Below the pieces are notes generated by a model. The model did not search any database. It worked only from the letters and a program-made list of their open reading frames with translations, and was not told the DNA's origin. A DNA stretch of 63,838 bases, the filler included, from Atractiella rhizophila (taxonomy: Eukaryota): assembly GCA_021432655.1 (NCBI GenBank). It is 10 parts of 10 records of this genome, joined end to end, with 100 filler letters (N's around TTAATTAATTAA, not from the genome) between each part and the next. Parts side by side here need not be neighbours in the genome. Positions count along the whole stretch, not along the records: positions 1 to 7,541 come from MU272203.1; 9 more parts are not named here. One strand, given 5' to 3'. A program made the translations under genes and the position numbers. Shown in pieces: positions 1-63,838 of the stretch (positions are counted from its first letter, which is position 1; the number at the start of each line of letters is the position of its first letter).

Positions 1-533
1 GGAAATGACGGAGAATATCAGCCTACAGCCATCTATGCTGGCTAGAACAGACTGAACAGTAGATTGGGCTGAAAATTTTCACATCCAACGGTATAGTTTT
101 GTATGATAATGCCTCAATCCCTGTTCTCAGAAGTTCTGACATGACGCATATTTCAAGCTGACGAACGTTAGCTTCGTTTTTAATAGAGAACTGGCTGAGT
201 ATTGGGAGGAAGAAAGGCTCATGGGGGCCTATCTATCCAGAAATCTGACGGCGACGAGTGCACAAACTCGTTCCCGATTGCCACTGTCATGCGGCCATGA
301 GTTATATACATGTGATGTCTGAATTTGCATGCGGAACGTTCTGCTTTGCTTGCAACCATCCCTATTGCTGCAAGAAAAGGAGAATGTTTGGCATGGTATG
401 AGTTTCATTTCGTTCGTCTCCTTGTTGGACGGTAGGGTCAGGGTCAATTGTTCCCAACAAGTCACCTCGTTCCTCGTTTCTCCCCAAAACTTCTCTCCAA
501 AACTGTTACACTATCGTATTAGAAAGGTTCAAT

Positions 534-858
534 ATGCCATACATCGCGACTGAAGTGGTTCTGCCCTTCGACAGGTCTCCAAATGTTCCTAGAATTCAAG
601 ACCTGGTCTATTTCCTATCTTCTGACCTCTTCTTGCTCATGCAGGAAGTATAGATGATTACCGGAGACGGTGTCTACGTCTTTATTTTGGATGACCACGA
701 AGTCCGTCTCGGAAGAAACCTTGCCACTGAAATCTGTGAAGAGATTCTTAAAAAAATGGGGACGGTTTCTCCCGCTGGGAACGCCAGCCGTAAGTTCGTT
801 CAAAGTGGTTTTCCCATTGGCTAAAGGTGTTGTGTCTGCAGTGGATGTCCCATCTTAA
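534..858 (+). CDS. Spliced 74-aa microprotein A1 of unknown function (exons 534-605, 654-789, 842-858)
   Basis: Hand-spliced: MPYIATEVVLPFDRSPNVPRIQDL|MITGDGVYVFILDDHEVRLGRNLATEICEEILKKMGTVSPAGNAS|LDVPS*. GT..AG introns of 48 and 52 nt. Paralog A2 has the same exon lengths (72/136/17 nt), ATG and stop position, with no indels. Confidence 0.7.
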
Positions 859-1638
859 CCGAAATCAAGAATTTGCAGCTAGTTGTGCGATTGTTGTTGA
901 ATTTTGGAATAGCACCCATCCACAAGCTGCTCTCCTCCCCTCGCGTTTTCCGTTTGTTTGCATTCCATCGTGTGATTGTACCCTTTCCTGTACCGGAATG
1001 CATCTTGCCACTCCTGACTGTCACCCTCAAAGCTCCAGACACCTCAGGCAAGTTGATCCTGTAGAATAGTCGCAACTTTGATGTGTCGATGTTTGTTGAT
1101 CTTGGCGGGTCGAACCCACTTCTACCAAAATCTGAGCAAACTTTAATAGTTGGACTCAATGCAATCCGATCGCTTGATCTTACCCCACAAAACAGACCTG
1201 CACGACTGGGAAGATTCCACGACCTGACAGCGCAAATTCGGGAACAGAAGCTGGCGCCCAGAGCTTCAGTGCATTCTTATCTGCCGAATATATTCCTGCT
1301 ATGGAGGGAAACGTCGATAAGAAGACATGTGATATCTCAGAAACCTATTTAAAGTCTGGTATTAGTGACCAGACTGCAGGGTTGGCATGCCTTTCCGCAA
1401 ATCTTCCGAACGGCGACTTTTAAATCTTTTGTTTGGACAGGGCACTAACAAGATATAGACTCTTCATTGGGTCAGGAATTAGGTCGATGCAGGGTTTGAC
1501 AGTTGTCGTAATGTAGCGATGGGAGGTTTGTGTCCGCAGTGTCGGACTACAAGAAATAAAAGGCAGGATCAGCGTCAGTCTTTTCGCTGCCTTGCCATCT
1601 TTTTTCCCTGAGCGTTTTCCAGTACCTCTTACCACATA

Positions 1639-1876
1639 ATGACCTTCTCTCTTGATATTCCTGCACAACATCCGATGGAGCCAGTTCATGCTTCGCTGCA
1701 GAGCTTAGTAAGTCTATCGATAGGAGGAGGAGTCGTTCAGCGGCAGCTGCTGAAATGTTGTTCGTCAGGCTCTTGACTCTCGTGGGAACTACGTATTCGT
1801 TATTAACGGACAGTACACCGTTATATCACCCGAATCAATAGCGAATGTGATGGACATCATCCGCCAAAAGATGTGA
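1639..1876 (+). CDS. Spliced 58-aa microprotein B1 of unknown function (exons 1639-1707, 1769-1876)
   Basis: MTFSLDIPAQHPMEPVHASLQSL|ALDSRGNYVFVINGQYTVISPESIANVMDIIRQKM*. Phase-0 GTAAGT...TCAG intron. Paralog B2 has the same 108-nt exon 2 and stop position. Confidence 0.7.
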
Positions 1877-2478
1877 TCTCTTTTAAGGTATGTTGTTTTA
1901 ACCCAACCAAGGTCTCGTCACAGTATTGACTGCACGCACAACCTACAGCATAGGATTCTGTAACATGCAATCTCTCAGTCTATCTGAGTCCTCATCTCAT
2001 GTTACTCTTCCTCGTCTCCATCTCAAGTTGTGATGCATCTCTACCGTACTCTTATTTCCTCTGTACCTTCGTGATGCATGATGTCCTTTACTTTGTATTC
2101 TTCTCCACCTCAAGTTGCTCCGCAACTGTCATGAGAGAGGCTTCGTGATTTCTCCTCACTCCGTTCTACAGAAACACCATATTTTCAGTTCTGATTTAGA
2201 AATGATTTCAAGACCTCTGCAGATGATGCTCACTACGTTCTCGTCATCAGTTTCTCATTTTCCATACACATCTCCATTTCAAGTTGTGACCAGAAACGGC
2301 TTCAAGGATTCTTTCCAGCAAAAGCACCATATCTCCTCCCTGCCGTGATTCCAGGCCTCGTGTAGACAATACCAAATTTTGGCATCCTGAACTTACGTGT
2401 ATACCCAATCTCAGTCCAGTATACGTCCGATAAGAGCACGTGGTGAACTAGAATTGACTTGCAAACGTTAAGGAAATA

Positions 2479-2834
2479 CAGTCATTTGCAATAGTGTATC
2501 AGTTGTCGTTTGTCGCTCGTTGTTAACTTCATTCCGGCCACCTTCCGCGTCGCAAAATGGCGCAGGCTGGCCCTTTTGCTCATGTGTCAACACTCCACAA
2601 GTCCAACAACCACCTTTTGACGTGTCCTTCAGGCAAATTCCTATGTTCTAATGTGCACCCCAGAATGTGTGTTCTCGTTTCTGCCTATTACGCTGTCTTT
2701 CGAAAAAGAAATCATTTGCTACGGGCACGTGATCTGCGACTTCACGGACAATGACGTAATTTCGCCACCCGGAGAATGGCCGGCATGAAGTTGTGACGAC
2801 GAGCGACAAACGACACTAATTTTGCAAATGACTG
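2479..2834. mobile_element. 356-bp non-autonomous Tc1/mariner-type MITE
   Basis: Imperfect ~80-bp TIRs (CAGTCATTTGCAA...TGTCGTTTGTCGCTCGT...AACTTCAT.CCGGCCA and its reverse complement). TA on both sides (2477-2478, 2835-2836). No transposase ORF. Absent at the paralogous site near 6140-6180. Confidence 0.85.
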
Positions 2835-4360
2835 TAGTAAATAGTCGACTTCTATGATGATGCGGGTGGTACGGTCACGTGGATCAATAGCCAAGGGGCC
2901 ATTTCCTATTGTTGCTTTATTTGATCTTGATCCTCGTCGTGTTTATGTTCCATTTGAATGTTTGGACGACCAATTCTTCTTGAACATTCATCACAAAAGT
3001 GGAATTCGCTGCACTGGTAAATGGATTGAATCGGTGTGAATGTTAAACTCTTATACAGAAGCGACGAACGGTTTACGGTCTCGGCCCAGACGATCACAGG
3101 TACAATACAACGGCTTTGCCCACTGTCAATATCCGTCGGAGATGAGTCGACAGGACGCACAAACTGTCACAAAGAGGTGTACAGGGACATCTTGCAGAAT
3201 TATAAAGCCTGGCTGGGCCAAGTCCTTCAGCCCCCTAAATTTAAAAGCCGTTAAAAAAAAATCAAAACGTCTTGTCGACCACTCTAGGTAAAAAAAATTC
3301 TTATCTATCCATCGAGCAACGATATATGGTGGTGTGAGTCGCATTATTATCGGTGGGGCATTATTTCAGCACTCCAATGTGAGTTACACGTGCTGGTGAA
3401 GGGAGAAGTCAAAGTTTTGATATCTCAAGTAGAGGATAATAAATGCTCAATGCTCTCCTCTCAATCTGTGTTTTCTCGCTTGTCTGCTACGTGTAAACCA
3501 GTACACAAACAGGAAACAGGCAAGGTCCCTCTCAAACATAGGCTCATAAAACTCTTAAAGCCTCATGACGCATCCTAGCATTACTTGCTGGAGCGCCAAT
3601 TATGCTGGAGCATCGATGTTCGAATTATAGCTACGACTCGCCTGATAGATTGTACCAATGAGCCATCTCTCGACCAAAGCCTACATATGAGAGTCCAAAC
3701 AGAAATGATGTTCGCTGGTGCATATATGGATTTTCCCATTCTTCTGACAGTTCAAAACGGAGAGACGTTCTGTGTTTTCGTTAAGCATCTTGATAGGATT
3801 GCTTGCTGAGGATGGCAGGAAGGTTGTGCCGTTACTCAAGCACTTTTGGGCTCGAATCGCCTTGATAGCGAGCCTAAAAATGGCATATGCGCTGACTCTG
3901 ACTGTGAATATCAGTTACAATGTCTTGAACTCTCGACAGAGGGAAGTGTTGAAGTGTTTAGCATCCAACACGATAGTGTTGTTTGTATGAGGGGATTGTC
4001 ATGCCATGTTTCGTATGATGTTTATAGTAACACGACAGCGACTTGGTTTTCTCTGAGAAAACGGTCAGAACAGTTAGCGGATATGCCGATCACTGCAAAT
4101 CAGGCAGTGGCGAGTCTACAATGTTGCTGCTAACGCGGTATGTGGCGATGAACAAGACACAGATGATGTACGCATAACATTCTGCTTTGTTTGCAGGCTT
4201 TACTATTTGCTGCAATGAAAGGAGGATGTTTAGCATGGACAGGTAAAGCGTTTCCCTTCTTCCTTTCACGTACGTACGGTTAGGGTCCAAATGTTTACCT
4301 GCATTCCTCTTTTGTCTCCAAACTTGATACGCAATCGCTGCTTATTATAGAAAGTTCACG

Positions 4361-4685
4361 ATGCCGTACAGCACAACTGAGGAGGTCAAGCCTATCCAGC
4401 AGGCTCCCGATGTTCCAAGAATTCAGAACCTGGTCTGCTGTCTGTCTGCCTTCCAATCTTCTCGCTCATTGGAGGATATGTAGATGATTACGGGAGGTGG
4501 AGTTTATATCTTCACCTTGGATGGCCACAAATTGCATCTCGGAAGAGAGGGTGCCTCTGACCTCTGTGTCGAGATTCTCAAACACTGTGGGAGGGCATCT
4601 GCTGCTCCAAACACTGGTCGTACGTTCGTTCAAAATAATTTCCTCTGTTAAAGGCCCAGTGTGCGCAGAAGTTGCCCCATCGTAG
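4361..4685 (+). CDS. Spliced 74-aa microprotein A2, paralog of A1 (exons 4361-4432, 4484-4619, 4669-4685)
   Basis: MPYSTTEEVKPIQQAPDVPRIQNL|MITGGGVYIFTLDGHKLHLGREGASDLCVEILKHCGRASAAPNTG|QVAPS*. Colinear with A1, with conserved splice sites. Confidence 0.7.
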
Positions 4686-5346
4686 TCGCATCTTCGTCGA
4701 GTCTGCTTAAAGCAAGAAACAGAACAAGAACGTCGCCCATTTTTGTGATTGTCTTCGCAACTTTTTGGAGCTCTCATCCAAGCTGTTCCCCTGAGTTTCC
4801 AGTCTTTCTTGTTTGTGTGTGGCTGTCGTTGTAATATGACCGTAGCGGGCCGAATCTGAAGCAAAGTTCGTACTCACATCTGCCCCCAGCTCGCATGAAT
4901 CTCTTATTTTTGCTGTTCACTACTCTTGGTTGAGGTTATCTCAGCTTAGTAACAGACATAAGTAAACTTTAATAATGTGCAGAGGTCAGAGGTCTCTTAG
5001 ATTTACTGTACTCTGGCGAACCATCACAAACTTGGCCGCAAAACAAAAAAGTTACTGGTGTCTATTGAGGTCTGCAGGGCATTTTCCTTCTGAATGGGAA
5101 ACATTGTCACTTCCATTCTCTCCGGTTCGCACGGTGTGGCTTGCCTTGTTTGTGACGCTTGCCCTCTTCTCCGAACCAACGTATTTGAGCAACAGGTCTT
5201 TGCTCGTTCTTTGTCTCGTTCTTTGGTATCTTCTGGAGGTACTGTTTCAGAATCTAAGCTAGGTCGCGTAAGGCTTTAAAAGCTACTACTGCTACATTTG
5301 GTGTAGAAGGGTGACGTAAAAAACCTCCACTGGAAAATTTCACCTT

Positions 5347-5458
5347 TCGTTGCCTCTTCTTGCTACCTATCCCAAATCAGTTCTCGTTGCCTCTTCTTGC
5401 CATCCGTCACAAAATCATCTTCGTTGACTCTTCTTGCCACCCATTTTAAAATCATCTT
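5347..5458. repeat. Minisatellite, 3 x 37 bp, just upstream of B2
   Basis: TCGTTG(C/A)CTCTTCTTGC starts at 5347, 5384 and 5421. Each copy is followed by a variable stretch containing AAATCA. Confidence 0.8.
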
Positions 5459-5469
5459 ATCATCTCGAT

Positions 5470-5718
5470 ATGTCCTCCCCTTTCGAACCTCCTCCTCAAG
5501 TCTCTACGAGTGCCACGGTGGTCACGATTCCTGCATCGCTCCAGAGCATTGTAAGTTAGGCGATAGTGCCTTTATATCGCTTTTCCAGCAACTGAAATAC
5601 CATTGGTCAGGCTCTTGACACTCATGGTGACTACATACTTGTTATTAACGGATATCCCACCGTTATATCTCGAGAAAGGATAGGGCTGGTTATGAGTATA
5701 CTTAGACGAGGTATATGA
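5470..5718 (+). CDS. Spliced 62-aa microprotein B2, paralog of B1 (exons 5470-5550, 5611-5718)
   Basis: MSSPFEPPPQVSTSATVVTIPASLQSI|ALDTHGDYILVINGYPTVISRERIGLVMSILRRGI*. Phase-0 GTAAGT...TCAG intron. Confidence 0.7.
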
Positions 5719-6380
5719 CACTTTGGAGGTGTGTGATTCTTTCTGCTGTCGGTTTTGTATTACCGTCAGGTTGTTTACTGACTACATTCATTCCAGATGG
5801 CATAGGATTCTGTGAATATGCGAGCTCTTCGGTTCAATTCTCTTGCGTCTTCGTCTCATCTCCACCTCATTACTTGCAGTGTCTCTGCGACTTCTCAATG
5901 TTTGCGCCTGCTTTCAATTTGTCTCTGTCTCCGTCTCAAGTTGCTCCTCACTCCCAATCGAGAAGTTATTTTAGATTTCTGCTCGTGCAGTCATGCAGAA
6001 CCACCACAGTTTTCGTTTTTCGTTTCCCATCTTAGACAACAAATCCCATTCTAGTTCATTTGTCTCTGCAATCGTTCTTTCCATGTCCAGTTCAATCAAG
6101 TTGAACAAAGGCTCAGAACGGAGTGCGGGATAAAAGCATTGACTTGCAAACGTCAGAGTAAATGTTACAAGTAGTCGACCTCGACGAGACTGTGCGAAAC
6201 TGGGAAATGCGGAGTCATAGTTGACCTACGAAACGTTCATACTACATACGGTGTATACTTGGTCAAATCTGGCTATCCTAAATCTCAGTGAAACGGCTGC
6301 CTTCAGATATGCTAGCTAGAGGATTGGTTGGTGGAGCATTGGACTTATTCGGGTTACCGGGAGGATAGGCCTATGCCGAG

Positions 6381-7541
6381 TCAGTTCTATGTCACAACGC
6401 AGAGGAGAGTGCGTACAGAATATCTATTCTCGCTCCTCCTCCTAGGGACTTTGCTCTTCTTCCTCACACCGACTTCGCCCTTGACGTAAAGAGCGCAGAG
6501 ACGCTTGAGGGGGTCGTTGTCGCCTCTCCTAGAGCAATTCGCGAGATGGGCTCGGACTATGGAGGGTCGTTTGAAAGGGTCGACAGAGTTTCGTGCCACA
6601 AATTTGAATCCGCAGATACATTCCCTCAAGTTAAGACATTGGCCACGAAGCCAAAAGTTACCGGGTCCTTTGCCTTGTTGCACACAGACACAGATCAAGG
6701 TCAGCCGTTGTCCCTCTGGACACAGCGAAGTACACACCCGTTCCTGGGAATTGCTCACTGTCTTCCACCCAAACTCTAACATAACCGTCCTTGGGGAACA
6801 CGATCTTCTCTCCTCTCCTCTCTTCTTCTCCCTCATCAGCTCCAGGACTTCCAAAACTATCAGGAGGGGCAGGTCGTCCACAACTCTCGTCCCAGAAAAC
6901 GATTAAATCCTCCGAGGCCTGCCTCGTCTTCACCTCTGGCATGGTCGACTGCGGCGGTTCACGATCCGCGGGAGATTCAGAACGGTGTGAATGAGCTGGA
7001 GAACCACCTCGAAAGATGGGATCGTTTGGAGGGGAATGGCGAGAGGCTGAGGAGGTGGAAAGGGGCCATGTACTCGAGGAAGGTCCGGGGGAGTGTCGAG
7101 ATTGCGGCGCGTGTGAGTGGACTGGTGCGGGATGGGAAAGGCCCAAAGAAAATGGAGGCAAGTTTTGTTTACTGTACTCGTTCGATTGCTCTACGCTCCC
7201 GTGTCAGGACATCCGTTATACGGATGAGCAAGAGGAGAAAAAGGACCTCTCAGTATTTGTCCTAACCGGACAAGCGGATGATCTCGTGGGAGATGTCTCA
7301 TGTTTACAGGATCTGAGAGGAAATTTTGCAAATCACCCCAGCTAACGAAGGCTTGTCCCTGTCCGTTCGAGGAAACAAAAAGGCCTTGCGGGTCAGCTTG
7401 AAGATGCGGCTGGGCATTGTTATCCCGTGTTCCAGAGCTGGGAACGTTGCCATTTGAATTAGTTCGCCCTGGTTGAGGTGGTGGAATGGCGTCCACTGCG
7501 TAGAAGGAGAACGGAGAAGGGGTGTTGTGGTGGTGAAAGAG
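6381..7541 (-). CDS. Hypothetical Pro/Ser-rich protein with a C-terminal Cys/His cluster (possible zinc finger); 5' end in gap
   Basis: Joins ORFs 7191-7496, 6658-7161 and 6387-6881 through probable introns. C-terminal ECICGFKF...SIVRAHLANC loosely resembles a BED-type CCHC finger. Confidence 0.45.
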
Positions 7542-7641
7542 NNNNNNNNNNNNNNNNNNNNNNNNNNNNNNNNNNNNNNNNNNNNTTAATTAATTAANNN
7601 NNNNNNNNNNNNNNNNNNNNNNNNNNNNNNNNNNNNNNNNN
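7542..7641. other. Artificial scaffold spacer (44N-TTAATTAATTAA-44N), first of nine
   Basis: Identical spacers at 15150-15249, 22739-22838, 30318-30417, 37883-37982, 45428-45527, 52964-53063, 60493-60592 and 62198-62297. TTAATTAATTAA places stops in all six frames. Confidence 0.97.
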
Positions 7642-8134
7642 TGTCGTGCAGGAAGGGAAGGTGGAAGGCGTCGCTGAGCAGCTGTTTGAGTTGGGAGACG
7701 GGGAAACCATCGAATTGCCGAACCTTCATCCGGCTCATGGAGGGAAGGAGTATCGATATGCTTACGGCACCCGCAACTCTTGTCGAGGCAGAGAGAGGAG
7801 GACACTTTTCGATTCGCTGATCAAAATCTCCCTTCCTACCTCCTCACCAGGTGCAAAGGAAGAAATTAAAGTCAAACGCTGGTACCGACCGTTCTGTACA
7901 CCTTCGGAACCCATCTTCATTCCCAGACCAGGTGCAGAGCGAGAGGACGACGGAATAGTTCTCAGCGCCGTTTTCGATGCAGGAGAGGGGAGAGGGAAGG
8001 AGAAGAGCTTCCTGTTAGGCTTAGATGCTTTTAGTTTCGAAGAGGTTTTCAGGGCTGAGTTGCCGAAGGAAGAGAAGGGACATGATGGTGTATTCGGGTT
8101 GGGATTTCACGGTACCTTTGGATTTAAAAGATGA
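7642..8134 (+). CDS. Carotenoid cleavage oxygenase (RPE65/CCO family), C-terminal fragment
   Basis: ELP..YRYAYG, PSEPIFIPRPGAEREDDGIVLS, LDAFSFEEVFRAELP and terminal GFHGTF (Fe-ligand His). Confidence 0.9.
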
Positions 8135-9204
8135 ATAATGCTTCTCTGCAAGTAATAGTAGCCCAATGTAACATCTGGCTTCAACCTTCGAAGCTTCGAA
8201 CTTCAAAGCTTCGAGTTCGACAAAGCTTGGGACGCTAACATGCAGAATCGATGCAGTCATCGCTTGAACGCGCGTACGCTTGAATCATTGCTATCGCCAG
8301 CCAAAGAATTGAAGATCATTAGTTGAGGGGAAGGAAATAGAAACGGTGTTCCACCTCAAGTGTTTGTCCAGATAGTTGTACCTAACTTCAATTCAGTTGC
8401 AATGGAGCCGAACCTTAAAGGCAACAAGGGAATGTGTCTTGACTCTTGCACCACACCACCTAGTCAACATTGGTGCTTTGTTCTCGGGTCTTCCAAATCC
8501 GTTTGAGGATGATTGTCTTGTGTCATGCTTATTCCTTGACTTTCAATCCGGGACACTTAAGCCAGGAGGAGCGATATCGCCAACGACAGATGGGCCGTCC
8601 ATTCTTCGAACCTCAGGCTCCTCAGGCAACCTGTTCGCGTCATGTCCGAAAAGGGTCGGAACGGGAGTGGGCATTCTCACAAATATACAAGTTCTTCACC
8701 GTCTTCTTTAACTACCGCTCCCTCTAATCAATTTTCATATTATTCCCCTTGGTTCGCTAGCTCATTTTGCACTGAGGCGCTGCTTTTTGACTTTACCGCT
8801 CTTTGCTAGAATTATGATGCAGCTAGCGAGGCTGGGAACTGCTCTTTATCTCTTCAGATTTCAAGCTTGGAAGTTTCGTCTAGTTCGTCATGCTGCAGCC
8901 TGTGACAGGCTGATACACTGGGCAAGATGGGATGGATTCGACCTCCTCAGTCTAAAATGTGGAGGTCCAATCAGATCAGTGTGTGTTGTTTCGGTGAAAT
9001 GAAACCACGGTCAAGCAAAATAAATGGCAACCCAACGCGGAGCGAGAGTATTGATTAGCGTGGGCTAGGATATTGTGTGCGTATCCTCCACCGATATCCA
9101 TACAGTATAAAGCCAGTTCGTCGTCGCTCCTTTCGCTCTGACCATCAAGACCCATCACCACTCTCCTTTGCACTTGTTCACATCCTATAGTAGTGACTAT
9201 AAAT

Positions 9205-10096
9205 ATGTTTATCCCACTCGCTCTTTCCCTCTTTGGCTTTAGTTTCTCCCTCCCTCTGTCCGCAAACTCCGCACGAGCCGGATGCGCTAACTTGAGCGTG
9301 AATCAGTTACTTGCCATAGCGCCGTCCACGGCGGTATGTAACTCCTCGGCGACATTTGCTGCAGAGTGCAGGACAGCAGACGAAGCCGTTCCCTACATCA
9401 ATGAAAGTTTCAAAACGTACGCGGTCGAAAGTGAGGGAGAAGTTGCGGCCTTGATCTCGCTGATGCTGTTCGAGACGGGCAATTTGAGATTTGAGAAGAA
9501 TCAGTACGTCCCTCATTGCCCCGTCTATTTCAGGCTGATCGGATGCAATGAACATTAGCTTCCCTGCACCTGGAAGGCCCGGACAGGGGACGAGGAACCT
9601 GATGATGTTCAACTTCGTCTATGTAGGCTGTTCCCACCTCGCCATAGCAAAATCCAATGCTATGTGGTGATAGGATTATGCGCTGTCCATTCCAGAGACT
9701 CGGGACGCCGCTCTCGCTCTCTCTCCCTTCCCTCCCGACTCCACCTCGGACGATCCGACCTCTCCCACCTACATTTCTCCCGACACCAAGAACGCCGTAC
9801 TCGCCCTCGTCCTTCCCGACACGTACTCCTTCGCCTCCGCCGCATGGTTCCTCAAGACCAAGTGTCCGGCAGAGGTGTCGGAACTGTTGAAGGAAGGAGG
9901 ATGCGCGGGATTCCAGGCGTACATCGGTGCTGGGTGCATCGGCACGACTGATCCAGATGGGTCGAGGGAGACTGGATGGAGAAATGCGACAAAGGTCATA
10001 ACGGGACGTGAACCTCCCGCTTGTGTCGCGACGGCTCAGATCGAACCAGTAGATGCGGGAGAGATTGTCGTGAATGGAACTGCGGTAGTGTTTTAA
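9205..10096 (+). CDS. Secreted conserved fungal protein, possibly lysozyme/GH19-like fold (two introns)
   Basis: Signal-peptide-like MFIPLALSLFGFSFSLP; ECRTADEAVPYINESF, AALISLMLFETG, FPAPGRPGQGTRNLM, SFASAAWFLKTKC, FQAYIGAGCIGT. Confidence 0.7.
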
Positions 10097-10817
10097 TACT
10101 GTTCCATGAGGAGAAGCGAAAGTGTGATTTGCGTGGTATAATGCACGGAATAACATCCTCGTGGACTTTGTTCTGGGACGCTGTCGCCCTGCATAGTAAT
10201 TTCTTGAGCAATTTCCACAATAAGGTGCACTCTGCTGGATAGCCTTGACTCTGTTGCTCGTGATGGAGGCCGGGTTCGTGCATAATTTATAGCCGATCGA
10301 TGGGTGGCGATGGCAGAGCGGGTGCAGTGTTCAGTCCGAAGCCCAAATGATCTCCGCGTGAATAACTTTGTTGTGCTTTGTTCGGTCTTCCGTGTTCCGC
10401 GAGGAGACATCCAAAAACGACCACCACTCAGTTCTTCCCCAGCACTTCAGTGTCAACACCAATTCACATCCACGACCCTGTAACATCTCGCTGTTTGGGA
10501 CCTTTGAAAGGATTTGGGACTCAGAACCGCAAAGCTGAAAATCGAGGGTGTACATAGCCGCCTCGTTTTCCTGGATTACACTTCACGTTGCAGCGTTTCC
10601 GTGCCCGGTGGCTAGGCTTCATATTTCAGGGCTTTCATAAAGACAAAGCCTGCGTGCGTCCTTATTTTCCCTCTTATCATTCCCAGATTATCTAAGCCAA
10701 CCATCTTTTGTGACTTGTCTTCTAGAATAACTTCTCCACTCAGTCTCTTCTACTCATCCTAGAGTCCAATCGGGCACAAACCACGATAAATCGAAGCTAC
10801 ACACAAAAGTGACGAAG

Positions 10818-12196
10818 ATGTCTTGCTTCCAACCCAATTCCCTGCTGAGTTGGACGAGAACTCAAAGGACAATGGCTAATACGAACGCTCAAACGACGAA
10901 ACGATTTTTCTCCAATCTTCGCATCCCTCCTCCTCCTCGGCCCATCTTCTCGAAGCCACAAGCCTTCCGGATCCGCCAGTTGCGCCAACAGAGCACGATT
11001 GCATCCTCCGCGACTTCGAGCGCGACGGGAGAAGCCAACATCCTCCGACCAGTGTTGTGGTCGCTCGGGCTATCTGCTGGCACTCTGGTTGCTTCGGCTT
11101 GGATCACCAATCGAGAGATTAGGGAGGAGATTCGAAGGAAGGACAATTATAAGACGAAGGGAAAGATGGAGGGCAAATCGTCCCTTCCCATCCCCCAAAT
11201 CACCTCCCTCATCCTCCTCACCCAAATCTCGCTCTTTGCTGCTTCGAGACTACCTACCAAGCGATTCCCGAAGGTCCAACCATGGCTTGAGACGCACTTC
11301 ACTCATACACCCCTTTCAGGAAGGAGCTACACACTATTGACGTCGAACTTCTTCACCAAGAGGTGGACCCCCTTCATCGGCAAGCTCATCTTCATAGCTT
11401 CGCTCGGAAGGGAAGTGGAGAGGAGATTCGGCGAGGACTTGGCGGAGAGGGAGATTGGACGACGGAAGGATGCCGGTGAGGAAGTCAGGGGTTTCGAACT
11501 CCCTCCCACCATTGGAAAGTACCATTTCCTTGCTTTCTACCTCACAGGTGCGTCCTTATCTCCGTCGGCCATTGCAGAAGGGTTCTGACATGTTTTAGCT
11601 GGTACACTGTCGGTACTCGCTTCTCACGTCTTTCACGCTGTACGAATCAACCGCCTCCTCATTGGAGGAAAGGGTCTCTCCACTTCTTTGAAAGGAGCAC
11701 TCAATCCTGCCATGACCATCACTTCCGGTATTCTCTACTCTTGGGTCGCATTCGAGATCGTTTGTCCGTTTCTCTCTATCCCCCTCCTTCGCATTGCTCA
11801 TCTTCGTTGGGTAGCTCCACTCAGGGAAGGCTACGTCATCTTTGGTCCCTCGAACGAATTCCATGTCAAATGGCTCGGCTCCGGTCTTGTTCGTGTTTCC
11901 GTTTCCCACCCATTCACCAAACTCATGCTGATGTGATTGTGGTATAACAGCTAACGTTTGACTTCCTGGGCTTGTACAAAGGCTGGCTGGGCTACAACCA
12001 CCTTGCCAACATCACGGGAGCCGTGTTTGGAGTCTTCTATTTCTACATCGGCAAGAACTGGTGGAATTGGGTGCGGGAACGCCTGGAAGGAGACAGGGTG
12101 TTCATCGATCGACGCATGGCCATCCTCGACACCGACTCGCCTGCCGATGAGCAAGTTCTACCTACGCCGACTTCGACGGAGAAATTGATACAGTAG
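10818..12196 (+). CDS. Mitochondrial PARL/Pcp1-like rhomboid, probably a pseudoprotease (three introns; start approximate)
   Basis: Arg/Ser-rich presequence-like N-terminus; FLAFYLTAG; PAMTITSGILYS; GWLGYNHLANITGAVFGVFY aligns to PARL [20 protein letters not shown]. Confidence 0.75.
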
Positions 12197-13711
12197 AGTG
12201 AATCCCTTTTTGGTTGGATCAGGGTTTGTTCGTCGTCCGAATTTTTGGTTCAGAGTTGATTTTCGTCGGTTTTACTCTTACAATACAAAGAAAGGAAAGG
12301 AAGCAAGGACATTATGGATTCCCCTTTCTTCATAGTCTGATAGCTACCTAATTAGCCTTTTCGATTTGTTTCGATTGCCAGTGCCAAAAAACACAATAGA
12401 GTGGTTTGTTCGTTGGCTCTTTCAACCACAACGCTTTAGCTTTATCATTAGCAACACGCTCTTTCACTGCCTGCCTTGATCAACTTAAACTTGTTCGATT
12501 GATCAAATTCGTTGTTGTGTTCGTTAATACCCGAGTCATACCTCCAGCTCAGAAACTCTTCAAGTTGATAAGTCGTTAAAATTTGTGTTCTGATTTCTTC
12601 GTTCTCGTTTCGCATTGCGCTTCACTTTAACATTGAGTCGTCTTCGATACTTTCCTTGAGTCCCCTACCTTTCAAACTGAACTTGATAGTAGTGATAACT
12701 GATGTGGGAATCGCTGGAGTGTTCTGTAGGAATTAAATACCCCCTACTCCTCTTCCTTTGTTCCTTGGAATCCGAATTAGATAGTATTGTGAATGCTCAA
12801 TCTGATTGACACTATTCCTAAGGGAACGGTCTAAAACAGTCTACAAATCCAAAAAATCGGCTGCTTCCATTCTTCACCCAGAATGCATGTAGTTCATAAG
12901 CAACCGCAGGAGAACAAAGCAAGAGAAAACTTACACCTCAAGCGCGATCTCCAAAGGGATGCGACTCTCGAAATTTGGTAGGTCCTCATCTGTGTGCTTC
13001 GTGTAGTACAGTTTGTAATACATGTACTGGACAAGCACCTCGACGACATTTGCGCTGCAGCAACAAAGACGTTAGATTTGGGTTTACTGAAGGAGTGGAA
13101 GGGGACAGACTATTCGTTCATTTTCATTACGCCGGTTCTCGCTTCTTCGAAGTCATCTATCGTTCGTTGAATTAAATAAGGCAATGAATTAGAGGGAACG
13201 ATTCACAGTCGTTGTCCAAAGAGCTCCTTATCATCTCACTCTGACAAGCCGCCTCCCGGAGGACGACAAACTCAAATCCTGTGACACAAAGCCTGAATGA
13301 ACTTCCTCGCTGGAGGTGGCGGTTGAGCAGAACCGTACCATCTCTTGACACTAGCTTTACATATTTCTTTGACGCGTCTTCGGGTGCAAGAGAAACATCT
13401 ACAGGCTTTTCTGTGCGCGAATTCGTACATCCTTAAAACGAGAATGATGTCGTGAAAGTGAACAAGAAACGCGCTACCTGTAACAGATGATGGTCCAGCT
13501 TCTGGCTACATTGCATTCGTCAGCATATCTCAGTCAAGAAGCAAACTTGAAACGCACAGACGACATATTCCCTGCTACGATGCTAAGCGAAATGGATCGA
13601 AAGAGGAGGATCGTGGGAGAACGGAGTCATTACAAACTGAAACTAAGAGCATTAAATCAGATGACGGTATTGGATATATAGGAATGCATCCGCCACAGAA
13701 CACATATACGA

Positions 13712-13793
13712 GTTTGGATAGCTCAGCTGGTTAGAGCGCACGACTGTTAAGAACGCAATCGTGAGGTCGAGAGTTCAATCCTCTCTCTGAACG
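13712..13793 (+). tRNA. tRNA-Asn(GTT) with an 8-nt intron (13750-13757)
   Basis: Acceptor GTTTGGA/TCTGAAC, D-stem GCTC/GAGC, anticodon stem CACGA/TCGTG with CT-GTT-A loop, T-arm GAGAG-TTCAATC-CTCTC, T-run terminator at 13796-13800. Confidence 0.93.
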
Positions 13794-14073
13794 CCTTTTT
13801 CACCGCAACCACAACAAACCTTCTCACAACCTTTTGCACTGTCCTGTCTTATTTCTCTGGTGTTCACTCTACCAACCAATTCATATCTATACCTTAACAC
13901 AAGAAAGGCAAATGTGACGATTTCCTACACATAAAGGACCTGATGACTTGTTGATCTGACACATGGATCGTAAGTCGTATCTACATTCCAGCCTCCCACG
14001 CACTCTCAGTACCTCTGAGTTTGTCCATCAGGATCATTGTGTTCGCCTCAAGTTTTTGCCTGTCACTATGCCT

Positions 14074-14804
14074 TCATTCTTCAAACCCGAGGGACTTCAG
14101 AAATGCGTCGCAATATCTGTGGCATTGTTGATAGACCTTTGCCAAACGCTGATGAGTCCTGAGCGCCTAAGCAAAGAGAACAATACCAACCTGCTCAAAC
14201 CCCTCCTAAAGGAGACCAGTACCATGGCCATTATATTGTTGCTTCGACAAGGGGAAAGGGAAAGACCTACATCACCTCAATAATAAGGGTCCGGGACTTC
14301 CCTTCCATCCTGATATTCCCCAAACATCCTGACAACTGCCTTTGCGGTACCTTCCTTCTTAACGCTTTGCTGCAGACTCCGTAAAGCGGACAAATTCGAC
14401 TTATCCATTGCTAGAATGTAATCGAACTCGCTGAAATGCCATCGCTTCACCTGTTGTGCGCGTGAGGATATCGAGATACCGTGTTTCTGTAGCACATCGA
14501 TGGTACGCTCATCGTGAGTCTCCCCAATGTGGTAACCTGCGATTCTGGTGTCAGTGAACAATGTGCGCTGACGTTTAAAGATGAGGTAGACGAACCCGCT
14601 GTGCCTGCTCCTTCAATGCGATCAAACTTATCTGCTAGTCCTCGCTGGTTAACTATGGAACGGAAGAGCTCAGTCGCAAGAGGAGAGCGACAGATGTTGC
14701 CTTACTCCGAGGATTAGATTATCAGCTTTGCCTCCTGTTATAATGTAGATAGGTAGCGCACCTAAACATACAAATAATACAGAAATCTTGGGGTTGTCTG
14801 CCAT
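14074..14804 (-). CDS. LTP1: Low-molecular-weight protein tyrosine phosphatase; in-frame TGA at 14277-14279
   Basis: VLFVCLG|NICRSP P-loop, GYHIG, FDYILAMD, DPYY*GD|EGFEQ|VYQQCHRYCDAFL. 15-nt micro-exon at 14191-14205. Confidence 0.85.
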
Positions 14805-15464
14805 GATGGGAAAGAATCAGATGCACCAGGCTCCCGTGCACGTGAGTATGGTGTTGGTGTTGAGTCATGCTGCGATGCTGGGAAGGAAGTTGAAACCCGC
14901 CATTGCTTTGTCCTAAGTTCAACTTCAAAGCTTCAACTTCAACTAAGAATTGCAAGAAGGGCAGAGAACAACACCACATTGTGGCCCTAGTGTAGTTAAG
15001 AGAGTTGATTTAGCTCCGAATTGACAGAAGTGTGAGTGTGAAGTCCTCCTTGTATATTGGATGGTGGTCTAGTGTTATGCATCTGACTTCACGCCAGCCC
15101 TTTCGTTTACGCTCCTGTAACCTGCCCTAGAAATGGCAGAATCTAAAAANNNNNNNNNNNNNNNNNNNNNNNNNNNNNNNNNNNNNNNNNNNNTTAATTA
15201 ATTAANNNNNNNNNNNNNNNNNNNNNNNNNNNNNNNNNNNNNNNNNNNNTACCCAGGAGACATATGATGTTTTGCATTGACGTTAAACATGGAGCGGTGA
15301 AGATTACAAGTGCGGCTATATTTTACATGACTGGAATACACCATTGACGCCTCATCATTGCAGCAATAGCTCCGAAATAATCAACGCAGCGGGAAATCGT
15401 GAGGATCTAACATATCAGCCACTGTGAGTATTTATTTCGACTCCGCGGAAGGTCACCTTACTGT

Positions 15465-16043
15465 TTATTCGATTTGGATAGCCTTTATCCCCTCTTCCTT
15501 CCTCACCTCCTTCTTGGGTACCTCCACCTCCAAAACGCCATTCTTATATGTCGCCTTTACGTTTTCCACCTCGATGGAGCTGGGGAACCGGAACGATTTT
15601 GCGAAGCTACCGACAAATCTCTCGGATGTCCAAATTGACATCTCCTCTTCCTTTGCCTTGACAATGTCTCCATCCTTGGAAGGTTGCACATTCGCATCCC
15701 CCGAACCCTCCAAATTGTTTTCAGTCGCTGCTTCCTTCACATTTCCCCCAATTTTACCAGTCAATGTCAACGTCCTCCCACCTTCTCCCTCAAATTCAAG
15801 CTTCAGATCCTCCTTTCTCGCACCCGGAATCTCAATCTCGACCTTAAACCTGTCCTTCAGCTCCTTGACGTCCATGGGCGGATTCCAGGAATTTGCGGCG
15901 AAGGCTTCGTCAAATGCTCTCCATGGAGCAGCAAAAAAGGCGGGAGGAGGACCGAAAGGTCGGATGCGCGCGAAGTGATGGTTGGGATGGTCGAAGGCAC
16001 GCAAGGCGGAACGGAACTCTGGGAAGAATCGGGCGAGTGACAT
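15465..16043 (-). CDS. Small heat-shock protein (HSP20/alpha-crystallin)
   Basis: PPMDVKE...IEIPGARKEDL...SERFVGSFAKSFRFP...ATYKNGVLEVEVPK and C-terminal IQI motif; intronless. Confidence 0.93.
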   Translation of the reverse strand: MSLARFFPEFRSALRAFDHPNHHFARIRPFGPPPAFFAAPWRAFDEAFAANSWNPPMDVKELKDRFKVEIEIPGARKEDLKLEFEGEGGRTLTLTGKIGGNVKEAATENNLEGSGDANVQPSKDGDIVKAKEEEMSIWTSERFVGSFAKSFRFPSSIEVENVKATYKNGVLEVEVPKKEVRKEEGIKAIQIE

Positions 16044-16140
16044 GTTGCTGACTGCTGAAGGTACCAGATGTCGTGAGTCTCCTTCGCTGACTCGAAGATC
16101 AAGCTTGTAAGATTCAGGGCTGGAGGGACAATCATGCTGA

Positions 16141-16213
16141 ATTTATAGTCTGGCGAATGAATACGCGCAAGTTATCGGCTCCCCTTCGAGGCCTTACCGG
16201 AAACTTCGAGAAG
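16141..16213 (-). promoter_or_regulatory. HSP20 promoter: TATA box plus perfect heat-shock element
   Basis: TATAAAT on the minus strand near 16141-16147; GAAacTTCgaGAA at 16200-16212 (three inverted nGAAn units); CCCCT (STRE-like) near 16181. Confidence 0.75.
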
Positions 16214-17162
16214 TGGCGGATGGTGGCAAAACCGCAGAACAAGAAATCGCAGGAAGTCGAAACCACGTCAGCTTTCCAATTTCCTCCAGGTTCATTCTGT
16301 TTCTAGAATTTCCTGACAGTGGAACAGAAGTAACCAAGTCCAGGCTTCTCATGCTAACGTCACGTGCCTCGAACAATCTTCAAGCTACAGGATCAATTCT
16401 ACGGATCAGTTACATTGGACACACTACCCGACGCGGTCCTCGCTTAGGAACTGTTATTGGTTCGCCCAGCTTCGGCTGCTTTGCACCTTCTGTTTCGTCC
16501 AATGACTTGGACTTACAATAATCAGTGATCTTCGACCGCTGTTACGATACCAAATGAAACAATCTCCTTGACGTTGTTCCATGCAGAATCAAAGTCAGTC
16601 ATGATTAATCTGATTGAAGATGTGATTGGAGGATTGCACCTGGTGGTCTTCAGGGGCTTTGTCTTATCAGTTTACATCTGATGACATCCGAGCCCATTGA
16701 TTACTCGTACAGACCTCGCTCCATGCTGTTCTGCCAGGGTCCCAGGGCTCAACAACCTGCACGGCCGCTCCCCGTCCCAGTGCAAATAATCGTATCCACT
16801 GTAACCGGTCTGAAGGCAATGGTGCTGTGTGGTGCGCATGAATGCGGGAAATTACATGGCCAACCAAATTTGGCAAGCAAATTGACCGCGAAGATCTCTC
16901 GAACCTCTCGTCCTCAGGAAATCCAGCACGTCCTCGCCTTTCTCTTTCCACGAAGGTCTATAAGCGAAGAACTCGGGGGCGATTGAGCGGACTTGCGCAG
17001 CCAGGGGCGTGGTTGCGAAATTACAGGGCACAAAGGCCATTCCATCGAACCACCTTAACAAATCAGATATCTTACATCTTCCTCTCGCTCTCCTTAGATC
17101 ACGACCACATACTCCTGTTCACGAGCATTGACGAGTTGTTAATCATATTTTATTAGGGAAAA

Positions 17163-21302
<4,140 letters not shown>

Positions 21303-21997
21303 AGCTAATGGCCACGATAACGAAGGAGACGAGAACCATGTGATGCCCATCCAGAAACCAACGTTGCCTCACGAAACCTCATCATACCGCCAATAAGCCT
21401 CAAATTGGGCGTTCGATCCCGTTATTTAGTGTCATGCAACTCCCTTACTAGTTTCTATATCCATAAACGTTATTCATTTCTTCCTTGGCATCCCACTCAT
21501 CTCTCTTCTCGTGTTTCTAAGATTGAATTCTGCTGTACAAAGAGATTGACGGTCTTGAATGAGGTCTAGTTAAGAATGTTGAATGGAAAGGGAGAAGAAG
21601 GTAATTCACCGGTTGTAGTTACTCTTCCTACCCCAAGTTGTTCTTGATATGTTGTGTGTGATGTGACTACGATGTGAGCCTGAAATTAAACTGTTTTCAA
21701 GCCATTTGCAAATATTTTGCTCCTATCCTCCAAAGAATCGAGGGCTGCCTTAAACCCATAGTACCAACTTGCTTGCAAACCACACGCTTCAGAATTGGAG
21801 GTTCAGGGAGAAACAACACAGTATACATTCTGCCCAGGACAATACACCAGAAGCTCCCAGCCTGTTCCCGTAATATGACAGGAAATGCTCAGAGAGAAGG
21901 CGAACTAATTGGAGAGTCCCAGTAAGTTCCGCATATCCAAAACGAACCTGAGAAAGTGCTTGTCTCAGGCTCAGGAGTGCTCGTCTCAGGAGTTAGT

Positions 21998-22738
21998 CTA
22001 AGCAGTCTCGGATCTGCGTTTTGTCTTCTTCTTAGACACCCTCTCCTCTGTGTCGTCTACCGCAGAACCGATCTTCGCCTCCGTATTCTCTTTCTCTCTC
22101 TTCTTTTTCCTCTTCTCCTGTTTCCTATCCGACGCGGTCGTAACGCTTTCTTCTACTTGGACTCCCGCGTTTTCAGATTTGGCAGATTTCCCTCTCTTCT
22201 CCGTTCTCTTCTCACCATCCTCCGTTTCAGCGATGTTCTCGGCCAGCTCTTCCTTGACTTCAGCCGTTTCCGTTCCAGCACCACCTTGCGTTTCTACAGG
22301 AAGAGGAGGAAGACCCAAGATTTCACGCATCGCGTTCGCGTCCTGAGCTGCCCGTCGTTTGGCTGCAACGTTGCGAGATCGTGAAGCAATGGCGAGACGA
22401 TGCTGGGGAGGGGGAGGAGCGGGAGAGGGTTGGTGCGAATCAGGCGGTGTGGGAATCGTCGAGGAGGAGACGGTCACAGAATCAGCCTGGGTTTCAGATT
22501 TCTTCTCTTCGTCCTCCTTCACGGTAGAAACTTCCCTCTTCGAGGATCCAGACTTCTTCTCCTTCTTTTCCTTTTTCCTCTTCTTCCGTAGAGGCTCTTC
22601 TGATTCTTCCTCTGCCCTCGCCAAATTTGGCTCCTCTTGACTCAGTACAGGTGCCGCTGACTCCACCGCCTCCTTATCTAGATCCTCTTTCTTTCTCTTT
22701 TTACTATTGAGACGCTCTAGGAGTCTTCCGAACTCTCC
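21998..22738 (-). CDS. Lys/Glu-rich Pxr1/PinX1-like nucleolar protein, C-terminal fragment
   Basis: HRLAIASRSRNVAAKRRAAQDANAMREILG resembles the conserved fungal Pxr1 C-terminal motif; KKE/KKR low complexity. The G-patch is not visible (in gap). Confidence 0.55.
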   Translation of the reverse strand, partial: GEFGRLLERLNSKKRKKEDLDKEAVESAAPVLSQEEPNLARAEEESEEPLRKKRKKEKKEKKSGSSKREVSTVKEDEEKKSETQADSVTVSSSTIPTPPDSHQPSPAPPPPQHRLAIASRSRNVAAKRRAAQDANAMREILGLPPLPVETQGGAGTETAEVKEELAENIAETEDGEKRTEKRGKSAKSENAGVQVEESVTTASDRKQEKRKKKREKENTEAKIGSAVDDTEERVSKKKTKRRSETA

Positions 22739-22867
22739 NNNNNNNNNNNNNNNNNNNNNNNNNNNNNNNNNNNNNNNNNNNNTTAATTAATTAANNNNNN
22801 NNNNNNNNNNNNNNNNNNNNNNNNNNNNNNNNNNNNNNTAGTTGGCTCATATTGGGTAATTCGACAG

Positions 22868-23601
22868 TGCGCACAAGCTCTGCACTCCTACGGTGCCCGC
22901 GTCATTGTCACCGAAATTGATCCCATCAACGCTCTCCAAGCCGCGATGGCAGGATACGAAGTGACCACGATGGATTCAGCAGCTCCCCGCGCCAACATCA
23001 TTGTCACAACCACTGGTTGCCGTGACATTGTCACTGGAAAACACTTCGAGGTCCTTCCGGAGGACGCGATCGTTTGCAACATCGGCCACTTCGACATTGA
23101 GTTGGATGTCGACTGGTTGAAGAAGAACGCAAAGAGCGTCGTCAACATCAAGCCCCAAGTTGATAGGTACGAGCTGAAGTCGGGACGTCATGTCCTCCTG
23201 CTCGCTGAGGGTAGGCTTGTTAACCTTGGGTTCGTCTCTTCTCTTTTTCTTAGACGCAGTTTCTGATCTTAAGGTTGTAGCTGCGCCACCGGGCATCCCT
23301 CCTGGGTGATGTCGTGCTCATTCTCCAACCAAGTCCTTGCCCAAATCGCTCTCTGGCAAGATGTCGGCCCGGAGAGAAAATACCAACTTGGCGTGCATAT
23401 GCTCCCCAAGGCTTTGGACGAGGAAGTCGCCAGGGCTCATTTGAAGAGCTTAAACGTGCAATTGGAGACCTTGACTGATGTTCAGGCCGACTACTTGGGC
23501 ATTCAAAAGGACGGTCCCTACAAGGGTACGCTTTCCCCTCAGATCAGCTGTGCGAGGAGGCTAATGGGTATATGGCGACAGTCGAGCATTATAGATATTA
23601 G
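22868..23601 (+). CDS. SAH1: S-adenosylhomocysteine hydrolase, C-terminal part
   Basis: [56 protein letters not shown]. Confidence 0.97.
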
Positions 23602-23991
23602 GCTACTTACACTCGCCAAAGAGTGTAGGATGAAGTTCAAGTCTCGTAGCATTTCGCATATCGGTTCAACCCGCATACAAAAGTCTTCTTCTGTCGTGCC
23701 ACTACCAGTGCATTTCCGTCGTTCTGTCATCCATTTACAACCCAGCATTACCTCTTTCTCTTCTCTCGGATTCTAGATTGGGCATCTGTTTCTGCTTCTC
23801 ATGATAACCGTATACGTACTTACGAAGCACAAAAAAAGGTGTAAAATGAAAGAAACTGAATTCAACCTCGCATTCTTGGGCTCCGTTCCTCAGCACTCAG
23901 AGTAGCTGATTAACAGTGTGACAGCATAATGCGGTATCAAAGATTATGACACGAGATATAAATACAACGAAGTCCTTACAAGCATCTCAGA

Positions 23992-25614
23992 TCAAAACAC
24001 TCCAGCACGCCCACCAGCCGCGATCCATCGTCTCTCGTACCCTTTCAGCATTCCATCAAAAACCTCGTCCCATGGTTCAATGAGCGTCTCTCCCTCATTC
24101 TCTTCCGTCAACCAAATGTCCACACACAATCCTCCTCTCTTTGGGCTCCACACTTCGTTTCTGATTCGCCTCAGAGTGTCCTCGTTGGGTTGGTGTACGA
24201 GGTCGTCGCGAACGCGCTTGACGTGTTTGAAGAAAGGGCTTGGGAGGAAAGTGTGTTTGAGCAAGTTGGCGTGGACGAAGAGTGGGAGTGCGTGTTGTGC
24301 TCCTTGGTTGGAGGAAGACGAAGAGGGAGGGGGCAGAAAGGAGTACTGAAGCATTGTATGACCGCAGAACCTGTTGCCTTCAGGGCTTACAACTCCAGCA
24401 GAGGAGAGGTAATGTGGTGCTCTGGTATAGGGCAATCCTAGCGCATAGAAGGCATATCTAAAGCCATACAAATCATTAACACTTCCACATTCGAAGATGC
24501 ACAGGCACAAGGAAGTACGGACCGGAAAGCATCCTTATCTCCTCCAGAAAGGGAGAACCAGAACTCCCAATCCTTAGCCATGGCGTTTGCAAGCGCCAAT
24601 GCAAGGTGGTTCAGTCCGCCATTAGCAGTTTTAGAGATCAGAATGGCACCTTCACACCAAAAGAAAAGTTTCCAGCCAGTAGTAGTAAGGAATGAAATAC
24701 GCACCTGAATCCAGTTGAAAATCTCTCGTGCAATGAATACCTAGAAGTGCCCAAATTGGATTCTTTCCTATGCACGACACAGCTCGCTTCATCAGTTGTG
24801 ACAGAGACCAGCGTAATGAAAGCTCACCTCCATCCCTCGTCAAATCAGGCCAGAAGACAGCCCCTCCCTCTACTGTCCCATCCTCAAGGCGCTCAAACAG
24901 GCTCTCCAACGATCCGAGAGGCACATTGTCTGAATCGATGTAGAGGATATTTTTGAAACTACTCCTCAGTATTGCTTCTGGTTTCAACTGAAAATTCTTC
25001 CAAGCCTTGCTGTCTTTTCTACCCTCCACCGTCCTCCAAGTTATTCTCAAAGGTTTAAGCTCGTGTTCGAAAGCTACACGTGTGGGCTGATTGGGAGTCT
25101 CGGAGGGATACGAAAATATCTCGACGGGGAGGAGAGGGTTGTCCTCACGGACCATTTTGAGAGTCGCCTTCAGATTTTGGAGCGTATTTGCGTTCCCAGC
25201 TGTCGTAACTATCCCTCGTCCCTCTCCTCGAGTCTTTTCCATCACGCCCGACGCCACGTCATCTGCGACGTTCCGATACAGCTGTGTCCTTCGTTCGTAG
25301 ACCGCCGTCCCATTCGCCAGCAATTCCCTCCAACTCTCCTCGTTCCCGCGCACCTGATCTTGATTACTCTGCTCCGTGTATACCTCCGGGCATGTCGAGC
25401 CCCATCGTTCCAGGTCGTCCTGCTTCAATGGCAGGTAGAGGAGGCGATCTAAGGCTGGGACCTGTGCGGGGAAGGAGGGAGCGGATGAACCGTCAAATGT
25501 GGAAGTGGACGAGCGCGATAGATATGGCGAGGAGAGATATAGCCAGATGACGAGGACGAAAGAAAGGGTAGAAACGGGGAGGACGAAGAGGAGGAGTGGA
25601 CGCTGAAGCACCAT
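23992..25614 (-). CDS. GT71 alpha-mannosyltransferase (Mnn2/Mnn1 family)
   Basis: N-terminal TM anchor; GIVTTAG, LPVEIF, FQLKPEAILRSSF, YIDSDN (DxD), GAVFWPD, GGDKDAFR, FVHANLLK. Confidence 0.88.
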
Positions 25615-26802
25615 GGCTAGCTGATGCTGACTGGACGAGATTGATGGCCAAAGGCAAAGTTGGATCTAAAGACACCTTCGCAGTCAGCATTCCAGGTGCT
25701 GTATTAGGTCTATTTGAGAAATTGACGTTGCTTGGGAGCAAATACCCCTGCATTGTATACCCGCAGACGCTCGCATCTCTGAAGCCTGACGTGACGACGC
25801 CTGACTGCGCTTGGTAGGACCACAGAAATAGTTTCACTTTCACCTAAATTGCTCGAGGTGGGCGAAAGATTCATTTCACCTAGCCCGAGCTGAACTAAAC
25901 TGTCACACAAGCCTATAAAAGAGAATAATATTATGCTGCAATTTGTGACGGTTTGAGCATCCTGGAAGGAGCCACTGCGCGTGAAGGCGAACAGTTTGAG
26001 CAGCAATTACAGAGGGGCGTGTTCTTTGCAAAAAGTAAACGATTTCCACAAATCCACGTATTCATGTGTTATTCATGGTCCATTTTAAGGGTGATTCAAG
26101 GTAAGGCAAAGATTTTGGCGCTCAGCCCGAAATTAGGGGTACACTTGTCTAGATCCTGAAGAAGAGCACAACAATGCCACAGAGAAGTTTTCACATACCC
26201 TTGGAGTTGAATGAATACCTACTCCCACATTGGTGATATTGGTTGGTGTTAATGTGTAGATGTTGTTCGAGTTGATGCAAGTCGATGTAGCATTATCGAA
26301 TCGAACGACTCAGAGTGACCTTGTGCGACCAGCACTGGACCAATACATAATATCAGTAGAGAAGCAATATTCAGAGATGTATCTATAGACGCGAGAACGG
26401 AGTTGTCAATAGTGCCACAAAGTAGAAGACCACCTGTCTCAGTAAGTTCCAGTCCACAGTCTAGGCTGCGCGGCCCAACATTACCCAACATTATCTACCT
26501 TGATTTGGAAGCTTTGCGCTCTGAATTCCGAGAACATATTAATCTCAAGCGTACTATTGTTCTTAGTCCAGGAATATTTGGAAGTCCTACGAATATCCCT
26601 ATTTAACTCTCTCAGTGGCGTATCCCTTTATCAACGGTACACATATTGTTAAAATTTGCAAGTCTCGTCAGAATGCATATAAGCTCTCACTTGCTCTGCA
26701 ACATTGGGTTGTTTCATGTGCTGTAGCAAGGTCCGATTTCAAGCAGTTGGATGCGTGATATGAGTTGTACTCTCTGGCTGACTTTTACTGCATTGATTAG
26801 AC

Positions 26803-27834
26803 ATGAATTCCTCTCTAGGTGGTGTCGAAGCCCTCGTCTTTGACGTCTTTGGGACTTTGGTCGAATGTGAGACTTGCGCCAACCAAGTTTATCACGTCCA
26901 ATTGTGTATTAGGGGAGCAATCCGTCTCATCCCAACTTCGAGAAATTGCATCTTCCTCATCCGAGCCTGACAGTAGGTTTGTCGCATCTTTTGTTGGCTT
27001 GACCAAATGGGAGGACAGGCAGGATAGATTGGCTTCAGTTCACGCGTGATTGGAGAGCAGGATATTGGAGACTTACGTTAGCTATGCTTATCAACTATTA
27101 TGAACAACAGTATTGACTTCAGGATGAAAGGAAAGAAATCGCCAGCGGGCAGTCGACAGGTCCTACTAATGTGGATGAGGTGCACCTTTTGCTCTTGAAG
27201 GACCTTTTGCAACGAACGGAGTATCAAGCAGTGAGAGCAGAGTGGGAAACAGATGTTTCCAAGTTATCAACAGCGGTGGAAGCTTGGCATAAATTGGCTG
27301 GTACACCTCTTCCTCATGTTTCACAATGATTTGCTCATGAGGGGTGCAATACCGTTCAGGTTGGCCTGATTCTTCCAGTGCCCTGGCGTCACTCCATTCC
27401 CAAGGATATATCCTGTCTACATTGTCCAACGGCTCCTTGCGCCTATTAATTGACTTGTGTCGGTATGCGGACCTCAAATTCGATGTACTGCTTTCTGGAG
27501 ATTTGCTGAACAGTTACAAACCCGATCCCATCATGTATGAACGCACTTGCGAGCTGCTAGGTTACGGAAACCAGAGAGAGAAGGTAGCTTTGGTGGCTAG
27601 TCATGTTTATGATGTGAGAAAAGCGAGTGAGATGGGTGTAAATTCTCACTACTCTGCGCTGCTGATGCTAAACCTTATGAGTAGATGAAGACCGTGTATA
27701 TAAGGAGAGAAACGGAAGATACTGAGTACGATAGAACCAAGTTTATGGCAAAGGAGAACGGAGGGGAGTTCGATGCTGTTGTGAACAATCTTCAGGAATT
27801 GGTTGATACTCTTGGTAGAAATCATGTGAAGTAA
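26803..27834 (+). CDS. HAD-superfamily hydrolase (type II haloacid dehalogenase-like)
   Basis: ALVFDVFGTLV, GWPDS, LSTLSNG, SYKPDP, LVASHVYDV, GMKTVYIRRETED; several introns. Confidence 0.88.
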
Positions 27835-27914
27835 GCCGCCTGCTGCTTCTGACGCTGCTGACGTGATCTTGGAATGTTGCAGAGTGTAGGCATGTAGGAA
27901 TGATGATGCAACAC

Positions 27915-28567
27915 TTATTTCTTCCACATGAATGACACGGCCTCAACATCTGCTTCACCAGGCGTCCAGCTAGGCAGGGATTGTCTCTTTGTTTCCTCAA
28001 ACCCAACCCTCTCCACTAACTTCAAACTCCTCTCATTTCGCGACTCAATAATTGCCACCGCTTTCGTCCTCAGCTCCTCTGGCAAAGCTTCCATGAAGGC
28101 TCTGAGTGCTTCCGTCGCGTATCCCTTACCCCAAGAAGAGCTCCTGAAGTTATACGCCAGATTGTACGGCCGATAGACCTGGTGCTCTGCGCTTGCGATT
28201 GTAGCAAGCGCGAGGACACCGATTTGTTCCAGTTCAGGATCCCCCTCCTTGCGCAGAAGGCAGGCGTAGTGGACGGCCGCGGGCTCCGATAAGCCCAGCA
28301 ATGCTTGATCTTCTGCCGTCAGCGTTGGGGGTGTAAGGATCCTGCAGAAGCGTTTCGAAGTTTCTTCAAGGTCTTTTGAAGGACCGCTTGGGCTACAGGA
28401 TCAAGCCGTCAGCCCCACTCTTCCTGATAGGAGGATGCAGAGACTCACAACCATTTTCCAACTAAAGGATCAGACCAAATGCTATGGCATCCAGCAATAT
28501 CAGCTTCAGTGGGGGGTAGCTTCATTGGACGGAGAACAAGACGGGAAGTGTGCACGACCTTGTCCAT
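27915..28567 (-). CDS. GNAT acetyltransferase (RimJ/RimL type)
   Basis: TSRLVLRP, WGKGYATEAL, NERSLKLVERVGF; one intron. Confidence 0.88.
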
Positions 28568-29035
28568 CCTAGTTTTCGCTGCGATTTGGCTGATTACCGT
28601 GATTGCAGGTAATGTCGGCTTTGTTCCGTCGCTCTCCGTGCAGACGATGATGTCTCTTTATCAATGATGTCCTTGATGGCTGAGTCACAGCGCCACACAT
28701 AACACCTGAACCACTCGCGTGCAAAGCATCGTGGGTTCATGAGACTCATCCGAGTTCCCTTGAGAGTGGTGGGGTCACGACATAAACACGTTGGGTCGCT
28801 AGCTTAGGGTCATTGGATTCCTTGAAGTCGTCAGTGACTTCAACTGCCCAAAGGTGGTCGACTTTGCAAGATTATAGTTCCAGGCTGACTTTCAAAGACA
28901 ATAGTCTCCCGGTGCAACCGTGACATGGGTGAAAAGTGGTCAAAATTCGCATTGAGTTGTGTCGTATTTTACATTTTGAATGTCTGTGCGGTGCGGCGAT
29001 GAATGTACATGTAACAAGATTCCAATTTGATAAAT

Positions 29036-30317
29036 CTAGGCAAATCCGGATGGTTGAGTGGTTAGGCCCGTTCCCTGGCTCGGAATCAACAACTGTTCCT
29101 TCGTCTGTAGTTTCTTCTTTTTCGCCGGTTTCTGTTTTTGTGATGGAGGTAGCGTCTTCCGTTTCTCATCAGCTGGTATTGGTGGCTCCTTACCTCCAGC
29201 ATCTTCAACAGACACGACCTCGACTTCGTCAGGTTCGAGTTCACAAAAGAGTGTAGCCATGGATGCTCGGAAGTGAGCGAGCTTCCACCAATTCCCCATT
29301 CTGATGGACATGAGATCGAAAGCGACTGCGAACTTGGGTTCATCGCTCGAAGAGGAGGCGGAGGGCGGAGAGAGTGGAGGCAGTTTAGGATAACGTGCTG
29401 AGAAATGGGTCAGAAGGCAGTGACGGGCTTTCATTCTGCTCCATCACAGGTCACGTTTACGTTCAACACGGATGAAAGAGAAAAACCGCACTGAACAGCA
29501 ACTTCGGTAGCCTCTCCAAATGTGCTGTGCCCCTTCGAAGCGGCCAATTCGAGATACGTGGGTTTTCGTGATGCATCATGGTCCTGCTCATCGACATTCA
29601 TCATCGAAGCGTCAATTGGGACATCGTCCTCAATAGTCGCTTCGTGGATCAACAAATCGGCTTCTTTTCCAGCTTCTATTAAAGCAGGACACGGCCGTGT
29701 GTCTCCAGAGAACCTGTTGATGCGTAAGGCAGTGGAGACTGGGGGAGAGAAGAACTTACACTAGCTTCCATCCTTTGACATGTTCTAAGACGACACCAAA
29801 GCATTTTCCACGATGGATGACACTGACTGGTCGAATGGTCTTCAACCCCAGAGCAATCTTGAGTGAGCTGCTGAAAGTTTAGAACCATTCCCAACAGCAT
29901 GAGCGGTCAACGTACGCAGTGTCCTGATCAAAGGTCTTCGCATCCAAAGGAACAAAGTTTGCAAGGCTCGTCAAGCCCAATGGAAATATTTGTTCGAGTT
30001 CTTTAAGATAGAGACCAATGTTCCAGGGACCTAAAATGTACAGTGGATTTACTGACACCGAACTGGATTTCATCTGCCACATCGTCATAACACCATCGTT
30101 AGCAAGAAAATTGGGACAAGAGGCCATTCACCTGAAGTCGTTTCCACAGTACTCGATAGAGTCCAGCATGATGATCTGCATGCATGTGTGAGATGAAGAT
30201 GAACTTTAAATCCTGCAGTATGTCATCAAGTTCCTGTCCAAACCGTCTTGACAATTGGCCCAAAGTTCCTTCCCCAACATCGAGCAGTACATTTCCGTAC
30301 CCTGGCACCTGGACCAA
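29036..30317 (-). CDS. TRZ1: tRNase Z (ELAC2), C-terminal part
   Basis: LLDVGEGT, ISHMHADHHAG, FSGDTRPC, LIHEAT, HST, LTHFSARYPK. Confidence 0.93.
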
Positions 30318-30417
30318 NNNNNNNNNNNNNNNNNNNNNNNNNNNNNNNNNNNNNNNNNNNNTTAATTAATTAANNNNNNNNNNNNNNNNNNNNNNNNNNN
30401 NNNNNNNNNNNNNNNNN

Positions 30418-31217
30418 GGGAGAGGTGGGTACATATTAAGCGTTAGGTCTCTGATGCCAGGAAGTAACTGAAGGCCCTGTGGTACTGAGGGAGCAGAGGC
30501 GGAAGAAGAGTCCTCCACTTCGCGAGCGTTGAGCCGTCTAATCCTTCCACCCATCCCCCGCATAAAGGTCTCAACTTCCTCCTTCCTCCACTGTCTCCGA
30601 CCCTTGTTGAAGGTTACGTCACTCAGTTGTTTCAATCCTTCAAGTAATTTCAACAATTTCTTCGACTCTTCTCCCTCACAAAATGCTTCCACAAGCACTG
30701 TCGTAACTCTGGGGGAGCTCTTGATGATTTCGCTCGCCATTCTGAAAGTGGTATGTGCTTCAAAGTGCAATGTACTCCACCTGCGTCCAGCATCAGGATT
30801 GTGTTTCAGGCCAGCATGTTTCTCTTCCACTGACATCCCATAAGGAGCTGAAACTTGGCGCCAGCGCTGGTTGACGCGAGAGAGGATGGAAACGGGATAG
30901 TATGCAAAGGCATTGTCATCGGGTTCACGGCATGTGAAGAATTCGAATATGAGAGAGAGGAGCTCGATAGGCAAGTGCGAGATAGAGCATGTAGTTAAGG
31001 ACGGGAAGGACAGTTGGATAATGGTCCAAGGGCTCTGACGGAGAGAAGGGAGATGATCCGCAATAACCGATAGAGACGAAATGGTCCCCATAGAATTGGG
31101 CGATGGGGGCGAAGATGGCTTGAGAGCGTGATCCTGCAAGCAGATCAAACTTGCGAGTGAAGCACAGCGCTGGCAGATGGCGTGAATCCACGATTGAATG
31201 TCCATCATCGACATCAC
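30418..31217 (-). CDS. F-box protein with LRR-like tail, partial
   Basis: SISHLPIELLSLIFEF...LSRVNQRWRQV followed by Leu-periodic segments. The upstream ORF 31244-31726 may belong to the same gene through a frameshift. Confidence 0.65.
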
Positions 31218-32898
31218 GAATGATCACCTTGACGGTTTTTGGCTCAGGGTGACGCAAAGGTCACAACACCACTATGTACTTCGGTTTCCAGAAGTTCCAG
31301 TGAGAAATCAGACAATTTCGAGGACACGCGCTCAGGATCTCGATCCGTGAATTGAGAGGGTATGACAAAGGTGATGCGGAGTGTATGAATTGGAGCAGGC
31401 AGCCGAGCAAGAAGGAGGGGAGTATTGAGAGGTAGAGCGAAGTACAGATATTCTGCCGTGATGAAGTCCACCAGTGCGGTCTCGTCGGCGTAGTCTCTGC
31501 ATAGGGTGTGGATGTTTGTTCGGTCAATTATTGTCTGAGGAGGGGCAGCAGACTGTGACCCGTAATTTATGTTAGATGATAAGAAGCAAGCCGAAGACAG
31601 AGAATCAGATCTTGCCTGCACTGCATCGCCACTCGAGGAAACTGGATCAATCTTGACCAGAATGACGATGAACAGAATTGAAACGGCGAGAAGCATGATG
31701 ACCCGAATCAAAACTGTGAGAAGCATAATGAATAGAATCGATGCGCGATGAATGCAATCGAAACTGAGAGAATAAAGATGGCGAGCGGCAACATTTCGAA
31801 TATTTTGAGAGAATAATGATGTGGATAAATTATACGGCGGGCTTGGACTGCTGTTGGGATGGATGAAGAGGGGTACGCAAATTTCGAAGGGGGATTCTTG
31901 AGGTAGAGCGTCTAGTTATTGAGGGTTCGTTGAACAACAAAAGCGAACCCAAGTTATTTCACATCTATTGCAGGGTCGATGTCTAATAGGAGCAAACGTG
32001 CACCTCTATGTTCCTGACCCTGCATGTCATCAGCCCACGCTGAATTGGTCCTCATTTCTCGTGTGGATGTGTTGGGACGAAATGTAACGAAAATGTGACA
32101 GCTCTAAGAACATAAAGTTGAGCAAAGTTTGTGCTGTGGATGAGTTTGATGTAAACATCTAGATACACGTGTACGTTACTCCCTCGCCCAAGTAAACACA
32201 GCTAGGGAGGGGCTGTTGAAGAAAGGAGAGGACTTTACCTACCTCGGTGTTAGTGATGCGGCGCAATTGATGTACTGCGGTAACATCTTCCTCCACTCTC
32301 ATGCTATTCCCAGCCATTATTCTCAGTTCAGCAATTGCGTATAGCTTAAAAGGGCAATGAAAAAAAGACACACAAACAAAAGAGGCTGTAGGGTGATGGT
32401 AGGGTGATGGAAGACAGGGCTTACGTTCATTCCCATTGACAGTGACTCAAAGGAGCCGAAAATGTGTCTTTGGCGAGACAATGATGCGCAGAAAGATCTG
32501 TGGACCTGGTTTGGTGGAGCGGAGAAAAGCAAGGCTCATTGTTCTAGAATATTATGCCGTTGTCGTGGTTGAGAGATGAGGGCAAGATGTAGCGGTTGTG
32601 TGGAGGCATTGAAGTTTGATTGTGACCTGGGGAGGATCGTGGACATCATTTAGCTGATGGATTGATGCGACATCTACTTCGTTTTGTCCGCCCGTCGATA
32701 AAGCATGCATGCAAAGACCCAGAGTCATTCCCGAGAGCCAGCCTGTGCAGACATGGGACCTGGCCCTTTCATCCATGTTGGAGATCCGTGGATGTCAACT
32801 TGTTCTATTTGCATTGCGTTCCGGATGCCGTGCCAAACATGTGCACTTCACCGCTAGTCCGGACTTATAAGTATGCTTGATGTGTTTTCTTCCTCCCC

Positions 32899-33035
32899 AA
32901 TCACATATTCGTTTATATCATTTGCACTCACTAATAAGTGATTGGGGATTGTTAGGTATGTGCGATTATTTATACTGAAATCACATATTCCTTTATATCA
33001 TTTGCACTCACTAATAAGTGATTGGGGATTGTTAG
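32899..33035. repeat. Two near-identical 57-bp direct repeats (80-bp period) upstream of the Crinkler gene
   Basis: AATCACATATTC(G/C)TTTATATCATTTGCACTCACTAATAAGTGATTGGGGATTGTTAG at 32899-32955 and 32979-33035. Confidence 0.9.
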
Positions 33036-33074
33036 TGCAAAGTGGCAGAAAGTTAATTTCTCACTCTTGAGACA

Positions 33075-35520
33075 ATGTCGGCTCACGACGTCCTTTATGA
33101 GTTACTGTATCAAGTAGTGCAACCCGGTGATGAAAATCGGCTAGTCGGAAAAACGTCTGTTATCGAATTTCCTACCAACAAAACGGTTGCTGCGTTAGAG
33201 GAGGCAATCCTTCAAAAGTTGGGCGAAAAACTACACGGAAAAGAATTTGATTTGTGGATGTTGGACCCAATGCTGGCCATCGAGGAAGAAGAGCTTCTGA
33301 AAGCGATCAGGTTCCCCTCTGAAAGATTGAAAGAACTGGACCCTGTGAATCGGTTATCGAAATACTGGCAAGAAGCCCCTCAAGATGGACATCTCCATAT
33401 TGTGGTCCAGTTGCGCGATTCGCCTCTCGTAGTACAACATCCAACGTCTCGTACGTCCCTGCGGTCATTCCATCACATTTTTCTTTACCAGGACTGCTAA
33501 CTACATTACTAGTTTGGCAGCATAATACCGAAAAACTTAACGGTATTCAATTACTTGCGCAATTCCAGGCTGAGAAACGTGGATCGTTTCTCCCTCACGA
33601 TAAACTGCTCAAGATGAACCACATTGTTGACGCTCACGGTGTGTCCCCAGTGCTCAACGATGCGAAAAAGGAATTGGGTCGGATTTTCGTCTTGCCTCTG
33701 CTTTCAGAGCAGCAACATCAACTAGAGCCCTACCTTCAATTTGCGCGCCAACTTCAAAACCAGTTTCCTTCTCAGAAGCCTTCAAACCGGACGGTAACCA
33801 GGAAAGAACTTGGACATTATCATGCGGCGCTTGAAACCCATGTGGATATGGACCTCGACCGTTATCGCGAGTACAAAGAAGGATACTTCCTCGCGACGTA
33901 CATGGAAATTGTGGCAGCCGAGCTAGCTGAGCGATTGGGGTTGAAAAGGGTGCAAAACTCGTTCTTTTTATCGTACGCCGCTTGGGTTATGGGATAAAGC
34001 TGAGACTTCATTTACAGTGATAAACAGTGGACATTCCACTTGTTACCCGTCGTCGAAAACAACGAACACGGGCAAATTACCCATTATAGATTTTGCCCTC
34101 GCAGCGATTACGAGTTTCGCGTGGGTGAAATCCCCAGATTTATCGTTGAGGTTCAGTCGGTGGCGGAATCGAAGCAAGAGAAGGAAGAGGACCAAACGCG
34201 AATGCTGATCGAAGGGGCTACTGTTGTTAGGATTGCGCAATATGCCATCAACCAGAGAGAAAAAGACCCGTGGCCCTTTATCATCATTTGTTGCTACGTG
34301 GACCGCGATCTGAAGGTTAGGCGATATTTGATGTGTTGTGAGGATATTAAAAATCCAAGCGTATGTAGATATCGCTCCTTAGCTCTTTGCTCCGAGCCTT
34401 TGATAGGGGAAAGTAGTATACCGACGAGACAACTTTTTCCTCGTCACAAAGGATGGAGCGTTCAAGTTTCTCCTCGAGCTGTACAACTCGACGGCTGTGA
34501 TTGATTGGGCAAAAAACATCAATGTGCAGGAAATCGAGCAAGGTCTGAAAGAACAAGTACAGGGGTTTGAAGATTTCCGCTCAGAAGTTGGCAAAAAGCA
34601 CAAAGATTCTGAGAATAACGAAAGTCGCCAGTCCGGCGACTATGGAGCCGCAAAGAAAATGCGAGGCCCCGTACTGACAACTCTTACTGATGCAGGCTAC
34701 ACCCTCGTCCTGCCGCACCACCAGGGTTTAAGGAGATGGACCATGTCAAGTCTGGTCCGTATTCGTCAACTCAGTCCTTTCGTCACTGATCTCAAGAATG
34801 TAGTCGTCATTTTCTTCCTCGCCTGTTGCAGAAGTTTGTCGAGGGGGACAGCGATTTATCGTCAAGGTCACTGAAGACCACGAAGAAGTCGCGATTCACC
34901 GTTCCCTTGCTCAAATTGACGACTCAAGAAACCATACGATCAAAATCATCGACCTACTGGAATGTGAGGGTGACCAGCTCCTGATTCTTCCGCTTGGAGT
35001 TCCCTTGCGTGATTTTGAAGGACGCCTGGACCCTGCTTTAGCCATCCGTCTCTGCGAACAACTCATTGAAGGCGTCGCATTCATACACAGCCATGACACC
35101 GCACACTTGGATCTGAAACCAGAAAACCTTGTTGTTATTGGTGACAGTCTCCAAATTATCGACTTTGGTTTATCTGTACAAGTTAATTCTCACACGGTTT
35201 TAGAAGGCTTCAGGGGAACGAGAACGTGGGTTGCCCCAGAAGTTGGCGAAAGTGGAGGACCAAAACGGACATTCCACCCTATCCCTGCCGATTTGTGGGC
35301 GACAGGACACATCATCCTTCGTTTCTTTGGCCCGTATCTCCCAGAAAATCACAAACTTTTGAAGCTTGCCACGCAACAGACTCTCCCCAATCCTAACTCT
35401 CGACCAGCTCTGAGTCTAGAACTCAGTGGAATGAATCGAAACACAAAAAAGAGAGCCATCGAAGCGAACACTTTGCCTGTTAGTAAATACAAGGTTGTCC
35501 ATTCTTATCCCGCCATGTGA
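33075..35520 (+). CDS. Crinkler (CRN)-type protein: Ubl header + PD-(D/E)xK REase-like domain + protein kinase (four introns)
   Basis: Header TVAALEEAIL...FDLWML...LSKYWQEAPQDGHLHIVVQL; middle PRSDYEF...FIVEVQS...DQTRML; kinase FIVK, HLDLKPEN, DFG, APE, DLWATG. Confidence 0.8.
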
Positions 35521-36014
35521 CTAGAAATTAATCTACGCTTCCAGCAGAAAAGACTACACCCAGCAGGCGCCAGCCCGATTGGAAGTTTCTGAAATGTCAA
35601 GTCATCCCTGAAGTTATCTGCTTCTACTACGATTTGCAAAAGAGTGGCGGGTTTAGCGATGAGCCGTATCGGGTCAGATGTTCATCACTGGTATACTTTT
35701 ATTTCTCTTCTCAGTGTCTTTCAGCTTTCCAACTCCAGCTGACACTACTCCGGCCAAATCAGTCACACTGTATGAAATGTTTCATGTTCTGTCATCAACC
35801 AGTACGCTCTGCTTCAAGCACAACGCCTGCCTTCACATGCATTACGATCCCTGCTTACAAATTATTGAATGGTTGCATAAGTTCTTCCATCATTACAAGG
35901 CCATGAAGGGACAGAGAGACCTGCTTTAATCAGATTCACGAAGTGCATTACAATGACAGGAAGAAAGTAAATTTCCGGTGAGTTAAGTAACAACGGGTAA
36001 AGAGTCCCAGCGCC

Positions 36015-36720
36015 TGGACATCTCCATATTGTGGTCCAGTTGCGCGATTCACCTCTCGTAGTACAACGTCACGTCTTGTACGTCCCTCCCAGATCTGTTT
36101 GTTAGTCTGGCAAGCTCATGGTAATCTCGATCAGTATCAATCTCTTGCGCGCATCATGACACTCAATGCTGGATCATTCGAGCCTCACGCGCTTCTCGAA
36201 GCAAACAAACTCCTCCCTGTCCATGACTCCGGAGATTCTGACATCGTGAACGCTTTCCGCCGAGTGAAGAACACATTAGGGCAACTGTTCCAGCTCCCTG
36301 ATATGCCTGATGCCGTTACTCGTGCAATCGGAACGTCACTTAAAAATGATTTTTTCCCACGAGGGCCTGCGACTCAGGGTCGAATAGCGACAGCAGCGGA
36401 ACTTCGCCACATGAGGTTGCCACTGCCCATCCATTTTTGGCGAGATTTTCAGACAACAAGGAGCCATGTTTCAACTGGACGTACATGATGCCTGTCGCGA
36501 GAGAAATCTCTCGCCGCCGGTATGGATCGAACCAAGTGTCCGACTTCACCGCGTGCGCTTCTCGCCGTTGGCTGATTTCCACTGATATAGCCCATTGTTC
36601 AGCAATAGAAAGTGGTCAATTCATCTCTATCCTTACACTGCTGAAATTCCAGCGACTTCTGAATCGCCAACCAGCCCTATGAGGCAATACAAGTATCAAC
36701 CTCGCAGCGATTTTCGGGGG
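36015..36720 (+). pseudogene. 5'-truncated, frameshifted paralog of the Crinkler gene
   Basis: 36 nt identical to 33386-33421. Then GSFEPHALL/KNTLGQLFQLP/KEPCFNWTYM/YQPRSDF match GSFLPHDKLL/KKELGRIFVLP/KEGYFLATYM/FCPRSDY. Confidence 0.75.
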
Positions 36721-37090
36721 AAGATCGTTGGCGGATGTTGCTGCAAGGTGCAACCCTCAAAGTGCACATCACTCACGAAATTACCGCTTTGGGTCAGCAA
36801 GGGCTGCAACATGCAAGGGTGCCTCCGGTGTGAATTTCACTTTTTGTGAAGGAAACTTTGGGTGGCCAGATGGCTGTGACCTGCGAAGTGCACCTCCAGT
36901 TGCGAAATAACGAATCTAGATCAGCAACGGGAACCTGCAAAGTGTGCCTCCAGTCACAAAATAACCAGTTTAGTTGATATTGTTATGTGTATCATATAAT
37001 GCAAACCAAGAAAGTCTACCAAATCAAACACAGCCCACTTTAGATGAGTCCATCAATCATTTGCGCATAACACATTGAGCTCTTTGATGC

Positions 37091-37882
37091 TCATTCATCT
37101 AATACGCTGGCTGCATTTCCTCCAAATTTCTTCGGGAGCTGTTCGTCATCGATTATCCTGCTCAGTTCAGCATGGATTGATTTCTGATCCGGACCCATGA
37201 CTTTGAACTGTCACATATGTCAGTAACCATGAACCGAGAGGTGAGCACTGAGGACACATGAGTACCTTGTCAAGAGTGCGCTGGGAGAGGAAGTTGGAGA
37301 AAAACTTGAAGAGCCACGACATGACTGTTGGAACCTGGACGCATAACACAACATAATGTGAAGGCGTGAGAGATAGCCCCTGATGACGAGGAAGAAGCTC
37401 GCGCACATTCAAGAACCACTTCGCCTCCAACAACTCCGGGTAATAGTCTGCGAATAGCTTTGACGCTTCTGAGGCAGCGGCTTTGGTATATTGGTCTCTG
37501 CCTGCAACAGAGGCAAAGTCAATCCAACCTGAATACAGCGGAAGCATTGGTAGGGTTGAGGGACACGGACCAGAAGAGAAGATTCCTACGCCGGCGTAGT
37601 CGTGGATCTGGATCATGGTGGAGGTGGTGAGGAAGTCAAGTTGAGCGATACCCTTTCTTCTCTTGAGAAAGTGGACACTTCAAGATGGAGAAAGACAAAC
37701 TAGCTCCATGAGGCTGACCCTCCACCTGTGGTAAAATTATTAGCATTTTCCACAGATTCTGTGCATTGGAAAAACGCAAGATAAAATACCTAATGAATCT
37801 TTCTAAATTTCCAAATGTCTCTTTTGTATCCTTGACCTCTCCATATATGTTGTACGTCTATCATCCACCAATCAGTCAATCA
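37091..37882 (-). CDS. SFH5: Sec14-like phosphatidylinositol transfer protein Sfh5, C-terminal part
   Basis: TYNIYG..K..F.NLERFI.WRV.LME, MIQIHDY.GV, FADYYPELLEAKWFLNVP.VMSW, LPKKFGG. Confidence 0.88.
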
Positions 37883-38423
37883 NNNNNNNNNNNNNNNNNN
37901 NNNNNNNNNNNNNNNNNNNNNNNNNNTTAATTAATTAANNNNNNNNNNNNNNNNNNNNNNNNNNNNNNNNNNNNNNNNNNNNTTTGTGGTTTTTATTTTC
38001 CCCTGGACATTCATCCACGTTGTCATCATTGCTTTACAGAGGTAACTTTGATACAGTAGAGGTTTCAGTAAAAGTTTTTACTCATCTGTTACTGTAATCT
38101 TAGACAAATTTGCCTATCTTTCGTCGTCGGCAGCTCACCCTGGATGTCCATTCATATCTCTCAGCACGGTATGTGATTTAGCCAAGGCTTTCAAGTTTAA
38201 CGCGAGGATGTCCCAGTAGAAATGAAAACAGTCACGTGACATGAAGACTCGTCAAGCGGTTGACTGCATGTGAATCTGGGAAAATGATTCAAATAGAAAG
38301 CAGAATAGAATGATTGATAATAGCATATGTTTCTTGTGAGAAGTGGATTTGGAGGTGAAAGCGGATCACACACCACTGAACCTTCGACTGAGCTTCATTG
38401 TTGACAGTTTCATTGTTTGCCTC

Positions 38424-41400
38424 AATAACTCAACTACGATTAACGGGGACAGCAACTTCCATTGAGCGCTGCATGGTGAAGGGATACAGTAAGTTAGCGG
38501 TTTGCACTCTCTGTTTCTGCTGATGCTACTGCTTCTGTTCTGCTCAAAGTGTTGTTAGTAGTTCTCGCGTTTACGACGGTTGAACTTCGTTCCTCACTGG
38601 TTGAAGAAGCCTTACAAATAGTTTGCGTCGGGTTTATGCCTAGCTCTCCACAAACTCTGTCGACTGCTACCTTGCTTTCCTAAGCTATCATCGGGACTAC
38701 TTCCGGAGCTCCTTCTTGGCCTCCTTCTCTCGTCACTGCTGTTATAGGCTTTAAACCAATGCTGAGGAAGCGGTATCAACTTACCAGTAGATTCGATATA
38801 ACTGTCGCATACGTCCCAGAGTTTGCGCTCTCCATAAAAAACACGTACACCGAAGGAATAGTGCTTCTAAATGCTTTTCGTTGCGTTGTTAGATAATCTA
38901 GGATACAATTGCACGTTAGGTAAGTTGTAGTAGCCATTGAGACGATAGTAAACGACACATGAGGTTCCAAGCGTATTTGCGTCTCCAAATTTGCGCTACC
39001 GCACTAACTAATGTGAGTGCTCACGTATCGACCTTCGTGTTCCTCCCGCATTGTTGAAGTCCGTTAGTTATTACTTCTTTTTTGGTAGGTTGGATTGGAC
39101 TAGATTTCTTATAGATGAATGTGGGACTCAATTTTCTTGCTTTCTTGGCCTGTACGTCTAGTTCTATGTTGTGCTAACCAACCTAACTACTTCTTGCTGC
39201 TTTCCTCGTTATTGCATTCATCCCTACTACCGTCGTGACTTCGTGATACGCGAGATACCTCACTTCCATAGTTCTGGACTTCCTTTCCCACTCCTGCTCC
39301 TCCGCTCTCTTGCAGTACAGGCGGCCTAAAACTACTTCAGGTTTAGTAGCTGCTTTAGCTTACTCAATAAAAGCAGAGATGATTCCTACGCTGGCATGAG
39401 GATTAGCTAGCGCTCACGCTGTAGTCTGTTCTATTAATTCCTCCTTGTCTCCTGTCCCTTCTTCTGCGTGCTCCTGGTTCTCCTTGTATATACGACGGTA
39501 CAGGAGAGAGGCGGTTATTAGAGAGCGGGTGAGGAAAGGACGGCGGCGTTAGAAACGTCGCAGTAACAGTACTGGCAATAGAAGCGGTAAGCCCCACGGT
39601 TGCTTCATTCTGTACTATAGCATTTCCAGCCTTATTAGGTGGAAGTGACCCTGCATCGAAAGTTTACGTTCTAACAGTTGTTGGTGTGCTCCATCTCTTA
39701 CTTCTTCGCGTGACTTGGGTACCGTACTATGCACGAGGTATGGTAAGACCCTTTTACCTCCTAAACTCCTGTTGCCTAAACCACGAGTATTCGGCCACCT
39801 TCGCTGGACTGGTAGGTAACGGCAGCTGCAGTTCCTCTATGAATATGACAGGGGCTTTCGTAAAAGTCAAGTGGGGGCACCTCTGCCCATGCCCCTTTGC
39901 TTGGACCATCGAAAGTAGGTCCGGGTATCACCCTCGTTTAAGCTAGTCGAAGAGGTAGAGGAATGTGCATTGGAGCAGTGTGACGTGACCAGGCGGCGAC
40001 TTGAACCACAGGTACTTGTAGAATAACTTGAGACGCTGTAGGTCTAAAAAGTAGAACTAAAAGGGTAGGTTGCGGAGTGAAAGGGGAAGCGGATTCGGTC
40101 CTCTCTATTACTCCAAGAGACAGAACGGGAGCTTTAGCAAACACTACTTTACGTTAGAGCGAGAGACCCTTAAAAAGGTCAGCTTCACCTGTAACTTGAG
40201 GTGTGGTCAGCATGACGGGGAGGTGTCATCGAACAAGAAGCAGAACTCAAAGGTTAGGCCCAGTATTGGTTATATCCATAGCCTTATGACAAGATCACCT
40301 CACTGCTCATATAGCGAGACACGACACCAGAACCGCTTTCATTTGTTGCCCTGCTCCCCTGGGTTAAGACACGGCCGTCGGTACCACTTGGGTACATTAG
40401 GGAAGGTAAGTCCTACAACCGTGTGCAGGTAGCACAAGGATATCAGTATTCGCTTTCTGAACCTTCTGAGAAGCTAACGACCTTGCCTCTCAACACTATC
40501 TCCATGTCTGCCCCACCTAAGTCTTTCCGCGTAGCCCCTCCAACCGCCTGTCCTCAAACGGGTCGCTCTCTTCCTACGTAGCCTTCCACGTTATTTTAGA
40601 CTGCCTGGCTTCAGACCAGGGCTGGTGTTGGTTAGGCAGTGCCTAAGCATTCTCTTCCTCCTTCTACTCTTTGTGAATGTAAGTGGGAGAAACGGATTGA
40701 GGTGTTCGGAGAGAGAGACGAGGGTTGGCTCGCGCTGTCGACCATCCAGGACGGACCAGTCTCACTTCAACTACTTGGGCAGAGGACCAACGGATATTGA
40801 ACGTCCTAGCAGAACGTTAGGGAAGGTAGGGTTGGGGTTAGGAAAGTCGAGGGGGTGCTTGGCGAGTTATTCTGAACAGTTTAGTCAACGCGCGAAGTTT
40901 AGAAAGCGGAGAGGCATTTAGAGACGAAACCGGAGGGGACAAAACTATACCTATCATTTGCATAGTGGTGCAAGTAACCGGTACTGTAACGAGGACACGG
41001 ACTCTAGTAAACCGAGGTTTGGGGTTTTTCCCACGCTCCAGCACGCGATAGACTCACCTTTCCTCCACTCCCTCAAACTGTAACACGAAAACTGTCTTTC
41101 GCTCCTTTGCTAGCATCGGAAAGCCCCCTACTGCGAACACACAGCTGGCTATACGCAGCATCTTCCGGAACATTCTGCTCTCGAAACTGCCCAATCACCT
41201 CCCACCTTCGAAGCCACGCGACAGCTCGTATACCCGGGTAACAAGGACTCGCGCTGCTTACTCCTTTCGCTGTCCCACAAGAACCCTAAGCCAACGCCTT
41301 TGGCCTAGACGGAGGTGAAGACTAAGCCTCGACCCGACCCTCCATCCCCTTTCCATCCTGCCCCCTTCTTGTATTTCCGGTAAGACCACTTTCTTGCCAA

Positions 41401-42014
41401 ATCAGCATAGGTGAAGGAGGAAATGCGGTGGAAAGCTCGGCGATAAGAGTTACAGCTTTAGCTTAAGACAAAGGGGTTGTAGGAGGAGTGGGAGAAGATG
41501 GAGGAGGCTTAGTAGGGTTTGGGAGGGTAGGGGGTAAGGTGGGTGTTAGAAGGGTGGGCTTCGTAGGACTAGGAGGGTAGGAAATGAGTGTGACAATTGG
41601 GTGAGCCTTTTCGAGAAGGGCTTAGGTGGTTGGCGAGGAAGTTGCAATGGCGCGGTGAGCCATATCAACTGTAACAGCTTTAGATATGGACGCCAGAAGT
41701 TGTGCGACACACGACGAACCGCCAACACCCTTCCGTCCTCCTCCTACTTTTGACGCTAGTCCCACGTCTCTTTCTGCTCCTGAAATCCAGCCCACTAGTA
41801 GCTCTAGCTAACCTATGAAACTCTTCCTCATAATACCCAAATAATCCGCAATTACTATGAAAAACTTCCTTTCACCAACAGACCAACAACGTTCCTCCGC
41901 CGACCTTTACGTCCACTCGTCTAAAATCCTTGTTGCTTCTGGTTGTCCCCAAGTCTTCTTACCTATCTTACGATCTGTGTTATGTATTCCGTAACTGCTC
42001 TTCCTTTACCTCAT
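38424..42014. mobile_element. Decayed, TpA-rich repetitive element of unidentified class (copy 1 plus extension)
   Basis: Long protein-like frames on both strands are interrupted by TAG/TAA. 38424-40505 is repeated at 42171-44227. No recognisable TE domain. Confidence 0.55.
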
Positions 42015-42170
42015 NNNNNNNNNNNNNNNNNNNNNNNNNATGTCGGAAGTTTCGTATGCCTGAGCGACAAGATCTTCACTGATCTTCTACCCACACCTTA
42101 ATGTAAGCACAACTCTTGCTTGTGGAACCTTTACAGCTACCGATGGCCCACTCAATTAAAGATGCGAAGG

Positions 42171-44227
42171 AATAACTCAACTACGATTAACGGGGACAGC
42201 AACTTCCATTGAGCGCTGCATGGTGAAGGGATACAGTAAGTTAGCGGTTTGCACTCTCTGTTTCTGCTGATGCTACTGCTTCTGTTCTGCTCAAAGTGTT
42301 GTTAGTAGTTCTCGCGTTTACGACGGTTGAACTTCGTTCCTCACTGGTTGAAGAAGCCTTACAAATGGTTTGCGTCGGGTTTATGCCTAGCTCTCCACAA
42401 ACTCTGTCGACTGCTACCTTGCTTTCCTAAGCTATCATCGGGACTACTTCCGGAGCTCCTTCTTGGCCTCCTTCTCTCGTCACTGCTGTTATAGGCTTTA
42501 AACCAATGCTGAGGAAGCGGTATCAACTTACCAGTAGATTCGATATAACTGTCGCATACGTCCCAGAGTTTGCGCTCTCCATAAAAACACGTACACCGAA
42601 GGAATAGTGCTTCTAAATGCTTTTCGTTGCGTTGTTAGATAATCTAGGATACAATTGCACGTTAGGTAAGTTGTAAAAGTAGGTTGCAAACGTATTTGCG
42701 TCTCCAAATTTGCGCTACCCCACTAACTAATGTGAGTGCTCACGTATCGACCTTCGTGTTCCTCCCGTATTGTTGAAGTCCGTTAGTTATTACTTCTTTT
42801 TGGTAGGTTGGATTGGACTAGATTTCTTATAGATGAATGTGGGACTCAATTTTCTTGCTTTCTTGGCCTGTACGTCTAGTTCTATGTTGTGCTAACCAAC
42901 CTAACTACTTCTTGCTGCTTTCCTCGTTATTGCATTCATCCCTACTACCGTCGTGACTTCGTGATACGCGAGATACCTCACTTCCATAGTTCTGGACTTC
43001 CTTTCCCACTCCTGCTCCTCCGCTCTCTTGCAGTACAGGCGGCCTGAAACTACTTCAGGTTTAGTAGCTGCTTTAGCTTACTCAATAAAAGCAGAGATGA
43101 TTCCTACGCTGGCATGAGGATTAGCTAGCGCTCACGCTGTAGTCTGTTCTATTAATTCCTCCTTGTCTCCTGTCCCTTCTTCTGCGTGCTCCTGGTTCTC
43201 CTTGTATATACGACGGTACAGGAGAGAGGCGGTTATTAGAGAGCGGGTGAGGAAAGGACGGCGGCGTTAGAAACGTCGCAGTAACAGTACTGGCAATAGA
43301 AGCGGTAAGCCCCACGGTTGCTTCATTCTGTACTATAGCATTTCCAGCCTTATTAGGTGGAAGTGACCCTGCATCGAAAGTTTACGTTCTAACAGTTGTT
43401 GGTGTGCTCCATCTCTTACTTCTTCGCGTGACTTGGGTACCGTACTATGCACGAGGTATGGTAAGACCCTTTTACCTCCTAAACTCCTGTTGCCTAAACC
43501 ACGAGTATTCGGCCACCTTCGCTGGACTGGTAGGTAACGGCAGCTGCAGTTCCTCTATGAATATGACAGGGGCTTTCGTAAAAGTCAAGTGCGGCACCTC
43601 TGCCCATGCCCCTTTTGCTTGGACCATCGAAAAGTAGGTCCGGGTATCACCCTCGTTTAAGCTAGTCGAAGAGGTAGAGGAATGTGCATTGGAGCAGTGT
43701 GACGTGACCAGGCGGCGACTTGAACCACAGGTACTTGTAGAATAACTTGAGACGCTGTAGGTCTAAAAAGTAGAAACTAAAAGGGTAGGTTGCGGAGTGA
43801 AAGGGGAAGCGGATTCGGTCCTCTCTATTACTCCAAGAGACAGAACGGGAGCTTTAGCAAACACTACTTTACGTTAGAGCGAGAGAGACCCTTAAAAAGG
43901 TCAGCTTCACCTGTAACTTGAGGTGTGGTCAGCATGACGGGGAGGTGTCATCGAACAAGAAGCAGAACTCAAAGGTTAGGCCCAGTATTGGTTATATCCA
44001 TAGCCTTATGACAAGATCACCTCACTGCTCATATAGCGAGACACGACACCAGAACCGCTTTCATTTGTTGCCCTGCTCCCCTGGGTTAAGACACGGTCGT
44101 CGGTACCACTTGGGTACATTAGGGAAGGTAAGTCCTACAACCGTGTGCAGGTAGCACAAGGATATCAGTATTCGCTTTCTGAACCTTCTGAGAAGCTAAC
44201 GACCTTGCCTCTCAACACTATCTCCAT
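42171..44227. repeat. Second ~2.06-kb direct copy of 38424-40505
   Basis: Near-identical, with a few substitutions, homopolymer differences and one ~27-bp indel. Abuts the EXS gene. Confidence 0.9.
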
Positions 44228-45427
44228 ACACGAGGGCTACGTCCTGGAAGGACATAGGCCATCCATGACCATCTTCCGACAAGATTAAAGATGATCGCAA
44301 AATAGTAGAACTATTAGCACATTAGTCTTAAACAAGAGGTGGAGCTACGACGAACCCAGTATTCCCGATAAGCGAGATCTTTTCGCAGGAATAGATATTT
44401 AGCGTGGGACTGGAATAGCGACCAGTCCATTTTCACATCCCAAGAGTATGTGTAGACGGAATTGACTATGGAAACAGCGATCCAAAGAGGCATCATGTAG
44501 CTTTCCGACGGGGATGGAGATCCATGTATCCGCCAATTAAAATAGCAAAACTGTTGAAAAATACCGCATCCATATTTGCCTGCGTTAACCAAATGCATAC
44601 TACATCAAGGGAATAAGCAATTAGACGACGATATGAAGTAATAACGCACAAATTGTTGTCCGAATCGATGAAACGTCGAAGACTCTGCCCTAATCGGAGG
44701 AAGTTAGCCAGTGCGGCTAGTGCTGGTGTTGTCCAAACATTGGTCGAGCAGGTATGGTCGATATTCAGCCAGTGGTGATGGTATGTGCAAATCAAAAACC
44801 CTGGAGCTCTTTTGAGCATATCTCACAGGCCTGAATAGGTCGTACCGATATTGAACATGGTGTAGTACAAAGAAACAAGTTGGTCACCTGTCTTCTGCCT
44901 CAGCTAACCATCGGTCGGATGGATGGAAGGCTACCTAAGAAGAAATCACGAAACTCAACCGGCAGTAAACCTCCGGTGAGTAGACGTCCCTATCACTCAT
45001 ATCAGGCCACACAGGTAATCAATGTTGCAGGGAAGTGCTCACAAAACTGCGGATAGTCCACCATCGCGCGCTGCGATAAAATACATCGAAAGGGTTGAAT
45101 AAGAGAATGGCAGCGATAACTATCCAGGTCAGAGGGAATACGAATGGGTGGAGATGATCCGGCCAGAAATCGGATATAGCGAGATAGAAGCAGATGGACC
45201 AGAGAAGGAACAAGAAGGCCGGAATTTCGATGAACTCGATATATTCTAGCATGGAGCGTTTGTCAAACTCAAAAATGAAGCCATAATTAATCCGAGCTCG
45301 ATAAAACGCGTAGAGATTAAGGTGAAACAGCATTCCGAAGAGGAGCGGAAGTAATTCCGCCCCAAAGAGCTGCAGGAGCGGTTGCAAGTAGTCGATGTCT
45401 CTCTGAATCTGATCTCCAAAACCTATA
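44228..45427 (-). CDS. SYG1: EXS-domain protein (Syg1/XPR1 family), internal fragment; 3' end replaced by the repeat
   Basis: RARINYGFIFEFD, FYRSARWW, VEFRDFF, DQLVSLYY, RLGQSLRRF, HLVNAGKY, YTYSWDVKMDWSL. Confidence 0.85.
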
Positions 45428-45527
45428 NNNNNNNNNNNNNNNNNNNNNNNNNNNNNNNNNNNNNNNNNNNNTTAATTAATTAANNNNNNNNNNNNNNNNN
45501 NNNNNNNNNNNNNNNNNNNNNNNNNNN

Positions 45528-46069
45528 GGTCTTGGAGTGACCGGCGTTGAGGGAACGTGCTTTTACTATTCCCCGTAGCTGAGGTGACCGTCATCAACAG
45601 GTGTATTTCGCAGGGCTTGCCAAGTTACGATGCAGTTACTACGCGTTAATATCGATTCATTGATGAGCGTCTTGGAGACATTTGTTCATGACCCCCTCGT
45701 GGAATGGACTGAGACTGACAGAAGAAGTAAACGCGTGAGTGGTGTTGCTTGAATTGGACTTGGTGTTCACCACACCAAAGCGTCCTACTGTTCCCAACCC
45801 AGCAGACACTTCAGTCGACCCGCGAGCGCAGGAAGCCCTCAAGGTTTTACAAGAAGTGGAACAGAAGCTTAGCGGCCTCCGAGCGACCTTCAACAGTCCA
45901 TCCACTGGTCGAGTAGTCACAGCAGAGAACCAGGTGGAAAGCCTTATCAGGGAAGCCATGGATGATGGAAACCTCGTAAGTCTCATGGCGAGCCGAGTTC
46001 CCGCGTGCGATCTGTTTTGATGGGAACTTCCAGGGCTCCATGTATGTTGGATGGGCTGCATTTCTTTAG
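45528..46069 (+). CDS. MEC1: ATR/Mec1/Rad3 PIKK kinase, C-terminal end with FATC
   Basis: GVTGVEG|VFRRACQVTMQLLR...LMSVLETFVHDPLVEW; ENQVESLIREAMDDGNL|GSMYVGWAAFL*. Confidence 0.88.
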
Positions 46070-46266
46070 CAAAGGAGCTTCACTCCAGTCCTTTCGTGTC
46101 TCCTCCGCATTATTTTGCTAAAAGTTCAATGCATTTCGTGCTCAATGTGCTGTAGGAAGTAACATGTCGTATGTATCAGAGTTGCAATCTAGGATCACTG
46201 ACAACAGAAGATGAAAGGACAATGAAGTTCTTGCAATGCGGATGAATGGTGTTTAGTTCGAAGTCA

Positions 46267-48947
46267 TCACTTGGGCACGAATGCCCTTCTCCACGACCTC
46301 TCATCGTCGGGTATCCAATCGGGTTGTTGGTATTGAGGTTCTTCTGAACGATACTGCACGTTCGATGGACCATCAGTTGTAGTGCCCGAACTATTTCCTT
46401 TGCTAGCTGGACGGTTCTTGTTCGACGGAAGTTGGGTGCCTGTCCTTTGTGAGCTGAGACCAGGGGCACCAGCAGGGGCAAGACGGCGATCCGAAAAACT
46501 GCTCAATGTGCTCATGGCTGGTGAAGCTGGAAGAGGGACGTTTCTTGGAGACTGTGGCATAGCTGAGCTGACACCTTTGAGACTAGGCGTTCGAGAAGAT
46601 GAATTTGTGTTCGGGGCTCGCGCCGTTCTCGAAGCTACCGCAGTCGCTTGATTAAAGTTCTGTAGATTCAAATCACCATCCGCGTTCGAGATTCCTTTAC
46701 CAGGAGACCGCATTCCGGCGAGAGACAGCACTTCCTCCGGTGAGAGGTTGCCGCTGCCACGATTAATGATAATGACCTGCGAAGTGGGAGCGACAATAGG
46801 TTGAGAGGTCTGCGAGGTAGTATAGGTCTCCCATTGAGTCGGGTTGGAGAATGTTGGCAGGTTTGGAGGGTTAGGAGGGGAAAGTGCTTGCAGAATAGAG
46901 AGAGGAGTCTCCTTCGGTGATGAAGGTTGGGAAGCTGCCCTCATGTAGTCCCGTCTGAGATAATCTGTCGGCTTTTCATCGCTCTCCCCTCCTTTGACAG
47001 AACCTTCAGGAGCAAAGACGGAGGGTTTCTTCCTCTCACTGGCCACCGATTCTAAATCCGAATCTTTCTTCGGCACCTTCATATACTCTCGCTTCAAGTC
47101 AAAGGTGACCTCCTTCTCTGTCTTCTTGTCCTCCTCAACATCGAGACGCTCCCGACCTTCTCCGCCGAACACGCTCGCGGTATCCGAAAACGCATTTTTG
47201 ATGCTGTTAGTGAACGTTTTGGCGATGCTTCCCATTCCCCACCCACCCCCAGAGTTTGTAGGATCCACTTTGGTGTTTGTTTCAACTTCAGTAGGTGCTC
47301 TCGTTGGGGGTTTCGGAGTTTGAACAGGCGAGGGAGGGCTAGAAGCTGGCGCAAGTTTATAGGAGAATCGAAGGGCGATCTGTAACGCCGTCGCCACAAT
47401 ATCGGTAGACGCGTTCTTCTCATCCTGCCAACTATTCAGAGTCAGATCATCGCTCTCACTGACGGAGGTAATGCCTACAGCCTATTCCTCAACTCCATGA
47501 GGAAGACTCCGAGTTTGTTGAACCCTTGCCCGTCCTATGGAGGCGTGAGCTTCCTCGAATATATGTAAGAAAGATGCCAATACCTTTCCGCGACCCCAAT
47601 ATGCATCTTCAGAATCGAATATTAGCTTCTTTCCCAAAGTATCCAACAGCTCCGCTCGCAACTCAGGATCGCCAAACTTGATGGCCAAGCCGCCACGCAT
47701 GATCGCGTCCTGCACAAAGCGCCAATCCGCTCGAGATTTCAATTTAGCTGCCATAGCCCCTGCTTCTCCAGCAGTTCGGCACCTCCGTATGATTTCAGAA
47801 TCCGACTCATCGAGAAATTTGCACGAGTGAAAAAGATGTGTCAGAGTGGGAAACTCTTGACCATGTCCAAGCTGGATCAGAAATGTTAGTAGGTCACACG
47901 CGCTGGATGGAACCGCGTACGTCGATGTCGCAAACGAAGTCATTGCTGAGCTCGAATCGAGGATCAGTCGGATCGTCTGAGAACCAGATCTCGTCGTCGT
48001 CATTGCTCTTTACTGCACTGCCTTTCCCAGCAGCACCTCGACCAGCTGGAAAGAGAGGAGCAGCCCGTTTCCGTGGTTCTCCGATCTCAGTCGGAGGCGC
48101 ACTCCTCAGATCATCCGCCCAATTTGCTTCTGTCCTTGCATACATCGTGCGACCGTCGCTCGAAGGCAAAGGGGGCATGGCAGTGCGGCCATCTGAAGAA
48201 GGAAGGGGAGGCAACTTGAAATCTGGCGAGCTGTATGCAGGAAGGCTTGAACCGCTCCGAGTCGATCGAGGGGCAGGAACCGTGCCTCGACGGGGCATGG
48301 GAGGCATGGAAGGCGGTGGAGGAGGTGCACGCATTGAAGGGGCTCTCCGCTGGGAGGGATTGGATTGGGTCTGAGACTGAGACTGAGATTGAATCCTTTC
48401 GCGTAGATTGCTATAAAGCTCTTCATCGCGATTTAAGCCTACGATTGCAACACAACAGATGAGGGACTGGTGTATGAGAAAGTGGGTGCTACTGACGATT
48501 CTTCAGTTCTTGCAGCCTCGCCGCTGTTTCCTCAGCGCTCCTTCCGTTGTCCCCTCGCAATCCTGCCAGCACATCCTCTACATTATCTCCCTCCCTAAAC
48601 AGGTCCTCTAAGCCATCCATATGATCCATTGTCTGGCTTCGAGGGCTCACTGCCGCTCGATAACCGGAGGGTACGGAGGACGGTGGCGCGGGTTCATAAG
48701 CAAAGACGGGTTCTGGTTTAGGAAGGGGGACGTAGACGTATTCTACTCTGGCGGTTCAGCTCAAGCTCAGGGAGAAAAGGTGAAGCTGACCCGGAGGAGG
48801 AAGCATGACAGGGATGTTCTGCTCGACATCGGGGGCGTAATACTTCTTCGTCTTGAGCGAGAAGAAAGATTTCGAGAATAGTGGCTGACGGCGAACCGCC
48901 TGGACTTGCTCCTGTGAGAAAGAGGGATCGAAGAATTCGAGGGGCAT
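46267..48947 (-). CDS. NADAR/YbiA (DUF1768) domain protein with long low-complexity flanks
   Basis: ELSNDF, EFPTLTHLFHSCKF, RADW...IMRGGLAIKF.DPELRAELLDT, DAYWGRG, NKLGVFLMELR; several introns. Confidence 0.72.
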
Positions 48948-49287
48948 GGTGGATGGACTGGTGGTATGTCGTCGTAAGGTAAAGCTGTAAGGCTGGCGTG
49001 GCAAGGCAAACGGAACAGATTTTTGAGGGTTTGTTGCTTTCAGGGATCGATGTGTTTGGTTGGGCAAAGCTGCAACCAAATGCAGCAAAATGCAACCTTG
49101 TCCAACGTAAGAGAAAGATCGGAGAATTCGGAGATGAGATGAGATGGATGGAAGTCTAACTTTGCTTGCAGCTTTGGCATTGCAAAAGTGAGAATGTTGC
49201 TGGATCCGATAACGACGAACAGGAATGTTATTTCGCGTTGATGGGAGATTGACGTCTGTAATGTTGGGTATGGATTGGGCCTCGAAG

Positions 49288-50502
49288 TTAAAGTTGAATA
49301 ACAGTCTCGAACATTCCCTCTTCCTGCTCTTCCCCTTCTCCCATCTCGTCGTTCCCCTCTTCGACTTCCTCTTCATCTACATCCTCCTCTAGTTCCTGCC
49401 CACTAGCCTCGTGCTTCTCAAACTTTCTAGAAGGGATGACAGCTTCCAGGGCGTGCTTCCAATCCTTTGTCTCCCACCACTTCAGCATGATGGCAAGGAC
49501 CTGGTTAACTGTGAGCACTTTGCGAGTAGTCAGTTGTGGGAGATATTCGCCAATTGGGAGTTGGGCATGTTCAATTTTGAGGTCGTTTGCTTTGTTGAGA
49601 CAGAGGGCCTGGCACTCTGGTTAACGGCAAATGGGCAGCGCGAGGGAAACGCACTTTGTATCGGTTGTGATCCACCAATGCACCAATCACGTATGCTTTG
49701 CCTGGGTCTAGCGTGGTGAGAATATTGGGTGAATCGGCGGTGAGGTAAACGACATCTTGTTGACTGAAGGTAGGTATAGTGGAAAAATTTGACACTTTCA
49801 CGCGGTACTGCCTTCGCTACGTCGTCAGGAGGTTTAGGTTCGCTCGTTGATGGAGCTGGATCCTTCTTCCAGAGCCAGTCTAAGCTTTCTGATGTCCACN
49901 NNNNNNNNNNNNNNNNNNNNNNNNTCGCTCGTTGATGGAGCTGGATCCTTCTTCCAGAGCCAGTCTAAGCTTTCTGATGTCCACTGAAAGCCGTGCCAGC
50001 TTTGATGCTGTCCCCCCAAAGTGCCATTGAGGCGACTAAGTGTACGACCATCCAAGCCAGTGCATATGATTCTGAAAGGCTTCTCCGATGTCCTGGAGTG
50101 ATTATAGCAATAAGACAGTTGCCCTGTCAAGCTAGAAACTTCCTTTCTCTCCATCACGACTACGCTTCGTGCTGAAGCAAGGAAACAACGCACTTTATCA
50201 AGCATCTTATCATCGAATCCCAAATCGAGCACCACCCATACCCCGTTCCATTCCTGGGAGCCAACCTTCCGCTTCTTAGCCTTGGGAGGTAGGACTTCTC
50301 CAGCTTCAAACCGTTTTCGCTTATTCTCTTTCCGACGCGTCTTCTCCAGCGCTCGTTTCTCCTTCTTCCTCGTCTGCCGCAATGCTGCTTTGGCGAGCTT
50401 CTTCCTTGCATTCTTTGATAAGCCAGGATCGGACGGATTGTTTTCCACCACCGAGCCTGTAGCTCCAACGGAGGAGGTTTCAACAGGTGTCAACTCGCTC
50501 AT
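49288..50502 (-). CDS. TRM10: tRNA m1G9 methyltransferase (gap inside)
   Basis: VVLDLGFDDKM, VVYLTADS, YVIGALVDHNRYK, LTVNQV...W..AL..VIPSRK. Confidence 0.92.
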
Positions 50503-50648
50503 TCTTGTTCGTTGAACTAGAACAATGAGGAAGTTGCTGCACTTTAGCTGCTAAGAAGAAGTTTAACAAACTTTTCCAGCCAACGAAAGAAATCCCAGTT
50601 TCGTGTTTCAAATAGAAATTTCAAATTGAAACAGCTCCCCTTTGAGTG

Positions 50649-51968
50649 TTCTGATTTACGGTGTGAGCGTTAGCGATATTGGCAAGAACAAAGTATAATC
50701 TAGCTGCTACTTCTGCTACTTAGAGATACATAGACAACTTAAACTCCTTGCACGACCAGAATACTTCAGCAACTGAATAGAAAGTTGGAAGCAAACAACA
50801 TCATCCTGTATCTTTCTTAGTTTTATTCTCTGCCGTCACTTCCCCAGTCCGTTGCGGCTTCCCATTCTCTGCATTACCATTCGATGGTGAACTATCCGAA
50901 TCGTCATTCGCTTTCCGAATTGCAGAATTCTTGAGTTTCAGCACCAAGCCACCAGGCGGAGGCGTGGAGACAGATCTCCGAATGGGAATTTGTGACTTTT
51001 GCCCAAGATTGAACTTGATTTTGCCATTTCCTGGCGGGGTCGACGTGTCGCTTGCGGAAGGAGAAGGAGTTTTCAATTTCGGGGATGGAGTCGCGGGCTT
51101 GTCGTTCAAACCGACGATTGACCGTTTCTTCGCCAGATTCCCAAACGCCGATGCCTCCTCCTCTTCTTCTTCTTCCCGCCGACGCTTCTCTCCTGGTTTC
51201 AAGAGCGGTGGAGGCGGCGACGGTGCGCGGGACGCCTCATTTGCTACTGCAGATGGCACAGTCTCAGACGATGGAGGCTGTACCGTGTCCTTATCTGACG
51301 AAAGAGAATTCTGATTTACGGTGTGAGCGTTAGCGATATTGGCAAGAACAAAGTATAATCTAGCTGCTACTTCTGCTACTTAGAGATACATAGACAACTT
51401 AAACTCCTTGCACGACCAGAATACTTCAGCAACTGAATAGAAAGTTGGAAGCAAACAACATCATCCTGTATCTTTCTTAGTTTTATTCTCTGCCGTCACT
51501 TCCCCAGTCCGTTGCGGCTTCCCATTCTCTGCATTACCATTCGATGGTGAACTATCCGAATCGTCATTCGCTTTCCGAATTGCAGAATTCTTGAGTTTCA
51601 GCACCAAGCCACCAGGCGGAGGCGTGGAGACAGATCTCCGAATGGGAATTTGTGACTTTTGCCCAAGATTGAACTTGATTTTGCCATTTCCTGGCGGGGT
51701 CGACGTGTCGCTTGCGGCAGGAGAAGGAGTTTTCAATTTCGGGGATGGAGTCGCGGGCTTGTCGTTCAAACCGACGATTGACCGTTTCTTCGCCAGATTC
51801 CCAAACGCCGACGCCTCCTCCTCCTCTTCTTCTTCCCGCCGACGCTTCTCTCCTGGTTTCAAGAGCGGCGGAGGCGGCGACGGTGCGCGGGACGCCTCAT
51901 TTGCTACTGCAGATGGCACGGTCTCAGACGATGGAGGCTGTACCGTGCCCTTATCTGACGAAAGAGAT
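50649..51968. repeat. 660-bp tandem duplication of the PSY2 3' end and 3' flank
   Basis: 50649-51308 matches 51309-51968 with about six, mostly synonymous, substitutions. Possibly an uncollapsed haplotype. Confidence 0.85.
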
Positions 51969-52963
51969 TCGCGAACGAAGCCCCCAGCTGTGTCTTCATC
52001 CTCGTCATCGTAATCCACCAAACCCTTCGCAGGGGATCCAGGCAAAGGCCAGGACTGAGATTTCGGGACTCCGTTCGGATTGGCTGGCGAAGTTCTCGCA
52101 ACGATTAATCGAGGCTTCTTCCTTCCCTCCTCTTCCACATCGTCTGCATCCTCTAGAACCCGTTTCTTGGATCCGGTAGCAGAAGTTTGACCGGATCGGT
52201 TGATGACAGAAATGTTGAGAGTTCCCTCATCGTCATCGTCATCGTTAAAATACGACTCCTCGTCAGCGTCAATACGACGGCCGGGGCCCCAAGCACCGAT
52301 ACTGATCTCTCTCTTTGGCGTGCTATGGACATGAAAGGTATCAGGAGAAAGCAACAACAACAAAGTGAGAGTGAGCGCTAACCTAGTGTCAGGAGCAGAG
52401 GATACGGAGCTCGACAGCCTCATTGCGCTGTCGTTCATCTGCTCCCACTTGATGTCGAGTGCAGCGAAAGTCTTCAACTTGTTCCCTAAAGCCTTCATTC
52501 GTTCCTTATACACATCGAAAAGATGGTTGATGATCACCTTCTGGGTCGACTAGGACGAATGGAACACCCATTGGTCATTGGGCTCTTGGTAGTATAAGCC
52601 GAGGCGGACTTACAGATTTGATGAGTTCAAAAAGCTCGAGGCAGGCCGAAAGCGTGAGCCCAAAGCTGGAAACTTCCATCTCTACCAGACTGAGAAGTGT
52701 GCCGAAGACGTCGCTCCGGATGAGGGAACGGTTGTAGAAGTCATCCTGTTTTTGGACGACGGCCCGAAGGACTCTGATGCCAGCTGCAGAAGCAAAGAAT
52801 AAGGAGTCTGCAACGTCCGAGAAGAACAGGGTTGAAGCAACATACCTAATCGCAAGTGCTTGTAAGGGGTGCGGAGGAGGGAGACGATTTGTTCGAGCAG
52901 TTTTCCGGTGCCGGAAAGGACGAGGTATTTGGAACGGAATCCATGGCTGAAGATGAAGAAGCA
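51461..52963 (-). CDS. PSY2: PP4 regulatory subunit 3 (Psy2/SMEK), C-terminal part
   Basis: HGFRSKYLVL...YKHLRL.GIRVLR...DDFYNR...SACLELFELI; DADEESYFNDDDD; LVDYDDED. Confidence 0.85.
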
Positions 52964-53063
52964 NNNNNNNNNNNNNNNNNNNNNNNNNNNNNNNNNNNNN
53001 NNNNNNNTTAATTAATTAANNNNNNNNNNNNNNNNNNNNNNNNNNNNNNNNNNNNNNNNNNNN

Positions 53064-53957
53064 TCACCCTTTATTCATTTTGACAACTCAACGGACATCA
53101 GGTATCTCTTCGTTCCCGAGAATGAGAGGTTTACTTGCTTCGAAGACCGGCTCAACAAGGCAACGCAGGAGCTTCGTCCCGTTTCTACTTCTGAGCGCCA
53201 GCTTCTTGACAGTGTTAACGATGAGCTTCGACTGCTGGCACTCTTTCGAAGAGCTATTGCCCGCTGCTATGATGACGACTTCAAGCCAGAAGTGCCAAAC
53301 CTCGCCGAGTTTCTTTGTATCATTTTTTCATTTTTCAGATTCTAAATTCAGAAGGCTAACCTCATCGTCATGAATACTTAGGTGTTGACCGCTCCGTAGC
53401 CACACAGATTAGGAAACGCTTGGAGCAGGAACGGTTCCTAATCTGGGAATATCCGAAGAAGGGGAAGAAAAAGACGGCGAAGAAGCTGGTTGCGAATAGA
53501 GAGGAGAAGGTAATCAAATTAAGAAATAACAGATATTTTGAGCCCAGAAGGGGAGAAGAAGAGACGATTTGGAAACCACCTCGAGACGTCATCAACAGCG
53601 GAGAGGACGATGCAATGGGTGATGTCGACTCCGAGTTTCCTACGGTACGAGGACATTTTGAACCTCATCAATCTGATCGCTGAATCAGAGTCGAATAAAT
53701 ACTGGAGCAAGCGGGCAGTCAACTCAACAGATAAACAGCAATTCCTCCACGATCGCAGGTCCAAATGCTCTGGCAGCTGCTCAGATTACAACCGCTGTGA
53801 AAGCGAAATACGCTCCCAGACTGGGTCATACGAAGGGTAATAGGACCGCTTTCGGTTGCGGATTAGAAGACGACGACCTGCATCGAGCAGTCTCCATCAC
53901 TGCCAGTTTGACTGTAGGTCTTCTCTCACTCTAATTCTCTGACTTCTTCTGCCTCCA
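53064..53957 (-). CDS. Hypothetical intron-containing gene, 3' end in gap
   Basis: Protein-like frame (KLGEVWHFWLEVVIIAAG...LLRCLVEPVFEASKPLIL) and intron-like segments. No family recognised and exon structure unresolved. Confidence 0.3.
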
Positions 53958-54693
53958 TCCTTTCTCCAGCAACACCTGGAGGATCCTCTAGAAACTCAGA
54001 TCATTACCACCCAGATTGATAACATTGCTGGAACCCAAACCCACTCCTCATCAGACTCATTGTCATCATCATTCAAGAGGAAAGCGATCGATTCTGCGAC
54101 TGATCAACTGCCACTCAAGAAGCCAAGGGTCTCCTTTGCTCAGACTACCCTTTACGTCCCTTAAACCCTGGAACCGAACGCATCAGGCTTTCAAATTCAG
54201 GGTGGACGATATCGTAAACTATTTTCATCAGTTCAATGTCTTTTTAGCATCCCATCAGCAACTTGCCGCGAACACCTAGCATTCTCAATTACTTATTTCT
54301 CAATCGGCGTTCGACGCTCATCATTCAGCTAAATTTCGTTTCAGCAGTTTGTTTGCACTCACCTCCACTTCGATAACGTTTCACTGCATCTTCGTGTTCC
54401 TCTGCCCAATGTCTGAATCGTGAACACCAGCATCATCAAGTCTTCACATCTCTGTTGTTTTCATCTTTCGCTAATCTGTGTAATACATAGCAATGAGTCT
54501 ACAAGCTCAAAAATGCGAGCAATACTATATCGCTTTCAACTACGTTCTCCTCCATCGTAGCCCCTTAACTGTTCTCATGCTCTCCCTGACCGTCCCCCGA
54601 TCAGAGAGATACACCTGCAGACCGCTCATGAGATTAATCTGGAATAGATGAAGGACTTCCTGACATTCGTGCCATTCAAGCTGAGATCACCGA

Positions 54694-55310
54694 CTAATTT
54701 CTAGCGATAGCATCCATCGCACTCTCAAACCGTTGACTCTTGATCGGCTGACTTCCATCATGCGTCGAGAAAGGGTTGAAGACGTGCGATATGTAGGCAT
54801 TATTGATAGCATTGAAAATCTAGTCCAGGCTCAGAATCTCGCCGTTGGAGGAGGACTGCGCTGGACTTGTACGAACCATCTTGATGTCTGCGTCACGAAC
54901 GAGGACGTCTGCGAGTGCTAAAACGAGGACGTAACGTGTGCGGGTGTGGGTTTGGTACCCATATCTGTCCGTATTACTCGTTCGAGTCGATAAGCGCGAC
55001 AGAGAAAAGAGACGGACACAACGTAGTCTTCCATGGCGTACAATAATCCGAGATAGCATTCGAAGGTCTTTGTTGCTTGGCTCTCTGCCAAATTACATAT
55101 TTACATCAACATGAAATTGTAGCGAAGAGACACGGAGGAAGACAAACCACGTTCTTCAAAGACGTCCAAGCTGCAATTTGCCGCATAATGCCATTTCAAG
55201 TCGTTCTCCGCTCCTTGACGGGACGAATAGCTCTTAATGAAGAGCGGGTTTGAAGCTTTCCCTATTACGGCGATAGCGAGGATACGAAGTCCAGGTCCCA
55301 GAACCGACAT
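54694..55310 (-). CDS. TRAPP subunit 2-like (Sedlin/longin; TRAPPC2L/Tca17)
   Basis: IAVIGKASNPLFIK, LKWHYAANCSLDVFEER, YLGLLYAMEDY.YGYQT.T, IFNAINNAYISHVFNPF. Confidence 0.88.
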
Positions 55311-55603
55311 CCTGATTCATGCAGAAAGTTCAAACTAGTCGTCAGCGAAACGCTCAATGCGGACTCATGCGCACAACTCACTTCTACTTTACTCTGTAAA
55401 CACGGCTGCCCTTCTGCACAAGCAGTGGACCTAAAGTTTCAAATTTTAGTTATGAAGAGTGAACGGGAAGGACGGGACCTCCGTGTCGGAAGATGGCGAT
55501 GGTGATTCGCGTGACTCCGCTGTTCGTGCTCCGAAAGAGCCCACGACCGTGCCTTTGTGGCCTCTCATCCCCTCTATCTCACCATCTCAGCGCAACAGTA
55601 TCG

Positions 55604-58600
55604 ATGGACTCCTTCGCCCAGGCAACTTCGATCTCCAAAGCAACAGAGGGACAGAACGGTCTTGCCAACTCAACAAAGCGATCGAGGGTCGCTCACGATA
55701 ATGATCACGACGAGCAGACGGCCGAGGAGTCGCTGGAGAACTCAAAGGTGAAGGGGAAGCGGAAGGATGAGAAGGAGAAGTTCATCACTTGCGATCATTG
55801 TCGAAGGAACAAGACGAGATGCGTGAAAGACAGCCAGATTGCAGCTTGCAACGCGTGCAAGAAACATGGTTTGCAGTCTGTCTTTCGATTCATTTTAATC
55901 TTTCTTTGACACGTCGTGCGTGTGTAGATGCACAGTAGGCATAAAGCGCCAACGTAAGCGCAAGAACGATCCTGGACCCGTATTCTCTGACCAGCAATAC
56001 GACGGGTCTGTAACCTTCTCTGCTTCACCTTGTTGTCAAATTGAACGATATCTCTTGTCTCGCAGTGCTCCTCCAAATAGATCGCAGGCAACCACTTCTC
56101 TACAGCTACAGCTGGCCGGCCCGTCTTCAGTTGAAACTCGCCTCGAGCAGAGGGCAATGACGGGTGCATTGTCGAGTCACTTGATTCAAGGTCACCACTT
56201 CCACCTCCCTACCCCGACCATCGGCCGCGATACTAATCTCAACTATACAGAAAATTTCAAAATCCTTCCCAACCCAGTATCAGCGGCGATTATACCCAAT
56301 TTCTTTCTCGCCTTTGAGAATGCAGGCAGAGATGCCTCACGTCTTGGTCCATATGGAGAGGTGGGTATTGTCTTGGTCTTCGGATCACGTTCTGTTGCGT
56401 TTCAAATCTCTAATTCTGCACATGCAGATAATAGCGGCAGCCCACATTGGTTCAGGCTGTCATAGTTCCTGCCATTCTGTTCGTCTCTCCATTTAGCATC
56501 TTGAGCGAACAACTATCCTCACATCTTGCTTTGTGTAGGCTTTGATAGGCAGACTCGCGCGTGTGGATGTTCCCGTTTATTTTGGAGATCTGAGAAGCTT
56601 CGGATACACCAAGCAAAACGCCTGTGCCGCGCTCAAGACTCGCGCCGCCAATTTGCTAGAGGAGTCCGATGCTCTCACGCGACCTAGCATTGACACCATC
56701 GCGGTGATATTGGACGTTGTCAGAATGCTATGGAGTATGTCCTCCCGCTTTTTCTCCATGCGCTTTGCCCCTATCTCTTCGAGGAGACGCTCCCCCTGAC
56801 TATGTTCTGGCTTTGCTCAGTGACACGCGTCGATCTCGCAGATCGTTACTTCCGACACGCCCTGGCGCATTGGCGCTACTTCGTCTCCCTCAGTGAACAA
56901 GGTCATGCCCCTCTCGGCGTGGAATGGGCGCGATGGATGTATCTCTTCGACAGCACTCTAGCAGAGAGGTCCAGTCGAGCATCGTATGTGACAGACCAGG
57001 AGATCCGTTCCATCATCGCACCAGCCCTCAACCTACCTGCTAACTCATTCCTTGACCCGACAGCCTTGTTGAACTACGACCCAGATGCGGAGATAAAGAA
57101 TGAAAAACCGCTCATCTTCCAGTCAAACTTGGTCTTGCATCGAGTCTTCGGATATGGGATCCAGCAGATTGAGCAGAGAGACGACCCGGATCTCACTTTA
57201 CAAGTCTTGAAGAACCTCATCCGACGAGTTGACGACTTATGGCGTTGGTTGGAGGCAAGGAGGCTGCACGATCTCAGGGTTGCGCCGAATGGCCCGAGCA
57301 AGAGTTTCACTTATTATCAATACTATTCAAGACGTGGAGGTTCGTCTCATTCTGCCTGCCTCTGAATTCCATTCTTTGAAACAAAAAAGCTGTTACTGAT
57401 GACTATGCGCAGAGTTCGCAATCCGCATGTTTCGCTGCTTTTCCCTTGCTGAAAAGCAACTCGAACGAACCTTTCACCCTGCACTAGATGCGTTCCGGAC
57501 CCAACTGCAAAGGAGGGTCGATGCCGAGATTGGAAATTTCGCAGACTGGTTGAAGATTTGTCACTCAGTTTGTCTTTCCACCCTCCCCAAGATTACTGAC
57601 CTGATAATTCCATAAGGAACTTATACTCACCAAGCCTGAAGTGACTTCCGAGTTCGTTCGATCTCTTCGCCTGATCTGTAGAGTCTTCGGCTACCTCCCT
57701 GGCTCATTCAGCTATTGGGAGAGGTACCTAAAAAATGGCCCGAAGTCGCTGGAGAGGAAGCTTCAGGAGGCCCAATGGGTCCTCCAGGTCTGCAAACCCC
57801 TCGGATTTTTCTCAAAGTCGACGGCAGATTGGGCCACGAAACTTGAAGAGGCAATAAGCAAATTCGCTTCGAGCGAGGTACGTAAATGTAAATGAGCAAG
57901 ACGTTATACTAACCATCGTGCAGCCAACAATGTTTACTCAGGCGTCACTCACCAATCCCCCATCCACCACCGTTGTTGACCCTAATTTCTCGGTATCTGT
58001 CCGCAATAATCAGAACGATATAAAAAAAGTCCTTGCCCAGCACCTTTGGACAGTACGCTGCTGCTTTGTCTCCTATATATGCACCGTCTCCGCCGCATGC
58101 CCAAACCAATCATTATTCCCCTTCCTCACCTCTAAACAGCTCTTTCAAAGATATGCCTTATTCCCCTCCTCCAAGCTTGGTGGACCCATCATCACCCGTC
58201 ACATCTACCGCTCTGTATCAGTCATCATCTTCACCTGTTACCCAAAGTTCGTTACATCCTGTACCACTCAGTCGAGAGGGGTCTGGGTATGCCAATTCGC
58301 CAAACCAACATTATCCGTCGCCTTCGTCCTCAGATTCTCCCGTGGATGTTAACTTGCAGCCATACGGAACGCATTTGTCGAATTCGGCAGCAAGTTGGGA
58401 CGTTCAATCCAGCAGCCCTTCATCGACTGGGTTACCCCATCCGCCAACTACAGCCGAAGCTCCTGGGGCATCATGGGACAGATCTTCCCCCGATCAACGA
58501 CAGGATACTAGAACTTGGATCCAACCCGTGATGATTCAACCTCCTCGCCTTCCTGAACTCGCCCCTCATCTCCAGGCACCAACTTTCCCCACGTTCCACA

Positions 58601-58933
58601 ATTCACCGCGGATTATGCCCCCGTCACCATCACATATATCCACCATATACCGCAACCGCTGCTAGTATTACCTTTGATCAGTCCCAGGATGCAGCTCCAG
58701 CAGCGTCGAAGCGTCCCTTTACCCCGTGGAGGAAACACAACTTACCTCCTTATCAGTCTGGTTATCCCTATCTTTATGAACTGCAACCTCAATCTCAGTC
58801 TCTTCCCTATTATTCGAATGGACACCCGGTTCAACCAAACGGATACACAGCTCCATACCTTCCCGTCGATCAACAGGTACAAACCCAACAACGGGTCGAA
58901 CTAGCGAATGTCCTGACCCATAAGGCCGTGTAA
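55604..58933 (+). CDS. Zn(II)2Cys6 fungal transcription factor (many introns; 3' end approximate)
   Basis: CDHCRRNKTRC...CNACKKHGLQ|C; helical middle region; Pro/Ser/Gln-rich C-terminus with a probable frameshift near 58630. Confidence 0.85.
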
Positions 58934-59393
58934 CGAGATTTCGAACACCGGAGATCCCAACTCGATTCCTGCTGTCTCTATTTATTATCCGAGAAACACA
59001 TGATCTTGGCTGTCTCATTAGTGCATGATCTTCTTATAAGTCGGTGTATGTAGTTCTGGATTTCGATTCTTCTCTTCAGTGTTTGTTCTTGCCCTTGTGA
59101 TTATTCGTGCTACGAGACTTCATAGATGGCAGAACAAATGTGTAACAGGATGCNNNNNNNNNNNNNNNNNNNNNNNNNNNNNNNNNNNNNNNNNNNNNNN
59201 NNNNNNNNNNNNNNNNNNNNNNNNNNNNNNNNNNNNNNNNNNNNNNNNNNNNNNNNNNNNNNNNNNNNNNNNNNNNNNNNNNNNNNNNNNNNNNNNNNNN
59301 NNNNNNNNNNNNNNNNNNNNNNNNNNNNNNNNNNNNNNNNNNNNNNNNNNNNNNNNNNNNNNNNNNNNNNNNNNNNNNNNNNNNNNNNNNNNN

Positions 59394-60357
59394 CTCCTCT
59401 CTCTCTCCCTCTCCGAAGGGCCGGGTGGTCGCCTTGTGCCGGTGGACAGGAGGGGAAGCATGGTTGGTCCCAATCCAAGGTCATCTCTCGTCGGAGGGTC
59501 GGTTTTGTCGATGCTAGGCGATCGACCCCTGAGTTGGAGACGTGGCGGAGTGGTGGACGGCTCCCCCGTTTGATTTTCCAGCCATGGAATGGGCGAAAGC
59601 ATATCCATCAGTTGAGGTGCATTTACATTAGGCTCCAGGGAAGCGAGCGGCGTGGATGGAGGAAGAGGGAAAGCGGAGATGGGAGAGGTAACGGAGAGCA
59701 CGCGGGAGATAGCTTGCATGTAAGAGGCAAGGGTGCGATGGTGTGGATGGCAGAAACGAGGGGAAGTAGAGGAAGAAGAGATGGATGGATCACCTTGCAA
59801 CGAAGGGCCTGGTGGAGTGATTGGATCAATGATACAGAGCTCCACCAGTCGTTGGATTGTAAATGGAGGAGACCTACGCTCAATTTATCCACAGTCAGCT
59901 TACCAACTCTGTTTATAAAGCTAAGAGGAAACAAGCACTCACGAGCCAAATTGACCATCGATGGTTGCGAAGAATTGTGTCTTCCGACTAGATACTTCGA
60001 GTGCCGTGAGCTCTGGAAGCTGTAGAGCCCGACGTTGAGGAGACTTCTCCGGTGACTTCTCAGGCGAATTTTCTCGCGCCTTTTGGTAGGCAGTTATGTT
60101 CTGCGCCGTGGCTCCACATTCAGTCAGCTGAATCCACAGGAGAAAGAACCAACCGCATCGATTTTGTATTTAATCATGTCCTTCAACTTGTTCCAATCCA
60201 CCTGCCTAAAACCCATTTAACTAGTCCGTACAAAGACTGTAGTAAAATTCATTCACTCCAGAGAGCCTGTGGACGCAACTTTTTGAAGTGTTTCCTCATA
60301 TTCTGCAGGCAACGAAGGTCAGCATGAATACATCCTGACTTTTGAACTACTCGCCAT
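59394..60357 (-). CDS. PSY4: PP4 regulatory subunit 2 (Psy4/PPP4R2); C-terminus runs into a gap
   Basis: LQKVASTG, WNKLKDMIKYKI, PPFTIQRLVEL, YMQAISRVLSVTS, LSPIPWL. Confidence 0.8.
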
Positions 60358-60592
60358 CTTTCCACTCGATTTTCTGAAGATTCTGAGCTTCAGCGACAAT
60401 TTGAACCATTGCCTCAGCCATCGCAGATCAATGTTTCCACAACTTGTAGTATGGTCACGTGGTCCCATCCAAAATCGGTATTCCATTGCAGCNNNNNNNN
60501 NNNNNNNNNNNNNNNNNNNNNNNNNNNNNNNNNNNNTTAATTAATTAANNNNNNNNNNNNNNNNNNNNNNNNNNNNNNNNNNNNNNNNNNNN

Positions 60593-60919
60593 CACAAATT
60601 ATGCACAAGAGATTGACCGTACACGGCTTTACCATTCTTGAGCTTATGCCAAAATATCTGCAAGACTTCTACGCAACCTTCCCGGCCAAAGTTCTCACTG
60701 GTGAGATAAAGCACAGGCAAACCACATATCACGGCCTGGATAAAGGGCCGCAAGCGTTGGATGACGTGCTGAGGGTTTGTCCTACAAATTGCCCTAAAGT
60801 GCCGACGCTGATAGATGGTACAGGGCAAAAATGAAGGAAAAGTAGTAGTAGTCTTGAAGCAACTCGTGGCAGTAGAAATAGGAATCAATATTATGATAAA
60901 TAGATCAATAAGAGTATAA
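60593..60919 (+). CDS. NADP-dependent alkenal/prostaglandin reductase-like MDR, C-terminal fragment
   Basis: KRLTVHGF...GEIKHRQTTYHGLDKGPQAL..VL.GQNEGKVVV. Confidence 0.8.
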
Positions 60920-61096
60920 GTAAAGTAGCTGAAGCACTGACAAATGAGGAGGAAGTCCACACGCACTTTTCGAATAGATAACCTTCTCCATCTCATCCAT
61001 ACTCACACGATATCACATATTGAGACGGTAAGAGAGTTGTTGACGGGAAGGGATGTGGTAAAATTACAACCTTTCATGCTGACCTGAAATAACTAT

Positions 61097-62197
61097 TCAG
61101 CTCTTTAAAAACTTATCCTTTCCCCCTTCAAATGACGCTAGCTCCCTCTTCCAATTCTCATCCTCACCCCACTTCCTCACCAACCTCTTCAACTCCTCCT
61201 TTTGTTCCCTCATCGGCCGCTCTTCTCCCGCCCAAACGTCTTCAAACAGCTTCTGCAGCGGGGGCTTGCGCTCCCTCTCTCGTATCCCCAGTTCTTTCAA
61301 CACCTCCTTCCTCCACTCCTTTTTCACACTTTCTTCTCGTTCGTCGTCCCACCATTTACGCTCAGAGGCTTGAAGGAAGTGACGCATGCGATAGATCGGA
61401 TTATCCGCCTTCTTCCAATTCTCAACTTCGGTTGAACTCCGGTAGGCACTAGAGTCATCCGATCTGTTCACACGAAGCGCTCGTCAACCGTGTGTCCTTT
61501 ATCACTGAAGAACAGAATGAAAGACTACGAACGTGGAATGATGTCCAACACGGTACGACAACGCCTCGATCAACACAGGCTTCTCTCCTTCGGTAGCCCG
61601 CCTGCGAGCCTCTTTCGTCGCGAGATAAACCGCTATGGGATCGTTCCCATCGACTTCATCGTCACATCAGCCCAGTGCTTCACACAAGGGAGGGTGGAGG
61701 TGCTGGACAAACCTCGAATAGTTTCGATCCCATAGCCCGGTCCCCGACTCGCGATTCCATCACCTCTAAACTGTTCTGTCGTCGGGGTTGAGATTGCGAA
61801 CCCGTTATTCTAGACATCATGATGCCACTATCAATCAATACGGGTTTTCCATGAGGCAGAAGAAATGAGAGTCGCACCCGGACAAAAAACACTATAGGTC
61901 CCCCGAGGACAGAAGCCATGTTAAGACCGGCGTGAAAGTCACCCTTTACCCTCATTTTAAGCAACGTCTATTTCTTCAAGAAATAGTGGGAAACATACCT
62001 CACTCGCTGCTCCGTCGCCGAAATAACAAACGACGCAATCAGATCCTCTCTTCTCTCCCCTCTGTTTCATCCTCTTGATAGCGTAAGCGGCTCCTGCCGC
62101 CTTACAAGAGTGCTTCAGCTAGATAGCAAGGATCAAGGAGGAACTTACCTGAGGAATCTGCGTTGCTAGCGGAGAACTGATAGTCTGATAATGCAAC
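61097..62197 (-). CDS. Branched-chain 2-oxoacid dehydrogenase E1 alpha, C-terminal part
   Basis: [57 protein letters not shown]. Confidence 0.93.
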
Positions 62198-62297
62198 NNN
62201 NNNNNNNNNNNNNNNNNNNNNNNNNNNNNNNNNNNNNNNNNTTAATTAATTAANNNNNNNNNNNNNNNNNNNNNNNNNNNNNNNNNNNNNNNNNNNN

Positions 62298-63838
62298 AGA
62301 CGGATATGTTGAGCATGCTCTTCAGCTGTCTTCGAGTAGATGAGGATATCGTCGAGGTAGACCACAACAAACTGATCGAGGAAAGGTCGGAGGACTTTGT
62401 TCATCAATGCCTGGAACGTTGCAGGGGCATTGGTGAGTCCAAACGGCATGACAAGGGATTCATAGAGTCCATAGCGTGTCTTGAAAGCCGTTTTATGAAT
62501 CGAATCCGGGTGAATTGGGACCTGATTATAGCCTTTGGTAAGATCGATCTTGCTAAAGAACTTGGCGCCAACAAGTCGATCAAGGCAATCATCAATTCGA
62601 GGGAGAGGAAAGCGATTCTTGATAGTCTGTCGATTCAACGCTCGGAAATCATGACAGAGTCGAAGGCTGCCATCCTTCTTTGGGACGAATAAGATAGGTG
62701 CACCGTACGGGGAGTCTGAGGGACGAATGCGACCTGCTTCCACCTCTTCCTCTATCCACGCCTTCAGAGTAGCTAGTTCTGAGGGCGAGTTGCGATAGAG
62801 TGGACGGTTAGGCGGAGAAGAACCGGGGATCTCATGAATCTCGTGGTAGACGCCTCTGTCGACAACCCCAGTTGGAAGATCTGAGGAGAAGACATCTCGA
62901 AATTCATTGAGGACTTCCTTGAGAGCTGCGTTGTCCGTTTGGAATACATCTGTGATGTGTGGACGAGGAGCTGAGGTGTCTGACTCCTCCAGGCCTTCCA
63001 AGGAAGGGCGGACCACAGCGAGGAACATAGGTTGTTTCTTTCTTGCTGCGCGCTTGATGGCAAGCGAACTAATCACTCGAACGTTGGAATGGGACTTGGG
63101 TTTGGTTGGATGCGCATCCGGGGATGTTGAGTGACAAGTCGTCCAAAAAGGGAGCTGCTCGCGAAGTGGAATTCGTAGAGAGGCAAGCCGACACTTGCTT
63201 CTTCGAGCAGTGTATCTTCTTGACGGATAGGATGTCCTGCGCACGTTGGGATTGTGGGCAGCCAAAGTGGACGTCAAAGGAGACACAGGAGTGGGTGGAG
63301 AGACGGCGGAAGGCTTGACTGGACAGAAGGCATTGAGCCCCAGCCAGCCGAGCATCAAAGAGATATAACTCTTTGACTCGTCCTCCGAAGGTGGAAGTTC
63401 GTTGTGGGAAGGGATGAACGAATGGCCAGAAGGGTACTCTACCCCTGAGCGTGAGGAGAGGGTATTGGTGCAAAAATCTGGGATGGGATTGAAAATCGCA
63501 GACCATTTCTTCCCGATAACCACGTCTGCATGCGCGATTGGCAGCACTCCAAGCTGAACATCCAAGGACTTGAAGACTCCATCCATCGAAGGAATTTCGA
63601 TGGTGGCGATAACGTGGTGGGTGATAGCGGACCCAGGTTTTCCCTCAATTCCTTCCGTGTGTAGGATTTCGGGGTAAGGAATGAGAGGGAGGTTGGAACG
63701 TTGACAAAAACGAGGATCTACGAAACCGATTGTGTCGCCTAGACAGCCGGAATCGTGGAAGACTGAGGCTGGATTGCCGTTGAGCGTTCCCCTCACGACA
63801 ATCTGATCTTCCCAATCCGTCCCGAACGAATTAAGGTG
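62298..63838 (-). mobile_element. Ty3/gypsy LTR retrotransposon pol (protease + RT), partial, open frame
   Basis: Protease DSG and [65 protein letters not shown]. Confidence 0.95.

Follow-up and report, generated by a model that had tools for sequence, protein, structure and literature searches.

Fungal orphan small-protein families, which often form tandem arrays, are short, narrowly distributed, locally duplicated, under relaxed constraint and, where annotated, recorded as hypothetical. The A and B genes of the root endophyte Atractiella rhizophila described here share these traits, but unlike such families they are anciently diverged paralogues kept as an ordered pair, co-duplicated and sharing the same intron layout, with B absent from the databases searched. 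In predicted fold, the nearest described modules are the COMM domain, the PUR repeat, PC4/Sub1 and the chromo/chromo-shadow domains, which likewise place three antiparallel strands before a helix within about 40 residues, and several of which act as dimers. Entries of these types top both of our fold searches, none significantly, and they have no sequence likeness to A or B, A in addition being acidic; the resemblance appears to be one of shape and not of membership. A third comparison is offered by AvrLm10A/AvrLm10B, a neighbouring effector pair described as small secreted proteins (10.1101/2022.05.10.491286). These are, like A and B, small, unrelated-looking neighbours thought to cooperate, lineage-restricted and encoded by a plant-associated fungus, whereas A and B are paralogues arranged head to tail and, by hydropathy, lack a signal peptide. 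We conclude that A and B constitute a lineage-restricted family of small, non-secreted proteins which, as it stands, is an ordinary orphan family and not a new kind of system.

The window, that is, the whole stretch of DNA analysed (63,838 nucleotides), is a chain of separate small scaffolds, and its positions 1-7541 correspond to one 7,541-bp A. rhizophila scaffold filled by the array. On it, a unit of two genes occurs twice in tandem, the copies having diverged; in each, B (58-62 aa) lies 1.1 kb downstream of A (74 aa) and is read from the same strand. A first-pass annotation had proposed four short spliced genes of 74, 58, 74 and 62 aa, and all four are present where it placed them, on the plus strand:

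534..858, plus strand: A1, 74 aa; exons 534-605, 654-789 and 842-858; stop TAA
606-653 and 790-841, plus strand: A1 introns, phase 0 and phase 1, the latter GTAAGT..CAG
1639..2289, plus strand: B1, 58 aa; coding exons 1639-1707 and 1769-1876; stop TGA; phase-0 intron 1708-1768
1888-1948, plus strand: B1 post-stop intron, starting 11 nt past the stop, with the 3' UTR reaching to at least 2289
4361..4685, plus strand: A2, 74 aa; exons 4361-4432, 4484-4619 and 4669-4685; stop TAG
4433-4483 and 4620-4668, plus strand: A2 introns, the second GTACGT..CAG
5470..5843, plus strand: B2, 62 aa; coding exons 5470-5550 and 5611-5718; stop TGA; phase-0 intron 5551-5610
5729-5796, plus strand: B2 post-stop intron, starting 10 nt past the stop, with RNA extending to 5843

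The proposed A length of 74 aa held, but the second A intron (790-841 in A1, 4620-4668 in A2) had not been listed and is required, because the listed introns alone give frames of 80 and 79 aa. Similarly, the B models stood, but the intron just past each stop codon had been overlooked. The exon lengths of A1 and A2 are indeed identical (72, 136 and 17 nt), and B1 and B2 keep the same intron phase (0), exon-2 length (1769-1876 versus 5611-5718) and TGA stop, as originally described.

The locus had also been called hidden and unrecognised, which is true of B only: a B-type protein was found in none of the databases searched, whereas A genes already exist as NCBI models. P0001 and P0002, on a 175,793-bp contig, and P0007, on a 7,541-bp contig whose length is that of the window's first piece, are A-type proteins recorded as hypothetical (the NCBI hypothetical proteins of this type being BT69DRAFT_1328994, BT69DRAFT_1276543 and BT69DRAFT_1343625). 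The A1 translation equals P0001 at 73 of 74 residues, T27A being the sole difference, and that of A2 equals P0007 at all 74; P0002 begins at the exon-2 ATG and so lacks the leader. The placement of the array on a separate 7.5-kb scaffold, with near-copies of A1 and A2 elsewhere in the assembly, on the 175,793-bp contig, had been missed.

Transcription and splicing are seen for all four genes: RNA contigs from three root metatranscriptomes (runs X1-X3; studies P1-P3) touch each of them and join across five of the eight proposed introns (606-653, 1708-1768, 1888-1948, 4620-4668 and 5729-5796), all GT..AG on the plus strand; these are low-depth contigs (depth 2-7) from environmental libraries, possibly of one campaign, and some are 3-7% off the window sequence and may stem from the other copy. 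The A1 joint, 604/605 to 653/654, is present in an X2 contig, and the A2 joint, 4619 to 4669, in both X2 and X3. A 531-nt X3 contig over B1 covers 1641-1707, 1769-1883 and 1947-2289; its post-stop joint, also present in X1, is reported as running from 1883 to 1947 with a single letter in between, because the contig is one T short in the T run that precedes it. Over B2, an X1 contig covers 5620-5726 and 5795-5843, with a GT..AG joint once the cut is shifted by 2 places. Among the junctions originally put forward for checking, those at 606-653 and 1708-1768 were recovered, whereas 4433-4483 (A2) and 5551-5610 (B2) are without RNA cover. The same applies to A1 intron 2 (790-841), which is placed by the NCBI model P0001 and by its A2 homologue.

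The two gene types resemble each other. The motif [IL]Q.[LI] / phase-0 intron /.[IL]...G.Y[VI][FL].[LI][DN][DG], noted in the first reading of the locus, is found in all four genes, and A and B have a common three-exon layout, with a leader exon of 69-81 coding nt, a phase-0 intron, a core exon and, 118-136 nt beyond the first intron, a second one. A core of about 35 aa is common to both types, which have diverged from each other to 9-20% identity. The early suggestion that they are related is borne out by this intron layout, by an hhalign comparison of the A and B pairs (P 0.001, probability 21%, register unchanged) and by column shuffles of the B pair, 1 of 100,000 of which reached the observed intron-anchored A-B score and 9 of 20,000 the observed score when any offset was allowed; tblastn alone did not detect A against B (E 2.4-6.1). 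On these sequence comparisons, A and B are old paralogues.

The spacing from A to B, ATG to ATG, was reproduced at 1105 and 1109 bp; A1 and A2 lie 3827 bp apart, and B1 and B2 3831 bp apart. The A-B pair was duplicated as a unit, as had been proposed, but the proposed 3.83 kb is the spacing and not an alignable unit. The homologous segment measures about 2.0-2.2 kb (approximately 335-2870, minus a 360-bp insertion, versus approximately 4176-6180), and within it blastn aligns islands only (335-396, 491-804, 1744-1827 and four stretches of 17-29 bp), the intergenic DNA between copies being no longer alignable. A MITE-like insertion is located downstream of B1, in unit 1 only and outside the genes. 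Other conserved elements are the following:

335..396, plus strand: conserved island upstream of the A1 ATG, at a distance of about 140 bp; partner at 4176-4238, upstream of A2
1948..1975, plus strand: conserved start of the exon following the B stop; partner at 5800-5828
2015, 2102 and 2271 (span 2015..2286), plus strand: 16-nt motif TCTCCAYCTCAAGTTG, present three times in the B1 3' UTR
5928-5943: fourth copy of TCTCCAYCTCAAGTTG, in the B2 3' UTR

The island upstream of A is 81% identical between units over 63 bp, above the coding exons, and is partly palindromic, with a minus-strand self-match; it contains a short frame beginning with ATG, 5 codons long in unit 1 and 6 codons long in unit 2, and is a candidate promoter or 5' UTR element. 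The TCTCCAYCTCAAGTTG motif has four matches in the entire 63.8-kb window, all in B 3' UTRs, a number reached by none of 100 shuffles, and the B1 copies sit within the transcribed stretch 1947-2289. The 1948..1975 element, with 86% identity over 29 bp, lies directly 3' of an RNA-supported joint.

RNA contigs also cover 1216-1541 in the A1-B1 interval, their end before 1216 being loose. These contigs, like the MITE-like insertion, would fit a reading of the exons as terminal exons of larger genes or as remnants of transposable elements. Nevertheless, we regard that reading as extremely improbable: each ATG is the first start codon past an in-frame stop (in B2, the first ATG), the NCBI A models are stand-alone 74-aa proteins, a profile search with no length limit returned no longer protein with the A or B core, the MITE-like element is confined to unit 1 and lies outside the genes, and tblastn of the window's nine remaining pieces turned up no additional copy of either gene.

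The substitution pattern may reflect weak purifying selection. For A1/A2, dN/dS is 0.43 (Fisher one-sided p 0.005), and for B exon 2 it is 0.63 (p 0.15, not significant alone), with p 0.002 for A and B exon 2 combined; differences by codon position number 21/17/30 in A and 12/9/14 in B exon 2. These ratios would also be in keeping with young, fast-evolving transcribed open reading frames, or proto-genes, whose peptides have little or no role; the similarity of the copies would then be owed to how old the duplication is, to constraint on splice signals and perhaps to gene conversion. The genes are short and have no relative found outside Atractiella, the confidence of the predicted structures is low, and short global alignments of the introns give 54-69% identity, roughly the level of the coding exons (69.4% and 66.7%). 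Against this stand the four frames, all open despite about 31-33% nucleotide divergence, and the exon lengths, equal in four of five coding exon pairs and changed in frame, by 12 nt, in the fifth, whereas all four intron pairs differ in length. Furthermore, A and B at 9-20% identity still keep the core motif, intron phase and layout, which would imply a long-lasting constraint on the peptide. We consider proto-genes unlikely, and the A and B genes very probably to be real protein-coding genes of an orphan family.

Searches for relatives agreed with the initial statement that the genes belong to no known family. A profile search of 1.84 billion representatives yielded six matches at E <= 0.001, among which only P0001 and P0002, both from Atractiella, are family members; P0004 and P0005 were rejected as repeat proteins, and P0003 and P0006 are longer than 2,000 aa, their matches being confined to numerous segments about 12 residues long. 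Word-index protein searches returned only Atractiella proteins for A and no match for B, metagenome scans gave no family member, and neither Pfam nor PDB contained a match for A or B. Within the protein and metagenome data searched, the family thus appears restricted to Atractiella. Two further candidates were set aside. Basidiomycete lipopeptide pheromone precursors do not fit, none of the four translations having a Cys at position -4 and B having no Cys at all. In a language-model search, the B core came nearest to clusters of thioredoxin-fold C-terminal strand-strand-helix fragments, 9 of the 10 best family-bearing matches being from one clan, but the best score (0.92) and the 118 shared features are within the chance range, and the match is a lead only; a thioredoxin-like fold was rejected, with no Pfam match even at E 10 and no CxxC in A or B.

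The absence of a signal peptide or CAAX motif from the proteins, remarked on at the outset, was upheld: by a simple hydropathy measure, hydrophobic runs within the first 30 residues reach 3 at most in each of the four, and no translation has a CAAX end. The products are probably small, soluble, acidic to neutral intracellular proteins lacking a signal peptide or membrane segment. AlphaFold2 predicts strands at residues 21-27, 31-36 and 39-43 and a helix at 45-60 in P0001, and the same order of elements in P0007 (strands 23-27, 31-36 and 39-43, helix 45-59), with core pLDDT of 72-82 and means of 62 (P0001) and 59 (P0007), from 5 and 3 sequences, respectively. These models are of modest confidence. 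In the family, a variable leader of 23-27 aa would precede a module made up of three beta strands plus a C-terminal helix, with strand one crossing the exon junction. A fold search against 48,161 chains gave a best Z of 4.0, where unrelated models typically reach 7-8, and Foldseek gave no match at E <= 0.001.

The root origin of all RNA evidence, together with the small size, lineage specificity, tandem duplication and paired, neighbouring arrangement of the genes, recalls a cooperating, leaderless effector-like pair serving root association by the logic of AvrLm10A/AvrLm10B. However, the libraries are uninformative on in planta induction because they were found by holding this sequence, and with no signal peptide by hydropathy and 0-2 cysteines per protein, such a role seems improbable. 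We give still less credence to a toxin-antidote or allorecognition pair, in which one protein harms and the other protects, or variant pairs mark self; here, A and B would be two chains derived from one ancestral half-module and joined in a complex, and the unit would be selfish or self-marking, a notion we hold to be just as doubtful. It would account for the fact that A and B are always copied as a pair and that A2 differs strongly, and A1 hardly, between assembly copies (P0001 differs from A1 at 1 of 74 residues, whereas P0002 is 86% identical to A2 (P0007), with a 2-residue indel). The two-gene unit, its repeated duplication and its restricted range fit as well, and small-protein spore killers are reported from other fungi. 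Yet neither protein resembles a known killer or het family, and the uneven divergence amounts to two comparisons between contigs that may be alleles or paralogues. If true, this would be the first such system in Pucciniomycotina, built from proteins of less than 75 aa.

The orphan-family reading can be extended as follows. One ancestral gene would have given rise to A and B, and the A-B pair would then have been duplicated (dS about 0.6-0.7), a further near-copy having arisen or persisting on the 175,793-bp contig, either as the other haplotype or as a second locus. The sheet and helix of the module may pair with those of a second copy, A with B or like with like, and in hyphae, those inside roots among them, the pair could serve as a small adaptor or regulator. 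Pairing is the most likely mode of action because the module is so small, but we advance it tentatively, as possible though doubtful; the explanation as a whole, in its observed and conjectural parts jointly, we judge to have an even chance of being correct.

B1 and B2 add two transcribed genes to the A. rhizophila gene set, unannotated in the databases searched; the picture of the A genes is corrected, the P0002 model lacking its leader; and a small protein family without known relatives is defined in a root endophyte that has received little study. The A-B pair has kept its order across at least two duplication rounds and provides a clean test case for tiny paralogous two-chain complexes which, if they prove real, would bear on the origin of new small protein modules.

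Four small genes lie on the plus strand in the order A1-B1-A2-B2 and encode proteins of 74, 58, 74 and 62 aa, as the first-pass annotation had proposed and as sequence reading and translation by coordinates confirmed. The gene models obtained in this way are as follows:

Coding exons 534-605, 654-789 and 842-858, plus strand: A1, 74 aa
Coding exons 1639-1707 and 1769-1876, plus strand: B1, 58 aa
Coding exons 4361-4432, 4484-4619 and 4669-4685, plus strand: A2, 74 aa
Coding exons 5470-5550 and 5611-5718, plus strand: B2, 62 aa

As claimed, the exons of A1 and A2 are identical in length (72/136/17 nt in both). The 4 introns originally listed are correct, but the second intron of the A genes (790-841 in A1 and 4620-4668 in A2) had been overlooked; with the listed introns alone, the A frames would extend to 80 and 79 aa, and the 74-aa length requires the second intron.

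A run search yielded 3 root metatranscriptomes (X1, X2 and X3), each containing 5-7% of the sampled words, alike in year and habitat and possibly from one campaign. Their contigs, placed on positions 300-6300 (12 records), are of low depth (2-7) and contain the following joints:

604/605 to 653/654, plus strand: A1 intron 1, in X2
1707 to 1769, plus strand: B1 intron 1, in X3
about 1888-1948, plus strand: intron after the B1 stop, in X1 and X3
4619 to 4669, plus strand: A2 intron 2, in X2 and X3
5729-5796, plus strand: intron after the B2 stop, in X1

RNA joints were thus found for 5 of the 8 proposed introns, with at least 1 in each gene and all with GT..AG on the plus strand; contaminating DNA cannot be the source of such spliced joints. 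Two of the initially proposed introns, 606-653 (X2) and 1708-1768 (X3), are spliced, and the other two, 4433-4483 (A2 intron 1) and 5551-5610 (B2 intron 1), fall outside the contig cover together with A1 intron 2, the conserved islands upstream of the genes and positions 2900-4500, on which the contigs are uninformative. That the 4 models are pieces of larger genes or transposon remnants is scarcely credible, and we consider it very probable that they are genuine orphan genes coding for proteins.

The contigs over A1, A2 and B2 show no differences from the window. Those over B1 and 1216-1541 differ from it by approximately 3-7% and may therefore represent the other copy or a different strain. 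The 1216-1541 region, between A1 and B1, is covered by contigs from all 3 runs; they differ from the window in common ways and have a loose end of 61 letters preceding 1216. This RNA could represent a long A1 3' UTR, a B1 5' UTR or a separate transcript. No Rfam match was found in 1-7541, including 1216-1541, at E 0.1. In the low-depth X2 contig spanning A2 intron 2, the 30 letters preceding 4579 are unmatched; by eye they are partially similar to the 3' terminus of intron 1 of that gene, and they could stem from a chimera, from a variant or from an alternative joint.

The proposed resemblance between A and B was upheld by 3 lines of evidence: a shuffle test, a profile-profile register and intron placement. 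A and B do not match each other by tblastn (E 2.4-6.1). Profile-profile comparison aligned positions 4-24 of the A and B cores (the approximately 35 aa common to both) in a common register (P 0.001), though with a probability of only 21%. For the shuffle test, the 4 A-B substitution scores were summed over 35 intron-anchored core columns and the columns of the B pair were shuffled: the observed score was attained in 1 of 100,000 shuffles (z 4.7) and, when any offset was allowed, in 9 of 20,000, the latter figure being the fairer one because the register had been picked after viewing the sequences. In all 4 genes, a phase-0 intron immediately follows the [IL]Q.[LI] motif and a second intron lies 118-136 nt downstream of it. 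The second intron of A falls within the coding region, leaving 5 codons for the last exon; the B stop lies 10-11 nt upstream of its second intron. In our reading, A and B are old paralogues with a single three-exon layout in common.

The A-to-B spacing is 1105 and 1109 bp, as claimed, and the copy-to-copy spacing is 3827 and 3831 bp. The pair was duplicated as a unit, but its proposed size of approximately 3.83 kb did not withstand alignment, since the alignable DNA of unit 1 (A1 and B1) and unit 2 (A2 and B2) consists of islands (335-396, 81% identical; 491-804, 71%; 1744-1827, 79%; and 4 stretches of 17-29 bp) rather than a 3.83-kb block. The homologous segment measures approximately 2.0-2.2 kb, the remainder of the 3.83-kb spacing being unalignable. 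Among the conserved elements, each A ATG is preceded at approximately 140 bp by a partly palindromic island (81% identical between the copies), the exon 3' of each B stop begins with a stretch that is 86% identical between the copies, and a 16-nt motif occurs 4 times in the window, always in B 3' UTRs, a number reached in none of 100 shuffles. These elements may reflect regulation common to the copies. The possibility that the 335-396 island holds an upstream coding exon was considered and rejected, as its frame stands in a different relation to the A ATG in the two units. Two further elements are confined to one unit each. Downstream of B1, a MITE-like 360-bp insertion (2477-2836) begins with TACAGTC and has terminal inverted repeats of approximately 80 bp (77% match); it is absent from the matching place of unit 2 (about 6150-6170) and has no further copy within the window. 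A 37-nt unit is present in three tandem copies (5347-5456; 79% matches), the last of which stops 14 nt short of the B2 start codon; nothing resembling them was found upstream of B1.

Comparison of the copies by the Nei-Gojobori method gave ratios below 1 for both genes, significantly so for A (A1 versus A2: dN/dS 0.43, dS 0.73, one-sided Fisher p 0.005) but not for B exon 2 alone (B1 versus B2: dN/dS 0.63, dS 0.63, p 0.15); A and B exon 2 combined gave p 0.002. We regard it as unlikely that these are barely functional proto-genes. Two observations count against strong constraint: the skew in codon-position differences is only mild (21/17/30 for A and 12/9/14 for B exon 2), and intron identity (54-69% in short global alignments) nearly equals that of the coding exons (69.4% and 66.7%). 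Constraint is favored by coding exon lengths, equal in 4 of 5 pairs and 12 nt apart in the fifth, whereas intron lengths are unequal in all 4 pairs; the unalignable DNA between the genes and the retention of a single motif by the A and B cores since their far older split were also counted toward it.

The A1 exon-2 frame matched one protein, P0001 (BT69DRAFT_1328994), a 74-aa hypothetical protein of Atractiella rhizophila that differs from the window A1 at 1 of 74 residues. Window A2 is identical at 74 of 74 residues to another 74-aa protein, P0007 (BT69DRAFT_1343625), encoded on a 7,541-bp contig, which is the first piece of the window. The third A-type protein, P0002 (BT69DRAFT_1276543; 52 aa), begins at the exon-2 ATG and probably is a model without the 24-aa leader exon present in P0001 and P0007; it shares with P0001 a 175,793-bp contig, on which a near-copy of the locus resides. 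A profile of the 4 cores searched against 1.84 billion representatives gave 6 matches at E <= 0.001, namely the A-type P0001 and P0002, two proteins that are repeat proteins by sequence (P0004 and P0005) and two of >2,000 aa aligned only over many short stretches (P0003 and P0006). No B-type protein was found by word-index search or by profile search without length limit against the same 1.84 billion representatives, and pattern scans with the B and A pairs for relatives in metagenome contigs returned 34 and 254 stretches, respectively, none of which passed tblastn. The family is thus hidden only in part: the A-type genes are already NCBI models, with no assigned name or function, whereas B-type genes appear in no protein search. 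We found no paper mentioning these loci; the literature on A. rhizophila, as listed, comprises chiefly community surveys, some taxonomy and one review. As far as these searches of proteins and metagenome contigs reach, relatives of the family appear to be described nowhere and its range to be restricted.

The window is composed of 10 pieces separated by linkers (44 N + TTAATTAATTAA + 44 N, the first at 7542-7641). The first 8 fall steadily in size (7541, 7508, 7489 ... 7429 bp), which gives them the look of small unplaced scaffolds from the assembly tail, and are followed by pieces of 1605 and 1541 bp. Gene neighborhood across any linker is meaningless; the array lies entirely within piece 1 (1-7541), so genes past 7541 are not its neighbors, and Pfam matches of long frames there (RPE65, HSP20, C1 plus kinase, AdoHcyase and others) were discarded as context because they belong to other scaffolds. 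The right end of piece 1 (6164-7541, minus strand) is seemingly occupied by a multi-exon gene with long minus-strand frames (6658-7161 and 7191-7496), an elevated G+C content and RNA across 6164-6300; no Pfam family was found for its longest frame. Other pieces contain two repeats, a direct one of 2.09 kb (38424-40505 and 42171-44227; 98% identity) around a gap of 25 N (42015-42039) and a tandem one of 663 bp (50649-51311 and 51309-51970; 99% identity); both resemble duplications of recent origin or artefacts from the assembly of small scaffolds.

Neither sequence nor structure searches assigned the proteins to a family. Pfam returned none for P0001, P0002, P0007 or either B core, even at E 10, and the best match in a PDB sequence profile search had E 0.19. 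In the ESM Atlas, P0001 scored at most 0.81, and the B core scored 0.92 to unnamed and thioredoxin-like fragments, which is within the chance range. AlphaFold2 models of P0001 and P0007, built from thin alignments, have identical topology, with three strands followed by a 15-residue helix, a core pLDDT of 72-82 (means of 62 and 59) and disordered ends; the first predicted strand runs across the boundary between the exons. An exhaustive structure search reached a best Z of 4.0, unrelated models usually reaching 7-8, and Foldseek gave no matches at E <= 0.001. Small sheet-plus-helix modules (PUR repeat, PC4, COMM domain and chromo-like domains) occupy the top structure-search rows; the predicted fold bears a likeness to them of shape only, not of membership. 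The 'MP' with which A begins was considered as a sign of a 4-oxalocrotonate-tautomerase-like protein, but this was rejected, the leader being unconserved between A1 and A2 and followed by no helix.

The genes, their splicing, kinship, duplication history and restricted range are shown here. The A and B products would be small intracellular proteins. By hydropathy, none of the 4 has a signal peptide, as claimed (hydrophobic runs of <=3 in the first 30 residues), or a membrane-like segment; cysteines number 0-2 and net charges are -5 (A1), -1 (A2), -2 (B1) and 0 (B2). A leaderless effector-like pair is, in our judgment, distinctly unlikely. Because a module of approximately 40 residues with three strands and a helix could achieve little by itself, pairing would be the most likely mode of action, although we propose it tentatively and regard it as doubtful: the module might pair through its sheet and helix, to give A-B, A-A or B-B pairs, and the paired chains might form a small adaptor or regulator. 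A and B have always been copied together, which is compatible with a joint function but no proof of it. Complex prediction for P0001 residues 16-64 with the leaderless B1 exon-2 peptide, in which the first strand is incomplete, gave scores of 0.09 and 0.12, the mark being 0.34, and speaks neither for nor against pairing.

The array is of a familiar kind, in which locally clustered genes encode tiny proteins of a lineage-restricted family, part of it annotated as hypothetical. A toxin-antidote or recognition pair could be seen in the divergence from the large-contig counterparts, A1 being 1 of 74 residues away and A2 just 86% identical with a 2-residue indel; this unevenness comes from two comparisons between contigs that may be haplotypes or separate loci, and we hold such a pair to be highly unlikely. 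If true, however, this reading of the two chains as partners in conflict or recognition would be far more interesting.
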